Shown piece after piece: positions 1 through 64,000 of a stretch of 64,000 nt of DNA; position 1 is the first letter of the stretch; every line of letters begins with the position of its first letter. The position numbers were made by a program, and so were the translations under genes. The notes below the pieces were generated by a model. The model was not told where the DNA came from. It ran no database searches and saw only the letters and a program-made list of their open reading frames with translations. Origin of the DNA: Elusimicrobiota bacterium (lineage in GTDB: Bacteria; Elusimicrobiota; Endomicrobiia; Endomicrobiales; JBDRNC01); contig JBDRNC010000018.1 of assembly GCA_043811535.1 (NCBI GenBank), forward strand, positions 108,455 to 172,454. The letters run 5' to 3'.

Positions 1-748
1 TGATATCCGCCTTGGATTGCTCGACTGTGAGCGCGGAAAGCGGCTTTTCCGTAAGTTTCTGGACGATGTGGTACCCGTACTGCGTCTTCACCACTTCCGA
101 AAGCTTGCCCGGCTTGAGAGCGAAAACCGCCTTCTCGAAATCCGGAACAAGTTCACCCTTGCGGAACGGGCCTATCTTGCCTCCGCTCATCGCGGACCCG
201 GAGTCGGTCGATATCTCCTCGGCCATCTTTCCGAAATCCGCGCCGGCTTTCAATCTCGCCAGCGCTTTTTCGGCCTCTTCCTGAGAAGAGAGCAGTATGT
301 GCCTCGCGGTCACTTCCACGGGTTTGAGAAAATCTTTTTTATTCTCTTCGTAATATCCGTTTATCTCGGCTTCCGTGGGCGTCAGCTCTTTGTCGTAAAG
401 GTCGCGGATGAACATTTCCATCAGCATGCCTTCTTCGTATTCCCTGGCTCTCTTTGCCTGGTCGAGCTTGAACTTTGCCAGCATCTTCTTATATTCGTCT
501 TTCCTGGCTATACCGGCCTTGTGCGCGGCCTCAAGCACAATTTTTTCGCGAACCATAAGGTCTAGGAACTGTTTCTTGCCGGCGTCGGTGCTGAGGAAAC
601 TCCTGTACGCGGGAGGCGAATCATTGAGCCTTTCCTGGAAGGATTTTACTGTGATCTTGGCCTTGCCGGCTTTGGCTATAACGTTGTCTCCCGAACACCC
701 CGCAAGCAAAAACGCGGTTCCAACTAAAAAATAAACAGCTTTTTTCAT
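1..748 (-). CDS. Peptidyl-prolyl cis-trans isomerase, parvulin/PpiC type (PrsA/SurA-like lipoprotein); 3' end lies beyond window start
   Basis: Hand translation of the minus strand gives MKKAVYFLVGTAFLLAGCSGDN, a lipobox signal peptide. Downstream is a parvulin domain (ARHILLSSQEEAEKALARLKAGADFGKMAEEISTDSGSAMSGGKIGPF...YGYHIVQKLTE). The ORF is not in the supplied track because it runs off the window edge. The ATG is at 748..746 with GGAG 8 nt upstream. Confidence 0.7.
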   Translation of the reverse strand, partial: MKKAVYFLVGTAFLLAGCSGDNVIAKAGKAKITVKSFQERLNDSPPAYRSFLSTDAGKKQFLDLMVREKIVLEAAHKAGIARKDEYKKMLAKFKLDQAKRAREYEEGMLMEMFIRDLYDKELTPTEAEINGYYEENKKDFLKPVEVTARHILLSSQEEAEKALARLKAGADFGKMAEEISTDSGSAMSGGKIGPFRKGELVPDFEKAVFALKPGKLSEVVKTQYGYHIVQKLTEKPLSALTVEQSKADI

Positions 749-770
749 TGAATTTCTCCTTTATAACGAC

Positions 771-852
771 GATTACACAGATTTTGAACTACGATTCCAC
801 GGATTTTAACGACTATTACACTGATTTCCAACAAAGATTACACTGATTATTA
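771..852. repeat. GATTACACWGATT 13-mer array (4 direct copies, 22-bp phase) between mfd and the PPIase gene
   Basis: gattacacagatt / gattccacggatt / attacactgatt / gattacactgatt, each separated by 9 bp. Confidence 0.75.
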
Positions 853-879
853 ATGCAGGTTTTAGGATAATCCATGCGG

Positions 880-3800
880 TCAGTATTTTGGGATTATAAC
901 ATATTCTTTGAATTTTAACAAGAATCTTTTTAAATATTCAAAGGCATTTTGCGCCGGTTTTTCCTTTTTAAGCCTTACCCCCTGCTGCTCGCCGCGTATG
1001 AATTCCAGCGTTTCGCTGAAATCCCTTGCCAATGCCGCTATTTTTTCGGCCGTAAAACCTATCCTGTCCGAAAAGTACACTTCAAAATGGTCCTGCTTCT
1101 CGGATATACCCTTGATCTTCAATTTTTCCGCGATAACCCGGAGCTCCGCTATCCTGAAAAGGTTCTCGGCGGGGTCCGGGATTCTGCCGAACCTGTCCTC
1201 AAGTTCGTCCCTGACCGCATCAAATTCCGGCGCGGACGCGACGGCGGCGAGTTTTCTGTAAAAGATGATGCGCAGCTCTTCGGATTCCATGTATTCCGGC
1301 GGGAACAGGGCGGGCACGGAGAAATCCATCGTGGCCTTGAACTCTTCCTCCGGCTCCGGCCTCTCGCCCTTAATGCCCTTGCTGGCCTCCTCTATGAGCC
1401 TGCTGTAAAGCTCGAATCCGATCTCCCTGACAAATCCGTGCTGCTCCCTGCCGAGTATGTTGCCCGCGCCGCGTATCTCAAGGTCGCGCAGTGAAAGCCT
1501 GAATCCCGAGCCGAGCTCTCCGAATTCCTGAAGCGATTCCAGCCGCTTTTCGGCGTCCGATTTCAGCAGCGATTTGGTGTAAAACAGGTAGCAGTAGGCC
1601 TTCTGTTTTTCGCGGCCGATGCGCCCCCTAAGCTGGTACAACTGCGCCAGCCCGAAGTTCTCGGCCTCTTCCACCACCATCGTGTTTGCCGAAGGTATAT
1701 CCAGCCCGGATTCTATTATGGTTGAGGCGACCAGCACGTCAATCTTCCTGTGCATGAAATCCCACATGGCTTTTTCTATCTGCGCGGCCGGGAGCTGGCC
1801 GTGGACTATGCCGAACTTTACATCGGGCATGAGCTTTTTCAGGTACGCGACGCGCGAAAGTATGGTCTCAACGCGGTTGTAAACATAGAAGACCTGCCCG
1901 CCGCGCGATATCTCCGCCTGTATGATTTTCTTCACTACGCGCTCGTCGTAAAGGCCAAGGTGCGTTTCTATGGGCAGGCGTCCCGCGGGCGGCGTCTCAA
2001 TGACTGAAAGGTCCCTTAGGTTGGCCAGCGCGAACGCGAGCGTGCGCGGGATGGGCGTCGCGGACAGCAGGAGGACCTCTATGTTTTTCTTCAGCGCCTT
2101 TATCTTTTCTTTTTCTTTCACGCCGAACCGGTGCTCCTCGTCGATAATAAGCAGGCCGAGGTCCTTAAACGATATATCTTTCTGGATGAGCCTGTGCGTA
2201 CCGATGACAATGTCCACCAACCCGTTTTTAATATCAGCTACTGTCTTTTTCTGTTCTTTCTTGCTCTGAAATCGGCTCATCATGGCGACATTCACCGGAA
2301 ACGGGGCAAGCCGGTTCACGAACGTGTTATAGTGCTGTTCCGCCAGCACCGTGGTCGGCACGAGCACCGCCACCTGCTTCTCGGCTACGGCCACTTTAAA
2401 CGCCGCGCGTATCGCAACCTCGGTCTTTCCGTATCCCACGTCTCCGCAGATCAGCCGTTCCATCGGCTGGGCCCTGCGCAGATCGGCCTTGACTTCCTCT
2501 ATCGCTCTCAGCTGGTCCTCGGTCTCGGAATACGGGAAGGAATCCGCGAGCTCTTTCTCCCACGCCGTTTCCTCCGCGTAAGGCGTGCCGGTAACCTTGC
2601 TGCGCTCGGCGTAAAGCCTTAAAAGTTCCGCGGCCATTTTCTCGGCGCCTTCCTTGGCGCGTTTTTTCAGGCGTTCCCACGCCGCGGTGTCAAGCGAGTG
2701 CAGGCGCGGCCTGCATCCTTCTATGCCGATGTATTTCTGTACGACGCGGAAATCGTCCACGGGAACGTAGAGTTTGTCGCCGCCCCTGTACTCAACGCAG
2801 ATATATTCCGCCTCCTGGTCGCCCCTGACTATTTTCTTGAGACCCAGGTACTTCCCTACGCCGTATTTTTCGTGCACGACGTAATCGTTCGGCGTGATCT
2901 CCCACAGGCCCTCAAGGCGCCTTCCGGCCTTGAATTTCGGGAAACTGACCGGCCTGCGCCTGTAAAGTATCTCCTGGCCGCTGAAAACCGCAAGTTTCCG
3001 CGAAGGCGAGTAAAAACTTTCCGCAAGCGGGCCGATATGCATTTCCGGAAGCTCGTCACGCCACTTGTTATCGTTCAATATCTCTTCAAGGCGGTCCTTC
3101 TCGCCCTGATGGGCGCAAAACACCATAAGGCTGTAATTCTGTTCCCTGAATTTTTTCAGGTCGGAGATAAACGCGGGGAAATTACCGGCCCACCTGCCCA
3201 GCGGCCTGAATCCCGCGTCAACCGGACCGGCTCCAAGCGCGCTGTTAACAAGGATTTCCCTCCCTCCCGCCGCCGAAGCAGTTTCATCGGACGGCTGAGC
3301 GTCAAAATATACCTGCGCGCCCGCGGGAAGATAATCCGCAAGCGCCGTCTCGGCCCGGGCCTTGGCCCCGTTAGAAGCAGGTCCCGCTAAAACACCATCA
3401 CTACCGGCGCCCGAAGCCGTGGAACTTCTAACGGGGTGAACCGGCAACACGCGGATTTCTTTCAGCATTTTATCGGAACGCTGCGTCGCGACGTCAAAAC
3501 TGCGGATGGTTTCCACGGTATTGACGTCAAAGACTATCCTGACCGGGCTGTCCATGTCCGGCGTCCAGATGTCCAGGATTTCGCCGCGCCTGCTGAAATG
3601 GCCCCTGTCTTCCACAAAATCCTCGCGCTGGTACCCGTTGTCCGAGAGAGCGGACAGGGTTTTTTCGTAATCGCTGGTTTTTCCCAAGGAAAATACCATT
3701 GTATTTTTCTTCAAACTGTCCGGCGAAACGGTTTTCAGCGCGAAAGATTCCGGCGTGGCAAGTACCACGCATGGAAAAGCCCCCGCGCTGAGGCGGTCCA

Positions 3801-4008
3801 GCGTATTTATGGATTCAAAAGGGTCGTATTGAAGGTATTTATAGATAGATACGGACGGAAAGAACTTACCGAGCGCCAGCAGGTTATCGTGCCACGCCTG
3901 AATATCGTCTTCCGCGGCGACGGCGACAATGACCTTCGCTTCCGCGAGCTTTTCAAGGATGAAGTAGGCCTTGCCCGAACCTGATAAACCGGTGTAGTAT
4001 TTTATCAT
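880..4008 (-). CDS. mfd: Transcription-repair coupling factor Mfd
   Basis: 1042 aa with a UvrB-like N-terminal region and a CarD/TRCF domain (VVHEKYGVGKYLGLKKI). It carries a RecG-like SF2 helicase with DEEHRFGV and LSATPIPRTL motifs. Confidence 0.9.
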   Translation of the reverse strand: MIKYYTGLSGSGKAYFILEKLAEAKVIVAVAAEDDIQAWHDNLLALGKFFPSVSIYKYLQYDPFESINTLDRLSAGAFPCVVLATPESFALKTVSPDSLKKNTMVFSLGKTSDYEKTLSALSDNGYQREDFVEDRGHFSRRGEILDIWTPDMDSPVRIVFDVNTVETIRSFDVATQRSDKMLKEIRVLPVHPVRSSTASGAGSDGVLAGPASNGAKARAETALADYLPAGAQVYFDAQPSDETASAAGGREILVNSALGAGPVDAGFRPLGRWAGNFPAFISDLKKFREQNYSLMVFCAHQGEKDRLEEILNDNKWRDELPEMHIGPLAESFYSPSRKLAVFSGQEILYRRRPVSFPKFKAGRRLEGLWEITPNDYVVHEKYGVGKYLGLKKIVRGDQEAEYICVEYRGGDKLYVPVDDFRVVQKYIGIEGCRPRLHSLDTAAWERLKKRAKEGAEKMAAELLRLYAERSKVTGTPYAEETAWEKELADSFPYSETEDQLRAIEEVKADLRRAQPMERLICGDVGYGKTEVAIRAAFKVAVAEKQVAVLVPTTVLAEQHYNTFVNRLAPFPVNVAMMSRFQSKKEQKKTVADIKNGLVDIVIGTHRLIQKDISFKDLGLLIIDEEHRFGVKEKEKIKALKKNIEVLLLSATPIPRTLAFALANLRDLSVIETPPAGRLPIETHLGLYDERVVKKIIQAEISRGGQVFYVYNRVETILSRVAYLKKLMPDVKFGIVHGQLPAAQIEKAMWDFMHRKIDVLVASTIIESGLDIPSANTMVVEEAENFGLAQLYQLRGRIGREKQKAYCYLFYTKSLLKSDAEKRLESLQEFGELGSGFRLSLRDLEIRGAGNILGREQHGFVREIGFELYSRLIEEASKGIKGERPEPEEEFKATMDFSVPALFPPEYMESEELRIIFYRKLAAVASAPEFDAVRDELEDRFGRIPDPAENLFRIAELRVIAEKLKIKGISEKQDHFEVYFSDRIGFTAEKIAALARDFSETLEFIRGEQQGVRLKKEKPAQNAFEYLKRFLLKFKEYVIIPKY

Positions 4009-4111
4009 AGTAAAGAGATTACAGATTACATATTACATATTACAAATTACATATTTAACGACTGATATTCTTTCAATTTGAAATATGCAATTTGGAATTT
4101 GTAATTATTAT

Positions 4112-6430
4112 CTATCGCGCGAGTGATCCGGCGCGAAACATCGAAGCTATTTTCAGCGCGAGCAGCATTATCACCATCCCGGGCAGGCCCCAGGCAGGTA
4201 TTATCACCGTTCCGCCGATAAGCGCCGCAAGCCACCCGCCCATCAGGTCGGCCGCGTAAATCTTTCCCGCCTCTGCGTGTTCGCCGGTTTTTTTAATTTC
4301 CCCTTCGGCGGGAGCCAGCGCCGGGAACTGAAACCCCAGGAGCGCCCCCGACCCCGCCGACAGCAGAAATAGTAAATGCCATGGGATTTTCACAAAACTC
4401 AGCAGGCAAAACCAGATAATTATCCAAATCACGAACAATATGTCTATGATTCTAATAATCTTTTTTGGTGAATTGGTAATTGCTAATTGATAATTGTTAA
4501 TTGCGGCGTACGCCGCAATACCAGTTCCCGCCATGAAACACGCGCTCAACAGGCCTATCCAGTAATAGACCGCGCCGTTGAGCACCTGCATACCCCAGAT
4601 GCTTACCATCTGCATTCCCATCGCCGCCGCGCCGGAAGTGAATGCCGTGCCGGAGTACCCGCGACGGGTGAAAAGCAGAATCATCGTCAAAATGACGGCT
4701 ATCCATATGTATTTAGACAACGCGGAATAGAGATTGGCCCGCCCCGAAGAAAAAATACTTTGACGGTAGATAAGCGACTTGAAGAGCCCGCGCGGAGAAA
4801 AATCCCTGTTTACGGGCTGTTTCCCGAAAAATCCGCCCTCGTGTTTCTTCATTTCATTCAGAAACCATTTTTCTTTCGCCGGGTCCAGCTTATACTTTAT
4901 GTATTTGGCGGATACAAATAATTTTTCAATTTTTAAATCCTTAAATCTTTCAACCGCCGTTGCCGTTCTGGGCGCCGGCGAATTCCCGCAAATAAAAATA
5001 TTTCTTTCCCCCGGAATGACCCTGACATGTTTGAACGAGCCGTTGAGACCCGATAATACCGCGGCGTTCATCCCGCCGAGGTACCTGTCGACGTAATTCA
5101 TCGAGCCGGGCAGACTGATAACGAATATCCCGCCCGGGGCAAGGCGCCGGTTCACCGAATCAAAGAACTCTAACGTGTAGTACCTGTTTACGGAAAGCGC
5201 AGCCGGATAGGGCGCGTCTACGAAAACGGCGTCATAGCTCTTGCCGGACCCCTCAATATATTTTCTGCCGTCTTCGTAAAATACATTAACCCCTCCCCCT
5301 TTCTCCGAAAAGGGGCGCGGCCCCCACGGGGCTTTACTCCCCTCTTTCCCAAAGAGGGGAGTAGCGGAATTGCGCGAAACGAAGTCTATCAGCCACGGGT
5401 TTATCTCCACGTAATCCAGCGATTGTATTCCGTATGCCTGTATAGTCGTGATATACCTTCCCGTTCCGCCTATTAAAAGGACGCTCTCCGGTTTGGCATG
5501 AAAAAGCAGAGGCAGAAAAACGTTGTTTTCCGCGGCCTCTTTATTCGGCGCGTTGAAAGTTTCGATCGGATTGCCGTCGGAAAAGAAGAACTTCTCGCCG
5601 CCGCGCGATACCGCCGCCAGCCGGCCGTACTGCGTGTTCTGCGCCTCAACCACCTTGTATCCCGCGAATAACCTTGACAGGCTGGTAGTCTCAATTTTAT
5701 TGCTGAATAACAGCACCGGAATGAAAGCCGCGGCGAAAACCGCAAGCATTATTTTCTGTTTTTTTTCTTCAATGATGGGTATGACTGCCAAGGAAGATAT
5801 CTGGAGTATAGCGGTAGCAACAAAGACCGAATTGGCGTTCAGAAGCAGCGAAAGCGTGTAAACAACTCCGCCCGCGAAGAAGCCGAGCGTTTCCCATAGG
5901 TAAATCCTGCCCGATTTAAGGAGCCCTTCGCGTTCCTTGAGCCAGCCCATGCCTAAACTGAACTGCGCGCCTATCAACGCTCCCGCCGGGATGAATATGG
6001 ACGCCGAAACCCATAGGAGAAACAGCAAAGGCAATTCAATGCCGGCTAAGAAACCGAAAATATTCCTTATTTCCCTTATAAAAAACATCGAAAGCATCAA
6101 ATACGGGCCTGCCGCCAGAAACGTTAAGGCAAGAATCCCTCTGCATTCTTCCGTCCCGCGACAGGGGACGTCGGTATTATTATGCTTAAAGTGCTCCGCC
6201 CCGCGACAGGGGACGTCGGTATCAGAATTACGCTTAAGGTGCTCCGCCCCGCGGTTTTTCACAAATTTCGCGGTAAGAATGCTCCCGGCGGCGACGCCCA
6301 GCATCCACAGCGAAATCACGAGCCCGATGGACAGTTCGTTGCCGTGAAAAACGACCTGGATCTCCCGCAGCAGGAACGTCTGCGCGCAAACCGCGATAAA
6401 CCCGGAAAGGAAAAAGACTGAATTAAACAT
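4112..6430 (-). CDS. Membrane-anchored spermidine synthase-like polyamine aminopropyltransferase (N-terminal multi-TM domain fused to a SpeE-like domain)
   Basis: 772 aa with a hydrophobic N-terminal half. The C-terminal half has spermidine synthase motifs (VLLIGGTGRY..., DAVFVDAPYP, GGIFVISLPGS). It contains in-frame repeat insertions; see findings. Confidence 0.75.
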   Translation of the reverse strand: MFNSVFFLSGFIAVCAQTFLLREIQVVFHGNELSIGLVISLWMLGVAAGSILTAKFVKNRGAEHLKRNSDTDVPCRGAEHFKHNNTDVPCRGTEECRGILALTFLAAGPYLMLSMFFIREIRNIFGFLAGIELPLLFLLWVSASIFIPAGALIGAQFSLGMGWLKEREGLLKSGRIYLWETLGFFAGGVVYTLSLLLNANSVFVATAILQISSLAVIPIIEEKKQKIMLAVFAAAFIPVLLFSNKIETTSLSRLFAGYKVVEAQNTQYGRLAAVSRGGEKFFFSDGNPIETFNAPNKEAAENNVFLPLLFHAKPESVLLIGGTGRYITTIQAYGIQSLDYVEINPWLIDFVSRNSATPLFGKEGSKAPWGPRPFSEKGGGVNVFYEDGRKYIEGSGKSYDAVFVDAPYPAALSVNRYYTLEFFDSVNRRLAPGGIFVISLPGSMNYVDRYLGGMNAAVLSGLNGSFKHVRVIPGERNIFICGNSPAPRTATAVERFKDLKIEKLFVSAKYIKYKLDPAKEKWFLNEMKKHEGGFFGKQPVNRDFSPRGLFKSLIYRQSIFSSGRANLYSALSKYIWIAVILTMILLFTRRGYSGTAFTSGAAAMGMQMVSIWGMQVLNGAVYYWIGLLSACFMAGTGIAAYAAINNYQLAITNSPKKIIRIIDILFVIWIIIWFCLLSFVKIPWHLLFLLSAGSGALLGFQFPALAPAEGEIKKTGEHAEAGKIYAADLMGGWLAALIGGTVIIPAWGLPGMVIMLLALKIASMFRAGSLAR

Positions 6431-6491
6431 TTAGGAGTATTATACTAAATAAATTGAGGTGTGACGGATTGTGACTGACGGCTGGCAGCAG

Positions 6492-7067
6492 CTAAATATC
6501 TTTATGCCATAACAGCATCGTTTCGCGCCCGACTTTCGGATGGCCCCAGTATCCAAGGGTATTGATTTGCGCTAATTTACAGCCTTGTTTTTTATAAAAT
6601 CTGCAGGCCGCCACGTTATTCGTCTGCGTTTCTATCCTGAGTTGTTTGAGTTTTTCCTTTCTTAGCCAAGATATCACTTTTCCAAACAGAGCTCTGCCTA
6701 TCCCGGAGCGCCGGTATTCGGGAGCAATACGCAAATCCCATAACACGGCTATGTCATTCCTGTCCGCCAGCATATGGACCTTGGGCGTCTTGCAGGCAAT
6801 TGCCGCCGCGCCCGCGTACTTGTTATCCTTAACGGCAAAGAACAACCGCCAGTTTCTTGTATTGAAACGCTTCATCCACGTACGCGGGCCGCCGAATGAA
6901 TCGTAATTCTTCTTTCCGCGGCTTGTTCTTGATTCAAACAGCCTTATCCCGCCGAGGCCGGAGTCAACCAGCCGGCATTTCAGCTCTGATTTAATATCAA
7001 ACGCGATCGGAATCTTTGAATAATCGCGGATATTCTTTCTAGTGACCTTCTCAACCAATATTTTCAT
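6492..7067 (-). CDS. GNAT family N-acetyltransferase
   Basis: Acetyl-CoA binding motif RRSGIGRALFGKVISWL...AACRFYKKQGCKL. Confidence 0.7.
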   Translation of the reverse strand: MKILVEKVTRKNIRDYSKIPIAFDIKSELKCRLVDSGLGGIRLFESRTSRGKKNYDSFGGPRTWMKRFNTRNWRLFFAVKDNKYAGAAAIACKTPKVHMLADRNDIAVLWDLRIAPEYRRSGIGRALFGKVISWLRKEKLKQLRIETQTNNVAACRFYKKQGCKLAQINTLGYWGHPKVGRETMLLWHKDI

Positions 7068-7077
7068 GTATTGTCCG

Positions 7078-9408
7078 TCACTTGCCGCTATTCACTGCCG
7101 CTTTGTCTATCTTCGCTTTCAATTCGTCCAGGATAATCCGCGGCTCATTGTTTTCCCCGGCCGTAAACGGGTCGGACAGCAGGTCCGATTCCAGTTCCGA
7201 CATCAGCGCGAGCATCATGGCGTTATGCGGCTTCCAGTACTCCTCCGAACACCATTCCGTCAGCCATACCGGTTTATTCCCGTCCTTCGGCGAAACGAAT
7301 CCGTTTGGGATGCCTCCGAGCACCGGCCCTTTGCCGATATCCGCCATCATCACATGCGGGTTTGTCGTGCCTTTCCCGCTGACCATGCAGAAGCCCGAAG
7401 GATTCGCGCCCAGCACCCAGCCAATCTGGTCCGCCGCGATCCTGGCGAATTCGGGGTTGCCGGTAAACCGGGCGTAGCGCAGAGCTATCAATCCGTATGA
7501 CATGGTATCGCAGTTGAACCCGTGGTCCGTCATCGGGCATCTCGGAGACGCGAAATAATAAAGCTTCATGTCCGTTTGCGCGCCTTCAGGCGGCTCAAGC
7601 GCCTGCGCCGCCTTGCCGAAAGGATTGAGTTCCGCCGCCTGCCTGATAAATCCGTGTGCAAAATAATCCATGGCGAAACGTATCCTTGTTCTAAGCGCAT
7701 CGTCATCTTTCAGCGCTTCCGCCAGTTCCATCAGGCCGAGATAGACGCCTATGGAATGGACGAATTTATACTGGTAAGTGAAATCGGATTTATCGGGTTT
7801 CCAGAAGAACATCCCGAAAATCTGTTCCTGGCTGCGTTTGTAATCAAGGAATTGCGTCGGAAGTATTTTTTCCGCTGCCGCTTTGGCGGTTTCCAGATAC
7901 TTCGCGTCTCCCGTAACTCCGTAAAGCCGCGTGCTCGCCCACAGGTACATGCCCAGATACTGGATGCCGTCAAGGTTCTGGCGGCCGAGGTACTCCCACG
8001 CCTTCACGGCGGCGTCAAGCGATTCTTTCGCCAGTTCCGGGTCCTTTTTTTCCAACGCCCTGTAAACCTCGGCCATGGTCACCGCATACGCCCCCTCAAC
8101 TTCGGGGGCGTATATATCCATTAAGTAACAATCATCGGTGTCCTGCTCCGGGGTGATATCTTCTAACCAGCAGTCCTTGCGCTTGCTTTTTACGGCAAAA
8201 TAGACATGTCCGCTCGCGGGATTCTGCATGTCAATACAGAAACGCGCGGCGTATTTTATCTCGTCAATAGGGTCAAAACCCTTGGCTGGAATTTCGCCTG
8301 ACAGCAGGTTCTGCCAGCGCGCCATGGCCCATACCCAGGTCGGCGTGGTGCTCATCCACCTTTCAATATCCAGTTCCGTGTCGTAATACCCGCCGGGCAC
8401 GGGGTTGGAATGCTTGGGCTTCTTGGGATAGCGCGTGAATTTTATGTAGTGGAACTGCGATTTGCTCAATTCCCCCGCGATAACGTTCTTTTTAATCTCG
8501 AACGGATACGATTCCGCTTCCATCGGCTTGTCTCCCGAAGGCAAAACGGCCTTTAAAACATAGCGCCCGGGCTGTTCAAGTTTGTCAAACGAGACGATCC
8601 AGTATTGCCCCGGCCACAGTTCGGAGTTTTTAAATTTCCGCGCTTTTCCGGATTCAATCACCTTGCGTCCGGGCAATGAGAGGATGCTGTACTCCATCGG
8701 CGCGTCAACTTCCGCTTCGCTGTTATTCAGCTGGATGACCGCCCGCTTGTTCATCCCGGGGTCAAAACCTATCTGGTTCATCAGTATCTGAATATGGGAA
8801 TTGGCGCCTATCTGCTCCAAACCGGCAAGTTCTATCCATCCATTGCCGCCGTGGCGCGTGTTGTAGGAATTTGCGACGGCTATATCCAACTTGAAAGGAG
8901 GTTCGGGCGTCTTGTTGGAGCCGCCGTAGTTATAGACCAGTTCTTTCATGTCAATTGTCTCTTTGCGCCACCCGGATGTTTTCGCGCCCGAATGGAATGC
9001 CCGCATGAAGACCCCGCCGTCAGCGTCGCCGAATTTAAGGTCAAACTTATTCGGCATCCCCTTGCCGCGTATCCAGAAGCTGATTCTTCCCGCTTTGGAG
9101 ATATCAACGGCGGCCGGCTTCACGAACCATACCCACGCGCCGTTCGGAGCGTCAACAGGCAGTTCGTATTCCACGCGCAAAGCGTCCCCGTGAGGGCTTG
9201 GCACGACTGACAGGGAGGCCTTGCTCCGGTCATCCGCCGATCCGCTGCTCCAGCCACTCAAGCTCTCAAACGCTTTAACAGGGACGGTAGTCAGCTCGCT
9301 GGTAGGCCCCCAGCCTTGTTTTGTATCGCAGAATTTCCCACCGCCGTACGCCGTGACAGCCAATCCCGCGGCCAGCGCAAACATCAACTGAATGAATTTG
9401 ATTTTCAT
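7078..9408 (-). CDS. Secreted carbohydrate-active-enzyme-like protein (N-terminal CBM/CIA30-like beta domain plus C-terminal (alpha/alpha)6-barrel-like domain)
   Basis: The start is moved to the internal Met (MKIKFIQLMFALAAGLAVTAYGG signal peptide) with AAGGAG 6 nt upstream. The C-terminal region resembles six-hairpin glycosidases (DGIQYLGMYLWASTRLYGVTGDAKYLETAKAA). The exact GH family was not resolved. Confidence 0.45.
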   Translation of the reverse strand: MKIKFIQLMFALAAGLAVTAYGGGKFCDTKQGWGPTSELTTVPVKAFESLSGWSSGSADDRSKASLSVVPSPHGDALRVEYELPVDAPNGAWVWFVKPAAVDISKAGRISFWIRGKGMPNKFDLKFGDADGGVFMRAFHSGAKTSGWRKETIDMKELVYNYGGSNKTPEPPFKLDIAVANSYNTRHGGNGWIELAGLEQIGANSHIQILMNQIGFDPGMNKRAVIQLNNSEAEVDAPMEYSILSLPGRKVIESGKARKFKNSELWPGQYWIVSFDKLEQPGRYVLKAVLPSGDKPMEAESYPFEIKKNVIAGELSKSQFHYIKFTRYPKKPKHSNPVPGGYYDTELDIERWMSTTPTWVWAMARWQNLLSGEIPAKGFDPIDEIKYAARFCIDMQNPASGHVYFAVKSKRKDCWLEDITPEQDTDDCYLMDIYAPEVEGAYAVTMAEVYRALEKKDPELAKESLDAAVKAWEYLGRQNLDGIQYLGMYLWASTRLYGVTGDAKYLETAKAAAEKILPTQFLDYKRSQEQIFGMFFWKPDKSDFTYQYKFVHSIGVYLGLMELAEALKDDDALRTRIRFAMDYFAHGFIRQAAELNPFGKAAQALEPPEGAQTDMKLYYFASPRCPMTDHGFNCDTMSYGLIALRYARFTGNPEFARIAADQIGWVLGANPSGFCMVSGKGTTNPHVMMADIGKGPVLGGIPNGFVSPKDGNKPVWLTEWCSEEYWKPHNAMMLALMSELESDLLSDPFTAGENNEPRIILDELKAKIDKAAVNSGK

Positions 9409-9691
9409 AGTTCTCCTTCTCAGTTCGCAAGCCGTACCCCGCTTACTGTTAACTGTTTTTATTTGCAAGATAATGGGGATGGTTCTAATGAACCTCCGCC
9501 CAGTCCGCCGCGGCGGAGGCGGTATCAGACGTACCCCTCTTTTTCAAAGAGGGGTTAGGGGAGATTTTATTACCGGCAAAATCCCCCTGTTTCCCCCTTT
9601 GCAAAGGGGGACTATCAGTGACCGCCCAGCAAGCTGGGCGGAATAGTCAAGTTTAATTAAACAGAACCGTCCCCTATGACCGCCGCTTTTT

Positions 9692-11338
9692 TTACTGCCA
9701 ATTCCCGGATTTGAAGTAATCCCACAATTCATCGTTCGCGTATTCCGGGTCCGGAAGGCCAACATCGTTCCTAAACAACCCGAATGAAGACTCGTGATAA
9801 GCATGGTAGGTGAAACTTAAGCCGTATTTCTTGGACAGCTCCACCATATCGCGCACCCAGTTGATGCCGCCCCTGCCATTTTCAAAACAAGGTCTGTGAG
9901 CCCCGAATTCCCCCATATACAGCGGAACATTGTTGTCTATCCCCCATTGAACGCAGGTTTTCATCCTGTGCTCAAGATAGTCCTTGTTCCTGCGCATCAG
10001 TTTCCCGGACGGGCTGCTTTCCGTGCCTATTCTTAAGGAACAACGCGCCCCGGCAGGGACGCCGGCTCCCTTCATCCACCCGCTGATGGAATAATAGTAT
10101 CCGTTTTTCATTTCAAAACGCAAGTCGTCGTTATAACACATCGCGTCGCCGGCGCCTCCTGTTATCTTAAGCGAAGCGTTGTCGCTGTGCCCGTCGGTTT
10201 TGGTTAACTCTACCGCGGCGGTATTTAGCCCGCTCCATATAGTCCAGAAAGTTTTTGAATTGACGCCGCTTTCCCTTACTGTCCTGATGAATTTTCCGTC
10301 AGGCCCGTATTCATTAACGGTGATATCGTCAAAATAGACCGCGCCGGTGTTATTGATAGTTTGCAGCGCGGGCTTGCCGGCCAGCAAATAAGGATCCGTG
10401 ACATGATACTTTTCCCCTTCATAATACGTCCATGCTGAATTCCCTTCAGGCACCGCAGGATTCTCGGACACTATGCCGTATTGAATACCGGCTATATCCC
10501 TGTCCGGCGCAATTATCCTGTCAGGATCGGGATATTTTCCGCCTTCCTTGCCGCCCGTCCCCGCCCAGGAACATAACTGGTGCGTGTATTCCAGCGGATG
10601 ATAAAAATGGAAAGTGTATAATATACCGGGGTCGTTCACCAGGAAGAATTTATTGGTAAACCACATCCTCCAATCCCCGCCTTTTACCATCATAAGCTGT
10701 TCCACGATTATAAGGTGGTTCTTGTCCGCGGTACGTATGGTCGAAACGAGTTCTCCGGCCAGCGTCTTCCATTGGTCGATGGATTTTGAGACATACGGCT
10801 CATTGACAAGTTCCAACCCCGCGATGACAGGCTCGTTTTTGTATCTTTCCGCTATCGCTTTCCACAGCGCTTTTAAACGTTTCTGGTTTTCAGGCACATC
10901 CCAAAGCGCCATGCCCTCGCCGGCGGATTGATACCCGCCCTGCGGAATGGTCATGCTCAGAATAAGATATATACCGTTTTTCTTCGCCCAAGCGACGTTT
11001 TTGTCCAGCCAGTCCCACGCGCTTTGCCTGTAAGCGTACGGCTTGCCGTCATCTTCAAACAACTGGTAGTCCATGCAGAACCTGACGACGTTCATGCGCA
11101 TTTCCCGCAGGCGCCGGAAGTCTGTTTCCGAGTGATGATTTGCATCCGGGACCGGGCCGTCTTCCCACACTTTATTTCCGAAATTAAAGCCGCGAAGTAT
11201 AATGGTTTTGTCGCTTTTCCCGACAACCAGATTCCTCCCGCTCCTGCGGATGAAATCCTTCGGGTCCGGTTGGACGCACAGGCCTTGAACGGCGGAAAAC
11301 AGAAGAAAAATAAGGACGGCATAGATAGGCTTTTTCAC
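9692..11338 (-). CDS. Secreted glycoside hydrolase family 5 (cellulase-like)
   Basis: Signal peptide MKKPIYAVLIFLLFSAVQG. GH5 catalytic region with NVVRFCMDY and GIYLIL motifs, plus the conserved acid/base motif LELVNEP. Confidence 0.75.
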   Translation of the reverse strand: MKKPIYAVLIFLLFSAVQGLCVQPDPKDFIRRSGRNLVVGKSDKTIILRGFNFGNKVWEDGPVPDANHHSETDFRRLREMRMNVVRFCMDYQLFEDDGKPYAYRQSAWDWLDKNVAWAKKNGIYLILSMTIPQGGYQSAGEGMALWDVPENQKRLKALWKAIAERYKNEPVIAGLELVNEPYVSKSIDQWKTLAGELVSTIRTADKNHLIIVEQLMMVKGGDWRMWFTNKFFLVNDPGILYTFHFYHPLEYTHQLCSWAGTGGKEGGKYPDPDRIIAPDRDIAGIQYGIVSENPAVPEGNSAWTYYEGEKYHVTDPYLLAGKPALQTINNTGAVYFDDITVNEYGPDGKFIRTVRESGVNSKTFWTIWSGLNTAAVELTKTDGHSDNASLKITGGAGDAMCYNDDLRFEMKNGYYYSISGWMKGAGVPAGARCSLRIGTESSPSGKLMRRNKDYLEHRMKTCVQWGIDNNVPLYMGEFGAHRPCFENGRGGINWVRDMVELSKKYGLSFTYHAYHESSFGLFRNDVGLPDPEYANDELWDYFKSGNWQ

Positions 11339-11441
11339 AAGTTTCTGGTTGGTGTTTTCCGTTATCGTTTCAAGACGACCAACATTAATGCAATTAAATC
11401 GAAGTGCCCGTCAGGGTATACTATTCACCAATCCCTAGTCA

Positions 11442-11618
11442 TTAGTCCCTGCCATTACTATCTGTACAGCAGTTCCAACGCCTTATAGACCAGCATCGCG
11501 GGCCAGAAAAGGGCTTGACGATACCAAGCAACCCCATCCAGAACGATGACGCGTGCTGGATGTAATAAACCGCCGCGCCGAGAAATCCCATACCGTAAAA
11601 AGGCATTGAATGCTTCAC
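11442..11618 (-). CDS. Small hydrophobic membrane protein, paralog of 14927..15088; apparent 1-nt frameshift in the C-terminal third
   Basis: GTG start with AAGGAG 7 nt upstream. The N-terminus (KHSMPFYGMGFLGAAVYYIQHASSFWMG) aligns with the paralog. A single-base deletion relative to the paralog at about 11503 shifts the frame. The conserved C-terminal ALFWPAMLVYKALELLYR is readable in the -1 frame. Confidence 0.4.
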   Translation of the reverse strand: MKHSMPFYGMGFLGAAVYYIQHASSFWMGLLGIVKPFSGPRCWSIRRWNCCTDSNGRD

Positions 11619-11690
11619 GTTGAACTCCTTAGCGTTAGAATAAACTGCCGTATGTGAAATCCGCCGTGGCGGAAACTCACCTCTCTATTA
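11619..11690 (-). promoter_or_regulatory. Conserved 5' leader motif copy (more diverged) upstream of the small membrane protein gene 11442..11618
   Basis: CCGCCACGGCGGATTTCACATACGGCAGTTTATTCTAACGCTAAGGAGTTCAAC-GTG. Confidence 0.45.
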
Positions 11691-11768
11691 ATTAGGAGTA
11701 CCCGCCAGGATATAACCGCTCCTTTGAAACCGTGATCCCACCCCGTAGGTTGGATACTCTTGGTTCAG

Positions 11769-13004
11769 TTATTTTGAATGCGGAACATCCGCCGAAGGCA
11801 ACTCGACCGTGAAGACCGCTCCCTTGTCGTACTCACTCCGCGCGTGGATCATGCCTCCGTGCTGGCGGACGATCTTGTAAGACAGACTCAAACCGAGACC
11901 CGTGCCCTCGGCATAAGTGGTAAAGAAAGGTTCGAACAACCGGTCAATCTCGCCCTTCTTGATGCCCGGCCCGTTATCCGATATCTCTATAATGACAGTT
12001 TTTCTCTTGTACGAGGTGCTTATCCTGATCTCTTTCGCCCTGTTCTCGCGCTGCGACACAAGAGCGTGGCGCGCGTTCTCTAGTATGTTTATTAAAACCT
12101 GCTCAAGCGACTGGGCGTTTCCCGAAACAGCCGGCATATCTGGCCCGAGATCCTTTCTGACGCTTATATTATCGAAGACAAGCTGTTCTCCGGTAAGCGA
12201 AAGGGCCGATTCCACAACGTCGTTGACGTTCAGCAACAACCGCTCGGGCGCTTCGCCCAATCTGACGTAATCCATTATATTCTTAATTATGCGCGAGGTC
12301 TTTTCTGAAGCCGAGACAATATTTTCCCACAGTTTCTGCCGTTCCGCTTCGTCATGTTCCTTTCGCAGTTCGCCCGAGTATCCAAGGAGGACGCACAAGG
12401 GGTTCCTTATCTCGTGCAGGACCGCGGCAAGCATTTCGCCGAGTGCGGATAAGCGTTCCATGTGCGCGACCTGTTTTTCCGCGGCCCGCCGTTCCGCGTC
12501 AGAGTAATATAGGAATATGAATGAAATGATGAAAAAGAACGGGATACGCAGAAGGAGCACGGTATTATTCAAAGAAATCTCGCCGCCCCTCAGCGACACC
12601 AGAGCGCCGTATACGACTACGACCACTATCGTCATCACGAACGCGTGCCCGATGCTGTTCCTTCCGCCGGCCATGAAGATCATTAAAAAATAAACCAGAT
12701 AAAGGTCCGAATCGATGCCATGGCTGAAATAGATAAGTAAGGATATCAGGACTAAGTCCAGCATGAAAAGCGATATGCGGAACCAGCGCAGAGAGAAATA
12801 GCGCCGGTCAATGAAGATGAAAGCCACATTCGACAGCGCGTATAGCGAAAAAATAAGTATCAACGGTTTCAAACTGTACACCTTATTGGCGTCAAAGCCA
12901 TACATAACAAGAAAAGCGCAAACGATGATAACCAGGAAACGGAGGGTTATCAGCACACTCTTATCATTCAGCGCAAATGCCTTTTTAGTCAATGGACTAT
13001 TCAT
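11769..13004 (-). CDS. Sensor histidine kinase (multi-TM N-terminus, HisKA, HATPase_c); no cognate response regulator adjacent
   Basis: H-box LSALGEMLAAVLHEIRNPL and G-boxes DNGPGI...GTGLGLS, with about 6 N-terminal TM helices. Confidence 0.8.
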   Translation of the reverse strand: MNSPLTKKAFALNDKSVLITLRFLVIIVCAFLVMYGFDANKVYSLKPLILIFSLYALSNVAFIFIDRRYFSLRWFRISLFMLDLVLISLLIYFSHGIDSDLYLVYFLMIFMAGGRNSIGHAFVMTIVVVVVYGALVSLRGGEISLNNTVLLLRIPFFFIISFIFLYYSDAERRAAEKQVAHMERLSALGEMLAAVLHEIRNPLCVLLGYSGELRKEHDEAERQKLWENIVSASEKTSRIIKNIMDYVRLGEAPERLLLNVNDVVESALSLTGEQLVFDNISVRKDLGPDMPAVSGNAQSLEQVLINILENARHALVSQRENRAKEIRISTSYKRKTVIIEISDNGPGIKKGEIDRLFEPFFTTYAEGTGLGLSLSYKIVRQHGGMIHARSEYDKGAVFTVELPSADVPHSK

Positions 13005-13090
13005 AGTTTTTTGGCGTTTAGCGTACGGCGTATCACCTTAAGAGGTCGTCTTCTGTTTCCCGCTTCCTGCTCCCTGCTTCCTTCTTCCGT

Positions 13091-14827
13091 CTACTTTGCT
13101 CTGTCCGGATAGGGCAGCGAAGCCTTTCCATGCATCAGTTCAGCCTGTGAATTTACCTCCGTCATGGCGGAAGCGAGCGCCTTATATATGTTGTCGTGTA
13201 TGTCATATATACCGTAATTCGAGTTTTCCCCGTCGAACGACCTTCCCTGCGGCGATTCATCGGCGTACATAAACCAGTGATAGCCCACCGCGTAAGGGAA
13301 ATCCATCAGCTGCGCGACGTATTTGCGAAAACCGTCCGCCCTGTCTTCCTGGCTCTGAACTGTCACATCGGCCCCGTGCGTGTTCCTGTCGCCGCTGGCG
13401 TTTTCCATCGCCCTGTACGAGAACTCGGTCACCATAACCGGCTTCTTTCCCAGAAAATACATGTTATCAAATACTTCTTTCCTGAGGATTTTGTCTTTCG
13501 CGTAATAGTTGAGCGATATTACGTCGCAGTATTTCCCGCAGGCCTCAATGACTCTTTTCGGAGCGTTGTTTGCGAAACGCGAACCGAGTATCAGGTGGTC
13601 CGTGTCATATTTGCGTATCGCTGAAGTCATCACGGCGAAATATCTTTCCGCCACCCTTCCCGCGAACTCTTCCCTGTCTTCGTCAGTACGCCCTCCGCGT
13701 TTCGTGAGCGGGCCGTACAGGCCGAACTCTTCAAAACTCTCAAAATTTGTTCCCCAGACGCCGTTAAACTCGCCGATATCGCGGTATCTTTCCTTAAAGA
13801 AAGCGGCCAATACCTTGCTGCCTGGAGTGACGGAGGGCAGGTTTGAATAAACGTCAAGCAGGGTTGTCACGTGGCCGGTGTACCAGCCGACATCGCCGTA
13901 CCACGGCAGTTCGTTATCCAGAAAATATCCGATTAGGTATTTGGCTCCGCTCATGCGCCTGCAGTACTTTTTGATTACCTGTTCCGCGTTCAATTCAAAA
14001 TCCGGCGCAAACACATCCGCGAGCCTGTGCGAACTGGAAACATTTACGTAGATGAACAGGGTAAACGGAAGGTCGTACGCGAATGAATGGTCGTTTGACC
14101 AGCAGCCCAGGGTATTGAAGTTAAGCTTCTTGAGCCGTTTCACGGCCGAGGCGCCCCACTTCCTCAAATTCTTGAATTTTCCGGCAACGGAGTAGCGCTC
14201 GGATCCTTCTTTTGCGGTGCCGTCTTCCGGTACCACGGCGTCCACGCCTTTTGAAAGGAAAAGCCCTCCGTCCGGATGGACAAGCCAGTAAATGTCCCCC
14301 TCTTTTCTGATCTTGAAGAAGCTGTTGCCGGTCTTGTAGGTAGGCTGCACGCTGACATCCTTATACGGTTTGTCCATGAATTCCGTCTCCCAAATGGAGT
14401 TACCCCATTGCGTGGCCCTTTCAATGCAATTTATCATGACGTATTTGACCTTGTAGGCCTTTTTAAAATTTATTTTCCTGTAATTGCCTTCCAATTCCCC
14501 GGTGACCTCCGCGGCTGTCTGCCATTTCTCGTTATCCGTTGAAACCAGTATCTGATAGCTGTACGCGGCGGCGGTTTCCCAGTGAATGCCCACGGCCCTT
14601 ATGCCGGTGATCCCGGCGAACTCATATTTTATCCATTGGTTGTCCGCGAAATCAGAACCCCACCTCGTTTTCATGTCGCCGTCGCAGGCCATCATGGGCT
14701 GGTAATCGCTCTCCCCGGAAGAAGCCGTGACTGACGATATTTTATTATTGAGCTGGGCCGATACAGGAATATTTAACGCGGCAAGAAGGGACAATGCAGC
14801 CAGAATGGTATTTATGGATAATCTCAT
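13091..14827 (-). CDS. Secreted protein with N-terminal F5/8 type C (discoidin/CBM32-like) domain and glycoside-hydrolase-like TIM-barrel region
   Basis: Signal peptide MRLSINTILAALSLLAALNIPVSA. Discoidin-like segment SDYQPMMACDGDMKTRWGSDFADNQWIKYEF. The remainder is a large catalytic-looking domain. The family was not resolved. Confidence 0.5.
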   Translation of the reverse strand: MRLSINTILAALSLLAALNIPVSAQLNNKISSVTASSGESDYQPMMACDGDMKTRWGSDFADNQWIKYEFAGITGIRAVGIHWETAAAYSYQILVSTDNEKWQTAAEVTGELEGNYRKINFKKAYKVKYVMINCIERATQWGNSIWETEFMDKPYKDVSVQPTYKTGNSFFKIRKEGDIYWLVHPDGGLFLSKGVDAVVPEDGTAKEGSERYSVAGKFKNLRKWGASAVKRLKKLNFNTLGCWSNDHSFAYDLPFTLFIYVNVSSSHRLADVFAPDFELNAEQVIKKYCRRMSGAKYLIGYFLDNELPWYGDVGWYTGHVTTLLDVYSNLPSVTPGSKVLAAFFKERYRDIGEFNGVWGTNFESFEEFGLYGPLTKRGGRTDEDREEFAGRVAERYFAVMTSAIRKYDTDHLILGSRFANNAPKRVIEACGKYCDVISLNYYAKDKILRKEVFDNMYFLGKKPVMVTEFSYRAMENASGDRNTHGADVTVQSQEDRADGFRKYVAQLMDFPYAVGYHWFMYADESPQGRSFDGENSNYGIYDIHDNIYKALASAMTEVNSQAELMHGKASLPYPDRAK

Positions 14828-14926
14828 ATGGTTATTATATCAAAAAAGAAATACCGCGGGCGCGTAGCCGCTTTACGGGGGTAGGTCGTTCTCCGTCTTC
14901 CAACTTCCATCTTCCGTCTGCTGTAA

Positions 14927-15088
14927 TTATTTGTACAGCAGTATAAGCGATTTATAGACTATCATCGCGGGCCAGAAAAGCGCCTTTATACAACCAAGCA
15001 CGCCCATCCAGAAAGTGACGGCCCCTTTGATGTAAAACACCGCCGCTCCGATGACTCCCATGACGTAAATACTGGATCTGATAATCAT
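14927..15088 (-). CDS. Small hydrophobic membrane protein (53 aa), conserved-leader-associated
   Basis: Hand translation: MIIRSSIYVMGVIGAAVFYIKGAVTFWMGVLGCIKALFWPAMIVYKSLILLYK. AAGGAGG precedes the ATG. It is absent from the ORF track, which omits short ORFs. Confidence 0.5.
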   Translation of the reverse strand: MIIRSSIYVMGVIGAAVFYIKGAVTFWMGVLGCIKALFWPAMIVYKSLILLYK

Positions 15089-15160
15089 ACCAACCTCCTT
15101 GAGCACAATAAGTGTTTCTACTAAATTGCCTTATGCGAAATCCCCGTCAGGGGATAATTG
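15089..15160 (-). promoter_or_regulatory. Conserved 5' leader motif copy upstream of the small membrane protein gene 14927..15088
   Basis: CCCCTGACGGGGATTTCGCATAAGGCAATTTAGTAGAAACACTTATTGTGCTCAAGGAGGTTGGT-ATG. Confidence 0.5.
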
Positions 15161-15463
15161 TCCGCCGCGAACCCAAGAGGACACTTAATTAAACATCCAA
15201 TTGCATGCCGATATTCTATCAAATAACACTTCGGAAGTGTTAGAGCGGTTATGGTGACCAATACAACTTCGTAGGTTGTATCGGTTTAAGCGCGAACAAC
15301 TGCGGGATATATATCCCGCACCCCCGCGGATATGTCATATTTATATTGAAAATACAATGCGAATATATCCCGCATTTTATCCCGCATTTATCCCGCACTT
15401 CAGGGCCGCGGATATCTGCGGGATAAATCTATTCTGGTAAAGCCTGACGCCGTTTCTCAATTT

Positions 15464-15979
15464 TTAGAACTTTTTTGAAAGAGTGAATCCTGCAGGACTG
15501 GTTTGCGCTCCAAGTGATAATTTTATTCTGCCTGTATCTCTGTTATATAACTCTATCGCTCTGTTCTGCGCATCCTGCGCTGCTATACCTGAGGTATGGC
15601 TGTTGATTGCATTTATTACACCAAGAACCATAAATCCTATACCTTCCGCCTGCCTTGTCGCAATACCATTACTATCAGTTATGTCCCTGCTGCTTAAATA
15701 CCTGTTATATCCTGCAATCACAAACACACAACTGAAAATTCCATCACTTATGGATGAAATTCTTCTTTCGCTGCACATCTTTAACTGCTCAACAGCCGCT
15801 GGAGACTTCTCTTTGCAGAGCTCATTAAAATTCTTTAGCGTAAGCAGCCTGCCGTCCACATTCACAAGATTTTTCCTGAATCCTTGCCTTAATACAAAAT
15901 AGGCAGGATTCCCTTCCGCGAACGCGATACCCGCTAAACACGATGCGACTAAAAACAATACAACGGCTCTTTTCATCAT
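15464..15979 (-). CDS. Hypothetical secreted protein
   Basis: Signal peptide MMKRAVVLFLVASCLAGIAFA with AGGAGG upstream. No recognisable domain. Confidence 0.5.
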   Translation of the reverse strand: MMKRAVVLFLVASCLAGIAFAEGNPAYFVLRQGFRKNLVNVDGRLLTLKNFNELCKEKSPAAVEQLKMCSERRISSISDGIFSCVFVIAGYNRYLSSRDITDSNGIATRQAEGIGFMVLGVINAINSHTSGIAAQDAQNRAIELYNRDTGRIKLSLGAQTSPAGFTLSKKF

Positions 15980-16172
15980 TGATGCCTCCTGGATTTCACT
16001 TCATTCCTACCTAAGGAACTACAGCCCTTTTTTGAAACGCGGGAAACGGGGTCAACTTGACAACTTAAGCGACTTCTCCTTCCCTTTTACGACTAAATGT
16101 ATCTTTTGTCGATTTATGCGCCATCACAACGATTTTATTCTATAATTTTGGGTTGTTTTTTGCAAGAATATA

Positions 16173-16224
16173 AAGGGGACGGTTCTATTTTTTCTGAAAG
16201 AAAAATAGAACCGTCCCCTTTTTT
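16173..16224. terminator. Bidirectional intrinsic terminator hairpin, member of a 3-copy repeat family (GGGGACGGTTCTATTTTT...AAAAATAGAACCGTCCCC), followed by a TTGCAA-N17-TAGAAT promoter
   Basis: Perfect long inverted repeat flanked by A/T tracts on both sides. Confidence 0.6.
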
Positions 16225-17275
16225 ATTGTTTGTTCAATGCGACGCGCTGCCTGGGCAAAGCGTCGGGATAATTATTTTGTATAAACCCGATAAGTTTTTC
16301 CCTGACCTCGCACCGCAGGTCCCACGCGGAAGAGGAATCATCCGCGCTCATCAAAGCCCTCAATTCAACGGAATGCGAGTCTGTGTTCGTCACCTGCAGC
16401 CCCCACGCCTTGCTGTTCCACAGTTTAGATCCTTTGAGTATCTTATGCAGTTCTTCCCTGACAGCCGAAATGGGCACGGTATAGTCAAGATATATGAATA
16501 CGGTGCCCAGTATCTCCGAGGTATCCCTGGTCCAGTTCTGGAAAGGTTTTTCGATAAAATAGGAGATGGGTAGGACCATGCGCCGCAAGTCCCAAATTTT
16601 GACCACTACATAGGTCAGTGTTATGTCTTCTATCTTTCCCCACTCGTTTTCTACGATAACCACATCATCGATTCGTATGGGCTGAGCGATTGCCAGCTGC
16701 ACTCCGGCGAAAAGGTTTCCCAGTATCTTCTGGCCGGCAAAACCCACCGCGATGCCTATGATGCCCGCGGAAGCGAGTATGCCCGCGCCCAGGCTGCGCA
16801 CCTTGTCGAATGTCATGAGTATGATACCCAAAGACAGCACCGAAACGACAAAGATGACTATTCTGTTAAAAACCTCGAACTGGGTGAATATCTTTCTCGC
16901 CTTCAAATTATCCTTATCATCCAATTTATATTTCCGGGTGATGAAAACTTTCAGTACGTTAGGCGCCTGAATAACAAGCCAGGCAAAAGATACGATCCAG
17001 CAGATGCTGATAAAACGGCTGATGGCTCCGCTCAGGGAAGGCGCAAACTCCAGGGCCGGCAGTACGAAATTCACCGCAAGAAGACACAGGATGAGCCGGG
17101 CCGGTTTCTTGGAATATTTTACCATTGCGTCGTCCAGGACGTTGTCGCTTTTTTTTGTGAGTTTTTTAAATACGGCATATAGGACGTAATGTAAAACCAG
17201 CCCCAGAACGACGGATCCGGCCAGGAAGGCCGCCGGCCGCCATAACGCTTCCAGGCTTTTCAACAGATAATCCAT
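16223..17275 (-). CDS. Mechanosensitive ion channel, MscS family
   Basis: MscS pore/beta-domain region GIIGIAVGFAGQKILGNLFAGVQLAIAQPIRIDDVVIVENEWGKIEDITLTYVVVK. The start is set at MDYLL (GGAGAT upstream). Confidence 0.8.
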   Translation of the reverse strand: MDYLLKSLEALWRPAAFLAGSVVLGLVLHYVLYAVFKKLTKKSDNVLDDAMVKYSKKPARLILCLLAVNFVLPALEFAPSLSGAISRFISICWIVSFAWLVIQAPNVLKVFITRKYKLDDKDNLKARKIFTQFEVFNRIVIFVVSVLSLGIILMTFDKVRSLGAGILASAGIIGIAVGFAGQKILGNLFAGVQLAIAQPIRIDDVVIVENEWGKIEDITLTYVVVKIWDLRRMVLPISYFIEKPFQNWTRDTSEILGTVFIYLDYTVPISAVREELHKILKGSKLWNSKAWGLQVTNTDSHSVELRALMSADDSSSAWDLRCEVREKLIGFIQNNYPDALPRQRVALNKQ

Positions 17276-17392
17276 AATTAATCTCCGGTTAAAATAGTTT
17301 CCGAAATTCCTCTGAGTTCTCAGAGACATTGCCAAGTATTACAGGAGTAATTCTATATCTTTGGGTTGGTATTTGCAAGGAAAATGAATGCG

Positions 17393-17444
17393 AAGGGGAC
17401 GGCTCTGTTTTTCTTTTAGAAAAAAATAGAACCGTCCCCTTTTT
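17393..17444. terminator. Second copy of the GGGGACGG...CCGTCCCC terminator module (TTGCAA-N17-TAGAAT promoter for mscS adjoining)
   Basis: Same repeat with 2 mismatches. Promoter seen on the minus strand at 17350-17378. Confidence 0.6.
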
Positions 17445-17453
17445 CTCTTTTTT

Positions 17454-18821
17454 CTAGACACTGGCCACCGGTTTTTGCACAAGCACTTTATTCTTCCACT
17501 TGCCGCTGCGGTAATACCAGTAATTGAGCGCCAGGCTGATAATAGTGCTGAGCACTATCGCTATCCAGATGCCGTGCTCCCTCAAAGAAGTGTACTTGAT
17601 AAGGAGTACCGCTATGGGATATCTTATTATTACCAGCCCCAGCAGCGTGAATAAGAACATGTAAAGCGTGTCGCCCGCGCCGCGCACAACGCCCTGCAGA
17701 GCGAACATGACGGCTATGAAAAAGTAGCTGATGCTGACTATGCGGATGTAACCCACCGTTATCGCTATGACCTGCGGTTCATTGGTGAATATGGACGCGA
17801 TCCTGGCCGGGAAGGAGTAAATCACTATGAAGAAACCCGTCGAAAGCGCGAGCGACATCAATATCGAGAGTTTGAGTATCTTTTTCACGCGGTCAAACTC
17901 CCTCGCGCCCAGGTTCTGCGCCGCCATTGAGGAAACGCTCATCCCTATCGCCATGGCCGGCAGGAAAGACAACTGGTCCAACTGCATGCCTATCCCGTAC
18001 GCTGCCGTTGTGCTTGAACCGAACGAGTTGACCAGCGAGACCACGAATATCTCGCTCATGGCCACAAGAACCATCTGCAAGGACATGGGTATGCCGATGA
18101 CAAAAATCTTTTTTATGATGTACCAATCAACCGCGTAGTCCCACGAGTGCACGTTGAGCAGAACGTGCGTCCTCAGCACGAAAAAATATGCCAGCACGAC
18201 CATCACCGCGTTGGAAATAATCGGAGCGAGCGCCGCGCCCTCTATGCCGAAGCCCGGCATCGGGCCGTATCCTTTGATAAGCAAAGGCACCAGCACAATA
18301 TTAAGGACGGTGGCGACTATCAGTAGATACAGGGGCGTCTTAGCGTCGCCTAGCCCGCGCAATATGCCGCTGAACCAGAAAAATATGAAAGTGAACGTTA
18401 CGCCGATAAACATCGTCCTGAGGTATATGCGCGCGTCCGGGACTATATCGGCCGGAGTTTTCATTATATGAAGGAAGAGCGGCGTAAACATAAAACCGAG
18501 CGCCGAAATGAACACGCACATGACAACGCTGGACATGAAGGAGTTGCTCAGGACTTTCGCAAGGAAGGCCATGTTTTTGGAGCCGAATGCCTGCCCGACA
18601 AGGATGTTTGTGGCCATTGTAAGGCCTATAATGGCTGAAACGAAGAAAAAGATTATCGGCATTGTGGACGAGACGGCGGCAAACGCCTGGTGGCCCAGCA
18701 AACGCCCGACCCAGATGGCGTTGATGAGGCCCAAGGCCGCCTGCAGGAGGTTGGCGAGAAGCATCGGTATGGAAAAAGCGATAAGTTGTTCTAAAACGCT
18801 GCCTTTTGTAAAGTCTCTCAC
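17454..18821 (-). CDS. MATE family multidrug efflux transporter (GTG start)
   Basis: 455 aa with 12 predicted TM helices and the duplicated MATE architecture. The 5' UTR carries a hairpin plus U-tract. Confidence 0.8.
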   Translation of the reverse strand: MRDFTKGSVLEQLIAFSIPMLLANLLQAALGLINAIWVGRLLGHQAFAAVSSTMPIIFFFVSAIIGLTMATNILVGQAFGSKNMAFLAKVLSNSFMSSVVMCVFISALGFMFTPLFLHIMKTPADIVPDARIYLRTMFIGVTFTFIFFWFSGILRGLGDAKTPLYLLIVATVLNIVLVPLLIKGYGPMPGFGIEGAALAPIISNAVMVVLAYFFVLRTHVLLNVHSWDYAVDWYIIKKIFVIGIPMSLQMVLVAMSEIFVVSLVNSFGSSTTAAYGIGMQLDQLSFLPAMAIGMSVSSMAAQNLGAREFDRVKKILKLSILMSLALSTGFFIVIYSFPARIASIFTNEPQVIAITVGYIRIVSISYFFIAVMFALQGVVRGAGDTLYMFLFTLLGLVIIRYPIAVLLIKYTSLREHGIWIAIVLSTIISLALNYWYYRSGKWKNKVLVQKPVASV

Positions 18822-18904
18822 GTTTATTCCTAATAAGCAAAAACGTTACAGCGTATTCGGCTGTAACGGATAATTAAATTATATCTAATTAGACGCTATA
18901 AAGC

Positions 18905-18958
18905 AAAAAAGGGGACGGTTCTATTTATTCTGAAAGAAAAATAGAACCGTCCCCTTTT
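18905..18958. terminator. Third copy of the GGGGACGG...CCGTCCCC terminator module between the MATE gene and the radical SAM gene
   Basis: Same repeat, flanked by promoters facing both ways. Confidence 0.6.
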
Positions 18959-18967
18959 CCTCACACC

Positions 18968-18996
18968 TTTACAAGGCGGTGAATTAACGCTATAAT
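18968..18996 (+). promoter_or_regulatory. Consensus sigma70 promoter TTTACA-N17-TATAAT for the AmmeMemoRadiSam operon
   Basis: Seen directly about 45 nt upstream of ATG 19041. Confidence 0.6.
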
Positions 18997-19040
18997 TCCT
19001 TTAAAGGCAGTGATTAGTGGTAAGTTATAAGGACTAAAAA

Positions 19041-20123
19041 ATGAAAATAACCATGATTAGAAACATTCTGCTTGCCATTCTCTTTTCTCTCGTTCTCTGC
19101 TCTCCCGTTTCCGCGGCGCAGGACGCGAGGTACTGGGAGAAGCTTGATTCGGGCGATATCCAGTGCCTCCTGTGCCCGCGCGAGTGCGTCATACCCGAAG
19201 GCGAGACCGGTTACTGCACGACGCGCAAGAATGAAGACGGCGTCCTGAAATCCCTTGTTTACGCTCAGTTGGTTTCAATGAACGTTGACCCCATAGAAAA
19301 GAAACCGCTTTTCCATTTCCTTCCCGGCACCGATATCCTGTCCGTAGCGACCGCGGGATGCAACCTCAGGTGCAGTTTCTGCCAGAACTGGAACATCTCA
19401 CAGGTAAAACCGGATGAAGTTGAGTCAGTCAACGTTTCCCCCATGGAACTTGTAAAGATCGCGAAGAGGAGGAAATGCCCGTCCATCGCCTATACCTACA
19501 ACGAACCCACGGTTTTCGCCGAATATGTCTTTGACTCAGCGGCGCTCGCAAGGAAACAGGGCGTCAAGACGGCGATGGTCACGTGCGGCTATACGAACCC
19601 CAAACCGCTGAAGGAGCTTTGTTCGGTCATTGACGCCGCAAGCGTTGACCTGAAAGGTTTTTCGGACACGGTTTACCGCAAAGTCGCGGGAGCGAAGCTC
19701 CAGCCGTTCCTTGATTCATTGAAAATCTACAAAGAAAACGGCGTCTGGCTGGAAGTCGGCTATCTTGTGATACCCACGCTCAACGACAGCAACGAGGAAT
19801 TGAAGGCGTTCGCTGACTGGATTTATAAAAACCTCGGGCCCGACGTTCCGATGCACTTCCTGAGGTTTTTTCCCCAGCACAAAATGACCAATCTTCCGCC
19901 GACACCGCTGGAAACGATGGAGAAGGCGTATAACATAGCCAGGAAGGCCGGCATGAGGTACGTCTATCTCGGCAACGTGGCGGGCCACAATTCGGAAAAT
20001 ACATACTGCCACAAGTGCGGCAAGATGATAATTGAGCGCAAAGGATATATCATACAGCAGATAAACATGAAAGACGGCAAGTGCGGCTTCTGCGGCCAAA
20101 AGATACCGGGGATATGGAAGTAG
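19041..20123 (+). CDS. AmmeMemoRadiSam system radical SAM enzyme, with an N-terminal signal-peptide-like extension
   Basis: CNLRCSFCQNW (CxxxCxxC), an upstream Cys motif QCLLCPRECV...YCTTR and a C-terminal Cys pair. The family-typical YWEKL start is preceded by MKITMIRNILLAILFSLVLCSPVSAAQDA. Confidence 0.8.
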   Translation: MKITMIRNILLAILFSLVLCSPVSAAQDARYWEKLDSGDIQCLLCPRECVIPEGETGYCTTRKNEDGVLKSLVYAQLVSMNVDPIEKKPLFHFLPGTDILSVATAGCNLRCSFCQNWNISQVKPDEVESVNVSPMELVKIAKRRKCPSIAYTYNEPTVFAEYVFDSAALARKQGVKTAMVTCGYTNPKPLKELCSVIDAASVDLKGFSDTVYRKVAGAKLQPFLDSLKIYKENGVWLEVGYLVIPTLNDSNEELKAFADWIYKNLGPDVPMHFLRFFPQHKMTNLPPTPLETMEKAYNIARKAGMRYVYLGNVAGHNSENTYCHKCGKMIIERKGYIIQQINMKDGKCGFCGQKIPGIWK

Positions 20124-20176
20124 ATTGAAGACGGAAGACAGAAGAATGAAGCAAACCCAAAAACATGGAACAATAA

Positions 20177-21727
20177 ATGAAAATACATTCTTTATTTAAT
20201 AAGTACTTCCATCTTCCTTCTTCCATCTTCCGTCTCGTCCTGGCTTCCATCTTCCTTCTTCCATCTTCCGTCTTGCCTGCCGTCAGGCAGGCAGCAGTGG
20301 CGGGGCAGTTCTATCCCGATAATCCCAATGAGCTTTCGGCCATGGTTCAGAATTATCTTGACCAGGTGCCCGCGATAGCGCTTGACGGCGAGCCGGTCGC
20401 GGTCATGGTTCCGCACGCGGGATATATTTTCTCGGCAAAAACCGCGGCATACGCTTTCAAACTGATAGAGCAGACCGGCGCGGAAAACGTGATACTCATC
20501 GGCAACAGCCACCGTTTTTATCTAAGCAAAGGCGCTGTTGTTTCCGAAGGCAAATTCAAGACGCCGCTCGGAGAAGTGGAAATAAACAGCGAACTCGCCA
20601 GGAAAATCCTGGCAAACACTGCGCTGCTGGAAGAAAACGCGCAGGCGCACGCGCCGGAACACTCGCTTGAAGTTGAACTCCCGTTTTTGCAGAAAACACT
20701 TAAGAAATTCAGGATAGTGCCCATACTTTTAAGCGAAATGCCGGTTTCAAGGTGCGAAGCGATAGGAAAGGCAATTGGAAAGGCGGTCGCGGAACTCGGG
20801 ATTAGCAAAAAAACCATCATAGTGGCCTCAAGCGACATGTCCCACTATCCCCGTTACAAAGACGCGAAAATCTCGGATAACAGGATACTGGAATCCGTTA
20901 AGAAATTTGACCCCGCGGTATTGGCGGCGACTGACGCGGCGATAAAAAGAGATAATATTTCCGAACTTCAATGCACGCTCTGCGGGCTTGAATCAGTCTG
21001 CGCGGCGATGTACGCGGCCAGGTATCTCGGCGCGACTTCGGTAAAAGTGCTTAACTACACGAACTCCGGCGACGCTTCCGGCGATACGTCAAGAGTGGTC
21101 GGATACGGCTCCGTAGTGTTCTATAGACCCGGAAAGATTATAAAAACAGCCGTAAAAGAGGTAAAGGCCATGGATGAATTCAAGGTAAGCGAGAAAGGGC
21201 AGAAAGCCCTGCTGAAGATCGCCAGGGAATCCATTGAAAGCTATCTGAAAACCAAAAAACTTCCGTCTTTTGACGTTACCGACAAGGAGCTTCTCGCGCC
21301 GGGCGCGGTTTTCGTAACACTTACCGAAAAAGGCGGCTTGCGCGGATGCATAGGCACTACCGTAGCCCAATCGCCGCTTTACCAGGCAGTGAGCCAGCTG
21401 GCTGTCGCGGCCGCTGTGGAGGACACGCGCTTTCCGGAAGTAACGGCCGGCGAGCTGAAAGATATACACATCGAAATATCGGTGCTTTCACCGCTGACTA
21501 GAATTAAGAACGCTGATGAAATACTCCCCAACAAGCACGGCGTTGTAGTCAGAAAAGGTTTCAGAAGCGGGCTGTTCCTACCCCAGGTCTGGGAACATTT
21601 CAACAAAAAAGAAGATTTCATGGACGAGCTCTGCTGGCAAAAGGCGGGCCTTGACCGCAATGCCTGGAAAACCAGTGAAGTAGAGTTATATATATTCACG
21701 GTATTCGCGTTTGAAGAAAGCAAATGA
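20177..21727 (+). CDS. Fusion of AmmeMemoRadiSam system protein B (Memo-like) and protein A (AMMECR1 domain), with an N-terminal hydrophobic extension
   Basis: Memo motif AVAGQFYPDNPNEL...MVPHAGYIFS in the N-terminal half. AMMECR1 motif LRGCIGTTVAQSPLY in the C-terminal half. About 37 aa of hydrophobic leader precede it. Confidence 0.75.
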   Translation: MKIHSLFNKYFHLPSSIFRLVLASIFLLPSSVLPAVRQAAVAGQFYPDNPNELSAMVQNYLDQVPAIALDGEPVAVMVPHAGYIFSAKTAAYAFKLIEQTGAENVILIGNSHRFYLSKGAVVSEGKFKTPLGEVEINSELARKILANTALLEENAQAHAPEHSLEVELPFLQKTLKKFRIVPILLSEMPVSRCEAIGKAIGKAVAELGISKKTIIVASSDMSHYPRYKDAKISDNRILESVKKFDPAVLAATDAAIKRDNISELQCTLCGLESVCAAMYAARYLGATSVKVLNYTNSGDASGDTSRVVGYGSVVFYRPGKIIKTAVKEVKAMDEFKVSEKGQKALLKIARESIESYLKTKKLPSFDVTDKELLAPGAVFVTLTEKGGLRGCIGTTVAQSPLYQAVSQLAVAAAVEDTRFPEVTAGELKDIHIEISVLSPLTRIKNADEILPNKHGVVVRKGFRSGLFLPQVWEHFNKKEDFMDELCWQKAGLDRNAWKTSEVELYIFTVFAFEESK

Positions 21728-21828
21728 CCGTAGGTCCCATCTCGGTCATCCCCGAAGGTCTTAATCGGGGATCCACTTAATAGTAACGTGGATTCCCGCT
21801 TTCGCGGGAATGACAGATTCATTCACAT

Positions 21829-22431
21829 ATGATAAATGGTTTCTTATTAGGTTTATCCAACAATCTCTTCTGTTTCCTGAACTGCGCCGTGGTATTCATC
21901 CCCTACGCGCTGGCATCCAAAAACAAATCTTACATCTCGATAACCCTCTTCATGGCGGGGCGGCTGATAGCCTACGTATTTTTCGGTTTTGCCGCCGGTT
22001 ACACGAGCTTATACTTTGACGGGCGCATTGACCCGCTCTATTACCATTTTTTCACTCTCCTGATGTCGCTTTGGCTCATCGCGTTCGCGCTGGGAAAATT
22101 GAATCTCAAGCTTTCCGCGTGCGCGTGGATGGGCAGCAGATTTTCGGGAAAGACCTTCCCGCTTTTTCTGGGAATCCTGATGGGTCTGAACATCTGCCCG
22201 CCGTTCATGCTGGGGCTGAGCGAAACACTGCAGATGAGCAGCGTGCTGAAGCCGGTCGTTTTCTTTCTGGGGTTTTATCTGGGCTCCAGCCTGTGGCTTC
22301 TTGTTTTTCTTTTCACAGGGAAGCTCGCGCAGCTCAAATTCATCAGTTTGTCTGCCAAGATAATCTCACTTCTCGTAGGACTCTACTACTTCGGAATATC
22401 CGTTTCAAAATTGGCATACTTTATCTTATAA
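21829..22431 (+). CDS. Hypothetical polytopic membrane protein with Cys-containing TM motifs (FCFLNC, NICPPF), possibly partnered with the AmmeMemoRadiSam genes
   Basis: 200 aa with about 6 TM helices. It sits about 100 bp downstream on the same strand. No confident family assignment. Confidence 0.45.
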   Translation: MINGFLLGLSNNLFCFLNCAVVFIPYALASKNKSYISITLFMAGRLIAYVFFGFAAGYTSLYFDGRIDPLYYHFFTLLMSLWLIAFALGKLNLKLSACAWMGSRFSGKTFPLFLGILMGLNICPPFMLGLSETLQMSSVLKPVVFFLGFYLGSSLWLLVFLFTGKLAQLKFISLSAKIISLLVGLYYFGISVSKLAYFIL

Positions 22432-22435
22432 CAAC

Positions 22436-22551
22436 GATTACACCGATTTTTAACAAAGATTACACGGATAATTAATCTGTGGAATCAGTTGTAAATCTGT
22501 GTAATCGTCTTAATTAATCTGCGTAATCGCTGTTTGTTATCTGTGTAATCG
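22436..22551. repeat. GATTACAC 13-mer array: 2 forward plus 5 reverse-orientation copies downstream of glnK
   Basis: gattacaccgatt, gattacacggata, then aatctgtggaatc, aatctgtgtaatc, aatctgcgtaatc, tatctgtgtaatc at 20-23 bp spacing. Confidence 0.75.
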
Positions 22552-22559
22552 TAGTATAA

Positions 22560-22628
22560 AAGAAGAAGGACCCGGGTGACGCCCAACCCTTTCCGGCCCA
22601 ACGGAAAGGTACCCGAGCCCTTCAAAAT
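22560..22628 (-). terminator. Long GC-rich imperfect hairpin followed by U-tract on the minus strand; probable glnK terminator
   Basis: GAAGGACCCGGGT...CCCTTTCCG..CGGAAAGG...ACCCGAGCCCTTC; the minus strand continues UUCUUCUUUU. Confidence 0.4.
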
Positions 22629-22708
22629 AAATTACAGATTCCAGATTACAAATTTAACGTCTTTAAGTCTTCAATATGTAATCTGTAATTTCCAATTTGT
22701 AATTGTTT

Positions 22709-23068
22709 CTATCCTATCGCTTCGCAGCTGCACTCGCCGGTGCGAATCCTGACGCACTCGGGCAGGTCAAGGATAAATATCTTGCCGTCGCCTACCTCTC
22801 CCGTCCTGGCGCCCTTTATGATGGCGTCAACAGTCGGCTTGACGAAGTTGTCGTTTACCGCTATCTCAATCCTCGTCTTTTTCAGGAGATTTCCGGTCTC
22901 TTTTACTCCGCGATAGATCTCGGTAATGCCTTTTTGCCTGCCATGCCCCAGGACTTGGCTGACGGTTATGAGGTTGACCTCCGCTTGGTACAATTCCTTC
23001 TTAACTGCATCCAATCTGTCCGGCTGGATTACTGCGATAATTAGTTTCATATTGAGCTCCTTGAACAC
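22709..23068 (-). CDS. glnK: Nitrogen regulatory protein P-II (GlnK type, paired with amtB)
   Basis: MKLIIAVIQP...GDGKIFILDL...RIRTGE. The C-terminus ends in the Cys-containing tail ECSCEAIG. It has the conserved leader. Confidence 0.9.
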   Translation of the reverse strand: MFKELNMKLIIAVIQPDRLDAVKKELYQAEVNLITVSQVLGHGRQKGITEIYRGVKETGNLLKKTRIEIAVNDNFVKPTVDAIIKGARTGEVGDGKIFILDLPECVRIRTGECSCEAIG

Positions 23069-23125
23069 CTAAAGTGTTGTTCTGAATTGCCTTACGTGAA
23101 ATACCCGTCAGGATATTGAACGTTT
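23069..23125 (-). promoter_or_regulatory. Conserved 5' leader motif copy upstream of glnK
   Basis: CCTGACGGGTATTTCACGTAAGGCAATTCAGAACAACACTTTAGGTGTTCAAGGAGCTCAAT-ATG. Confidence 0.55.
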
Positions 23126-23353
23126 TATTTGTGCGAAACCCCTCTTCACTTCGTTTCGGGGGCGTTCCAGTCCCGCCAACGGCGGGAATAGACTCCTTAC
23201 ATATTTCATCCCCCCTTGTGGGGGAGGATTAAGGTGGGGGGTATCGAACATTTTCACCCTCACCCTGCCCCTCGGCACCCCCATCTACGGAAATCCCAGT
23301 GGGGAAGCACACTGTGCTTCCCCCTATCATCAAGGGAGAGGGTATAATTAATT

Positions 23354-24601
23354 TTACTCTAATATCGTATACGCGCCCTCGTGGTGTTCCGCAAGGTCAA
23401 GGCCCATATTCTCCTCTTTTTCTTTAACACGCATTCCGAGCGTAAGGTCAACGGCCTTGAAGATGACCGCCGTTCCGGCAACCGTGTAAAGAATCGTGGC
23501 GCCGGATGCAAGTATTTGCGTGAACAACTGCTTGGCGTTGCCGAAGAACAGACCGTCGGCTCCAGCTGAATTCACCGCTACACTCGCGAATAATCCCGTG
23601 GCCAGCGCCCCGAACAATCCGCCAACCCCGTGAACACCGAACGCGTCAAGCGCGTCGTCGTAACCAAGTTTCGGCTTGACAACCGCGACCATGAAGAAGC
23701 ATAACGCGCTAACGAGAAGCCCGATTATCATTGCCGGCACAATGCTCACAAAGCCGCAGGCGGGCGTTATCGCTACAAGTCCCGCGACAGCGCCCGTAGC
23801 CACCCCTAGGGTAGTCGGCTTCCCGCTGAATATCCACTCAAGCAGGGCCCATGACAAGCCCGCCGCGGCTGTCGCCGTGTTGGTCGTGACAAAAGCGTTA
23901 ACCGCCAGGCCGTTGGCTCCAAGCGCGCTTCCAGCGTTGAATCCGAACCATCCGAACCACAGGAGCCCGGCTCCCATGACGGTAAATGGAATATTATGCG
24001 GCGCCATAGGAGCGTTTTCATACCCCTTTCTTCTTCCTATCATAAGCGCCGTTACAAGCGCCGCGAAACCGGCGTTGATGTGAACGACTGTGCCGCCCGC
24101 GAAATCAAGCGCGCCCATACCCCTCAGCCACCCGCCGACGCCCCATACCCAGTGTGCTACCGGGTCATAGACGAACGTAGCCCATAACAAACTAAATAGC
24201 AGGAAAGAAGAGAACTTCATCCTTTCCGCGAACGCTCCTATGATAAGCGCGGGCGTAATGACCGCGAACATCATTTGGAATATCATAAACAGTTGGTGCG
24301 GTATCGTGGCGGCATAGGCGGGATACGGCTCCATGCCTACCCCGTTCAGCGCGAACCATTTAAGCGAGCCGATGAACCCGTTTCCCGGCGAAAAAGCCAG
24401 GCTGTAGCCGAACAGGATCCATTGCAAGCTGATGACGCACAGCATTATCGCGCATTGCATCAGCACGCCCAAGACGTTTTTTCTCCTTACGAGCCCGCCG
24501 TAGAAGAGCGCCAGCCCCGGCAGCGTCATCAAAAGGACCAGCGCAGTGGAGATAAGCATCCACGCCGTGTCACCGGTATCTACCTTTATCAATGTGTTCA
24601 T
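23354..24601 (-). CDS. amtB: Ammonium transporter Amt
   Basis: 11-TM Amt signature (DFAGGTVVHINAGFAALV, GAxAxR-like regions). The start is at MNTLIK (GGAGGATAAG upstream). Confidence 0.9.
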   Translation of the reverse strand: MNTLIKVDTGDTAWMLISTALVLLMTLPGLALFYGGLVRRKNVLGVLMQCAIMLCVISLQWILFGYSLAFSPGNGFIGSLKWFALNGVGMEPYPAYAATIPHQLFMIFQMMFAVITPALIIGAFAERMKFSSFLLFSLLWATFVYDPVAHWVWGVGGWLRGMGALDFAGGTVVHINAGFAALVTALMIGRRKGYENAPMAPHNIPFTVMGAGLLWFGWFGFNAGSALGANGLAVNAFVTTNTATAAAGLSWALLEWIFSGKPTTLGVATGAVAGLVAITPACGFVSIVPAMIIGLLVSALCFFMVAVVKPKLGYDDALDAFGVHGVGGLFGALATGLFASVAVNSAGADGLFFGNAKQLFTQILASGATILYTVAGTAVIFKAVDLTLGMRVKEKEENMGLDLAEHHEGAYTILE

Positions 24602-24638
24602 CTTATCCTCCACAATTTATCCGTGCAATTCCGAAGTA

Positions 24639-24720
24639 GTAATCTGTGTAATCTCGTTAATAATCCGTGTAATCGTTGTCTGGAATCTGTGTAATCTTTG
24701 TTTTAAGCCGCGTAATCGTC
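24639..24720. repeat. GATTACAC 13-mer array within the amtB 5' leader (4 copies)
   Basis: aatctgtgtaatc, aatccgtgtaatc, aatctgtgtaatc, gccgcgtaatc. Confidence 0.7.
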
Positions 24721-24829
24721 TCAAATAAAAAAGCCCGCTTTCCCTTTCACAGGGTTAAAGCAGGCATCTTTACCTGAATTGCTATGAGGAACTACCGTGT
24801 CCCTCTATTAATTATCTTCGAAATCGCTT

Positions 24830-24940
24830 TTCGAATCAGTGTAATCGTCTTTGAAATAGAAAAAGCCCTCAAATCAACCTTTGACCTGAGGACTTCCTTG
24901 TCCTATATGTATATTATACTCAAAAAATAATTTCTGTCAA
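24830..24940 (-). promoter_or_regulatory. Promoter plus conserved leader: hexaloop hairpin and intrinsic-terminator attenuator upstream of amtB-glnK (copy 1)
   Basis: On the minus strand, TTGACA-N16-TATAAT, then AGGACAAGGAAGUCCU (loop AAGGAA), then CCUCAGGUCA...UGAUUUGAGGG followed by CUUUUUCUAUUUC, then GATTACAC motifs. Confidence 0.5.
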
Positions 24941-25016
24941 GTGGGCATGCAAATAAGGATTTGAAAGCTCGTATTTCACGACGAAAAACCACATCCGGCC
25001 GATCCTGACGGACAGG

Positions 25017-27602
25017 TCACGGCCTGAAACAAACGATATTCTGCGACACTATATCGGCCATGACCTGGAGCTCGCCCTCTTTCAGGTCGTACACTTTCAC
25101 GATCCCCCCGTGCTTGGTCTCCCCGCCCATAATTCCGGAAAGAATATCGTCATACTTATCCAGAAATTTATCATTGAAGAAGGCCTTATCCCTTGACGCG
25201 AATATCGCCACGTAAAAGATGTTCGTTTCAACCAGATCCTGAAAAAAGTGCGTTCCGAACGACAGTTCGGGACTGACGTGACCGCCGGAGTATTCAAGCT
25301 CGACCAGAACAGAAATATTGTTTATCTCCGCGAAACTCACAGGAACACCCAGGGAAGGCGTCGATGTCCCCCACCTTCCGGGCCCGACAAGCAGCGCCGG
25401 CAGTTTATCCCTGTCGTCTATGCGCTTGTTCAGGTTCCCGACCAGCCTCGCTACCTCATATTTTTCCGGTATTGTAAGCTTGTCATACTTAGCGGGGTCA
25501 ACGTATATTATCCTCTTTATATACTGGGCAATGTTGCCTCCCATGAAATTGCCGTGAGACTGAAAAAGAATGTTCTCTTTTTTTACGTTTAAGGGTATTT
25601 CTACTTTTTTTCCATATCCGATCGTCTGCAAAGGCCTGCATTGAAGCAGGTTTAGTTTGAAATCATCTTTTTCCGTGAAATTCAGCGTGAATTCTATGTC
25701 AACCGGATACTGGTAAGTATTCTCAAGAGTTTTCATCAGCCTTTGCATAATATCCTTGAACGGGGTTTCCGTGAAGAGTTTATTGAAACTGATGATCCAG
25801 GATTCCCGGCCTTTCATTCCGAGTTCCTTCATCTTATTCGTGGTTTCGCGGTCTTCCGCGCCTATGAATTTCATCTCAACGCCGGGTTTCTGCGCCATGA
25901 GTTCGGAAATCGGCATTTCCTGCAGTTCATTCGCCTCAATATTCAGAAGGTCTATCTTATGCTGGGAAAATTCCCTGTCATCCTCTTTGCCGGCGTTCGG
26001 CCTTAGCAGAGGATCGTCCAGCGCCGCAATCCTGGGATAATCGTCCTCCACGCGGTTTACGGCTCTTGTCCCGAGGCCGAAAACGAGCCGCAGCATCCCG
26101 GCCTTCGGGTCCATGTTCTCTTTCCATGTAAAAGTGTTGTGGGATATTCCTACGCCCGCGGCGTCAGGAAAGAAATAACTGCCGCGGTTCGAGCCTGAAA
26201 CCCTTTGTATGAGCAGAGCCATTTGCTCATCCTGCTGGTCAAGGCCGCGCTGCAGCCTGTAAGTCAGCGCGTCTTCGCTCATAGTGCTTGAAAATATTTT
26301 TTTGACGACTTCTTCTATCTTTCTGTATCTTTCTTCGGGGCTCCCCTGGTTTACCACGAAAATACTCTCGTATTTCCCGGCGAAAGCGTTCCCGAAACTG
26401 TCTTCCAGCAGACTGCTGGAACGGATGATTATCGGCGACTGTCCGAAATACTCTATCATCTCCCACAGCTGCTCCTTTAATTCATCAGGAAGCTTGCCGG
26501 TCATCATCCTCTGTTTCAGCTCGTCCGCCACCCTGAAATATCCTTCTTTCGTCCGCTGCTCCATCCGGAGCTTCCAAAGCCCGTTCTGAACCAGATATTT
26601 ATAGAAAACATCCGAACCTATATAGAATGAATCATGCGGTTCAAGATAATCGCCCCAGTTGACAGATTTTTCCTTCTGGAGTATTTTCCTTGAGAGGAGC
26701 ATGCCCACGGCTTTCCCGCCGATATACCCCGTGCCGATAAGCCGCGATTTGATGTTTAACAGGTCATCAATGGAAAAATTGCTTCTCGCGAGGGCAAGCA
26801 TCCTTTTTTCGCGCCCGATCATTATCTTGCACAACAGGTTTATCATCTCAAATTTCTTGTCAAGCGAAGTTGAGCTCAGCAATTCCTCCGCCTTGATGAA
26901 AAGGCGGTCCCAGTAGTCAAGGTTCCGCTCGGCGTTTTCCAGGCCTTTTTTAGAGATATACGAGAATAGTTTAGCAGTTTCCACTGAATTCGTGAGCGGC
27001 GTGAAGCTATCGCCCTCCTTCATGTGGGGCAGGAACATCGTCGGAGAATAGCGGTTCCATACCTTTAAAGGATGTATGTAATATTTCCCTTCAAAATCAT
27101 AGAGGTCTATAAGCAGCTGGGTTGTCTCTCTGATGCGCGCGATGGTCTTGTAGGAGTGGTTGTTGCGGAGTATCGCAAAATACGTGATGGTGTCTAATTC
27201 AAACAGGTAGGGACATGTAACCATGAAAAAGTTGCCTATCATGGAATCGCTGGCCCACGCCACGAGCAGGTCGGTAAGGCAGTCAAAGACGTAATAAACG
27301 CCCGCGCCTTTTTCCCTTATTATTTCATGGACCTGGGTTGAAAAGGATTCAAAGCCGTTATTCGCGTCAAGCGTGCAGACCGTGACTCCGTCTCCGGCTT
27401 CCAGGAGCTGTTCGTGCGCGGCAAAGCGCATGTACACGACCTTCTTCTTCTCCTGAAGCGCCTTTTTGACAAGTGGCCTTACAAAAACCTTATAATCTTT
27501 TATGTCGTCCAGCTGCCAGACGATGTTATCCCCGTCCCTTAGATAATTCAGGACATTATCCAGCCCTGAGAGCCCGGTGCTTGGCCAAACTGATGGTTTC
27601 AT
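25017..27602 (-). CDS. PEP/pyruvate-binding (PPDK_N) domain protein of unusual architecture (PEP synthase-like, no recognisable phosphohistidine domain)
   Basis: The central PPDK_N region reads LNIKSRLIGTGYIGGKAVGMLLSRKIL...IIRSSSLLEDSFGNAFAGKYES. The N-terminal 250 aa resemble a KaiC/RecA-like fold without a P-loop. No GGxTSHAAI motif is seen. Confidence 0.55.
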   Translation of the reverse strand: MKPSVWPSTGLSGLDNVLNYLRDGDNIVWQLDDIKDYKVFVRPLVKKALQEKKKVVYMRFAAHEQLLEAGDGVTVCTLDANNGFESFSTQVHEIIREKGAGVYYVFDCLTDLLVAWASDSMIGNFFMVTCPYLFELDTITYFAILRNNHSYKTIARIRETTQLLIDLYDFEGKYYIHPLKVWNRYSPTMFLPHMKEGDSFTPLTNSVETAKLFSYISKKGLENAERNLDYWDRLFIKAEELLSSTSLDKKFEMINLLCKIMIGREKRMLALARSNFSIDDLLNIKSRLIGTGYIGGKAVGMLLSRKILQKEKSVNWGDYLEPHDSFYIGSDVFYKYLVQNGLWKLRMEQRTKEGYFRVADELKQRMMTGKLPDELKEQLWEMIEYFGQSPIIIRSSSLLEDSFGNAFAGKYESIFVVNQGSPEERYRKIEEVVKKIFSSTMSEDALTYRLQRGLDQQDEQMALLIQRVSGSNRGSYFFPDAAGVGISHNTFTWKENMDPKAGMLRLVFGLGTRAVNRVEDDYPRIAALDDPLLRPNAGKEDDREFSQHKIDLLNIEANELQEMPISELMAQKPGVEMKFIGAEDRETTNKMKELGMKGRESWIISFNKLFTETPFKDIMQRLMKTLENTYQYPVDIEFTLNFTEKDDFKLNLLQCRPLQTIGYGKKVEIPLNVKKENILFQSHGNFMGGNIAQYIKRIIYVDPAKYDKLTIPEKYEVARLVGNLNKRIDDRDKLPALLVGPGRWGTSTPSLGVPVSFAEINNISVLVELEYSGGHVSPELSFGTHFFQDLVETNIFYVAIFASRDKAFFNDKFLDKYDDILSGIMGGETKHGGIVKVYDLKEGELQVMADIVSQNIVCFRP

Positions 27603-27644
27603 CCGTTATCCCCTTGATTTACATTTATCATCTGTGTAATCGCT

Positions 27645-27780
27645 TCTCCAATCAGTGTAATCGTCTTTGAAATAGAAAAAGCCCTCAAATCAAAAATGAT
27701 CCGAGGACTTCATTGTCCTGTCTGTTATCGTTCCTGCTATATTATATGGATATTTTAGCAGTTAATACATATTTGTCAAG
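27645..27780 (-). promoter_or_regulatory. Promoter plus conserved leader attenuator upstream of the PPDK_N-domain gene (copy 2)
   Basis: On the minus strand, TTGACA-N16-TAAAAT, then AGGACAAUGAAGUCCU (loop AAUGAA), then CCUCGGAUCA-UUUU-UGAUUUGAGGG followed by CUUUUUCUAUUUC. About 90 nt are near-identical to copy 1, with G·U-compatible substitutions in the stem. Confidence 0.5.
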
Positions 27781-27787
27781 CGCACCA

Positions 27788-28645
27788 TCACTTGCTCCGC
27801 AGGATATCAGAGACTTTTTTAAGAACGTCAACCTGCCTGTCTATGACGGGAACAGCGTCGTTTTTATAAGCGGGGATATTCTCTTCGAATGTTTTCTTGT
27901 TCTTGCTGACATAAAAGACGCCGAGCCCCAGTTTTCCGGTTTCAGTGGCCCGCTTGAAGGCCTCCTGCCTGTTTTCCGGGTTGTATCCTTCTTCAAGATA
28001 ATAGGTGTTTTCCTTGAACCACTGGTACGTGTTGACCTTATTGAACGTAACGCACGGCTGAAAGATATCCACAAGCGCGAAACCCTTGTGGTTGACGGCT
28101 TTTTTGATGAGTTCTTTGGTTTGGGGCGCGTCGCCGCAATAGGCTCTCGCGACGAATGAAGCGTCAAGCGATATCGCCACGGCAAGCGGGTTGAACGGCT
28201 GGGATATCACGCCGTCCACCTGGACAGGCGTCTTGAATCCCGGGCTGCTGGTAGGGGAGGCCTGGCCCTTGGTCAGCCCGTAAACCATATTATCGTGCAC
28301 TATCACGGTTATGTCCGGGTTCCTTCTTATCGCGTGTATGAAATGGTTGCCGCCTTCGCCGTACATGTCGCCGTCCCCGCTCTCGGCAATGACCGTCAAC
28401 TGCGGATTGACGGCCTTAATAGCCGTCGCGGGCGGGATTGACCTTCCATGAAGCCCGTTGAAATAGTGGACGTTCATGTACTGCGGGGCCTTGGCCGCCT
28501 GGCCGATGCCCGAAACAAGCACCAGTTTCTGCGTGTCAATATTCAGCTCATCCAGCGCCTCTTTCATTAGCTTGAGGATCGGGAAGTTGCCGCAGCCCGG
28601 GCACCAGGCATTGTCTACATTGTTATAATCGAATTTATTTGTCAT
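27788..28645 (-). CDS. korB: 2-oxoacid:ferredoxin oxidoreductase, beta (TPP-binding) subunit
   Basis: [10 protein letters not shown] and TPP-binding GDGDxxxxGxxH-like region ([32 protein letters not shown]). Confidence 0.8.
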
Positions 28646-28649
28646 AGGG

Positions 28650-30368
28650 TCAAGGGTCCATGGTCAAGGGTCCAGAAGCGACCTTTGACAACTTATCCAC
28701 GATTTCTTCCGCCGAGAACGGCGAACCGTCATATTTCAGTATTTTATTCTTTATTTCAATACCCGTGTGCAGTTTCAGCAGTTTGCCGAATTGTGAAGTA
28801 GCGTTATTTTCCACAATAACCAGTTTTTTTGCTTTCTTCAGATAATCCGAAGTTTCCGGGTGCACCGGATAAACCTGGCTGAAGTGCAGATGTGCGACGG
28901 ACGCGTCGCCAAGTTTCTCCAGCGCTTCTTTTATGACGCCGAAAGTCGAGCCCCATCCCACAACGAGCGTCTTGTAATCCGGCTTTCCCGCTAATACCGG
29001 AGGTTCCGCGTCTTTTGCCAGGTATTCCAGCTTTTTCAGGCGCTTTTCAACCATTGCCTTGCGGACTCCGGCATCTTCTGTAATGCGCCCGCTTTCATCG
29101 TGCTCGTCGGAATCCGCGCAGACAAAACCCTCGCCGCGCCCGGGTATTCCTCTGGGCGATATGCCGTCCGCAGTGATTCTATATCTTTTGTAGTCTTTTG
29201 CCGTTTCTGTTGTAAATCTTTCAACCTTTAAATCTTTAAATCTTTCAATTGTCGTATTGTAGTAGATATCCATAAGATATTGGTCCACAAGGATTATCAC
29301 CGGGACCTGATATTTGTCGGCGAGGTTGAAAGACTTCTGCGCCAGATAAAAGGCTTCTTCTATCGTCCCGGGCGCGAAAACCGCCCGCGGAAATTCGCCG
29401 TGTCCCGAGTAGAGGACGAATTCAAGGTCGCCCTGCTCGGTTCTCGTGGGAAGGCCCGTGGCGGGCGCCGGTCTCTGGCCGACAATTATTACCGCCGGGC
29501 TCTCTATCGCCCCGGCTAAACTCAGGCCTTCTACCATCAGCGCGAAACCTCCGCCCGCGGTGGAAACAAGCGCCCTCGCTCCGGCATACCACGCGCCCAG
29601 CGACATATTTATCGCCGCCACCTCGTCTTCAGCCTGCTCCGCGACTATGCCGAACTCGGAGGCATGCTGCGAAAGATAAGTAAGCACGCTTGTCGAAGGG
29701 GTCATCGGGTACGCCGAGATGAAATTACACCCCCCTGCTATTGCGCCGAGCGAAACCGCTTCCGACCCGGTTATCAGCATTTCACCGGCGGCAGAAGGCG
29801 TTTTCCTTATGTCTATTGATATTTTTTCCTTGTCCGCCGTTTCCCTGCCGATTTCATATCCCTTGGCGGCCGCGCCGATGTTATTTTTGACGACTTCTTC
29901 CCCTTTTTTTCCGAAGAGTTTTTCCAAATAGCCGTTTACCGCGTCCTCGCCGGCGCCCAGCAGGCCGAGAACAATGCCGGCCGCGACCGTGTTGGCGTAT
30001 ATGGGTTTTCCGAAACCCAGGGCGATTTTCTCAAAGGGCACGTCAATGATCTTCTTATCCGTGCCGAGTTTTTCTTTGTCCCCGATTATGATTGTCTGCG
30101 GAGAGACGCGTTTTTCGAGGTGAGGTATCGCGTCTTTGTCCAAGGGGATGAGTATGTCTATCCTGTCGATATACGACATCACCCTGCCGGAAGCGACGCG
30201 TATCTGCGTAGAGTTGCTGCCGCCGCGCACGCGGGACATGTATTCTTTACTGGCGAAAACGTTATATCCCGACAACTTCAGAATGCCCGTCAGAAGTTTT
30301 TCAACCGTCTGAACACCCTGTCCGGCCTCGCCGCAGATAACGATAGATAGATCGTCTTTAATTAACAT
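28650..30368 (-). CDS. korA: 2-oxoacid:ferredoxin oxidoreductase, fused gamma-alpha subunit
   Basis: N-terminal gamma domain ([11 protein letters not shown]) followed by the alpha catalytic domain. Adjacent to korB. Confidence 0.8.
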
Positions 30369-30471
30369 AATATTAGGGGCCAGGGTCCAGTATATAAATC
30401 CCCCTTTTCTTCCCCCTTTTTCAAAGGGGGATTGAGGAGGATTTTAAATCCTTGCCCCTTGATCCTGCAGT

Positions 30472-31047
30472 TCAGTAGTTAGTTTCTTTTATCTCAAAAT
30501 ACGCCCTGGGGTGCGAACACACCGGGCATTTCTCGGGGGCTTCCGGCCCTTCGTGGACGTGCCCGCAGTTGCGGCATTTCCATCTGACTTTCTGCTCTTT
30601 CTTGAAAACAAGGCCCTTGTTTATGTTTTCAAGAAGCTTGCGGTATCTTGCTTCATGCTGGACTTCAACGCCCGCGATCATCCTGTAAGCCACGGCAACC
30701 TCTTTGAATCCTTCTTTCTCCGCGACGTCCGCCGCGCCGGGATAAAGCTTGACGTGTTCTTCGTTCTCGCCTTCGGCGGATGCTTTCAGATTCTCAGCCG
30801 TCGTTCCGATAACGCCCGCGGGGTACATTGCGGTAATCTCCACTGCCCCGCCTTCGAGAAATTTGAAGAATACCTTCGCGTGTTCTTTTTCATTCTCGGC
30901 AGTTTCAAGGAATAAAGCCGATATCTGCTCATATCCTTCCTTTTTTGCCGCCCCCGCGAAATACGTGTAACGCGTCCTTGCCTGCGATTCTCCTGCGAAT
31001 GATGCCAGAAGATTCTTTTCCGTCTGTGTGCCTTTTAGACTTTTCAT
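30472..31047 (-). CDS. rbr: Rubrerythrin
   Basis: Diiron ferritin-like domain (EKNLLASFAGESQARTRY...ENEKEHAKVF) plus a C-terminal rubredoxin-like CRNCG...CPVC. AAAGGAG sits 8 nt upstream of the chosen ATG. Confidence 0.85.
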   Translation of the reverse strand: MKSLKGTQTEKNLLASFAGESQARTRYTYFAGAAKKEGYEQISALFLETAENEKEHAKVFFKFLEGGAVEITAMYPAGVIGTTAENLKASAEGENEEHVKLYPGAADVAEKEGFKEVAVAYRMIAGVEVQHEARYRKLLENINKGLVFKKEQKVRWKCRNCGHVHEGPEAPEKCPVCSHPRAYFEIKETNY

Positions 31048-31145
31048 GTAAATTACTCCTTTCAATTATATTGCCAAATGGTTATATGGATAAATGGCTG
31101 TAGACTTTTAACCATTTAGCAATTTAGCCGTTTAGCCATTATTTA

Positions 31146-31526
31146 TTAACTCTTCCATAAGCCGTGCAGATTGCAATACTCGCGAGCGCTAACGGTTGCG
31201 GCGGTGACGCAGAACTCGGCTTCCGGTTTGTCGCCCGGCTTCAAGTACTGGATATACGATTTGCCGTCAGCTATCAGTTCAATCCACTGGATGTAATGTT
31301 TCTCTTCCATAGGATGGGCAACGCCGCCTATTTTTACCTTGTAGCCGTTTGATGTTTTTTCTACAACAGGCACGTGTTTTTCCTTTGCCGCGTCGACAGT
31401 GTTCTCAACCTGCAGATTCATCGGCTGCCCGCAGCAAACCAGGTCCCCTCCGCCCACGAAATTGACCTGGACGATGTTTCCGCATACGCTGCACTTGTAA
31501 ACTTCCCCGCGTTTTTTCACTGCCAT
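31146..31526 (-). CDS. dfx: Desulfoferrodoxin (superoxide reductase, 2Fe-SOR)
   Basis: N-terminal desulforedoxin domain [13 protein letters not shown]...CCGQPM and a C-terminal SOR domain. The start is at MAVKK (AGGAGG 6 nt upstream). Confidence 0.85.
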
Positions 31527-31625
31527 GTAAACCTCCTGTTTGCCCGGCACTTAAGTGCCGGCTACAATTAATGAATTAAGACTTGCTATTCAGGGACTTA
31601 AGTCCCTTCATTTTCAGCAAGTCTT

Positions 31626-32528
31626 TCATTTAAGTTTATTAATATATTCAAACGCCGATATCGCGGCTTTGGCGCCTTCGCCTGACGCGACTATTATCTG
31701 TTTCGCGGGAACGCTTGTCGCGTCGCCCGCGGCAAAGATGCCCGGAATGTTAGTTTCAGTTTTACAGTTGACCCATATCTCGTTATGCTCGTTCTTTTCA
31801 ACACCCTTTACGAAATCCGTTGCCGGCACCGAGCCTATTTCAACGAATATCCCTTCGACGTTCAATAGCTCTTCTTTGCCGCCGTGATTTATCCCGATAC
31901 CGTTTACAAACTTTTCTCCCGATATCATGGTAACCGTCGTATCATGATAAGCCGTGACTATAGGGCTGGATAACGCTTTTTCAACCATTACCTGGTCAGC
32001 GGTGAATCCCGGGGCATTATCTATGATATAGACCTTCTTGGCTATGTTTACCAGCTGGAGCGCGGCGTCCAATGCAGAGTTGCCTCCGCCTATGACCGCG
32101 ACATCCATATCGGCGAACATCGGCGCGTCGCAGGTTGCGCAGTACGCAAGCCCCTTGTTCCGCAGGCGGTTTTCTCCGTCAACCCCGAGCCGTCTCGGTA
32201 TCTTGCCGGACGCTATTATCGCGGTTTTCGCGCTGTATTCGCCCTTGTTCGTGACTACTTTGACTGTATCTCCGTTTTTTTCAAGCGAGACAACTTCTTC
32301 CCCTTCCTTCGCGGTGATATTGTACTGTTTCAGATGATCCCTGAATTGTTTTACCAGTTCAGCGCCGGTAACAAGCCGGAAACCGGTATAATTCTCTACG
32401 TTCAGCGTCCAGTTTGTCTGGCCGCCGACTTCTTTCGTGATAACGATGAAGTTGATTTTCTTGCGCGCGGCGTAAATGCTGGCGGTTATGCCCGCCGGCC
32501 CGCCCCCAACAATAATTAAATCGTACAT
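31626..32528 (-). CDS. trxB: Thioredoxin-disulfide reductase
   Basis: FAD/NAD(P) GxGxxG motifs (IVGGGPAG, VIGGGNSA) and the redox-active CATCDA. Confidence 0.85.
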   Translation of the reverse strand: MYDLIIVGGGPAGITASIYAARKKINFIVITKEVGGQTNWTLNVENYTGFRLVTGAELVKQFRDHLKQYNITAKEGEEVVSLEKNGDTVKVVTNKGEYSAKTAIIASGKIPRRLGVDGENRLRNKGLAYCATCDAPMFADMDVAVIGGGNSALDAALQLVNIAKKVYIIDNAPGFTADQVMVEKALSSPIVTAYHDTTVTMISGEKFVNGIGINHGGKEELLNVEGIFVEIGSVPATDFVKGVEKNEHNEIWVNCKTETNIPGIFAAGDATSVPAKQIIVASGEGAKAAISAFEYINKLK

Positions 32529-32727
32529 AATGACACCAATTGAAAGATTACAAGATTTAAAGATTACAAGATTATTATTAAAATACCGTTAGCCTTCAAT
32601 CTTTGTAATCTTTCCAATCTTTTAATCATGTAATCGTAGTTATATTCCCAATTCTTTAATCAACTCTTCCCCGCCACTACTGCTTTGGCGGGCCCGCCAA
32701 CGTCTCAGTGGCGGGCTTATCATATCT

Positions 32728-32964
32728 TTATAATCCCAATTCTTTATTCAACTCTTCCTTATCAAATCCTACTATTATCTTTCCTTCGATGTCTATGACC
32801 GGAACGCCAAACTGCCCGGATTTATCCTTCATTTCCTTCAGCGCGTCCTTATCCTGCCCGACGTCAAAATTCTCGTACTGGACGTTCTTTTCCTTGAAAT
32901 ACTCTTTCAGCATCATGCAGTAAGGGCATGTTGACGTCGAATAGACCTTGATTGATTTAGACAT
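32728..32964 (-). CDS. Glutaredoxin-like protein (NrdH/Grx family)
   Basis: 78 aa with VYSTSTCPYCMMLKEYF (CPYC). It has the conserved leader. Confidence 0.7.
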   Translation of the reverse strand: MSKSIKVYSTSTCPYCMMLKEYFKEKNVQYENFDVGQDKDALKEMKDKSGQFGVPVIDIEGKIIVGFDKEELNKELGL

Positions 32965-33030
32965 AATAACTCCTTGAGCACCTTAAGTGTTGTTCTGAAT
33001 TGCCTTATGCGAAATCCGCCGTGGCGGATT
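32965..33030 (-). promoter_or_regulatory. Conserved 5' leader motif (GC hairpin - AUUUCGCAUAAGGCAAUUCAGAACAACACUUAAGGUG - SD) upstream of the glutaredoxin-like gene; representative of 8 copies
   Basis: The minus strand reads CCGCCACGGCGGATTTCGCATAAGGCAATTCAGAACAACACTTAAGGTGCTCAAGGAGTTATT-ATG. Confidence 0.55.
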
Positions 33031-33058
33031 AACCTCCGGTTAAATGTAATCGTCTTAT

Positions 33059-33538
33059 TTAGCTCTTTATCGCGCCCTTAAGCAGCGCGAGTTTTGCCAG
33101 GTGCCCCTGCTCCTGCTCTATTAACTTATCGACTGCCGCGTGTCCTTCTTCCGAAACCAGCTTTTTCATCTCCTGGAACAGAAGGATTGAATCCTTTTCA
33201 AAACCTATAGCCATTCCAACCGCCTGCAGGTCGCTTTTTGCCAGAGAGGCCGCTTCTTTACCCTTATTCTTACCTGTAAAAACGTGTTCTTTCGAAAGTG
33301 ATTTCATGTAGGCATCGTAATCCTCGCTGTACGCCTCAGGCGACTCATATTTTTCAACGGAAGAAAGCATCGCTTTGAAAACCTTCTCGTGTTTTGACTC
33401 CTCGTCCGCGAGAAATTCAAAGATTTCCTTCGCTTCCTTGCTTTTGGACTTTTTGGCCACGTCCAGATAATATTCCCTGCCGTTCTGCTCTATCTGGATG
33501 CCTAACTGAATAATCTCTCCTGCGGAAAATAATGACAT
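33059..33538 (-). CDS. Ferritin-like / rubrerythrin-family diiron protein
   Basis: Start at MSLFSAGEII. Ferritin-like ExxH motifs (EQNGREYY...ADEESKHEKVF ... EQEQGHL). Confidence 0.55.
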   Translation of the reverse strand: MSLFSAGEIIQLGIQIEQNGREYYLDVAKKSKSKEAKEIFEFLADEESKHEKVFKAMLSSVEKYESPEAYSEDYDAYMKSLSKEHVFTGKNKGKEAASLAKSDLQAVGMAIGFEKDSILLFQEMKKLVSEEGHAAVDKLIEQEQGHLAKLALLKGAIKS

Positions 33539-33628
33539 TTCAGCATCCTTTCGCAGATTATACAGATTTGAACTACCGGATTGTCGCAGACAAAACATAT
33601 CCGCGTTAATCTGTCTTGCTATCTGCGC

Positions 33629-34816
33629 TTATTTTAATATTTTAGCGAATTCTTTTCCGAATTCGCGGCATTTATTCAAATCGTCTTCGCTCGGCATGAA
33701 TTGAACGCCTATTGACGGAAGAGGCATTTCAACTCCCGATTTCTTCACAACCTCTTCGATGGCTTTCACGGCGCCTCCGGCCCAGCCGAAAGAGCCGAAT
33801 GCCGCGCCCATCCTTCCCTTCGGCTTCAATCCCTCAAAGAAGTGCAGGAATCCGGCTATAGCGGGAAGCATGTTGTTGTCGTGCGTGGAAGAGCCGAAAA
33901 CATATCCCCTGGCGTAATACATGTCGTCAATGATCTGCGTGATATCCGTCTGCGTGACGTCGTACAGCTTGACGTCTATTCCGGAATCCGAAATGCCCTC
34001 GGCTATCTTTTTAGCCATTTTTTCCGTGGCGCCCCACATTGTCTCGTAAACTATCACCGCTCCGCCTCGCGGCTCGCCCTTTGACCAGTTGACGTAGGCA
34101 TTCACTATCTTCATCGGGTCCTTGCGCCATATAATGCCGTGGCTGGGGGCAATGACCTTTATGGGCAGTTTCATCGCCATGACGTCGTTAAGTTTTTTCT
34201 GTATTATCGCGTTCAGGGGCCAGAGTATATTTGAATAATACTTGGAGGCCTCCTGCATCAGACCGCACTGGTCAACTTCATCGTCAAACCTTTCGCTTGA
34301 GGCGTAATGCTGGCCGAAAGCGTCGTTCGGAAGGAGCACAGCGTCTTCAACAAGATACGTAAACATGCTGTCCGGCCAGTGAATCATAGGGGCTTCCACA
34401 AAAGCGAGTGTTTTGTTGCCGAGACTGAGTTTATCCCCGGTCTTAACTACCTGAAAATCCAGGTTGCCGTAATACATTCTTTGGAGGCCTTCCTTGCACT
34501 TGGCTGTCCCGTAAACCCTGGCTTTCGGGCAGAGTTTCATTATCGCCGGAATCCCGCCTGAGTGGTCGGTCTCCACGTGATTCGCTATGACGTAATCTAT
34601 TTTTGACGGATCAATAACCTGTTTTATATTTTCTATCATTTCTCCCGAGAACGCCCCTAAAACGGTATCTACAAGCGCCGTCTTTTCGCCTGTAATCAGA
34701 TAGCAGTTGTAGGTTGAGCCGCGCTTTGTATTATAGGTGTGCCCGTGGAATGACCGAACGTTCCAGTCAACCGCGCCCACCCAGTACGCATTTTCCACAA
34801 TTTTGATTGCCGACAT
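33629..34816 (-). CDS. Flavodiiron protein (FprA/ROO type; metallo-beta-lactamase plus flavodoxin domains)
   Basis: VIANHVETDHSGG (MBL diiron motif) and a C-terminal flavodoxin fold. Confidence 0.85.
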   Translation of the reverse strand: MSAIKIVENAYWVGAVDWNVRSFHGHTYNTKRGSTYNCYLITGEKTALVDTVLGAFSGEMIENIKQVIDPSKIDYVIANHVETDHSGGIPAIMKLCPKARVYGTAKCKEGLQRMYYGNLDFQVVKTGDKLSLGNKTLAFVEAPMIHWPDSMFTYLVEDAVLLPNDAFGQHYASSERFDDEVDQCGLMQEASKYYSNILWPLNAIIQKKLNDVMAMKLPIKVIAPSHGIIWRKDPMKIVNAYVNWSKGEPRGGAVIVYETMWGATEKMAKKIAEGISDSGIDVKLYDVTQTDITQIIDDMYYARGYVFGSSTHDNNMLPAIAGFLHFFEGLKPKGRMGAAFGSFGWAGGAVKAIEEVVKKSGVEMPLPSIGVQFMPSEDDLNKCREFGKEFAKILK

Positions 34817-34930
34817 AAATAGCTCCTTAATGCAGCGGAGGACTTAAGTCCCCCCTTTAGCTGATTTCCTGGCTAATATATTTGTAAATATCTTTCCGGC
34901 ACTTAAGTGCCGGCTACATATCCGCCGTTA

Positions 34931-35479
34931 TTATGCGCCTGCGGGCGCTGCTGAGCCAATTCCTGTTGCCGGAGGCGTGAATACCCTCACAGCGAGTTCG
35001 CGGTCAAGCAGGAAAAGACCTCCTCCCGTATCCTTGCCCAGAAGTTTCAATTTCTGCAGCGCTTCATCGAACGAGGATTCTTCTTCCACCTGCTCGTTCA
35101 CAAACCACTGCAGGAAAGTATTTGTGGCGTGGTCTTTTTCGGTAACCGCAAGGTTGACCAGGTCATTTATCAGAGATGTTACTACTTGCTCGTGTTTAAG
35201 CGACCTTGCGAACACGTCTTCCGGATTTTTCCAGTCATGCGGCGGCGCTTCTATATCCTGCATCAGCGCTTTTCCGCCTTTCTGAAGTATATAGCTGTAG
35301 AATTTCATCGCGTGAATCATCTCTTCCTGGACCTGCACGCGCATCCAGCTAGCGAATCCTTTAAGGTTGGCGGATTCAAAATATGACGACATTTCAAGGT
35401 AAAGATACGCCGAGTAAAGCTCCCTGTTCATCTGCCTGTTCAACGCCTTTCCCATATTATCTGAAATCCTTGAATTCAT
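34931..35479 (-). CDS. ftn: Ferritin (non-haem)
   Basis: ELYSAYLYLEMSSYFESANLKGFASWMRVQVQEEMIHAMKFYSY. Confidence 0.8.
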   Translation of the reverse strand: MNSRISDNMGKALNRQMNRELYSAYLYLEMSSYFESANLKGFASWMRVQVQEEMIHAMKFYSYILQKGGKALMQDIEAPPHDWKNPEDVFARSLKHEQVVTSLINDLVNLAVTEKDHATNTFLQWFVNEQVEEESSFDEALQKLKLLGKDTGGGLFLLDRELAVRVFTPPATGIGSAAPAGA

Positions 35480-35584
35480 ATGCCGACTCCTAGTGCTTAG
35501 CGATTAGAGAATGGTGCTTAGGAAATGACGGAATATGCTTCAACTATTCCCTTGTCCCTATTCCCTGTTCTCTATTCCCTCTAT

Positions 35585-36010
35585 TTATAACAGATGTTTC
35601 AATATATGTTTTGCTTTTTCCAGGTGTTCCTTTTCTTCATCCCTGATACCCTTCAAAATTAACAGGAAGTTCTTGTCTTCGCACAGTTCTAACATCTCGG
35701 TATAACGCATGTAGGCGGCCGCTTCGTTCTCAATATGTTTTTCCAAAACCTTGTGTATGGAACGCTCGGTTTCCAGCGGCGCGAAATTCCACTGCGCCTT
35801 TCCCCCCAGTTCTATTATCTTCGATGCGATGCGGTCGGCATGCATTAGTTCTTCGGCGCTAAACCCTGAAAACACGGAACCCAGCCTGTCCCCGCCTGCG
35901 ATTTTCGATCTGAACAACTCCGCTTCCCTCAGATATAGAAAAGTATCGTTATATTCCTTTTCAAAAGCCGAATAAAGCAAAGATAACAGCTTCTCTTTTT
36001 TTTCACTCAT
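35585..36010 (-). CDS. Ferritin-like diiron protein, translationally coupled to rubredoxin (ATGAGTGA overlap)
   Basis: Start at MSEKKEKLL. ExxH motifs ([20 protein letters not shown]). Confidence 0.55.
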
Positions 36011-36167
36011 CGGTTTTCTCGAATAAATCCTTTCCCACGCCGCAAACCGGGCAGACCCAATCCGCAGGCAGGCTTTCAAAAGACGTATTCGGCGGAATTT
36101 TGGCGTCCGGATCGCCCTTAGCCGGGTCATAGATGTAGCCGCAAACGGTGCATTTGTACTTTTGCAT
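36003..36167 (-). CDS. Rubredoxin
   Basis: Hand translation: [54 protein letters not shown], with CxxCG ... CPxCG. Absent from the ORF track. It is preceded by the conserved leader and AGGAGG. Confidence 0.85.
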
Positions 36168-36225
36168 GGAACACCTCCTGTGTTTTCCTAAACTGCCTTA
36201 TGTGACATCCCCGAAGCGACAACAT
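36168..36225 (-). promoter_or_regulatory. Conserved 5' leader motif copy upstream of rubredoxin
   Basis: CGCTTCGGGGATGTCACATAAGGCAGTTTAGGAAAACACAGGAGGTGTTCC-ATG. Confidence 0.55.
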
Positions 36226-36358
36226 TAATTTAATTCATGGAGCAGAGCGGGATTTTGAGCTCCTTTCTACCAAGTCTTCCTCCCCCCTTGTGGGGGAGGA
36301 TTAAGGTGGGGGGGCACCCCCATCCCGGCCTTCCCCCATAAAGAGGGAAGGAGAATGT

Positions 36359-36766
36359 TCACTTCTTATGAAGGCAGTCCTTGCATATTCCCTTGAAATA
36401 TCCGTGTATTTCCCTTACGAGATTGCCTTGTATGTTATTCAGTTTGCAGTTCGGGCATTCAATGTCAATGTCAGTTATTCCCCCGCACTTTTCGCAGAAA
36501 AAATGATGGTGGCTTCCTTTAATAAAATCAAACCTTGCCTCTTTACCGGTGATGCTTATGGCTGTTATTACGCTTTTCCCGGCAAGCTTATTAAGCGTGT
36601 TATAAACGGTGTTCTTTGATATGGTTGGCATCTGTTTGACCATTCTGCGGTAGATACCGTCGGCGGTAAGGTGCTCCCTGTTATTCTCAAGGAATTTCAG
36701 GATTGCCAGCCGCTGATGCGTGGGTTTAATGCCTTTGGATAGTAATAAGTCCTTGATTGTAATCAT
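36359..36766 (-). CDS. Fur family transcriptional regulator (PerR-like by context)
   Basis: HTH and metal-site motifs (HQRLAILKFL ... HHHFFCEKCG ... CPNC). Embedded in the peroxide-defence island. Confidence 0.8.
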   Translation of the reverse strand: MITIKDLLLSKGIKPTHQRLAILKFLENNREHLTADGIYRRMVKQMPTISKNTVYNTLNKLAGKSVITAISITGKEARFDFIKGSHHHFFCEKCGGITDIDIECPNCKLNNIQGNLVREIHGYFKGICKDCLHKK

Positions 36767-36826
36767 TACTAATTGGTATTGTATGCAATTATGCGGGGGT
36801 TGTCAAGAGGGCGCGGATAATATTTC

Positions 36827-39331
36827 TTAGGGTTTCGCGAAAAATATTTTCCAGCCGGATTTCCTGCACTTCGTATTAATAAGAAGGGAGTTCGCGACCA
36901 CCGATACGGAACTGAAGGCCATCGCGAGTCCTGCAATCATGGGATTCAGCAGGAAACCGGTGAAAGGATATAAAACCCCGGCGGCAACCGGTATGCCAAT
37001 GACATTATAGAAGAACGCCCAGAACAAATTTTGCCTTATCGTCTTCATCGCGCAAACACTCAAATCTATCGTAGCCGCGACATCCATCACCTTATCCTTG
37101 ATAAGCACTATGTCCGCGGATTCTATCGCGACATCCGTCCCGGACCCGAGCGCTATGCCGACATCGGCGGATGCGAGCGCAAGCGCGTCATTTACGCCGT
37201 CGCCCACCATTATGACTCCCCTGCTTTCAGATTTAAGACGTTCTATGACTTCGGCTTTCTGCGCAGGCAGGACTTCCGAAATTACATTTTCGATCCCGAG
37301 TTCTCTTGAAACCGCGTCCGCGGTCTTTTTGTTATCGCCCGTGATCATATACACTTTCTTCCCCATCTCTTTGAGCCTGGCGACCGCCCGTGCCGCGTCT
37401 GGTTTCAGCGTATCGGCTACGGCGAAGAACGCGCATATCCGGCCGTTAACCGCCATCCATAAAACTGTTTTGCCTTCGGAATACAACTTGCCGGCCTGCT
37501 CCTCAAGAGCGTTATCGCTCTTGGCCCCGGTCTCGTCCAGAAAATCTTTCTTCCCGACAATTACAGTTGAACCGCCGACTTTCGCGACAACGCCTTTCCC
37601 TTCTTTTGCGTTAAAATCAAAAACCGCTCGCGCAACGACGCCCTTCGCCCGGGCGTATTCTATCACCGCGCGGGAAAGCGGGTGTTCCGATCTCGACTCT
37701 ACCGAAGCCGCGTCGCAGAGCGCTTCGGCTTCGGTAAGCCCTGACGCGGAAAAAGCCACAACCTTCGGCTCCCCTTTCGTAAGCGTCCCGGTTTTGTCAA
37801 AAACGACTATATCCGTTTTCTCCGCCTTCTGCATGGCCTCGGCATTTTTGATAAGCACGCCGTTCTGCGCCGCTAATCCCGTCGAAACCATAACCGCCGT
37901 AGGCGTCGCAAGCCCCATCGCGCACGGGCAGGAAATTATCAGAACCGAAATAAACGCCGTAAGCGCGAAAATGAATGTGTGGCCTGTCAATATCCACACG
38001 AGCAGTGTCAGAGTCGCCGCGGCAAAGACCAGCGGGACAAAAATCGCGGAAAACGTATCAGCCAGCCTTTGGACCGGCGCCTTTGAACCTTGCGCGTGCT
38101 CAACAAGCTGTATAATCTGGGCAAGCATCGTCTCCTTGCCGACTTTTGTCGCCTTGAAATTGAAGGACCCTGACTTATTAATCGTGCCGGCAATCACCTT
38201 GTCCCCCGGTTTCTTTTCCACGGGCATGCTCTCGCCCGTAACCATGGATTCATCAATGGAAGAAAATCCGCTTTCCAAGATGCCGTCAACGGGTATCTTC
38301 TCGCCGGGCTTTACGACCACGATGTTGCCGGCCGCGACTTCGTCCGCGTTGACTTCCTGTTCAATGCCGTTCTGGATTATAACCGCTTTTTGGGGTTTAA
38401 GGTCCAGCAGTCGCCGAATCGCCGATGATGTCCTGCTTTTTGCCTGCGCTTCCATCCATTTGCCGAAAAGTATGAAAGCGATAAGCACGCCTGCGACTTC
38501 ATAATAAAGGTTATTGCTGGTGTATCCGGGGATATTGATGAAAATAGCGATCGTTACGGCTAAACTGTATAGGTAGGCGGCTCCTGTTCCGACAGCCACA
38601 AGCGTGTCCATATTTGACGATTTCGTCCTTACAAGAGCCGCTATTCCCCTCCTGTAGAACTGCGAGCCCGCGATTATTATCGGCGTTGTCAGAAGCAACT
38701 GTACCAGTGACAGGATTTTATGTGATGCGTGCATCCTGGGTAATAATACGGGGAGCCCGAAATGGTGGGCCATTGATATGTATAACAGCGGAGCGGCAAG
38801 AACAGCCGAGAAAAGAAGTCTTGCGCCGAGCTCACGCGTCTCTTTTTCAATGATTTTCTGTGCCGCGTCTTTTTCCCCTTCTTTTATTTCCACGGGCGTG
38901 TACCCGGCGTGAATTATGGCTTCCTCAATCTTTTTAGGAGTGATCACGGTGTGGTCATAGATGATTTTCGCCGTTTCGTCGGCTTTGAGCACTTTCGCGG
39001 TAATGCCGTCCAGCGCTTCAATAGCGCCTTTAACCGTATGGATGCAATGCGCGTTATCCATGCCTATGACTTTCAGGTTCAGGACGGACAACCCGGAAGC
39101 CTTGGCGGCCGGCTCTCTCACGACATCGTATCCCGTATCTTCTATTATTTTTTCTATCTCTTCTTTGGTAATCAGGGAGGGGTCGTATTCCACATACGCC
39201 TTGCCGGAAGCGTAGTTCACGGACGCGTTTACGATGCCGTTATTGATTTTGAGGGCCTTCTCTATGCCAACACTGCAGGAAACACAGTGCATGCCGCTTA
39301 TTGCTATCGTAAGTTTCTCGGTCTTTCCCAC
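36827..39331 (-). CDS. copA: Copper-translocating P1B-type ATPase (two N-terminal HMA domains; GTG start)
   Basis: [15 protein letters not shown] and a second HMA domain. CPC motif [18 protein letters not shown] and GDGVNDA motifs. Confidence 0.9.
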
Positions 39332-39472
39332 GATTACTCCTTACTGTAAAGCAGGGTCCAGTAGCCAAGGTCCAGGGTCCAGGAAAACACTAAAAAATAA
39401 TTACAAATAATAGTGCGGTACGCAGCCAGTTTTGTCTTCCGTCTTCCGTCTTCCGTCTTCCGTCTGCGGTCT

Positions 39473-40279
39473 TCAGTTCCCTGTTTTAGGGGTAATCAAG
39501 ATTGAAGTGTCCTTGCCCATCATGTACTGGGGAAGATGCCCGTCCCATTTGGCTATCCATTGGAGGGCGATACCCTTGTCTGAAACCGTCTCCTTGAGCA
39601 TCTGCTGTTTTCTGGCTTCCCCTTCAGCGTCAAGAATAACGCGTTTCTTGTTTTCCTCCGCCTGCATCCTCTGGTACTGGGCCGTCTTGATCTTCTGCTC
39701 TTCTATCTGTTTCTGTTCGACAACCTTATTGAATTCATCGGCAAAGTCAATGTCAACCAGATTTACGTTTTCCAGTATTATATTATACGTCAACAAACGC
39801 TTTGCCAGAAGGCTCTCTATTATGGCTTTAACGCTCTCTCTTTCAACGATAATCCGCTCGACCTGATACTGGGAAACAGCGGCCTTTACCGCCTCATTTA
39901 CCGCCGGCTCGATCACTTTCTGCATGTAATCTCTTCCCACTTTCACGTATATCTGGTCAACCATCGTGTAGTCCAGGTGGTAATTCAGGACTGTTTCCAT
40001 TTTTACAAGCTGAAGGTCCTTTGAGGCGCCTTCGGCAAGTATGTCAAGGCGCTGCGTCTTGACATCGAACTTGTTTACCGTGTGAACGATAGGTATCCTG
40101 AAATGAGTTCCCTGCGAGTACGACGCGGTCTCTCCGCTGATGTTATTGAAAGTCACGCCCACCTGGCCCGGTCCCACCACGAATATCGGGTTGATGATAA
40201 GCGCCGTAAAAAGGACCACAAGTCCCGCGGCAATAAGAGTAACAGTCTTGAACGGATTTTTTCCTAAATCTTCCAGCAT
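39473..40279 (-). CDS. SPFH/band-7 (prohibitin/HflKC-like) membrane protein
   Basis: N-terminal TM helix followed by an SPFH domain and a coiled-coil tail. Confidence 0.75.
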   Translation of the reverse strand: MLEDLGKNPFKTVTLIAAGLVVLFTALIINPIFVVGPGQVGVTFNNISGETASYSQGTHFRIPIVHTVNKFDVKTQRLDILAEGASKDLQLVKMETVLNYHLDYTMVDQIYVKVGRDYMQKVIEPAVNEAVKAAVSQYQVERIIVERESVKAIIESLLAKRLLTYNIILENVNLVDIDFADEFNKVVEQKQIEEQKIKTAQYQRMQAEENKKRVILDAEGEARKQQMLKETVSDKGIALQWIAKWDGHLPQYMMGKDTSILITPKTGN

Positions 40280-40325
40280 TTTATGCCTCCTTTACTAATT
40301 TGAGATTGTTGAAAAACCCCAACAA

Positions 40326-40423
40326 TCTCTGATTACACTGATTATACAAAGATTACACAGATTAAATATCCGTGTAATCGTTTCTAAGAATCTATGCAAT
40401 AAGTGTACCCAATCTGTGTAATC
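40326..40423. repeat. GATTACAC 13-mer array upstream of the SPFH gene (includes GATTACACAGAT-N6-ATCCGTGTAATC palindrome)
   Basis: Seen directly. Confidence 0.7.
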
Positions 40424-40583
40424 AAGGCCGTTGAGGACTTTTCCAACGGCCTCAATTTAGCTTCCGCATTCACCAATATATTTAAATGCAGATATGCGGC
40501 CATGCAACCAGCGGCCGGTAGCCGTTCAAACACTAAATACTAAAAACTAAATCCCGCTTTCGCGGGAATGACAAAGCCCCTGC

Positions 40584-41525
40584 TTACTTACTTACTCTCT
40601 CACTCTCGGGCGGCGTTTTAAACATAAGCGAAACAACTATCGATACCGTCAGCACGACCGCTATGAAGCCTAAAGACGCGCCTATCGATATCTTATAAAA
40701 ATCCGTAAGCAGCATCTTTACTCCGACAAACGATAACACCACCGAAAGCCCGTAATTCAGGAACCTGAACATCTGCATGCTCCCGGCAAGGGCGAAATAC
40801 ATCGCCCTCAAGCCCAGTATCGCGAGGATATTCGAGGAATAAACGATAAATGAATCGAGGGTAATCGCGAGCGCGGCGGGTATTGAATCTATCGCGAAAA
40901 CTACATCGGTGCTTTCAACAACCAGTAAAACAAGAAAAAGCGGGGTGACCAGCAGCTTTCCTGCGTCTTTTATGAAGAATTTATCATTATTCTGCCAAGG
41001 CGACACGGGGAATAACTTGCGGGACAGGATAAGAACCGGATTTTTTTCGGGATGAACTTCCTCATCCTTCTGGAACGCCAGTTTAATACCGACATATACA
41101 AGCAACGCACCAAAAATATATATCGTCCAATGGAATTTGGCAATGAGCGCGGTTCCCGCCAGAATAAAGAAAGCCCTCATTACCATCGCGCCGACTATTC
41201 CCCAGAAAAGGACTTTGTATTGATATTCGGAATGCACCTTGAAGTAGTTGAACAGGAGGACAAATACGAAGATGTTGTCAATACTGAGAGAACGTTCTAT
41301 CAGGTAGCAGGTGAAGAACTCCAGCCCCTTTTGAGGCCCGGACCAGAACCAGACGCCCGCGTTGAATAAAAGCGCGACGATTATCCAGACCGCGCTCCAT
41401 ATAAGCGACTCTTTTACTCCGATGGTCCTGCTGCCTTTATGGAACACTCCTAGATCCAGCAGAAGGAGTATCACTACGAAAACATTGAATAATATCCACG
41501 CGTATAGATGCATTGAGCTCCTCAA
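40584..41525 (-). CDS. TerC family integral membrane protein
   Basis: 313 aa with about 9 TM helices and TerC motifs (SIDNIFVFVLLF). It has the conserved leader. Confidence 0.8.
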   Translation of the reverse strand: MRSSMHLYAWILFNVFVVILLLLDLGVFHKGSRTIGVKESLIWSAVWIIVALLFNAGVWFWSGPQKGLEFFTCYLIERSLSIDNIFVFVLLFNYFKVHSEYQYKVLFWGIVGAMVMRAFFILAGTALIAKFHWTIYIFGALLVYVGIKLAFQKDEEVHPEKNPVLILSRKLFPVSPWQNNDKFFIKDAGKLLVTPLFLVLLVVESTDVVFAIDSIPAALAITLDSFIVYSSNILAILGLRAMYFALAGSMQMFRFLNYGLSVVLSFVGVKMLLTDFYKISIGASLGFIAVVLTVSIVVSLMFKTPPESERVSK

Positions 41526-41575
41526 GTGTTTCTACTAAATTGTCTTATGCGAAATACCCGAAGGGTATTATAACT
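41526..41575 (-). promoter_or_regulatory. Conserved 5' leader motif copy upstream of terC
   Basis: TACCCTTCGGGTATTTCGCATAAGACAATTTAGTAGAAACACTTGAGGAGCTCA-ATG. Confidence 0.5.
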
Positions 41576-41658
41576 CCAAAAACGTATCTCGGGACTCGTA
41601 TCTCGTCGTTCGTAGTATGCCTTACGAGATGCGAGATACTAGATACGAGATACCGTAG

Positions 41659-42375
41659 TTATTTGTAGAACAACGAAGTCAGTTTTCCCGCAACAGCATT
41701 AAAACTGTCCGTAAGTATCAATATCCCCACAAGTATCAATATAAGCCCGGCTGTGATCTCTATTGCCTTAAAATACTTCTGCATTTTCGAGAACAGCGCG
41801 ATGGCGCGGTTGATAAAAAGCGCCGTCAGGAGAAAAGGCACTCCCAGACCGAGCGAGTACGATACTAAAAGCAGAAATCCCCTGGCCACTGTGTCCTGCG
41901 CCGACGCGAGCAGTAAAATGGACGATAGTATCGGCCCGACGCACGGCGTCCAGCCGACCGCGAAAGCCATTCCTACGAAAAAGGATCCCGCGAAACCCAG
42001 GGAGGATTTTTTCAGCTCCATTCTCTTTTCGTAATAGAGGAACGGGATCCTGATAATGCCGGTCGTGTGAAAACCGAAAATAATCACTATCACGCCGCCG
42101 GCCCAGCGCAGTATATCCTTTTTATCAAACAAAGTATTACCGAGCCAGGTCGCGGACGCCCCTAGCAGAGTAAAGACCGCGCCGAACCCCAGGACAAAAA
42201 ATAAGGCGTTCAGAAAAGTATATTTAAGCGATTTTCCGCCGTTCTTGAGTTCTTCGAGGCTCGCGCCCGTTATGAATGATATGTAAGCCGGAATGAGCGG
42301 AAGCACGCAGGGGCTGACAAAGGTCGCCATACCCGCAAAAAAACTGACAATCATGGGGAAATTATCTAATTTCAC
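41659..42375 (-). CDS. ccdA: Cytochrome c-type biogenesis / thiol-disulfide transporter CcdA (DsbD family)
   Basis: Conserved Cys in TM1 (SPCVLPLIPAY) and TM4 (WTPCVGPIL). Confidence 0.8.
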   Translation of the reverse strand: MKLDNFPMIVSFFAGMATFVSPCVLPLIPAYISFITGASLEELKNGGKSLKYTFLNALFFVLGFGAVFTLLGASATWLGNTLFDKKDILRWAGGVIVIIFGFHTTGIIRIPFLYYEKRMELKKSSLGFAGSFFVGMAFAVGWTPCVGPILSSILLLASAQDTVARGFLLLVSYSLGLGVPFLLTALFINRAIALFSKMQKYFKAIEITAGLILILVGILILTDSFNAVAGKLTSLFYK

Positions 42376-42842
42376 TTTTTTATCGACCTCATTACGCTCG
42401 CGAAATCCCGCGGCCCGAGATATCCCCCTATTCTATGAATGACTTTTCCTTTGGCGTCCGTAAAGAGTATGGTCGGCAGTCCTCTTATATCGTATTTCTT
42501 TGAGGATGCCCCGTCAACGTCGGCGTCAACCTTCACGCACACGAATCCCTTTGAAAGCTTTATCACTTCCGAGTCTGAATATGTATCCTCGTCCAGTTTT
42601 TTGCACCAGCCGCACCAGTCGGCATAAAAATCCGCCATCACGGGTTTCCCGGACTGGGCCGATACCTGAAGGGCTTCCTGGAAGTTTGTATACCACGCAA
42701 CTTCGTCGGGATTATCGACAATCAGTTTTACGCTTGACGGAGCGCCGGACGACTGCTGCGTTATCCGGTAATTATTGTAAAAAAGCAAACCCACCAGCGC
42801 CAGCACGACAATGATGATAATCGCCTTGAGACCGGAATTCAT
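42372..42842 (-). CDS. Membrane-anchored thioredoxin-like thiol:disulfide oxidoreductase (TlpA/ResA-like)
   Basis: Start at MNSGLK (GGAGGAACA upstream). TM anchor then thioredoxin fold with WCGWCKKL. Overlaps ccdA by 4 nt. Confidence 0.7.
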   Translation of the reverse strand: MNSGLKAIIIIVVLALVGLLFYNNYRITQQSSGAPSSVKLIVDNPDEVAWYTNFQEALQVSAQSGKPVMADFYADWCGWCKKLDEDTYSDSEVIKLSKGFVCVKVDADVDGASSKKYDIRGLPTILFTDAKGKVIHRIGGYLGPRDFASVMRSIKK

Positions 42843-42935
42843 TGTTCCTCCAAAAACCCGTATCTCGTATCTAGTATCTCGCATCTCGCAAGACCTGTTT
42901 CGAACGACGAGATACGAGTCCCGAGATACCGTCGT

Positions 42936-43871
42936 TTAGTCTTGCCTTGAATATTCAAGCATTTTGTCTATCGCCAGTTTCGCCTTGCTTCTCACCGGCT
43001 CTTCAACTTTAATCACATTTTTCATGTTTTCAAGCGACCACAGCACTTTTTCAAGAGTGTTCTTTTTCATGTTCCGGCAAACCGCCGCGTCGCTCGCGGG
43101 ATAGAATTCCTTGTCCGGGCTGTCTTTCTTCAGGCGGTATATGATACCGGGTTCCGTGCCGATGATTATCTCTTTATTTTTTGATGTTTTCGCGTAGTTT
43201 ACCATGCCGCTCGTGGAAAGAACTTTATCCGCGAGTTTTATAACTTCGGGCCGGCATTCGGGATGCACGACCACTTCCGCGCCCGGATGCTGCTGCCTGG
43301 CTTTCAGGACGTGCTCGGGCAGTATGTTGTTATGAGTGGGGCAGTACCCGTCGTACAATATCATGTCCTTGCCGGTCTGTGTCATCACGTAATGCCCGAG
43401 ATTCCTGTCCGGCACGAATATTATGTCCCTGCCCGCCGTGGCGGGATTGCCGCCGAGCGATTTGATTATCTGCACGGCGTTGGCTGAAGTGACGCAGATA
43501 TCGCTTTCCGCCTTAACTTCGGCCGAAGTGTTCACGTAGGCGGCAACAACAGCGTTGGGGTGATTTTTCTTAAGAGCGGCAAGTTTTGCGGCGTCTATCA
43601 TGTCCGCCATCGGGCATCCAGAGTCAATCGCGGGAAGCAGGACGGTTTTTTCCGGGGAAAGTATCGCGGCGGTCTCAGCCATGAAATGCACTCCGCAGAA
43701 GACGATGACATCGGCCTCAGTTGAGGCGGCCTTCCGGCTCAGGTCCAGGGAATCTCCCAGAAAATCGGCGATATCCTGCACCTCGGGCAACTGGTAGTTG
43801 TGCGCGAGAATGACAGCGTTGAGTTTCTTCTTAAGTGTTTTTATCCGGGCAACAATTATATCCGGTCCCAT
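42936..43871 (-). CDS. nadA: Quinolinate synthase A
   Basis: NadA signature regions (ILAHNYQ, HPEC) and Cys ligands. Confidence 0.9.
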   Translation of the reverse strand: MGPDIIVARIKTLKKKLNAVILAHNYQLPEVQDIADFLGDSLDLSRKAASTEADVIVFCGVHFMAETAAILSPEKTVLLPAIDSGCPMADMIDAAKLAALKKNHPNAVVAAYVNTSAEVKAESDICVTSANAVQIIKSLGGNPATAGRDIIFVPDRNLGHYVMTQTGKDMILYDGYCPTHNNILPEHVLKARQQHPGAEVVVHPECRPEVIKLADKVLSTSGMVNYAKTSKNKEIIIGTEPGIIYRLKKDSPDKEFYPASDAAVCRNMKKNTLEKVLWSLENMKNVIKVEEPVRSKAKLAIDKMLEYSRQD

Positions 43872-43975
43872 GCTCCGCTTCCATGCTTCTGACTTCAGTT
43901 ATGGTATTATACCAAATTATACGCTCTCTCCCTTGATTTTATACCACATTAGTGGTACAATTTTCAAATAAAAAT

Positions 43976-45559
43976 ATGCTGAATATTCTAACCGGCTATA
44001 TCAAAAAGAAACCGCTGGCTTCGATCATTATATTTTCCGTACTGGCTTACCTGCCGTTTCTCAACAAGCCTTTCCATATCGACGATCCTTTTTTCCTGTA
44101 CGCCGCGCGCGCGATAGGCCTCTCGCCTTTGCATCCGTTCGACATAGCCGGCGCTATTGACCTGTGGAAGCATAATTATAACCCCATTTTCTTCTACTAT
44201 TTCACCGCCCTGCTCCGCGCGGTATTCGGCGAGAACGAAATATTCATGCATGCCGGATACTTTATTTTCTACGTTACGGCCGGCATTTATTTTTACCTCA
44301 TATGCAAAGCAATCAATATCAAGGGCATCGCCCCCGCGCTTTTATTCTTGTCGTCGCCTATCGCGCTTCTTGCGGGGACCAGCATCATGTCGGATTTTCC
44401 GCTCATCGCGCTCTTCCTGATATCATTTTATTATTTCATAGCATATTTAAAGAATGACTCCCCGCTCAGCATGGCGATATCATCGCTGGCGCTGCTGGCG
44501 GCGGTTTTTACCAAATATTACGCCGGAGTATTCATTTTCCTGTACATAATCATGCTGATAATCTGCGGAAAATGGAAAGTATTGAAATATTTATCGGTTA
44601 TTCTATCGCTTTTACTGGCCGCGCTGTTTATCTATTCCCATTCCCATCAGATACATCCCCTCTATATTTTTGAAAGACTTGGCTGGGCGCATTCCCCTGT
44701 AAGAAAAGAGACGCTGAGCTTTCTTACAACGCTCGGCGGGATCTCGATATTTCCGCTGTGCTATCTCCTTCTTATGGGTAAAAATGCCGCGAAATGGGTT
44801 GCCTACTCGACCGCGCTTGTAATTTCCGCCGTGTTCTGCAGCATGGCCGGATTCGGAGTATTTGCCGTAATATCCGCGTCCGTTTATCTTGCCAACGCTG
44901 TTTTAGTCTTTTTTATGGCCGGAGAGCGCCTGTATATTTCATTTAAGTCAAAAGAATATCCGGTCATATCCGCAATGCTCTGGTTCTTCGGCTACGCACT
45001 GTTCCTCATGATATTCCCCAATATAATGGCAGGCAGATATGTACTGCCGCTGCTGCCCCCGTTAATACTGTGCCTGTACATTCACGTAGAAGAGACCGGG
45101 AGAGCCGGCAGGAGTTTTTCCGTTATTGCCGTTTTTTCAACTCTTCTGCTGGGATTAGCGCTAAATTCGGCGGATTACAAGCTGGCGGGGATATACAGGG
45201 ACTTCGCCATCGAAGCGTCCGGAAATATATCGGCGCCGCAGACGGGATACATGGGCAATTACGCCTTTGAATACTACATGCAGAAGAAAGGATTTGAAAG
45301 ATTTGACATCAAGAAGCACAAATATCTTATTATGACGAAATATGGTTCAGTGCACGTGATTTACGGCGGGGATCCGATTTTGAAAGATATCAGGAAGAAA
45401 TTCATTTTGGCCAGGGAGATTCCGAAAGAAGAGAATTATCTTTTAAGAATATGGGACCCCACTGCCTTCGCCGGATTCCATCTGAACATGTTCGGCTATA
45501 TCCCGTGGGGAATAAGCGCGAAACCCATGGAAACGTTTTACGTGTTCGAGAAAAAGTAG
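43976..45559 (+). CDS. Polytopic membrane glycosyltransferase, GT-C fold (ArnT/PMT, GT39/83-like)
   Basis: About 12 TM helices. First-loop acidic motif HIDDPFF typical of GT-C lipid-linked sugar transferases. The ATG at 43976 is preferred over the GTG at 43952. Confidence 0.45.
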   Translation: MLNILTGYIKKKPLASIIIFSVLAYLPFLNKPFHIDDPFFLYAARAIGLSPLHPFDIAGAIDLWKHNYNPIFFYYFTALLRAVFGENEIFMHAGYFIFYVTAGIYFYLICKAINIKGIAPALLFLSSPIALLAGTSIMSDFPLIALFLISFYYFIAYLKNDSPLSMAISSLALLAAVFTKYYAGVFIFLYIIMLIICGKWKVLKYLSVILSLLLAALFIYSHSHQIHPLYIFERLGWAHSPVRKETLSFLTTLGGISIFPLCYLLLMGKNAAKWVAYSTALVISAVFCSMAGFGVFAVISASVYLANAVLVFFMAGERLYISFKSKEYPVISAMLWFFGYALFLMIFPNIMAGRYVLPLLPPLILCLYIHVEETGRAGRSFSVIAVFSTLLLGLALNSADYKLAGIYRDFAIEASGNISAPQTGYMGNYAFEYYMQKKGFERFDIKKHKYLIMTKYGSVHVIYGGDPILKDIRKKFILAREIPKEENYLLRIWDPTAFAGFHLNMFGYIPWGISAKPMETFYVFEKK

Positions 45560-45561
45560 CG

Positions 45562-46170
45562 TTATCTGAACAGTTTCAGGAACTTTTCTATCTCCGCCTT
45601 GACATCGCCGCCAGCGACCACTGCCGAGATGGCGCAAAGCGAGTCGGCTCCCGCCGCGATTACTTCAGAAGCGTTATCAAGGTTTATTCCGCCTATCGCG
45701 ACAACCGGTATTTTCACGTCTTTTTTCACGGCTTTTATGAGTTCCAGTCCCGCCGGAGCGCCGGCATCCGGCTTTGTGCCGGTCGCGAATATCGGCGAAA
45801 CGCCGAGATAGTCCGCCCCCATTCTTTCCGCTTCGAGGGCCTCTTTTACGTCGTGGACCGTTATTCCTACGGCCTTCATCCTGCCCAGCAGGCCGCGCGC
45901 CTTTCCGTATGAGGTATCATCCTGCCCTAAATGCACGCCGTCAGCGTTCACCGCGAGCGCGACGTCAACCCTGTCATTGACAATGAACGGCACGGCGCCG
46001 CACAGACTCTTCAGCGCCGCGGCTTCCCTGATGAGTTCCTCCGTATTCCCTTCCTTATTCCTGTACTGAACCGCGCAAGCGCCGGCCTTGACAGCCTCGC
46101 GGACATCGTTTATGTTCCCTTTCCTGCTTAAACCCGCGTCGGTAATGAAGTAATAACCTTTGAGATTCAT
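45562..46170 (-). CDS. thiE: Thiamine-phosphate synthase
   Basis: MNLKGYYFITD... ThiE fold motifs. The start is set at the internal Met so that a REP hairpin stays intergenic. Confidence 0.85.
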   Translation of the reverse strand: MNLKGYYFITDAGLSRKGNINDVREAVKAGACAVQYRNKEGNTEELIREAAALKSLCGAVPFIVNDRVDVALAVNADGVHLGQDDTSYGKARGLLGRMKAVGITVHDVKEALEAERMGADYLGVSPIFATGTKPDAGAPAGLELIKAVKKDVKIPVVAIGGINLDNASEVIAAGADSLCAISAVVAGGDVKAEIEKFLKLFR

Positions 46171-46299
46171 ATATTTTCCCCTCTTTATTAAAGAGGGTTT
46201 AGGGGAGATTTTTCCCGCCACTGAAACGTTGGCGGGTCCGCCGAAGAAGTAGTGGTGGAAAATCCCCCTCTTATCCCCCTTTATAAAGGGGGAAGCACT

Positions 46300-47091
46300 T
46301 CAGCATTCTTCAATTTTCGCCATTTTGTCGGCTGTCGCGCCGTCTAGATTGAAAGCCGCGTCAAACAGCTTTTCCTTAAACGTCCCGGGCCCCTGCGCCG
46401 ATTTCGCGGCTATCTCCGCGGCTATTTCAAAACACGCAAGCCCCGCGGCCGCCGCAAGCGCCAGATCTTTCTCAACCGCCGCGAAAGCGCCGATTACGGA
46501 CGTCGCCATGCAGCCCGTGCCCACGACATGAGTCATCATCTTGTCGCCGTTTTTCACAATATACGAGTTTTTTCCGTCAGTTATTACGTCTTCCTTCCCG
46601 GTTATCACAACTGCGCATCCCTTGGCTTCCGCGAGTTTCCTGGCGATCAGCATGAGGTCTTTCCCTATATCGGTTGAATCAACTCCTTTTGTCCTGACAT
46701 TTTCTCCCGCTATCCTGGCCACTTCAGAGGCATTGCCTTTTATTATGTCCACTCTTACTTCTTTCAGTATCTCAAAACATTTATCGTCGCGCAGCTTGGT
46801 GGCCCCCGCCCCGCACATATCCAGCACGACCGGTATGCCCTTCTTGTTAGCTCTTTTTGCCGCGATTTTCATGGCGTTGACAAAATCTACCGTCAGCGTG
46901 CCGATATTTAGCACGAGCGCCGACGCGATACCCGTCATGTCGGCGACTTCCTCATGCGCGTGGGCCATGACCGGCGACGCCCCGAAGACCTTCACTATGT
47001 TCGCGCAGTCGTAGATCGTCACCCAGTTCGTAAGATGATGGACGACCGGTTTTTCCTTCCTGATTTTTTCAAGCAAATGAGATACTTTCAT
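46300..47091 (-). CDS. thiM: Hydroxyethylthiazole kinase
   Basis: ThiM motifs (VVHHLTNWVTIYDCANI... GASPVMAHA). GGAG 8 nt upstream of the ATG. Sits downstream of the TPP riboswitch. Confidence 0.85.
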   Translation of the reverse strand: MKVSHLLEKIRKEKPVVHHLTNWVTIYDCANIVKVFGASPVMAHAHEEVADMTGIASALVLNIGTLTVDFVNAMKIAAKRANKKGIPVVLDMCGAGATKLRDDKCFEILKEVRVDIIKGNASEVARIAGENVRTKGVDSTDIGKDLMLIARKLAEAKGCAVVITGKEDVITDGKNSYIVKNGDKMMTHVVGTGCMATSVIGAFAAVEKDLALAAAAGLACFEIAAEIAAKSAQGPGTFKEKLFDAAFNLDGATADKMAKIEEC

Positions 47092-47334
47092 TTGATAAAC
47101 TCCTTTTTTATTAAACTCGAAGCTCGAAACTCTCCCGCTACAGCGGGACTTCATAAAGTTATTATCGGAAATCCGAAGTAAACAACAAACGAAAAACTAC
47201 AACAAACAGCTCTGTTTGCTTTCTGACTTTTGTAGTTTTTTCGAGTTTCGAATTTAGTATTTCGGATTTTGTTCCGGCTCTATGAATTAGCTTTAACGGA
47301 AGCACTATTCTGGACTTTGCGGTATTTAGTGAAG

Positions 47335-47425
47335 TGTGTGTGCCATGTTTCCTCCCTCCGCTGGCATTACCCAGATCAGGTTTTTGCGGTAATCCCGTTA
47401 CTACGGGAACTCTCAGGCCGTTATA
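47335..47425 (-). ncRNA. TPP (THI-box) riboswitch controlling thiM-thiE
   Basis: The minus-strand sequence GGCCUGAGAGUUCCCGUAGUAACGGGAUUACCGCAAAAACCUGAUCUGGGUAAUGCCAGCGGAGGGA matches the TPP aptamer core (CUGAGA ... ACCUGAUCUGGGUAAUGCCAGCG ... GGGA). Confidence 0.8.
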
Positions 47426-47524
47426 CGACCTCCCTTGATGTCAATTAAACCGAAGTGCCTAGTATAGGTACGACCTCCCTTGATGTCAATTAAACCGAAG
47501 TGCCTAGTATAGGTACGACCTCCC
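47425..47524 (-). promoter_or_regulatory. Tandem 45-bp direct repeat (2.2 copies) whose junctions form a consensus sigma70 promoter TTGACA-N17-TATACT upstream of the TPP riboswitch
   Basis: Unit ACGACCTCCCTTGATGTCAATTAAACCGAAGTGCCTAGTATAGGT is repeated exactly. On the minus strand each junction reads TTGACAtcaagggaggtcgtaccTATACT. Confidence 0.65.
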
Positions 47525-47597
47525 ACTTTTGCATATTATACTATAAATACAGCAATCAATTAACAATTAGGAGCAAATTAATGATTATTAAGCACTG

Positions 47598-48191
47598 TTA
47601 ATTGTTTTCTTCTTCCAGCTGCAGGGCTATTGCGGCGATTAGTTTCGGTATTCCCCAATTTTTCTCCGCGCTTACCCAGTGGATATCTTCGGCCCGCACG
47701 CCCAACTCATTGGCAACTTTTCCGCGCTGGCTGTCCTGCGCGCTCTTTGAGACTTTATCCGTTTTGTTTGCCACTATGGTAAAAGGTATGGCATTTGTCA
47801 CCAGCCAATCCGTCATACTTTTATCAAGCTTTGTTGGCCCGACTTCCGCGTCAATGATAATATAAACCATCCGCAGATTAGGACGGGTTGTCAGATAACC
47901 CTCTATCATGGCGGGCCAGGCGCTCCGCTCCGACGCGGGACCCGTGGCATAGCCGTATCCCGGCAGATCTACCAGCCACCGGCCCTGACCGGCGCCGAAC
48001 ACATTTATTGTGCGTGTTTTGCCGGGTATCTGCGACGTATAGGCGAGTTTTTTGCGGCGGCACACGGCGTTGATGACAGAACTTTTGCCCACGTTGGAAC
48101 GGCCGACAAAGGCGACCTCGGAAACGCTCTCTTCGAGAGCCGCCGAATCCACGACAGTCTTTAAATATTTTATATCGCTAAACTTCATCAA
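47598..48191 (-). CDS. engB: Ribosome biogenesis GTPase YsxC/EngB
   Basis: G1 motif GRSNVGKSS, plus G3 and G4 motifs. Confidence 0.85.
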   Translation of the reverse strand: MMKFSDIKYLKTVVDSAALEESVSEVAFVGRSNVGKSSVINAVCRRKKLAYTSQIPGKTRTINVFGAGQGRWLVDLPGYGYATGPASERSAWPAMIEGYLTTRPNLRMVYIIIDAEVGPTKLDKSMTDWLVTNAIPFTIVANKTDKVSKSAQDSQRGKVANELGVRAEDIHWVSAEKNWGIPKLIAAIALQLEEENN

Positions 48192-48218
48192 ATGGCCTCA
48201 ATTTCCTGCAATAAATAT

Positions 48219-48497
48219 TCACCCGTGGTACGCCTTGCTGTTTTTATGCCTGAATTCGACGAAAATCCTGCCGTAATTCCTGGCATCCTTCTTTACCCTG
48301 AAATAAAGGCATTCTATTTCCGGCCTTTCAAGGAACATCAGGACATGTTTCTTAAGCTGCCCGCTGCCCTTGCCCGAGATGATTTCAACCAAAGGTATCC
48401 TTTTCTCAACCGCGTCGCTGATAACCTTGTTGAGAGCGGCTTCTATTTCCCCGCCCTTTTTGTATATCGAATGCAAGTCCAATTTCAGTTTTGCCAT
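48219..48497 (-). CDS. Smr domain protein
   Basis: LDLHS...IISGKGSGQLKKHV, a Smr-like fold. Confidence 0.6.
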   Translation of the reverse strand: MAKLKLDLHSIYKKGGEIEAALNKVISDAVEKRIPLVEIISGKGSGQLKKHVLMFLERPEIECLYFRVKKDARNYGRIFVEFRHKNSKAYHG

Positions 48498-48550
48498 ACT
48501 TTTAATGATCCTCTACCCACTATGCCGGGTGTGATTGTTAAGTTTATCAG

Positions 48551-48772
48551 TTATCTGGTTATCAGATCAACGTACAAGTCTTCAACTTTTTTTCTTGCCC
48601 AGGGGGTTTTCCTGAGGAATGTCAGACTGGACTTGATGCTGGGATTCATATTAAAACACTTTATCCTGATCCTGCCGCCGAGTTCCTTGAATCCGTAATG
48701 AGCTACCAACCGCTCAAGTATCATCAACAATGTTACCCCGTGAAGAGGGTCTTTTGATTTTATATCGGTCAT
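48551..48772 (-). CDS. DUF2132 (VF530-like) small putative nucleic-acid-binding protein
   Basis: [60 protein letters not shown] matches the VF530 family. The long upstream extension in the track overlaps czcA and is rejected. Confidence 0.55.
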
Positions 48773-48804
48773 TTCAAGGCTTCCTTTCATGACAAGCGCA
48801 AGAT

Positions 48805-51800
48805 TTATTTGTTTATTATCTCTTTTTTCTTCCAGAGGAAATACACCGCGGGGTAAACAAGGAGTTCCATCAGGAAAGACGTGAATATGCCTCCAACCAA
48901 AGGGGCCGCTATGCGTTTCATCACGTCGGCGCCTATTTCGTAGCTCTGCGCCCACATGATTGGAAGCAGTCCTATGAACAGAACGGCCGCCGTCATCATT
49001 TTGGGGCGTATCCTCTTCACCGCGCCGTGGTGAACGGCGGATTTCAAGTCATCTATGGTTTTTAACAACCCCTTCTTTTTCATCTCGTCATGCGACAGGT
49101 CGAGATACAGAAGCATGAATATCCCGGTTTCGGCGTCCACGCCGAGAAGCGCAATGATACCCGACCAAACGCCGATTGACATGTTGTATCCCAGCAGAAC
49201 CAGTATCCAAACTGCACCTATCAGCGAGAACGGCACCGCGAGAAGTATTATAAACGTCTTGGCGTATGATTTTGTGTTAAGATAGATGAGAATGAATATT
49301 ATGAAGAGCGTCAGAGGTATTACTGTTTTCATGCGCTCATTGACCCGTTCCATAAACTCGAACTGTCCGCTGAACTGGATGGAATACCCGGAAGGCAGTT
49401 CGACTTCCTTTTTTATCATCGCCTTCGCATCGTCAACGTAACTGCCCACATCCCTGTCCGCCACGTCTACGTAGACATATCCGGCCAGCCGGCCGTTCTC
49501 ATCGCGTATCATGCCCGGCCCGGTCTCTTTTCTTATTTCGGCGACCTGCGAAAGCGGTATCTGGGCTCCCGAAGGTGTCGCTATGTACATCCTCTTTATC
49601 TTATCTATGTCGTTCCTTAATTCTCTGGGATAGCGCACGTTGACCGGGAACCTTTCCCTGCCTTCCACTGTCTGCGTAACGTTCTCCCCGCCTATCGCCG
49701 CCATTATGTTCATCCCGACATCTTCCACCGAGAGCCCGTATCTGGCCAGGGCGTCCCTGTTAAGGTCGAAATTAATGAAATACCCGCCGGCGGTCCGCTC
49801 GGCGAAGGCGCTCCTGGTGCCCTTGACCATCGCCAGGTGCGATTCTATCTCTTTCCCTATTTTTTCTATCACCGACAGGTCGTCGCCGTATATCTTAATC
49901 CCTACAGGCGTCCTGACGCCTGTTGTCAGCATGTCTATCCTGCCTTTTATAGGCATCGTCCACGCGTTGACGACTCCGGGCAGTTTCAGCTTGGCGTCCA
50001 TCTCGGAAATCAGCTCTTCCCAGCTTATCCTGTCGGGCCATACCATGCGGAACGGGCCTTCCATGAAATCCGGGAGGAAGCTGTACCACCTGTCCTTGCG
50101 CCGCCACTCGTTCTGCGGCTTGAGCAATACTGTGGTTTCCATCATCGAAAGCGGCGCCGGGTCAGTGGACGTCTCGGCCCTTCCGGCCTTGCCGAACACG
50201 CTTATCACTTCGGGGAAGGATTTCAGGAGCTTATCCTGCGCCTGCAGGAGTTCCGCCGCCTGGCTTATTGAGATGCCGGGTAATGTCGTGGGCATGTAGA
50301 GTATGGACCCCTCGTTAAGCGGAGGCATAAACTCTTTCCCAAGCATGAAGTAAGCCGGTATGGTCAGCATAAAAGCCAGCACCGCTCCGAAAATAACTTT
50401 GTATGGATGCCTGAGCACGGCATCTACCACCGGCCCGTATATTTTGAACAGGAACCTGGATATGGGATGATTTTCTTCGGAGTGTATCTTGCCCACAAAA
50501 ACGGCATTGAAGAGTTTCGAGAGCCAACCGGGTTTGAAAATGAAACCTTTGCTGCGTATAAGCAGGGTCATTATCGCCGGAACCAGCGTGACGGTGAGCA
50601 AGGCGGAGAAGAACATGGCGAAATTCTTGGTGAAAGCGAGCGGTTTGAAGAGCCGCCCCTCTATGCCCTCGAGCGTGAATATCGGTATGAAGGCGACCGC
50701 TATCACGATAAGCGAGAAGAAAGACGGCCTTGCCACTTCCTTGATGGAATTTATGAGAACTTCCGAAAAGCTCCCCTTGCCGCCTTCTTCCCTCCAGCGC
50801 GCGATGGACTTGTGCGCGTTCTCCACGATGACGATGGCGGCGTCCACCATTGCGCCGATAGCGATGGCTATCCCCCCGAGCGACATCACGTTTGATGTCA
50901 GCTTCATGTAGTGCATGGGTATGAACGCGAGCAGTACGGCTATCGGAAGAGTGACAATTGGTATCACGGCGGAAGGGAAATGCAGAAGGAATATAAGGAT
51001 AACCAGGGAAACGACGATCATTTCCTCGATAAGTTTCTTCTTGAGCGTATCCACTGCCCTATTGATGAGTTCAGAGCGGTCGTAGACCGGCACAACCTTC
51101 ACGCCGTCCGGAAGCTGGATCTGCGAAAGCCTTTCCTTGACGCGCCCGATTGTGTTGAGCGCGTTCTCGCCATAACGCATCACGACGATCCCGCCGACGA
51201 CCTCGCCGCTGCCGTCAAGCTCGGCGACGCCTCTCCTGATCTCCGGCCCCATCTCAACTTTCGCCACGTCCTTTATCTTCACGGGCACGCCGTTGCTCAC
51301 TTTAAGCACGGCCTGCTCTATATCTTCCTTTTTCGTTATGTATCCCTTGACCGTAAGCATGTACTCCGTTCCGGAAAATTCGATCACGCGCGCGCCCGTT
51401 TCCTGGTTCGCGCTCTTGACGGCTTTAACAACGGATGAAAGGGGTATTTTGAACTGCTGGAGGGCGTTAGGGTCCACAACGACCTGATATTGCTTGACAT
51501 ATCCGCCGATAGTGGCAACTTCGGAGACGCCCTTAACCGACTGAAGCGCGTACTTCAGGTGCCAGTCCTGGAAAGTCCTGAGTTCGTCAAGGGAATGCTT
51601 GCCCGATTCATCAACAAGGGCGTACTGGTAAATCCAGCCCACACCGGTGGCGTCGGGGCCGATCTCCACGTTCGCCTCTCTGGGCAACTGCTGAGTGACC
51701 TTGGAAAGATATTCAAGCACCCGCGAGCGCGCCCAGTAGATATCCGTGCCGTCTTCAAAGACAATATAGACATAAGAAAAACCGTAATCGGAAAACGCGC

Positions 51801-52044
51801 GGATATCCTTGACTTTAGGCGCGCCGAGCAGGGCGCTGACTATAGGGTATGTGACCTGGTCCTCTATGACCTGCGGGGGCTTGTCCCATTTGGCATAGAC
51901 TATTACCTGCGTGTCGGATAGGTCAGGTATGGCGTCAAGCGGTATATTTTTTACGGACCACACCGCCCAGGCCGTCATGAATATGACGCCCATTAAAACG
52001 AAAAACTTATTCTTAGCCGACCATTCAATAATGCGTTCTATCAT
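48805..52044 (-). CDS. czcA: Heavy-metal efflux RND permease (CzcA/CusA, HME family)
   Basis: 1079 aa with 12 TM helices, two large periplasmic loops and HME-type motifs. Confidence 0.9.
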
Positions 52045-52244
52045 AATATATACCGTATCTCGTATATCCTGTCGGGTACTTAGATTTAATTATACTAATG
52101 TTGGTCGTCTCGTATCTAGTATTTGGTATTTAGTTAACGACTATATTTTGACAACACGGGCAAGGGCCATGGGTCAAGGTTTAAACCGTCATTGCGCCCG
52201 CTCTCAAAGAGGGAACGAAGTAAAACAATCTTTCTATATGAATC

Positions 52245-52886
52245 CTATTTTATTTTTATTGTTTTTATAGTTTTTTCCTTAAACCCGTCAAAACCTTTTA
52301 TTGTTATTTTATCTGCTGAATCTAATACTTTAAAGTCAATATTATTTGAATATTTCTCATCAAACTCTTCAGTCCACAATAATTTTGATAATTTCACATC
52401 GTACAATGACAGTATTGATCCTCTTCCTAATTCACTAATTAAATAGTATTTCCCATCTCTTGAAATCGCAGTTTTTTTTATGTATTTAAAGTGCTCCTTA
52501 TTTTTATCAATAGCTATATTGCCTATTAATCCGCCATCCTTGCCATAAAAAGATAAACCTGCGTACCCGCCTTCGTCATACCAACCCCAGTTTGCCATGG
52601 CTATATACTTTCCATTATCCGAAATATTAACTTTGCCGGGTGTAGCTGGAATTTCTTTGCTCCACAATATTTTATCTCCCTTTTTAAAAGTACATATTGA
52701 CGGGGTACATATTGACGAGCTTCTGTCTGGATAACCCAATATTTTTATATCTATACTATATCGCTTATTTTCAGATGTGAAGGTATCAATTGACCCTACA
52801 TCTCGGACTGTCGCTTCTGCAAATGCATGCTTAAAAAAAGTTGTAACGAAACAAAGTATCAGCAAAAATAATACTTTTTGCCTCAT
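52245..52886 (-). CDS. Hypothetical secreted protein in an AT-rich insertion
   Basis: Start at MRQKVLFLLILCFVTTFFKHAFA (AAGGAGG upstream). GC is markedly lower than in the flanking DNA. No known domain. Confidence 0.5.
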   Translation of the reverse strand: MRQKVLFLLILCFVTTFFKHAFAEATVRDVGSIDTFTSENKRYSIDIKILGYPDRSSSICTPSICTFKKGDKILWSKEIPATPGKVNISDNGKYIAMANWGWYDEGGYAGLSFYGKDGGLIGNIAIDKNKEHFKYIKKTAISRDGKYYLISELGRGSILSLYDVKLSKLLWTEEFDEKYSNNIDFKVLDSADKITIKGFDGFKEKTIKTIKIK

Positions 52887-53002
52887 ACTATTCATCCTCC
52901 TTAGAAATCCTGACGACACATCTTAATTGTTCAATTTTGAGTCAATATGTATCTTCTGTCTATTTTAGGCAAAATAATTAGATTCCCGATAAACCGGGAT
53001 AG

Positions 53003-53500
53003 TTATTTATGTTTATCTTTCAGCCTTTCGCGCATCAATGTAAATACCGCTCTAAAATTATCATCGTGCACCATGACTTTTTTCTCAATATCATCAAGTC
53101 TTCTCGCGGTTGTTTTATAACTGGGCAGTAACTCCCTGAATTTTACAAATGCCCTCATTATGCCGATATTCACCTGAATCGCTCTTTCGCTCTTCAGTAC
53201 GCTTGAAAGCATAGCTACCCCTTCCTGAGTAAATACATACGGCATTTGATATGAATATTCAAGGGGTTTTAGGTGGTCACAATTTGTGACCACCTCTTTC
53301 AGTTCATCCCTCGTCAATTGAAACATGAAGTCATCCGGAAACCTTCTGATATTCCTTTTCACTGATTGATTCAAGACTTTCGTCTTTACGCCGTACAAAC
53401 CCGCCAAATCCCTGTCAATCATTACCCTCTGCCCGCGTATAAGAAGTATTTTTGTGTGTAATACTTCATCGTTTACCACCATGATCTCTGCTTTCGACAT
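53003..53500 (-). CDS. ORF6N domain protein (phage/mobile-element associated DNA-binding family)
   Basis: IRGQRVMIDRDLAGLYGVKTKVLNQSVKRNIRRFPDDFMFQLTRDE matches the ORF6N family. Confidence 0.65.
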   Translation of the reverse strand: MSKAEIMVVNDEVLHTKILLIRGQRVMIDRDLAGLYGVKTKVLNQSVKRNIRRFPDDFMFQLTRDELKEVVTNCDHLKPLEYSYQMPYVFTQEGVAMLSSVLKSERAIQVNIGIMRAFVKFRELLPSYKTTARRLDDIEKKVMVHDDNFRAVFTLMRERLKDKHK

Positions 53501-53633
53501 ATACCCCCCATTTAACAGTATATTTGTAATTTCTAGTTTCGAGTTTACTTTACGATAGATTCTTCGCTTTGCTCAGAATGACATCTTTTTTGTCTTTCAC
53601 GAGATACGAGATGCGAGTCCCGAACGACGTTTT

Positions 53634-54881
53634 TTATTCGTGCTCCATTCCCGGCATGTTGTCCATGCCGCCGCCCGCACCGCCGGACCGGAGCTGGCTT
53701 TCAGAGTCAAGCATGAAATTGCCGTTGGTCACGACACGGTCTCCTATCTTCAGGCCGTCCTTGATCTCGACATAGTCATCCCCCGCAAAACCAGTCCTTA
53801 CATCAACAGGTTCGTATTCTCCGTTGCCGTAATCAAGATATACTACTTTCCTCACGCCGGTATCTATGAGGGCCGTCTTAGGCACGGCGATAAGGTTCCC
53901 TCCGGAAATCTTAATCTCCACATTGGCGAACATTTCAAGTTTCAAAAGGTTTCTCGTATTGTCCACGATTATCCTTGCTTTCGCGGAACGCGTTTCGGGA
54001 TTGAGGGAAGGTTCCACAAGCACGACTTTACCGTAAAATCTTACTGAAGGATAGGTATCTGTCACTACAGTGACATTCCTGCCGGGTTTGACGGACTGCA
54101 GGTCGTTCTCGTAGACGTCGGCAAAAAGCCATGCCTCGGAACCGGGAAAGAGGAGCGTTTTGTCGGGTTGTTTTCGTTTTTCAAGAGCCTTGATGTCCTT
54201 ATCCGTGTACCCGAAAAGCGTCAGGCGGAACTTCGTGGCATCCAGCAGATCGCTGGTCGTTTCACCCTGTTCCCTTAGGCTCTTGTAAGTAAGTATGTAT
54301 TCCTGCTGGGTCAGGTACAGGTCGTTGTCGTACGCGACTCTCGCGGGCAGGCGGAAGCTTTTATCCACACGCATCACGCGCACCGAACTGCTCTTAAGAC
54401 CCAGCAGTTTTCCTGTTTTCTGGTCGACGGCTATTTTATTCCCTTCCTTTTTGTATACAGGAACCAGGTCCATGCTGCATATGGGGCATTGCCCGGGGTC
54501 GTGTTCCTTGACCTGCGGATGCATCGGGCAGGTCCAATAGACTATTTCCTTGTCGTCCGTTCCCGCGCTCATATCCTTCATGTCTTTCATATTCCCCGTA
54601 TCTTTCGTGTCTTTCATATTCTGCATATCATGGCTCGTCATGACGCCGAGTTTCTTCTCGAAATCCGCCGAGCAGTCCGGGCAGCAGAGAAAATACGTCT
54701 TGCCTTTGTAATCCACCGCCATAGTTTCCTTTTCGACAGTGAATACGTTATTAGTCACCGGGCAGACCGCCTGCATGCCTATCTCTGCTTTTTCCGCAGG
54801 CCTGAGGTTGTAGCTGCTGTTCTTTGAGCATGCCGAAATCAAAAGAAAAACCAGTGTCAGCGATAAAATGATTTTTTTCAC
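53634..54881 (-). CDS. czcB: Heavy-metal efflux RND periplasmic adaptor (CzcB/CusB-like lipoprotein with N-terminal metal-binding zinc-ribbon module)
   Basis: GTG start 7 nt after AAGGAG gives MKKIILSLTLVFLLISAC (lipobox). YWTCPMHPQVKEHDPGQCPICSMDLVPV metal-binding module, then membrane-fusion-protein barrel-sandwich domains. Confidence 0.8.
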   Translation of the reverse strand: MKKIILSLTLVFLLISACSKNSSYNLRPAEKAEIGMQAVCPVTNNVFTVEKETMAVDYKGKTYFLCCPDCSADFEKKLGVMTSHDMQNMKDTKDTGNMKDMKDMSAGTDDKEIVYWTCPMHPQVKEHDPGQCPICSMDLVPVYKKEGNKIAVDQKTGKLLGLKSSSVRVMRVDKSFRLPARVAYDNDLYLTQQEYILTYKSLREQGETTSDLLDATKFRLTLFGYTDKDIKALEKRKQPDKTLLFPGSEAWLFADVYENDLQSVKPGRNVTVVTDTYPSVRFYGKVVLVEPSLNPETRSAKARIIVDNTRNLLKLEMFANVEIKISGGNLIAVPKTALIDTGVRKVVYLDYGNGEYEPVDVRTGFAGDDYVEIKDGLKIGDRVVTNGNFMLDSESQLRSGGAGGGMDNMPGMEHE

Positions 54882-54959
54882 GATGCGACTCCTTTGGCGG
54901 AAGGGCCGCCGCCATTCCCGCATAAGACATGCGCCCGATGCGGGAAAGATATAGGCGGA

Positions 54960-55571
54960 TTATGGATTGAAATGTTTCTTCTTGTATCCTTCAAGCAGTT
55001 CCAGGGATTTATCTTTGCACTTGCCGCAGACGGTGCCGATCTTCGTCCGTTCCTGCAGTTCGGCGTAAGTCCTGGCGCCCTCCAGCACGGCGTTCTCAAT
55101 TTCTTCATCGGTTATGCCCATGCACTGGCAGATAATATGGGATTTCTGCTGTTTGACCTTGTCTAATTTGCCTATTCGGGTGTAGTAATCGTCTATCGCG
55201 GCCCTGAGGGCTTTGTCGCCTAATACGGAACAGTGAATCTTGTGCTCGGGCAGGCCGTCAAGCGCCTTGGCGATATCCTTTGAAGTCAGCCCGTAGGCCT
55301 CGTCAAGCTTTTTGCCTTTGGCTATCTCGGAAAGCACGGAAGTGCTGGCTATGGCGCTCGCGCAGCCGTAGGTTTTCCACCTGATATCCTTTATCGTTTC
55401 TTTCTCTTTATCAACCTTGATGAGCACTATCATCTCGTCGCCGCACTTGATATTGCCTACGGTGCCCTTGCCGTCTTCAATGAAGTCCTCGTTATCCTGA
55501 AGGACGTTCTTTGGATTCATGAAATGCTGTTTAAGTTTTTCGGAATAAGCCCACGCGGGACCGGATGTCAT
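54960..55571 (-). CDS. nifU: NifU-type Fe-S cluster scaffold (IscU-like N-domain plus BFD-like [2Fe-2S] domain)
   Basis: GNIKCGDEM, KTYGCASAIASTS, HCSVLGDKAL, then ICQCMG...CGKCK. Start at MTSGPAW (GGAG 6 nt upstream). Confidence 0.8.
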   Translation of the reverse strand: MTSGPAWAYSEKLKQHFMNPKNVLQDNEDFIEDGKGTVGNIKCGDEMIVLIKVDKEKETIKDIRWKTYGCASAIASTSVLSEIAKGKKLDEAYGLTSKDIAKALDGLPEHKIHCSVLGDKALRAAIDDYYTRIGKLDKVKQQKSHIICQCMGITDEEIENAVLEGARTYAELQERTKIGTVCGKCKDKSLELLEGYKKKHFNP

Positions 55572-55661
55572 GCCAAACTCCTTTATGAACGATAGATGGT
55601 AAACGGGAGAAAGTAGATGGAAAAACAAATTAAAATCCGTTTCCCTTCTACCGTTTTTCTT

Positions 55662-56846
55662 CTACCTCGTTTTATATGCGCTCGACATCTTCCTGACCTT
55701 TGCTATTATCTCTATAAGGTTTTTAAGCGTGTAATCTATGTCTTTTTCGGTCGTGTCCCTGCCCAGGCTCATCCTTATGGAACCGTGGGCCTGTTCGGCC
55801 TCGAGCCCCATAGCAAGCAGTACATGCGACGGGGCAAGCGAACCTGACGCGCAGGCCGAGCCGGTTGAAACCGCTATTCCCGCGAGGTCAAGATAAAGCA
55901 GTATCGCTTCGCCTTCCGCGCCCAGGAAAGAAACGTTCAGCGTGCCGGTGAGACAGTCAGTCGGGTGCCCGTTGAATTGGATGTCCGGTATATTTTTCCG
56001 GATGTCTTCCTTAAGCCGGTTCTTAAGCTGTAATAGCCGGGTATGCTCCGCCGTCATTTCCTTCTTTCTCATTTCGACGGCCTTTCCCACGCCGATTATC
56101 CCGAGAGTGTTCTCCGTGCCCGCGCGCCTGCCTTTTTCCTGGTGCCCGCCCCTGATGAAAGGACAGAACGGTGTGCCCTTTTTCACGAAAAGCACTCCGA
56201 TGCCTTTCGGACCGTATATCTTATGCCCCGAAAAAGAAAGATAATCTATGTTGAGTTCGTTGACATCCACAGGTATCTTGCCTACCGCCTGAACGGCATC
56301 CGTGTGGAAAAGCGCGCCCTTCTTATGAACAATCTCGCTTATTTTTTTAATATCCTGTATCGTGCCTATCTCGTTATTGGCGGCCATGACGGAAACAATG
56401 GCAGTGTCATCCGATATGGCCTTCTCAAGTTCATTGAGGTCTATCTTGCCGTGCTTGTCCACGCCGAGATATTTCACCGATTCGCCTTTCTGAAGGAGGC
56501 ACGCGGCGGTTTCAAGCACGCAGGGATGCTCAATTTTTGTCGTAATTATTTCTTTTCTCTTACCGACCGGGCAATCGCATCCGTGCGACGGGCAGCTGAG
56601 CGTATTGAGTATCGTGTTATTGGCTTCGGAACCGCTGCCGACAAAAATAACTTCATCCGGCTTCGCGCCTATGAAGGCCGCCGTGATTTCCCTGGCATTC
56701 TCAACAAGGGTCCGGGCTTCCCTGCCGAAACCGTGCATGCTCGAAGGATTGCCGAACACATCCATCGCCGCAGTCATCGTCTTTTTAACCTCGGGATGAA
56801 GGGGAGTAGTGGCATTATGATCGAGATAGATCCTACGTTTAGTCAT
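55662..56846 (-). CDS. nifS: Cysteine desulfurase (NifS/IscS)
   Basis: PLP-lysine region SFSGHKIYGPKGIGVLF and the catalytic loop SSGSACASGS. Confidence 0.85.
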   Translation of the reverse strand: MTKRRIYLDHNATTPLHPEVKKTMTAAMDVFGNPSSMHGFGREARTLVENAREITAAFIGAKPDEVIFVGSGSEANNTILNTLSCPSHGCDCPVGKRKEIITTKIEHPCVLETAACLLQKGESVKYLGVDKHGKIDLNELEKAISDDTAIVSVMAANNEIGTIQDIKKISEIVHKKGALFHTDAVQAVGKIPVDVNELNIDYLSFSGHKIYGPKGIGVLFVKKGTPFCPFIRGGHQEKGRRAGTENTLGIIGVGKAVEMRKKEMTAEHTRLLQLKNRLKEDIRKNIPDIQFNGHPTDCLTGTLNVSFLGAEGEAILLYLDLAGIAVSTGSACASGSLAPSHVLLAMGLEAEQAHGSIRMSLGRDTTEKDIDYTLKNLIEIIAKVRKMSSAYKTR

Positions 56847-57066
56847 TTCTATCCTCCGTTAGATCGAGACAAATTCAAAATCCAAATGACAAAATATAAC
56901 AACAATTTCAAAGCATAAAACATTTTGGATTTAGATATTTGAATTTATTTTGCGACTTCATTATTATTTTCAATGGAGTCTCCCCGAAAGAGGGACTTCG
57001 GTTAAATAAATAGCAGATGGTCGCATGCGAAGTCGGATCATTTGTGCTTTGTCATTTGAATTTGCA

Positions 57067-58137
57067 CTATTCTATTATCCCGCCTCCATACACACAATCG
57101 TCCTTGTAAAACACGGCCGATTGGCCGGGCGTCACGGCGAACTGCGGCTCGTTAAACTCTATTTCAGCCCTGTCTCCCGAAAATACCACTTCCGCGGGAG
57201 CTTCCTTGTGTAGATATCTTATCCTGACGCTGTATTTTCCGTTTTCTTTATTATTTCCGTAGAAGACAACGTCTTTTATTTCAAAACTTTTCCTGAAAGC
57301 GTCTTCCTTATCCCCTACGGTAATCGTGTTTGTCTTTGCGTCTATGTCCGTTATGTAAAGCGGGCGTTCGGCGGCGATGCCCAACCCTTTTCTCTGCCCG
57401 ATAGTATAGTAGGCAATGCCTCTATGTTTTCCGAGCACATTGCCCGCCATATCTTTTACTTGTCCGGGCTTCGGTTTGACGTTTGAGTCGAGCGCTTCTT
57501 CAAGCCCCTTTTCCGGGATGAAACATATTTCCTGGCTGTCGGGTTTGTCCGATATGGGAAGCTGCAGCTCCCTGGCCATCTTCCTTATTTCGGATTTTTT
57601 ATGCCGAGAAACAGGAAAAAGGACTTTCCTGAGGATTTCCGGATTAACGCGATACAAAAAATACGTCTGGTCCTTTTTCGCGTCTTTCGCCTTCCTTAAT
57701 AGATTGCCGTTATCCCTGTCTATATCGGCGTAATGGCCGGTAGCAAAGTATTCCGCGTCCAGTTCTTCCGCTGTGCGCAGAAGCCCGCCGAATTTCACCT
57801 TCTCGTTGCAGATAACGCAGGGATTCGGCGTCCTGCCCCGGGAGTAATCGCCGAAAAAACTGTCAATGACCTCTTTTCTGAATACTTTGCCGAAATCCAA
57901 CACGTAGTGCCTGATGCCGAGGATATCTGCGACCCTTTTGGCATCGGCGATGCCTTCCGCGCCGCAACAGTTGGGCCTGCCCGCCGTTTTGCCTCTGGCG
58001 GGCTTTGAAGACCCCGAACCATCTACGCCGAGGCACATGGTCACGCCTATGACGTCATAACCCTGTTGTTTCAGCAGCGCCGCGGCAACCGACGAATCAA
58101 CCCCCCCGCTCATTGCGACAACTACCCGCTTATTCAT
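57067..58137 (-). CDS. mnmA: tRNA 2-thiouridine(34) synthase MnmA
   Basis: PP-loop VVVAMSGGVDSSVAA with catalytic Cys residues. Adjacent to nifS/nifU, forming a sulfur relay. Confidence 0.9.
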   Translation of the reverse strand: MNKRVVVAMSGGVDSSVAAALLKQQGYDVIGVTMCLGVDGSGSSKPARGKTAGRPNCCGAEGIADAKRVADILGIRHYVLDFGKVFRKEVIDSFFGDYSRGRTPNPCVICNEKVKFGGLLRTAEELDAEYFATGHYADIDRDNGNLLRKAKDAKKDQTYFLYRVNPEILRKVLFPVSRHKKSEIRKMARELQLPISDKPDSQEICFIPEKGLEEALDSNVKPKPGQVKDMAGNVLGKHRGIAYYTIGQRKGLGIAAERPLYITDIDAKTNTITVGDKEDAFRKSFEIKDVVFYGNNKENGKYSVRIRYLHKEAPAEVVFSGDRAEIEFNEPQFAVTPGQSAVFYKDDCVYGGGIIE

Positions 58138-58148
58138 AACATGACATG

Positions 58149-58245
58149 GATTACACAGATTATTAACAACGATTACACTGATTTATAACAAAGATTACGA
58201 GGATTTCAAACAGAGATTACACTGATATAAATATCTGTGTAATCA
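58149..58245. repeat. Array of phased 13-mers GATTACACWGATT (4 direct copies at 22-bp spacing plus an inverted copy forming a 14-2-14 palindrome) upstream of mnmA
   Basis: Seen directly. The same 13-mer family occurs at nine or more other intergenic loci. Confidence 0.8.
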
Positions 58246-58836
58246 TTGTCTGCTGACAATAAACAATGCCTTCGACGCGAACAGGTTAGGCAGGAAGCGT
58301 ATCCTGAAGCTTCCGCCGAAATAGGCCGTTTCAAGTATTTTCACGCCTTTCCACGCGCAGAACGATTTAAAATCCTTAATGCTCCAGAAATGCAGGTTCG
58401 GCGTGTTAAACCATTGATGGGGCAGTGAAAACGTAACGGGCGCCTTGCCTCCGAAAAAAAGCATGAAGCGCGACTTAAAAAAGGCAAAGTTCGGAAAACT
58501 CACGATGACCTTCTTGCCGACTCTCAATGATTCGTTCAGGACGTACTGGATATTCTTGACTTCCTGAAGCGTTTCGTTGAGCAGGACGTAGTCAAAGGAC
58601 TGGTCCGGGTAGTCGCGCAGGCCCGTGTCCAGGTCGCCGTGAAATACATTTATATCTTTCTCAACGCACCTGCTTACGGACTCCTGGCTGATTTCCACTC
58701 CCTGGCCGTTTACATTCTTCTCTTTTATCAGTTGCGACAAGAGATCCCCGTCGCCGCATCCCAGGTCAAGCACCGAGGATCCGGGTTCAACCATATCAAC
58801 CACTATCCTATGTCCAATTTTGAGTCTACTTGCCAT
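58243..58836 (-). CDS. metW: Methionine biosynthesis protein MetW (class I SAM-dependent methyltransferase fold)
   Basis: [12 protein letters not shown]. About 197 aa. Overlaps metX by 11 nt, a classic metXW arrangement. Confidence 0.7.
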
Positions 58837-60013
58837 TGCCGGCCTCCGCCTGTGTCTTTTTCAGAAAATGTTTCACCAGACGCGTCTCTTCCGCGAATTC
58901 AAGAAGGAAGGCGTCATGCCCGTAAGTTGAATGTATCTTGCAGTACGTCGCGTTCATGTTCCGGCTTTTCAGCAGGCGTACGATTTCTTCCGACTGCGCG
59001 GCCGGATAAAGCCAGTCCGACTCGAACGCTATAATGAGAAAGCGCGTGTTTATCCTGGCGCCCGGCTTTATCAATTTGCTGCCGGACAGATCCAGGTAAT
59101 CCATCGCCTTCGTCAAATAAAGATACGAGTTCGCGTCAAACCGCTTCACGAAGCTGTCGCCCCGGTACCGAAGGTAGCCCTCAACCTCGAAGTCCTGCTT
59201 GAAGCTGTAAGTATATCCCTTATCTTTCAATTTGCGGGAAAACTTCTCTTCCATGGACTGCTCGCTCATGTAGGTAATGTGGCCGATCATGCGCGCGAGC
59301 GCCAGTCCTTTTTCGGGCTGGCCGTAATCGTAATAGTCGCCGCCGCGCCAGTCCGGATCGGACATAATGGCCTGCCTGCCGACCTCGCTGAGCGCGATCT
59401 GCTGGGGATTATGTTTCAGCGTCGTGGCTATGGCTATCACGCTCTCGACTTTATCGGGATAGGTAGCCACCCACTTGAGCGCCTGCATACCGCCCATGGA
59501 GCCGCCCGTGACGCTCAGCAGTTTCTCTATGCCGAGGTGTTCCACAAGCTTCAGTTGGGCGTTTACCATATCCTTTATTACGAATATCGGGAAATCCAGC
59601 GCGTAATACGTGCCGCTGGCCGGATTTTTTGAGGATGGGCCGGTCGTGCCCTTGCAGCCGCCCAGCACGTTCGAACAGATGACGAAGTACTTGTCGGTGT
59701 CAAAGGCCTTGCCGGGACCTATCATATCGTTCCACCAGCCGGGCTTACTGGAGCCGCTTTCTCCTTTATTTTCGCGACGTCCCGTCTCATTGAGATCGTC
59801 ACCCTCGTGGAAACCCGCGACGTGCGCGTCGCCCGTAAGGGCATGACAGACAAGTATGGCGTTGTCCTTCTTCTGATTCAGCTTGCCGTAGGTTTCATAG
59901 GCGACAGTAACCGGCCCGAGCGTCTTTCCGGATTCGAGTTTTAGCGAATCGAAAGTGAAGTACTTGGTTTCAACGATGCCCAGATTGTTTTTGTTCTTTT
60001 CTTTGTCGATCAT
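58826..60013 (-). CDS. metX: Homoserine O-acetyltransferase
   Basis: Alpha/beta hydrolase with the MetX signature ([25 protein letters not shown]). Confidence 0.9.
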
Positions 60014-60023
60014 CTGATATCCT

Positions 60024-60473
60024 TTAAATGCTGTAATCCAGCACGCCGTAAGAATGCAGTTTCCGCGCCTTGTCGGCTATATCCTGAAATGTCGTATTGT
60101 CGGCAACTTCGTTCACCCGGTCCCTTATTTCCTCGAAATAGCCCCTGAATGCGCATCTCTTCTCGAAATTGCATTTCGCGTGTTCGGACTTGCTTACGCA
60201 GGTTATAGGCGAAGTCGGACCTTCCATAAGCCGGATAATCTCCCCCATGGTTATCTGCGAAGGCGGTTTTGACAGAGTAACACCGCCCTTCGGTCCCCTT
60301 GTGGTCTTCACGTATTTCGCCGATTTAAGAATAGTTATTATCTGCTCAAGGAACTTCTCCGGAATATCCTGCCTTTTAGAGATATCCTTGATCTGGGCAA
60401 TTCCATGCCCGTAATTCAGCGAAAGGTCGAGGATTATTTTCAGGGCATAATCGCCCTTAAATGAAACTTTCAT
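60024..60473 (-). CDS. Rrf2 family transcriptional regulator (IscR/CymR-like, 3 Cys cluster)
   Basis: Winged-helix N-terminus plus [16 protein letters not shown]. Tandem heptad repeats lie upstream. Confidence 0.8.
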
Positions 60474-60636
60474 ATTATTCCGTGTCCTAGAATATTAACT
60501 GAATGGACTTTAATTATACAAAAATTATACAAATATTATGCACTTTACCCAAATGTAAGTTGACGGTTGACTGTTGACTGTTGACAAAGATTAAGAGTTT
60601 TACCGTCCATCTGTCATCTGTGAACTGTCAACGCTG

Positions 60637-61563
60637 TTATTCGCTAAAGAGCCATGTCGACAGGTATCTCTCGCCCGAATCGGGTAAAAGAACTACTATT
60701 GTTTTTCCCGCTGTTTCGGGGCGTTTTGTCACTTCAAGCGCCGTCCAGAGAGCCGCGCCGCTCGATATTCCGGCAAGGATGCCTTCTTCCTTCGCAAGCC
60801 TCCTTGCAGTAATGCCTGCGTTTTCGGTAGTTACCTGTATTATCTCATCCACAACTTTAATATTCAGCACAACTGGGACAAAACCGGCGCCTATCCCCTG
60901 CAGTTTATGCGGGCCGGGCTTACCTCCGGACAAAATCGGAGAATCCTGCGGCTCAACGGCTATTATTTTGACTCCTGGCTTCTTTCTCTTCAATACCTCT
61001 CCGACACCTGTAATCGTTCCTCCGGTCCCGACTCCGGCGATGAAATAATCTACGTTCCCATCTGTGTCGTCCCATATCTCTTCGGCCGTGGTTTTCCTGT
61101 GTATCTCAGGATTGACCGGATTGTTGAACTGCTGGGGCATGAAGCTGTGCGGGGTCGTTTTGGCAAGCTCATCCGCTTTATCAATCGCGCCGCGCATGCC
61201 CTTGGTCCCGTCGGTAAGCACGATTTCCGCGCCCAGTATTTTAAGCAGCTGCCTGCGTTCAACGCTCATGGTTTCAGGCATAGTAAGTATCAATTTATAT
61301 CCTTTCGCGGCGGCAACGAACGCCAGCGCGATGCCGGTGTTCCCGCTTGTCGGCTCAATTATGACGGTGTCTTCCTTAATTAAACCTTTTTTCTCGGCGT
61401 CCTCTATCATCGCCAGGCCTATCCTGTCTTTCACGCTTGACAAAGGATTGAACGACTCCACTTTGAGCAGAATCGACGCCTTCGCGCCCCGAGACATTCG
61501 GTTCAGCCTTACGAGCGGCGTGTTGCCGATTGTTTTTGTTATGTCTGAATAGATTTTTGACAT
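60637..61563 (-). CDS. cysK: Cysteine synthase A (O-acetylserine sulfhydrylase)
   Basis: PLP-lysine motif [11 protein letters not shown] and the TSGNTG and GxGTGGT loops. It has the conserved leader. Confidence 0.9.
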
Positions 61564-61625
61564 GGAACACCTCCTGTGTTGTTTTATATTGCCTTATGTG
61601 ACATCCCCGCAGCGAAGCGGAGCGG
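61564..61625 (-). promoter_or_regulatory. Conserved 5' leader motif copy upstream of cysK (Shine-Dalgarno inside the AACAC/GUGUU hairpin loop)
   Basis: GGATGTCACATAAGGCAATATAAAACAACACAGGAGGTGTTCC-ATG. Confidence 0.55.
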
Positions 61626-61645
61626 GATTTTAACCTCCGGAAAAT

Positions 61646-61697
61646 GATTACACTGATTTCAAACAGAGATTACACTGATTATAATCTGTGTAATCGT
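61646..61697. repeat. GATTACAC 13-mer array upstream of the cysK leader, with a 28-bp near-perfect palindrome GATTACACTGATTATAATCTGTGTAATC
   Basis: Seen directly. Confidence 0.75.
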
Positions 61698-61715
61698 AGT
61701 TAATAATCGGTGAAA

Positions 61716-63075
<1,360 letters not shown>

Positions 63076-63346
63076 AAGCTCGTTCTATTCCCTAATCATT
63101 AATCTCTATTACTAGCTTCTACACATTCGCTTCATATTATTCCTCCCCCGATAAAGTCGGGGCCCGCCGAGAATTAGTGGCGGGCTATGCCTATTTTGTC
63201 TATCTTCTTAATAGACATTATAGTATATGGCCTGTTATTTGTCAATAGGGCAATTAAAATAGTTTTATTGTGAAATAATACTGCTAATTACCGCAATTTT
63301 CCGACGATTATTTACTAAATTCATGGAATCATGTATAATGTACACA

Positions 63347-64000
63347 ATGAAACGGAAGATTAACATCCTATTCAGGTGGCTTCCCAATAACCACTATACA
63401 ATCTCAGCCCTTATCGGCCTTCTTGACGACCGCCTTGATCCTGATAAGTTCCATATCAGCACGCTCGAACACGTCTCTGAAGCCTGGAGCCCAAAATCCG
63501 GCACCATCCTCGCTTACTCATTCATGTCGCCTGATTTCCACAAAGTATCCAAAGAGATCCAAAACTTCAAAAGAGAATACGGGAATAAACTCACTATAAT
63601 ATGCGGAGGCCCGCACGCGACTGCCCGTCCGGAAGAAACCCTTGAGGCCGGAGCTGATTTTGTCTTTACGGGAGAAGCCGAAGAATCGCTCCCGGATTTC
63701 ATTAAAATATTCGCCGACAAACCTGAAAGTATTAAGAAAAGAATAATAGAATCGTCCCCTTTGAAGGATTTTGACGTTTACCCCCCCTTCGCTTACAAAA
63801 GAAAGTTTTTCGGTCCCATGGAACTGAGGCGCGGGTGCTCGAACAGATGCGTATTCTGTCAAACCCCGTGTATTTTCCCTATAATAAGGGAACACAGCGT
63901 TGAATACGTGCTAAAATACTCCAAATACATCAAAGACGCGGGCCGTGAAAGGGTTTTTTTCACGATTTCAGACGCGCTGGCGTGCGGCTCCAAAAACGGA
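63347..64000 (+). CDS. B12-binding domain radical SAM protein (partial; continues beyond window end)
   Basis: Hand translation: MKRKINIL...KLTIICGGPHATARPEE (cobalamin-binding fold), then CSNRCVFCQTPC (CxxxCxxC). The promoter TTTACT-N17-TATAAT at 63309-63337 places the TSS just upstream. Confidence 0.6.
   Translation, partial: MKRKINILFRWLPNNHYTISALIGLLDDRLDPDKFHISTLEHVSEAWSPKSGTILAYSFMSPDFHKVSKEIQNFKREYGNKLTIICGGPHATARPEETLEAGADFVFTGEAEESLPDFIKIFADKPESIKKRIIESSPLKDFDVYPPFAYKRKFFGPMELRRGCSNRCVFCQTPCIFPIIREHSVEYVLKYSKYIKDAGRERVFFTISDALACGSKNG

Follow-up and report, generated by a model that had tools for sequence, protein, structure and literature searches.

The cusB–cusA heavy-metal efflux operon of this uncultured Elusimicrobiota lineage is interrupted by a 1.59-kb AT-rich stretch, which is probably horizontally acquired DNA that settled in the short spacer between the adaptor and pump genes. 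The operon lies in a window of 64 kb, the whole stretch of DNA that was analysed, on a metagenome-assembled contig of 172 kb. On the minus strand the gene order is cusB, ORF6N, beta-propeller gene and cusA, all four being co-directional:

54923..53634, minus strand: cusB-like periplasmic adaptor gene, 429 aa, with N-terminal metal-binding HMBD/YHS/TRASH motifs
53500..53003, minus strand: intact stand-alone ORF6N gene, 165 aa, with a DNA-binding-type domain at the N-terminus of the protein and a long helix at its C-terminus
52886..52245, minus strand: 3'-truncated signal-peptide beta-propeller gene, 213 aa, without a Pfam match
52044..48805, minus strand: full-length cusA/czcA-family heavy-metal RND pump gene, 1079 aa, matching ACR_tran and TIGR00914

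The pump reached 1114 bits with TIGR00914 (CusA/CzcA, cutoff 701) and matched ACR_tran at E 8e-222. It is 81-82% identical to the pumps of three related loci (L001, L002 and L026) across residues 1-1079. The adaptor matched the Pfam families HlyD_D23 (barrel-sandwich, E 2.5e-26) and HMBD (E 4e-12), both above cutoffs, while the NCBIfam models CusB and CzcB/NccB, its best matches there, and the generic RND_mfp model scored under their curated cutoffs. Its identity to the L026 and L001 adaptors is 62-66%, and since the closest relatives of both proteins are found in the same genomes, adaptor and pump have a common history as a pair. The locus resembles CusCBA/CzcCBA systems in its TIGR00914 pump above cutoff and its probable CusB-type adaptor with N-terminal metal-binding motifs. 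It differs from them in that the two genes lie 1.6 kb apart instead of being adjacent or overlapping, and in that the 64 kb hold no outer-membrane factor gene. L001, L002, L005 and L015 carry an OEP gene upstream of cusB, giving the order cusC-cusB-cusA in relatives. A tblastn search with the relatives' OEP proteins, a check that the original prediction had called for, detected no cusC/OEP gene beside cusBA or elsewhere in the window (best E 0.04). Within 10 kb on each side we found NifU, aminotransferase-type, VF530 and Smr-domain genes, and the sole Rfam match was a TPP riboswitch far from the cus locus.

We compared the spacer (52045-53633, 1,589 bp) with 57 related loci that contain both genes. 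There the median spacer is 27 bp and the maximum 707 bp; none exceeds 1 kb and 46 of the 57 are 100 bp or shorter. Neither an ORF6N gene nor a beta-propeller gene lies between cusB and cusA at any of these loci. The separation of about 1.6 kb and the lineage-specific nature of the insert had both been proposed beforehand, and both were borne out, the arrangement of four genes being seen at none of the 57 related loci. Clustering at 90% identity left CusA, the ORF6N protein and the propeller protein with one member each, so that no near-identical strain was available.

The proposal that the spacer is more AT-rich than its flanks also held. Its GC content is 36.1%, whereas the window averages 49.4% (sd 3.1% for 1.5-kb windows), which makes it the lowest-GC 1.5-kb window of the 64 kb. 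Compared with 44 other ORFs of the window, the propeller gene has 32.2% GC and 27.6% GC3 (z -6.2 and -5.8) and is the lowest-GC gene, and the ORF6N gene has 40.2% GC and 45.8% GC3 (z -3.5 and -2.6). For cusB and cusA the z-scores are +0.2 to +1.3, in keeping with the rest of the window. As propeller homologues elsewhere match the GC of their hosts, the low value found here points to a foreign donor.

The first gene of the insert is clearly a member of the ORF6N family (PF10543, 107.1 bits against a gathering cutoff of 27.8, E 6e-31, profile positions 2-86 of 86). This assignment agrees with the original prediction, but the link to phages that came with it was not borne out for this subfamily. 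The protein does match the PHROG 'anti-repressor' family (E 3e-29), but its subfamily is mainly chromosomal and occurs in 4 of 50,697 phage records and in nine viral contigs. The best description is that of a PDC-S05-type protein: the PADLOC model PDLC04856 was matched over the full length (E 1.1e-57, positions 5-165 of 177), followed by PDLC04869 (E 2.9e-52) and PDLC04849 (E 2e-39). The AF2 model of the protein has a pLDDT of 80.6. No Foldseek match had an E value under 0.35, those of MerR/MarR-like proteins being weak and not significant, sequence searches for relatives of solved structure gave coiled-coil noise only, and we recognised no nuclease domain or known catalytic motif in the protein.

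The second gene had been described as encoding a secreted protein without homologs. The signal peptide is present but homologues exist: we found 19, and the protein aligns to residues 1-195 of these ~262-aa proteins. A full-length homologue (P0002) folds with a pLDDT of 91.3 and matches YncE/YVTN beta-propellers at E 3e-9. Downstream of the gene we saw no trace of the ~65 residues with which these homologues end. With these ~65 codons missing the gene is probably a remnant, most likely a non-functional one from a lower-GC donor. It contains a further irregularity:

52690..52717, minus strand: 15-nt tandem duplication in the propeller gene (direct repeat of 13 nt, 100% identical, spacing 15)

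The duplication adds five residues (SICTP) that are absent from 19/19 homologues. No PHROG family matched the propeller protein, and together with the scarcity of the ORF6N subfamily in phage records this led us to reject a phage origin of the insert.

We considered whether the two genes belong together. A conserved ORF6N–propeller pair was rejected: tblastn of 97 ORF6N loci revealed no propeller gene, and the propeller homologues have unrelated neighbours (the pair was seen at none of two propeller loci). In the window the genes are separated by 116 nt that include a terminator-like hairpin:

52984..52999, minus strand: short GC hairpin (TCCCGGTTTATCGGGA) with a T-rich stretch behind it, located 4 nt past the ORF6N stop, as read from the sequence

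This hairpin is a possible terminator; the terminator scan flagged its stem solely on the opposite strand. An ORF6N cassette and a propeller fragment may therefore have come from different donors and reached this permissive spacer on separate occasions, since they differ in composition (GC 40% vs 32%, GC3 45.8% vs 27.6%) and are never neighbours elsewhere. The intervening hairpin and 116 nt fit such a course, as does the fact that ORF6N genes of other genomes usually occur as solitary cassettes of ~0.7-0.9 kb. However, a second junction is unmarked and a single event is more parsimonious. ORF6N genes lie on average ~3 GC points under their hosts, which may just reflect a tolerance of higher GC in this family. 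We regard two independent acquisitions as rather unlikely, yet as the strongest competitor of a single horizontal acquisition.

How might a single piece of DNA have entered the spacer? Among ORFs of at least 50 aa only the ORF6N and propeller genes look coding, and the insert contains no recombinase, integrase or transposase. As it lacks an integrase and the 64 kb contain neither a tRNA nor a tmRNA gene, it does not resemble a tRNA-associated island or prophage remnant. The word GATACGAGA occurs four times in the window (at 41642, 42863, 52108 and 53603) against 0.38 expected, and 0/100 shuffles reached four. Looser searches outlined heptamer-built blocks at 41583-41654, 42856-42919, 52051-52123 and 53599-53618. 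They belong to a resident repeat of ~78 nt that is built from ACGAGAT-type heptamers, forms a hairpin and is intergenic at every copy. The window holds two intact copies without cargo, about 90% alike, and one split copy:

41578..41657, plus strand: intact hairpin copy A, between ccdA and terC (RNA fold -32.6 kcal/mol, z -4.2)
42852..42937, minus strand: intact hairpin copy B, in opposite orientation to A, between nadA and a thioredoxin-like gene (fold -32.7 kcal/mol, z -3.2)
53598..53633, minus strand: 5' arm of the split hairpin, adjoining the cusB stop codon, 24/28 identical to copy A positions 4-32
52108..52122, minus strand: 3' arm of the split hairpin (ATACTAGATACGAGA), 15/15 identical to positions 61-76 of copies A and B
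52051..52066, minus strand: distal heptamer block (ATACGAGATACGG), matching the 3'-arm end of the intact elements

The flanks of the cus site line up with copy A, their order and orientation being as expected, and when joined they fold into a hairpin. The left and right blocks show inverted complementarity over 13 nt at 92% and over 18 nt at 83%. The TCTCGTATC blocks at the two boundaries are thus the mutually inverted arms of one resident hairpin repeat, and the insert replaces the tip of this third copy. Since ACGAGATACGAGA (at most one mismatch) was found in 0/61 cus loci, the repeat is specific to the lineage. The original prediction had noticed repeat blocks at both boundaries and the same family around the ccdA-tlpA cassette. 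Both observations are correct, but the blocks are more likely halves of one resident hairpin than ends that belong to the insert. We propose that foreign DNA entered the ~78-nt hairpin by illegitimate, possibly hairpin-associated, recombination, which would have removed the apical ~28 nt and left the arms bracketing the insert. Erosion at the cusA-proximal end may have followed.

The same geometry could be read differently, with the heptamer blocks as terminal inverted repeats of a 1.5-kb mobile element and the ~78-nt hairpins as its MITE-like, cargo-less derivatives. Blocks that are mutually inverted around 1.5 kb look as terminal inverted repeats would, the short hairpins consist of exactly such arms with a short loop, and inverted copies (A and B) also bracket the tlpA-ccdA genes, which encode a thioredoxin-like protein and a DsbD_TM (CcdA) protein. 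The intact copies, however, flank housekeeping genes of native GC. Furthermore, genes for a transposase, an integrase or an HUH/Y1 enzyme are absent from the insert, whose ORF6N protein lacks a known catalytic motif. One of the two cargo genes breaks off precisely where the element would end, and each arm at the cus site corresponds to only a portion of its counterpart in the intact copies. Reading of the sequence around ~53598 and ~52123 revealed no direct repeat that could be a target-site duplication, and such blocks flank none of the 97 other ORF6N loci. A mobile element with these ends is therefore improbable.

Still less probable is an assembly chimera, in which the assembly would have placed a fragment of some low-GC organism between cusB and cusA via shared short repeats. 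The metagenomic source and the abrupt shift in composition at repeat-containing junctions would agree with it. But the longest exact matches of the junction arms to other copies of the repeat are at most 15 nt, which is shorter than usual assembly k-mers, and the two arms complement each other as halves and follow in the expected order, an outcome that a random join would not give. In addition, the contig extends over 172 kb with cusB and cusA intact on both sides.

Insertion into short palindromic repeats has precedents. IS1397 inserts into palindromic units (REP/BIME-like) of enterobacteria. The hairpin of the window resembles such repeats in being short (~78 nt), multi-copy, intergenic and stably folded, and the cus site resembles an IS1397-type insertion in that foreign DNA lies between the two arms of one hairpin copy. 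In contrast to REP, the repeat consists of tandem heptamers that have no sequence relation to REP and is present in three copies in 64 kb, and unlike IS1397-type elements the insert carries no transposase. Integron cassettes, each followed by an attC hairpin in direct orientation and located next to intI, do not fit: copies A and B are mutually inverted, the cus site is one split hairpin and not two, and we saw no integrase near the hairpin copies or the cus site.

We wondered what the foreign DNA means for expression of the pump. The region between the insert genes and cusA comprises the following features:

52124..52244, minus strand: 121-nt stretch of 42% GC between the truncated propeller gene and the 3' arm
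52062..52110, minus strand: second repeat element of 49 nt within the 3'-arm region, native repeat DNA immediately 5' of cusA
52118..52089, minus strand: sigma-70-like match TAGATA-18-TATAAT (10/12 positions), 45 nt 5' of the cusA ATG, a consensus match only

The 121-nt stretch had no match in any related locus compared. The 49-nt element shares 86% identity with window positions 11373-11421 over its 49 nt (E 6e-5), and a partial third copy is located at 11697-11714. TATAAT-like boxes at 52045-52170 had been put forward as a promoter for cusA. One match does exist on the cusA strand, but the number of sigma-70-like matches in the region is not above that in shuffled sequence (10 vs 6.7 +/- 3.2). 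Where this match has its -10 hexamer, the other copy of the 49-nt element reads TGCAAT, so the box is not conserved. Translational coupling of cusB and cusA would no longer be possible. Expression of cusA might depend on ~1.6 kb of read-through past the terminator-like hairpin or on a promoter in the native 79 nt upstream. A metal-efflux module that has no neighbouring cusC and whose adaptor and pump genes lie 1.6 kb apart is predicted to show altered stoichiometry or regulation. The suggestion that the insert provides regulatory input to the pump gained no support: the palindrome found in the ORF6N gene (see below) occurs only once in the 64 kb, with no further copy near cusB or cusA, and we rejected ORF6N as a cus regulator acting via this site. 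An ancestral four-gene unit with ORF6N as dedicated pump regulator and the propeller as periplasmic accessory, which the co-directional genes, the DNA-binding type of ORF6N and a signal peptide like that of periplasmic metal chaperones might suggest, is the least credible reading of all, given the 0/57 relatives with this arrangement, the foreign composition, the truncated propeller gene, the single palindrome and the unrelated operons occupied by ORF6N homologues.

A horizontally acquired islet is, by itself, an ordinary finding and a small example of accessory DNA eroding an operon in uncultured Elusimicrobiota. The wider value lies in a by-product of the analysis, a palindrome inside the ORF6N coding sequence:

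53271..53295, no strand assigned: perfect 25-bp palindrome AGGTGGTCACAA-A-TTGTGACCACCT within the ORF6N codons for EVVTNCDHL

As single-stranded DNA it folds with -12 kcal/mol (z -6.6). ORF6N genes of many phyla contain a perfect palindrome of 25-31 bp at one fixed position. Its core TNNCAAWTTGNNA is conserved; the arms vary freely outside the core and show Watson-Crick covariation. Codon choice maintains the palindrome, and we rejected the possibility that it is a by-product of protein constraints: 11.0 of 12 pairs were observed against 5.3 under random synonymous recoding, all 97/97 ORF6N genes exceeded the recoding expectation, and the palindrome is read in two different frames across the family. 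As G-U type pairs account for ~1% of cells in the pairing analysis, a structure that acts in RNA only is less likely. In 16 of 88 ORF6N genes a similar or identical palindrome is located 0-120 nt upstream of the start codon. The identities of the N- and C-terminal halves of the protein correlate weakly (r 0.38), and a search for recombination at the palindrome yielded no clear mosaic pairs above thresholds. We found no description of this intragenic palindrome in the searchable literature.

Intragenic auxiliary operators are known from lac O2 in lacZ and gal OI in galE. The ORF6N palindrome is likewise a dyad-symmetric site in a coding sequence and has, in the 16 of 88 genes, an upstream partner. 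It differs from these operators in being much longer and in lying within the putative regulator's own gene, and its arms covary freely save for the core.

We asked how ORF6N genes are distributed in genomes. At least 7,975 homologues of the window protein were found at E<=1e-10, spanning Omnitrophota, Elusimicrobiota, Nitrospirota, Bacteroidota, Spirochaetota and others. The genes are patchy across lineages and often embedded between co-directional operon genes, as between hsdM and hsdS (L156; Treponema saccharophilum pTS1), dnaN and gyrB, two metH modules, a class-V aminotransferase gene and aroA, or ruvB and yebC. The free-standing seg/mob homing-endonuclease genes of T4-like phages are selfish genes located between conserved genes. 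ORF6N genes resemble them as small autonomous co-directional genes of patchy distribution between otherwise adjacent conserved genes, but have no recognisable nuclease domain, and we know of no homing mechanism for ORF6N. We tentatively propose, as a reading that falls somewhat short of an even chance, that ORF6N (PDC-S05-type) genes are self-contained operon-embedding cassettes and that the palindrome is a cis-acting DNA element. The latter might be an auto-operator or roadblock bound by the dimeric ORF6N protein, or a cruciform or hairpin site of recombination or insertion. If so, the insertion into cusBA would be one instance of a general behavior.

This bears on the assignment of the family to antiphage defense. 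The PDC families were drawn up from genes that lie embedded within type I RM, BREX or DISARM systems (Payne et al. preprint, 10.1101/2024.01.29.577857), and a PDC-S05 representative reduced plating of T7 and T5 about 1000-fold in E. coli (10.1101/2024.09.26.614923). The ORF6N protein of the window resembles PDC-S05 in its full-length match and as a solitary gene wedged co-directionally in an operon, and the family includes the homologues between hsdM and hsdS. However, its host operon encodes a metal-efflux pump and not a defense system; we saw no known defense system next to the gene, the neighbours being cusB, the propeller remnant and cusA. Moreover, the tested representative carries a RhuM domain, which the 165-aa window protein lacks. 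The RhuM-less protein is a candidate for a role in defense. As many ORF6N homologues are located in housekeeping operons, embedding may be a property of the gene and not evidence of defense. ORF6N genes are found in such operons about as readily as in restriction-modification loci, which bears on how defense screens based on embedded genes are to be read; if they are cassettes as proposed, 'guilt by embedding' alone would not mark the family as defense. A large ORF6N family with a palindrome constrained at the nucleotide level offers a testable handle on an uncharacterised candidate defense gene.

One further element of the spacer lies between the 5' arm and the ORF6N gene:

53558..53582, minus strand: GTCATTCTGAGCAAAGCGAAGAATC motif, single copy in the window, which may stem from the native spacer or from the insert

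Similar GTCATYC...GRATC motifs were read by eye in the cusB–cusA spacers of L001 and L015.

The pair that flanks the insert was originally called czcB and czcA. The pump scores above the cutoff for the CusA/CzcA family (NCBIfam), and the best NCBIfam match of the adaptor is CusB, yet under every cutoff; we refer to the genes as cusB and cusA. Every gene in the cus region lies on the minus strand.

Gene order at the cus locus
54923..53634, minus strand: cusB (429 aa), containing a barrel-sandwich domain of CusB type and an HMBD metal-binding motif
53500..53003, minus strand: ORF6N gene, 165 aa
52886..52245, minus strand: hypothetical gene, 213 aa counted from the ATG behind GGAGG (longer in the ORF list, with a GTG start at 52919)
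52044..48805, minus strand: cusA, 1079 aa

The spacer, predicted at about 1.6 kb and AT-rich, measures 1,589 bp with a GC content of 36.1% and is the lowest-GC 1.5-kb stretch of the window (mean 49.4%, sd 3.1%). Compared with 44 other long ORFs of the window (GC 50.3 ± 2.9%, GC3 60.9 ± 5.7%), cusB and cusA are typical. GC and GC3 set both inserted genes apart: the hypothetical gene has a GC of 32.2% (z -6.2) and a GC3 of 27.6% (z -5.8), the ORF6N gene 40.2% (z -3.5) and 45.8% (z -2.6). At the 3' end of cusA, the longest ORF of a VF530-domain gene (48551-48955) overlaps the pump gene by 150 nt. This is probably an ORF-calling artefact with the true start at an internal Met, since the VF530 domain begins at residue 68. 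A TPP riboswitch (RF00059; 47336-47446, minus strand; 56.6 bits, over the gathering score) lies upstream of ORF 47154..46300, which we took as thiM by eye.

A CusA scan with one genome per species yielded 61 related cus loci (46-82% identity), 57 of which contained both genes. There the median distance from cusB stop to cusA start was 27 bp (at most 100 bp in 46 loci, 101-300 bp in ten and 707 bp in one). None of the 57 had a gap above 707 bp, and none carried an ORF6N or propeller gene between cusB and cusA; L007 has one ORF6N gene, but 5 kb off the cus genes. The insert is thus absent from 57/57 relatives and the four-gene order is not conserved, which together with the composition supports the predicted foreign insert splitting an adaptor-pump pair. 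The insert is real: a small acquired islet, ordinary in nature, that occupies the spacer of an operon and adds an embedded ORF6N gene of a kind already known (PDC-S05, a PADLOC candidate anti-phage family). No near-identical strain or empty site was found in the sequence collections searched. The best matches of CusB and CusA occur in the same genomes (L001, L026), which indicates that the pair travelled together. In close relatives the longer cusB-cusA spacers are filled by other short palindromic repeats (L001 9755-10000; L003 ~280-440; L005 9770-10000; L015 9830-9960), so that a repeat-bearing spacer is probably ancestral. These spacers span 160-285 nt and their repeats are lineage-specific (GTCATYC...GRATC-type motifs, GGAGTTC repeats); the window has one GTCATYC...GRATC-type motif, GTCATTCTGAGCAAAGCGAAGAATC, at 53558-53582.

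The original prediction also placed members of one repeat family at both boundaries and around a ccdA cassette. The repeats are indeed present at both places, but the boundary blocks turned out to be the halves of one hairpin. The 9-mer GATACGAGA has just four occurrences (0.38 expected), one at each end of the spacer and one at each end of a CcdA (DsbD_TM)/thioredoxin-like pair at 41.6-42.9 kb. There, two complete copies of a ~78-nt element (41578-41657 and 42852-42937), ~90% identical and mutually inverted, each join consecutive GTATCTC-type heptamers through a short loop to a complementary series of GAGATAC-type heptamers; their folding energies are -32.6 and -32.7 kcal/mol (z -4.2 and -3.2). 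The gene pair that they bracket has normal GC and lies between nadA and terC. At the cus locus, 53633-53598, after the cusB stop, corresponds to element positions 4-32 (24/28 identical) and 52122-52108 to positions 61-76 (15/15 identical). Both arms are in the correct order and orientation relative to the intact element; the apical ~28 nt of the hairpin are gone, with AT-rich DNA in their place. The final 79 nt before cusA also hold a second native repeat, a 49-nt element (52062-52110). The element includes the motif AGTRCCCGNCAGGRTATA; its copy near cusA sits within the 3' hairpin arm and is flanked by a direct ATACGAGA repeat, and two further copies (11373-11421 and 11697-11714) lie in a 430-nt intergenic region. 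As the intact hairpin copies border genes of normal composition and a second native repeat lies near cusA, we take the heptamer blocks for genomic repeats that were in place before the foreign DNA entered them. Their geometry would also be compatible with terminal inverted repeats of the foreign DNA itself, a reading that we consider improbable.

Contrary to the expectation of a secreted protein without recognisable homologs, the hypothetical protein has 19 homologues of ~262 aa each. The model of a full-length homologue (pLDDT 91.3) shows a signal helix and ~20 strands, and Foldseek matched it to beta-propellers (YncE, YVTN; E 3e-9, TM ~0.55). The window copy aligns with homologue residues 1-195, continues for 13 unrelated residues and ends; the missing ~65 residues have left no coding trace downstream. 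Within it, 15 nt are duplicated in tandem (52690-52717), a feature of 0/19 homologues. Elsewhere the homologues share the GC of their hosts, and their neighbours are unrelated: a resolvase fragment with AbiE genes at one locus, a P-type ATPase at a second. They were never found beside ORF6N. We conclude that the propeller gene is probably a passenger in decay or a fragment, and that the junction on the cusA side is probably a scar of deletion or illegitimate recombination and not a precise element end.

The efflux module is visibly degraded. In close relatives cusB is immediately preceded by an outer-membrane factor (OEP, cusC-type) gene (L001 7330-8520; L002 6231-7541; L015 7351-8604; L005 7042-8292). 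At 53634-55628 of the window cusB is preceded by nifU, and the suggested search for an outer-membrane factor elsewhere retrieved no OEP homologue within the 64 kb. No relative's cus locus shares synteny with the genes around the window's cus cluster (nifS-nifU, VF530, smr, engB), and the cluster itself thus seems to move from genome to genome. Immediately behind ORF6N, at 52984-52999, a short GC hairpin precedes a T-rich stretch. TATAAT-like boxes had been proposed to drive cusA. One sigma-70-like match exists (TAGATA-18-TATAAT, 52118..52089), within native repeat DNA, but such matches in the region are no more numerous than by chance. The idea that the insert provides regulatory input to the pump found no support, as the ORF6N palindrome described below has no second copy anywhere in the window.

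The intact ORF6N protein aligns over its whole length with a very large family, of which at least 7,975 members match at E <= 1e-10, with homologues of ~60% identity in Omnitrophota, Elusimicrobiota, Nitrospirota, Margulisiibacteriota and Ignavibacteria. Its AlphaFold model (pLDDT 80.6) comprises a compact N-terminal domain and a 38-residue helix; sequence matches in the PDB were coiled coils only, and no significant fold relative of the model was found. PHROGs labels the family 'anti-repressor', and PADLOC matches the protein over its full length to PDC-S05 (E 1e-57). The genes from which PDC families were defined lay inside type I RM, BREX or DISARM loci (10.1101/2024.01.29.577857), and a PDC-S05 representative described with a RhuM domain reduced plating of T7 and T5 ~1000-fold in E. 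coli (10.1101/2024.09.26.614923). The window protein has no RhuM domain, so that its defence role is putative. The predicted identity of the gene holds; the link to phages fits less well, with this subfamily in 4/50,697 phage records plus 9 viral contigs.

More interesting than the islet are two family-wide traits of ORF6N genes, an intragenic palindrome and a habit of embedding in operons. We identified the neighbours at 15 metagenomic loci and on 5 plasmids.

Neighbours of ORF6N genes (loci from the L065-L166 set)
Housekeeping, L155: between dnaN and gyrB
Housekeeping, L149: between the homocysteine-binding module and the rest of metH
Housekeeping, L126: between a class-V aminotransferase gene and aroA
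Housekeeping, L124: between ruvB and yebC
Housekeeping, L100 / L116 / L065: downstream of AdoHcy hydrolase / sdhA/frdA / hrpB
Housekeeping, L145: upstream of a NiFe-hydrogenase small-subunit gene
Defence or mobile element, L156 and Treponema saccharophilum pTS1 (L166): between hsdM and hsdS
Defence or mobile element, L151: between an integrase gene and ardA
Defence or mobile element, L159, L117, L121 and S. kujiense: adjoining Mrr or McrB-like or transposase genes

Solitary ORF6N genes are co-directional with the conserved gene pairs that they split (e.g. dnaN/gyrB), 9/98 loci hold 2-3 tandem copies or remnants, and GC averages 3 points under the flanks (lower in 39/49). By this survey the cusBA insertion fits a general habit of the family, lodging between co-directional genes. 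Operon-embedding extends beyond defence loci, which bears on 'guilt-by-embedding' predictions such as PDC-S05.

Within the window ORF6N gene lies a perfect 25-bp palindrome, AGGTGGTCACAA-A-TTGTGACCACCT (53271-53295; -12 kcal/mol as single-stranded DNA, z -6.6). We compared 97 distinct segments of homologous genes, taken from metagenomic, viral and genomic contigs (protein identity 41-65%). At the equivalent position, 10 or more of the 12 inner base pairs are complementary in 89 of them, whereas the best palindromes in two control windows within these genes typically reach 6-8 pairs. In a centre-anchored ungapped alignment, 85.7% of cells pair (63.9% when shuffled, 32-42% with slid partners), double-sided changes number 311 where 101 are expected, and the covariation score of 0.535 (versus 0.156) is reached by 0/500 shuffles. 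G-U type pairs make up only ~1% of cells. The core TNNCAAWTTGNNA alone is conserved, and the arms vary (GTCACA/TGTGAC, GTCGCA/TGCGAC, GTTCCA/TGGAAC, GTGCCA/TGGCAC, ATATCACA/TGTGATAT). Across many phyla the palindrome is 25-31 bp long, perfect or near-perfect and at one fixed position. Among cultured isolates, ORF6N genes on complete plasmids also have it (Bacteroides uniformis, Sulfuricurvum kujiense, Butyrivibrio proteoclasticus, Treponema saccharophilum); in a Legionella oakridgensis copy it was not found.

The central nucleotide is codon position 1 in 76 genes (...LRSQIVTLK...) and position 2 in 21, the window's included (...EVVTNCDHL...). Because the segment between the flanking protein motifs is equally long in both classes, compensating indels have kept the palindrome DNA and not the peptide. 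Random synonymous recoding of the same peptides gives 5.3/12 pairs versus 11.0 observed, with pairing above this expectation in 97/97 genes; codon choice maintains the palindrome. In the protein model, the residues that it encodes form two short helices, 64-73 and 75-82, whose junction coincides with the centre of the palindrome.

In 16/88 genes the 0-120 nt upstream of the start codon hold another palindrome of this type, versus 1/88 in a control window (for example L142 ~391, L155 ~3230, L143 ~895, L121 ~3954, L112 ~219, L147 ~620, L081 ~2924, L137 ~1079, L149 ~3856/3890 and L156 ~3837/3887). Six of the 16 upstream palindromes match the internal one exactly or almost exactly, rare variants included. 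The window gene has no upstream copy; some ORF6N genes have solitary copies downstream. A description of the palindrome, its covariation or its upstream copies was not found in the searchable literature.

We infer that the palindrome acts in cis at the DNA level, as an auto-operator or as a cruciform/hairpin site, two options between which these data do not discriminate. Action as DNA rather than RNA is favoured because wobble pairs are nearly absent and the symmetry runs through the very centre. Structure is favoured over simple protein contacts because complementarity extends to ~13 bp per arm without sequence conservation. Among the homologous proteins P0021-P0140, identities N-terminal and C-terminal of the palindrome correlate weakly (r 0.38, 7,140 pairs) and some pairs differ markedly across it (e.g. 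87% vs 61%); the weak correlation could reflect recombination at the palindrome.
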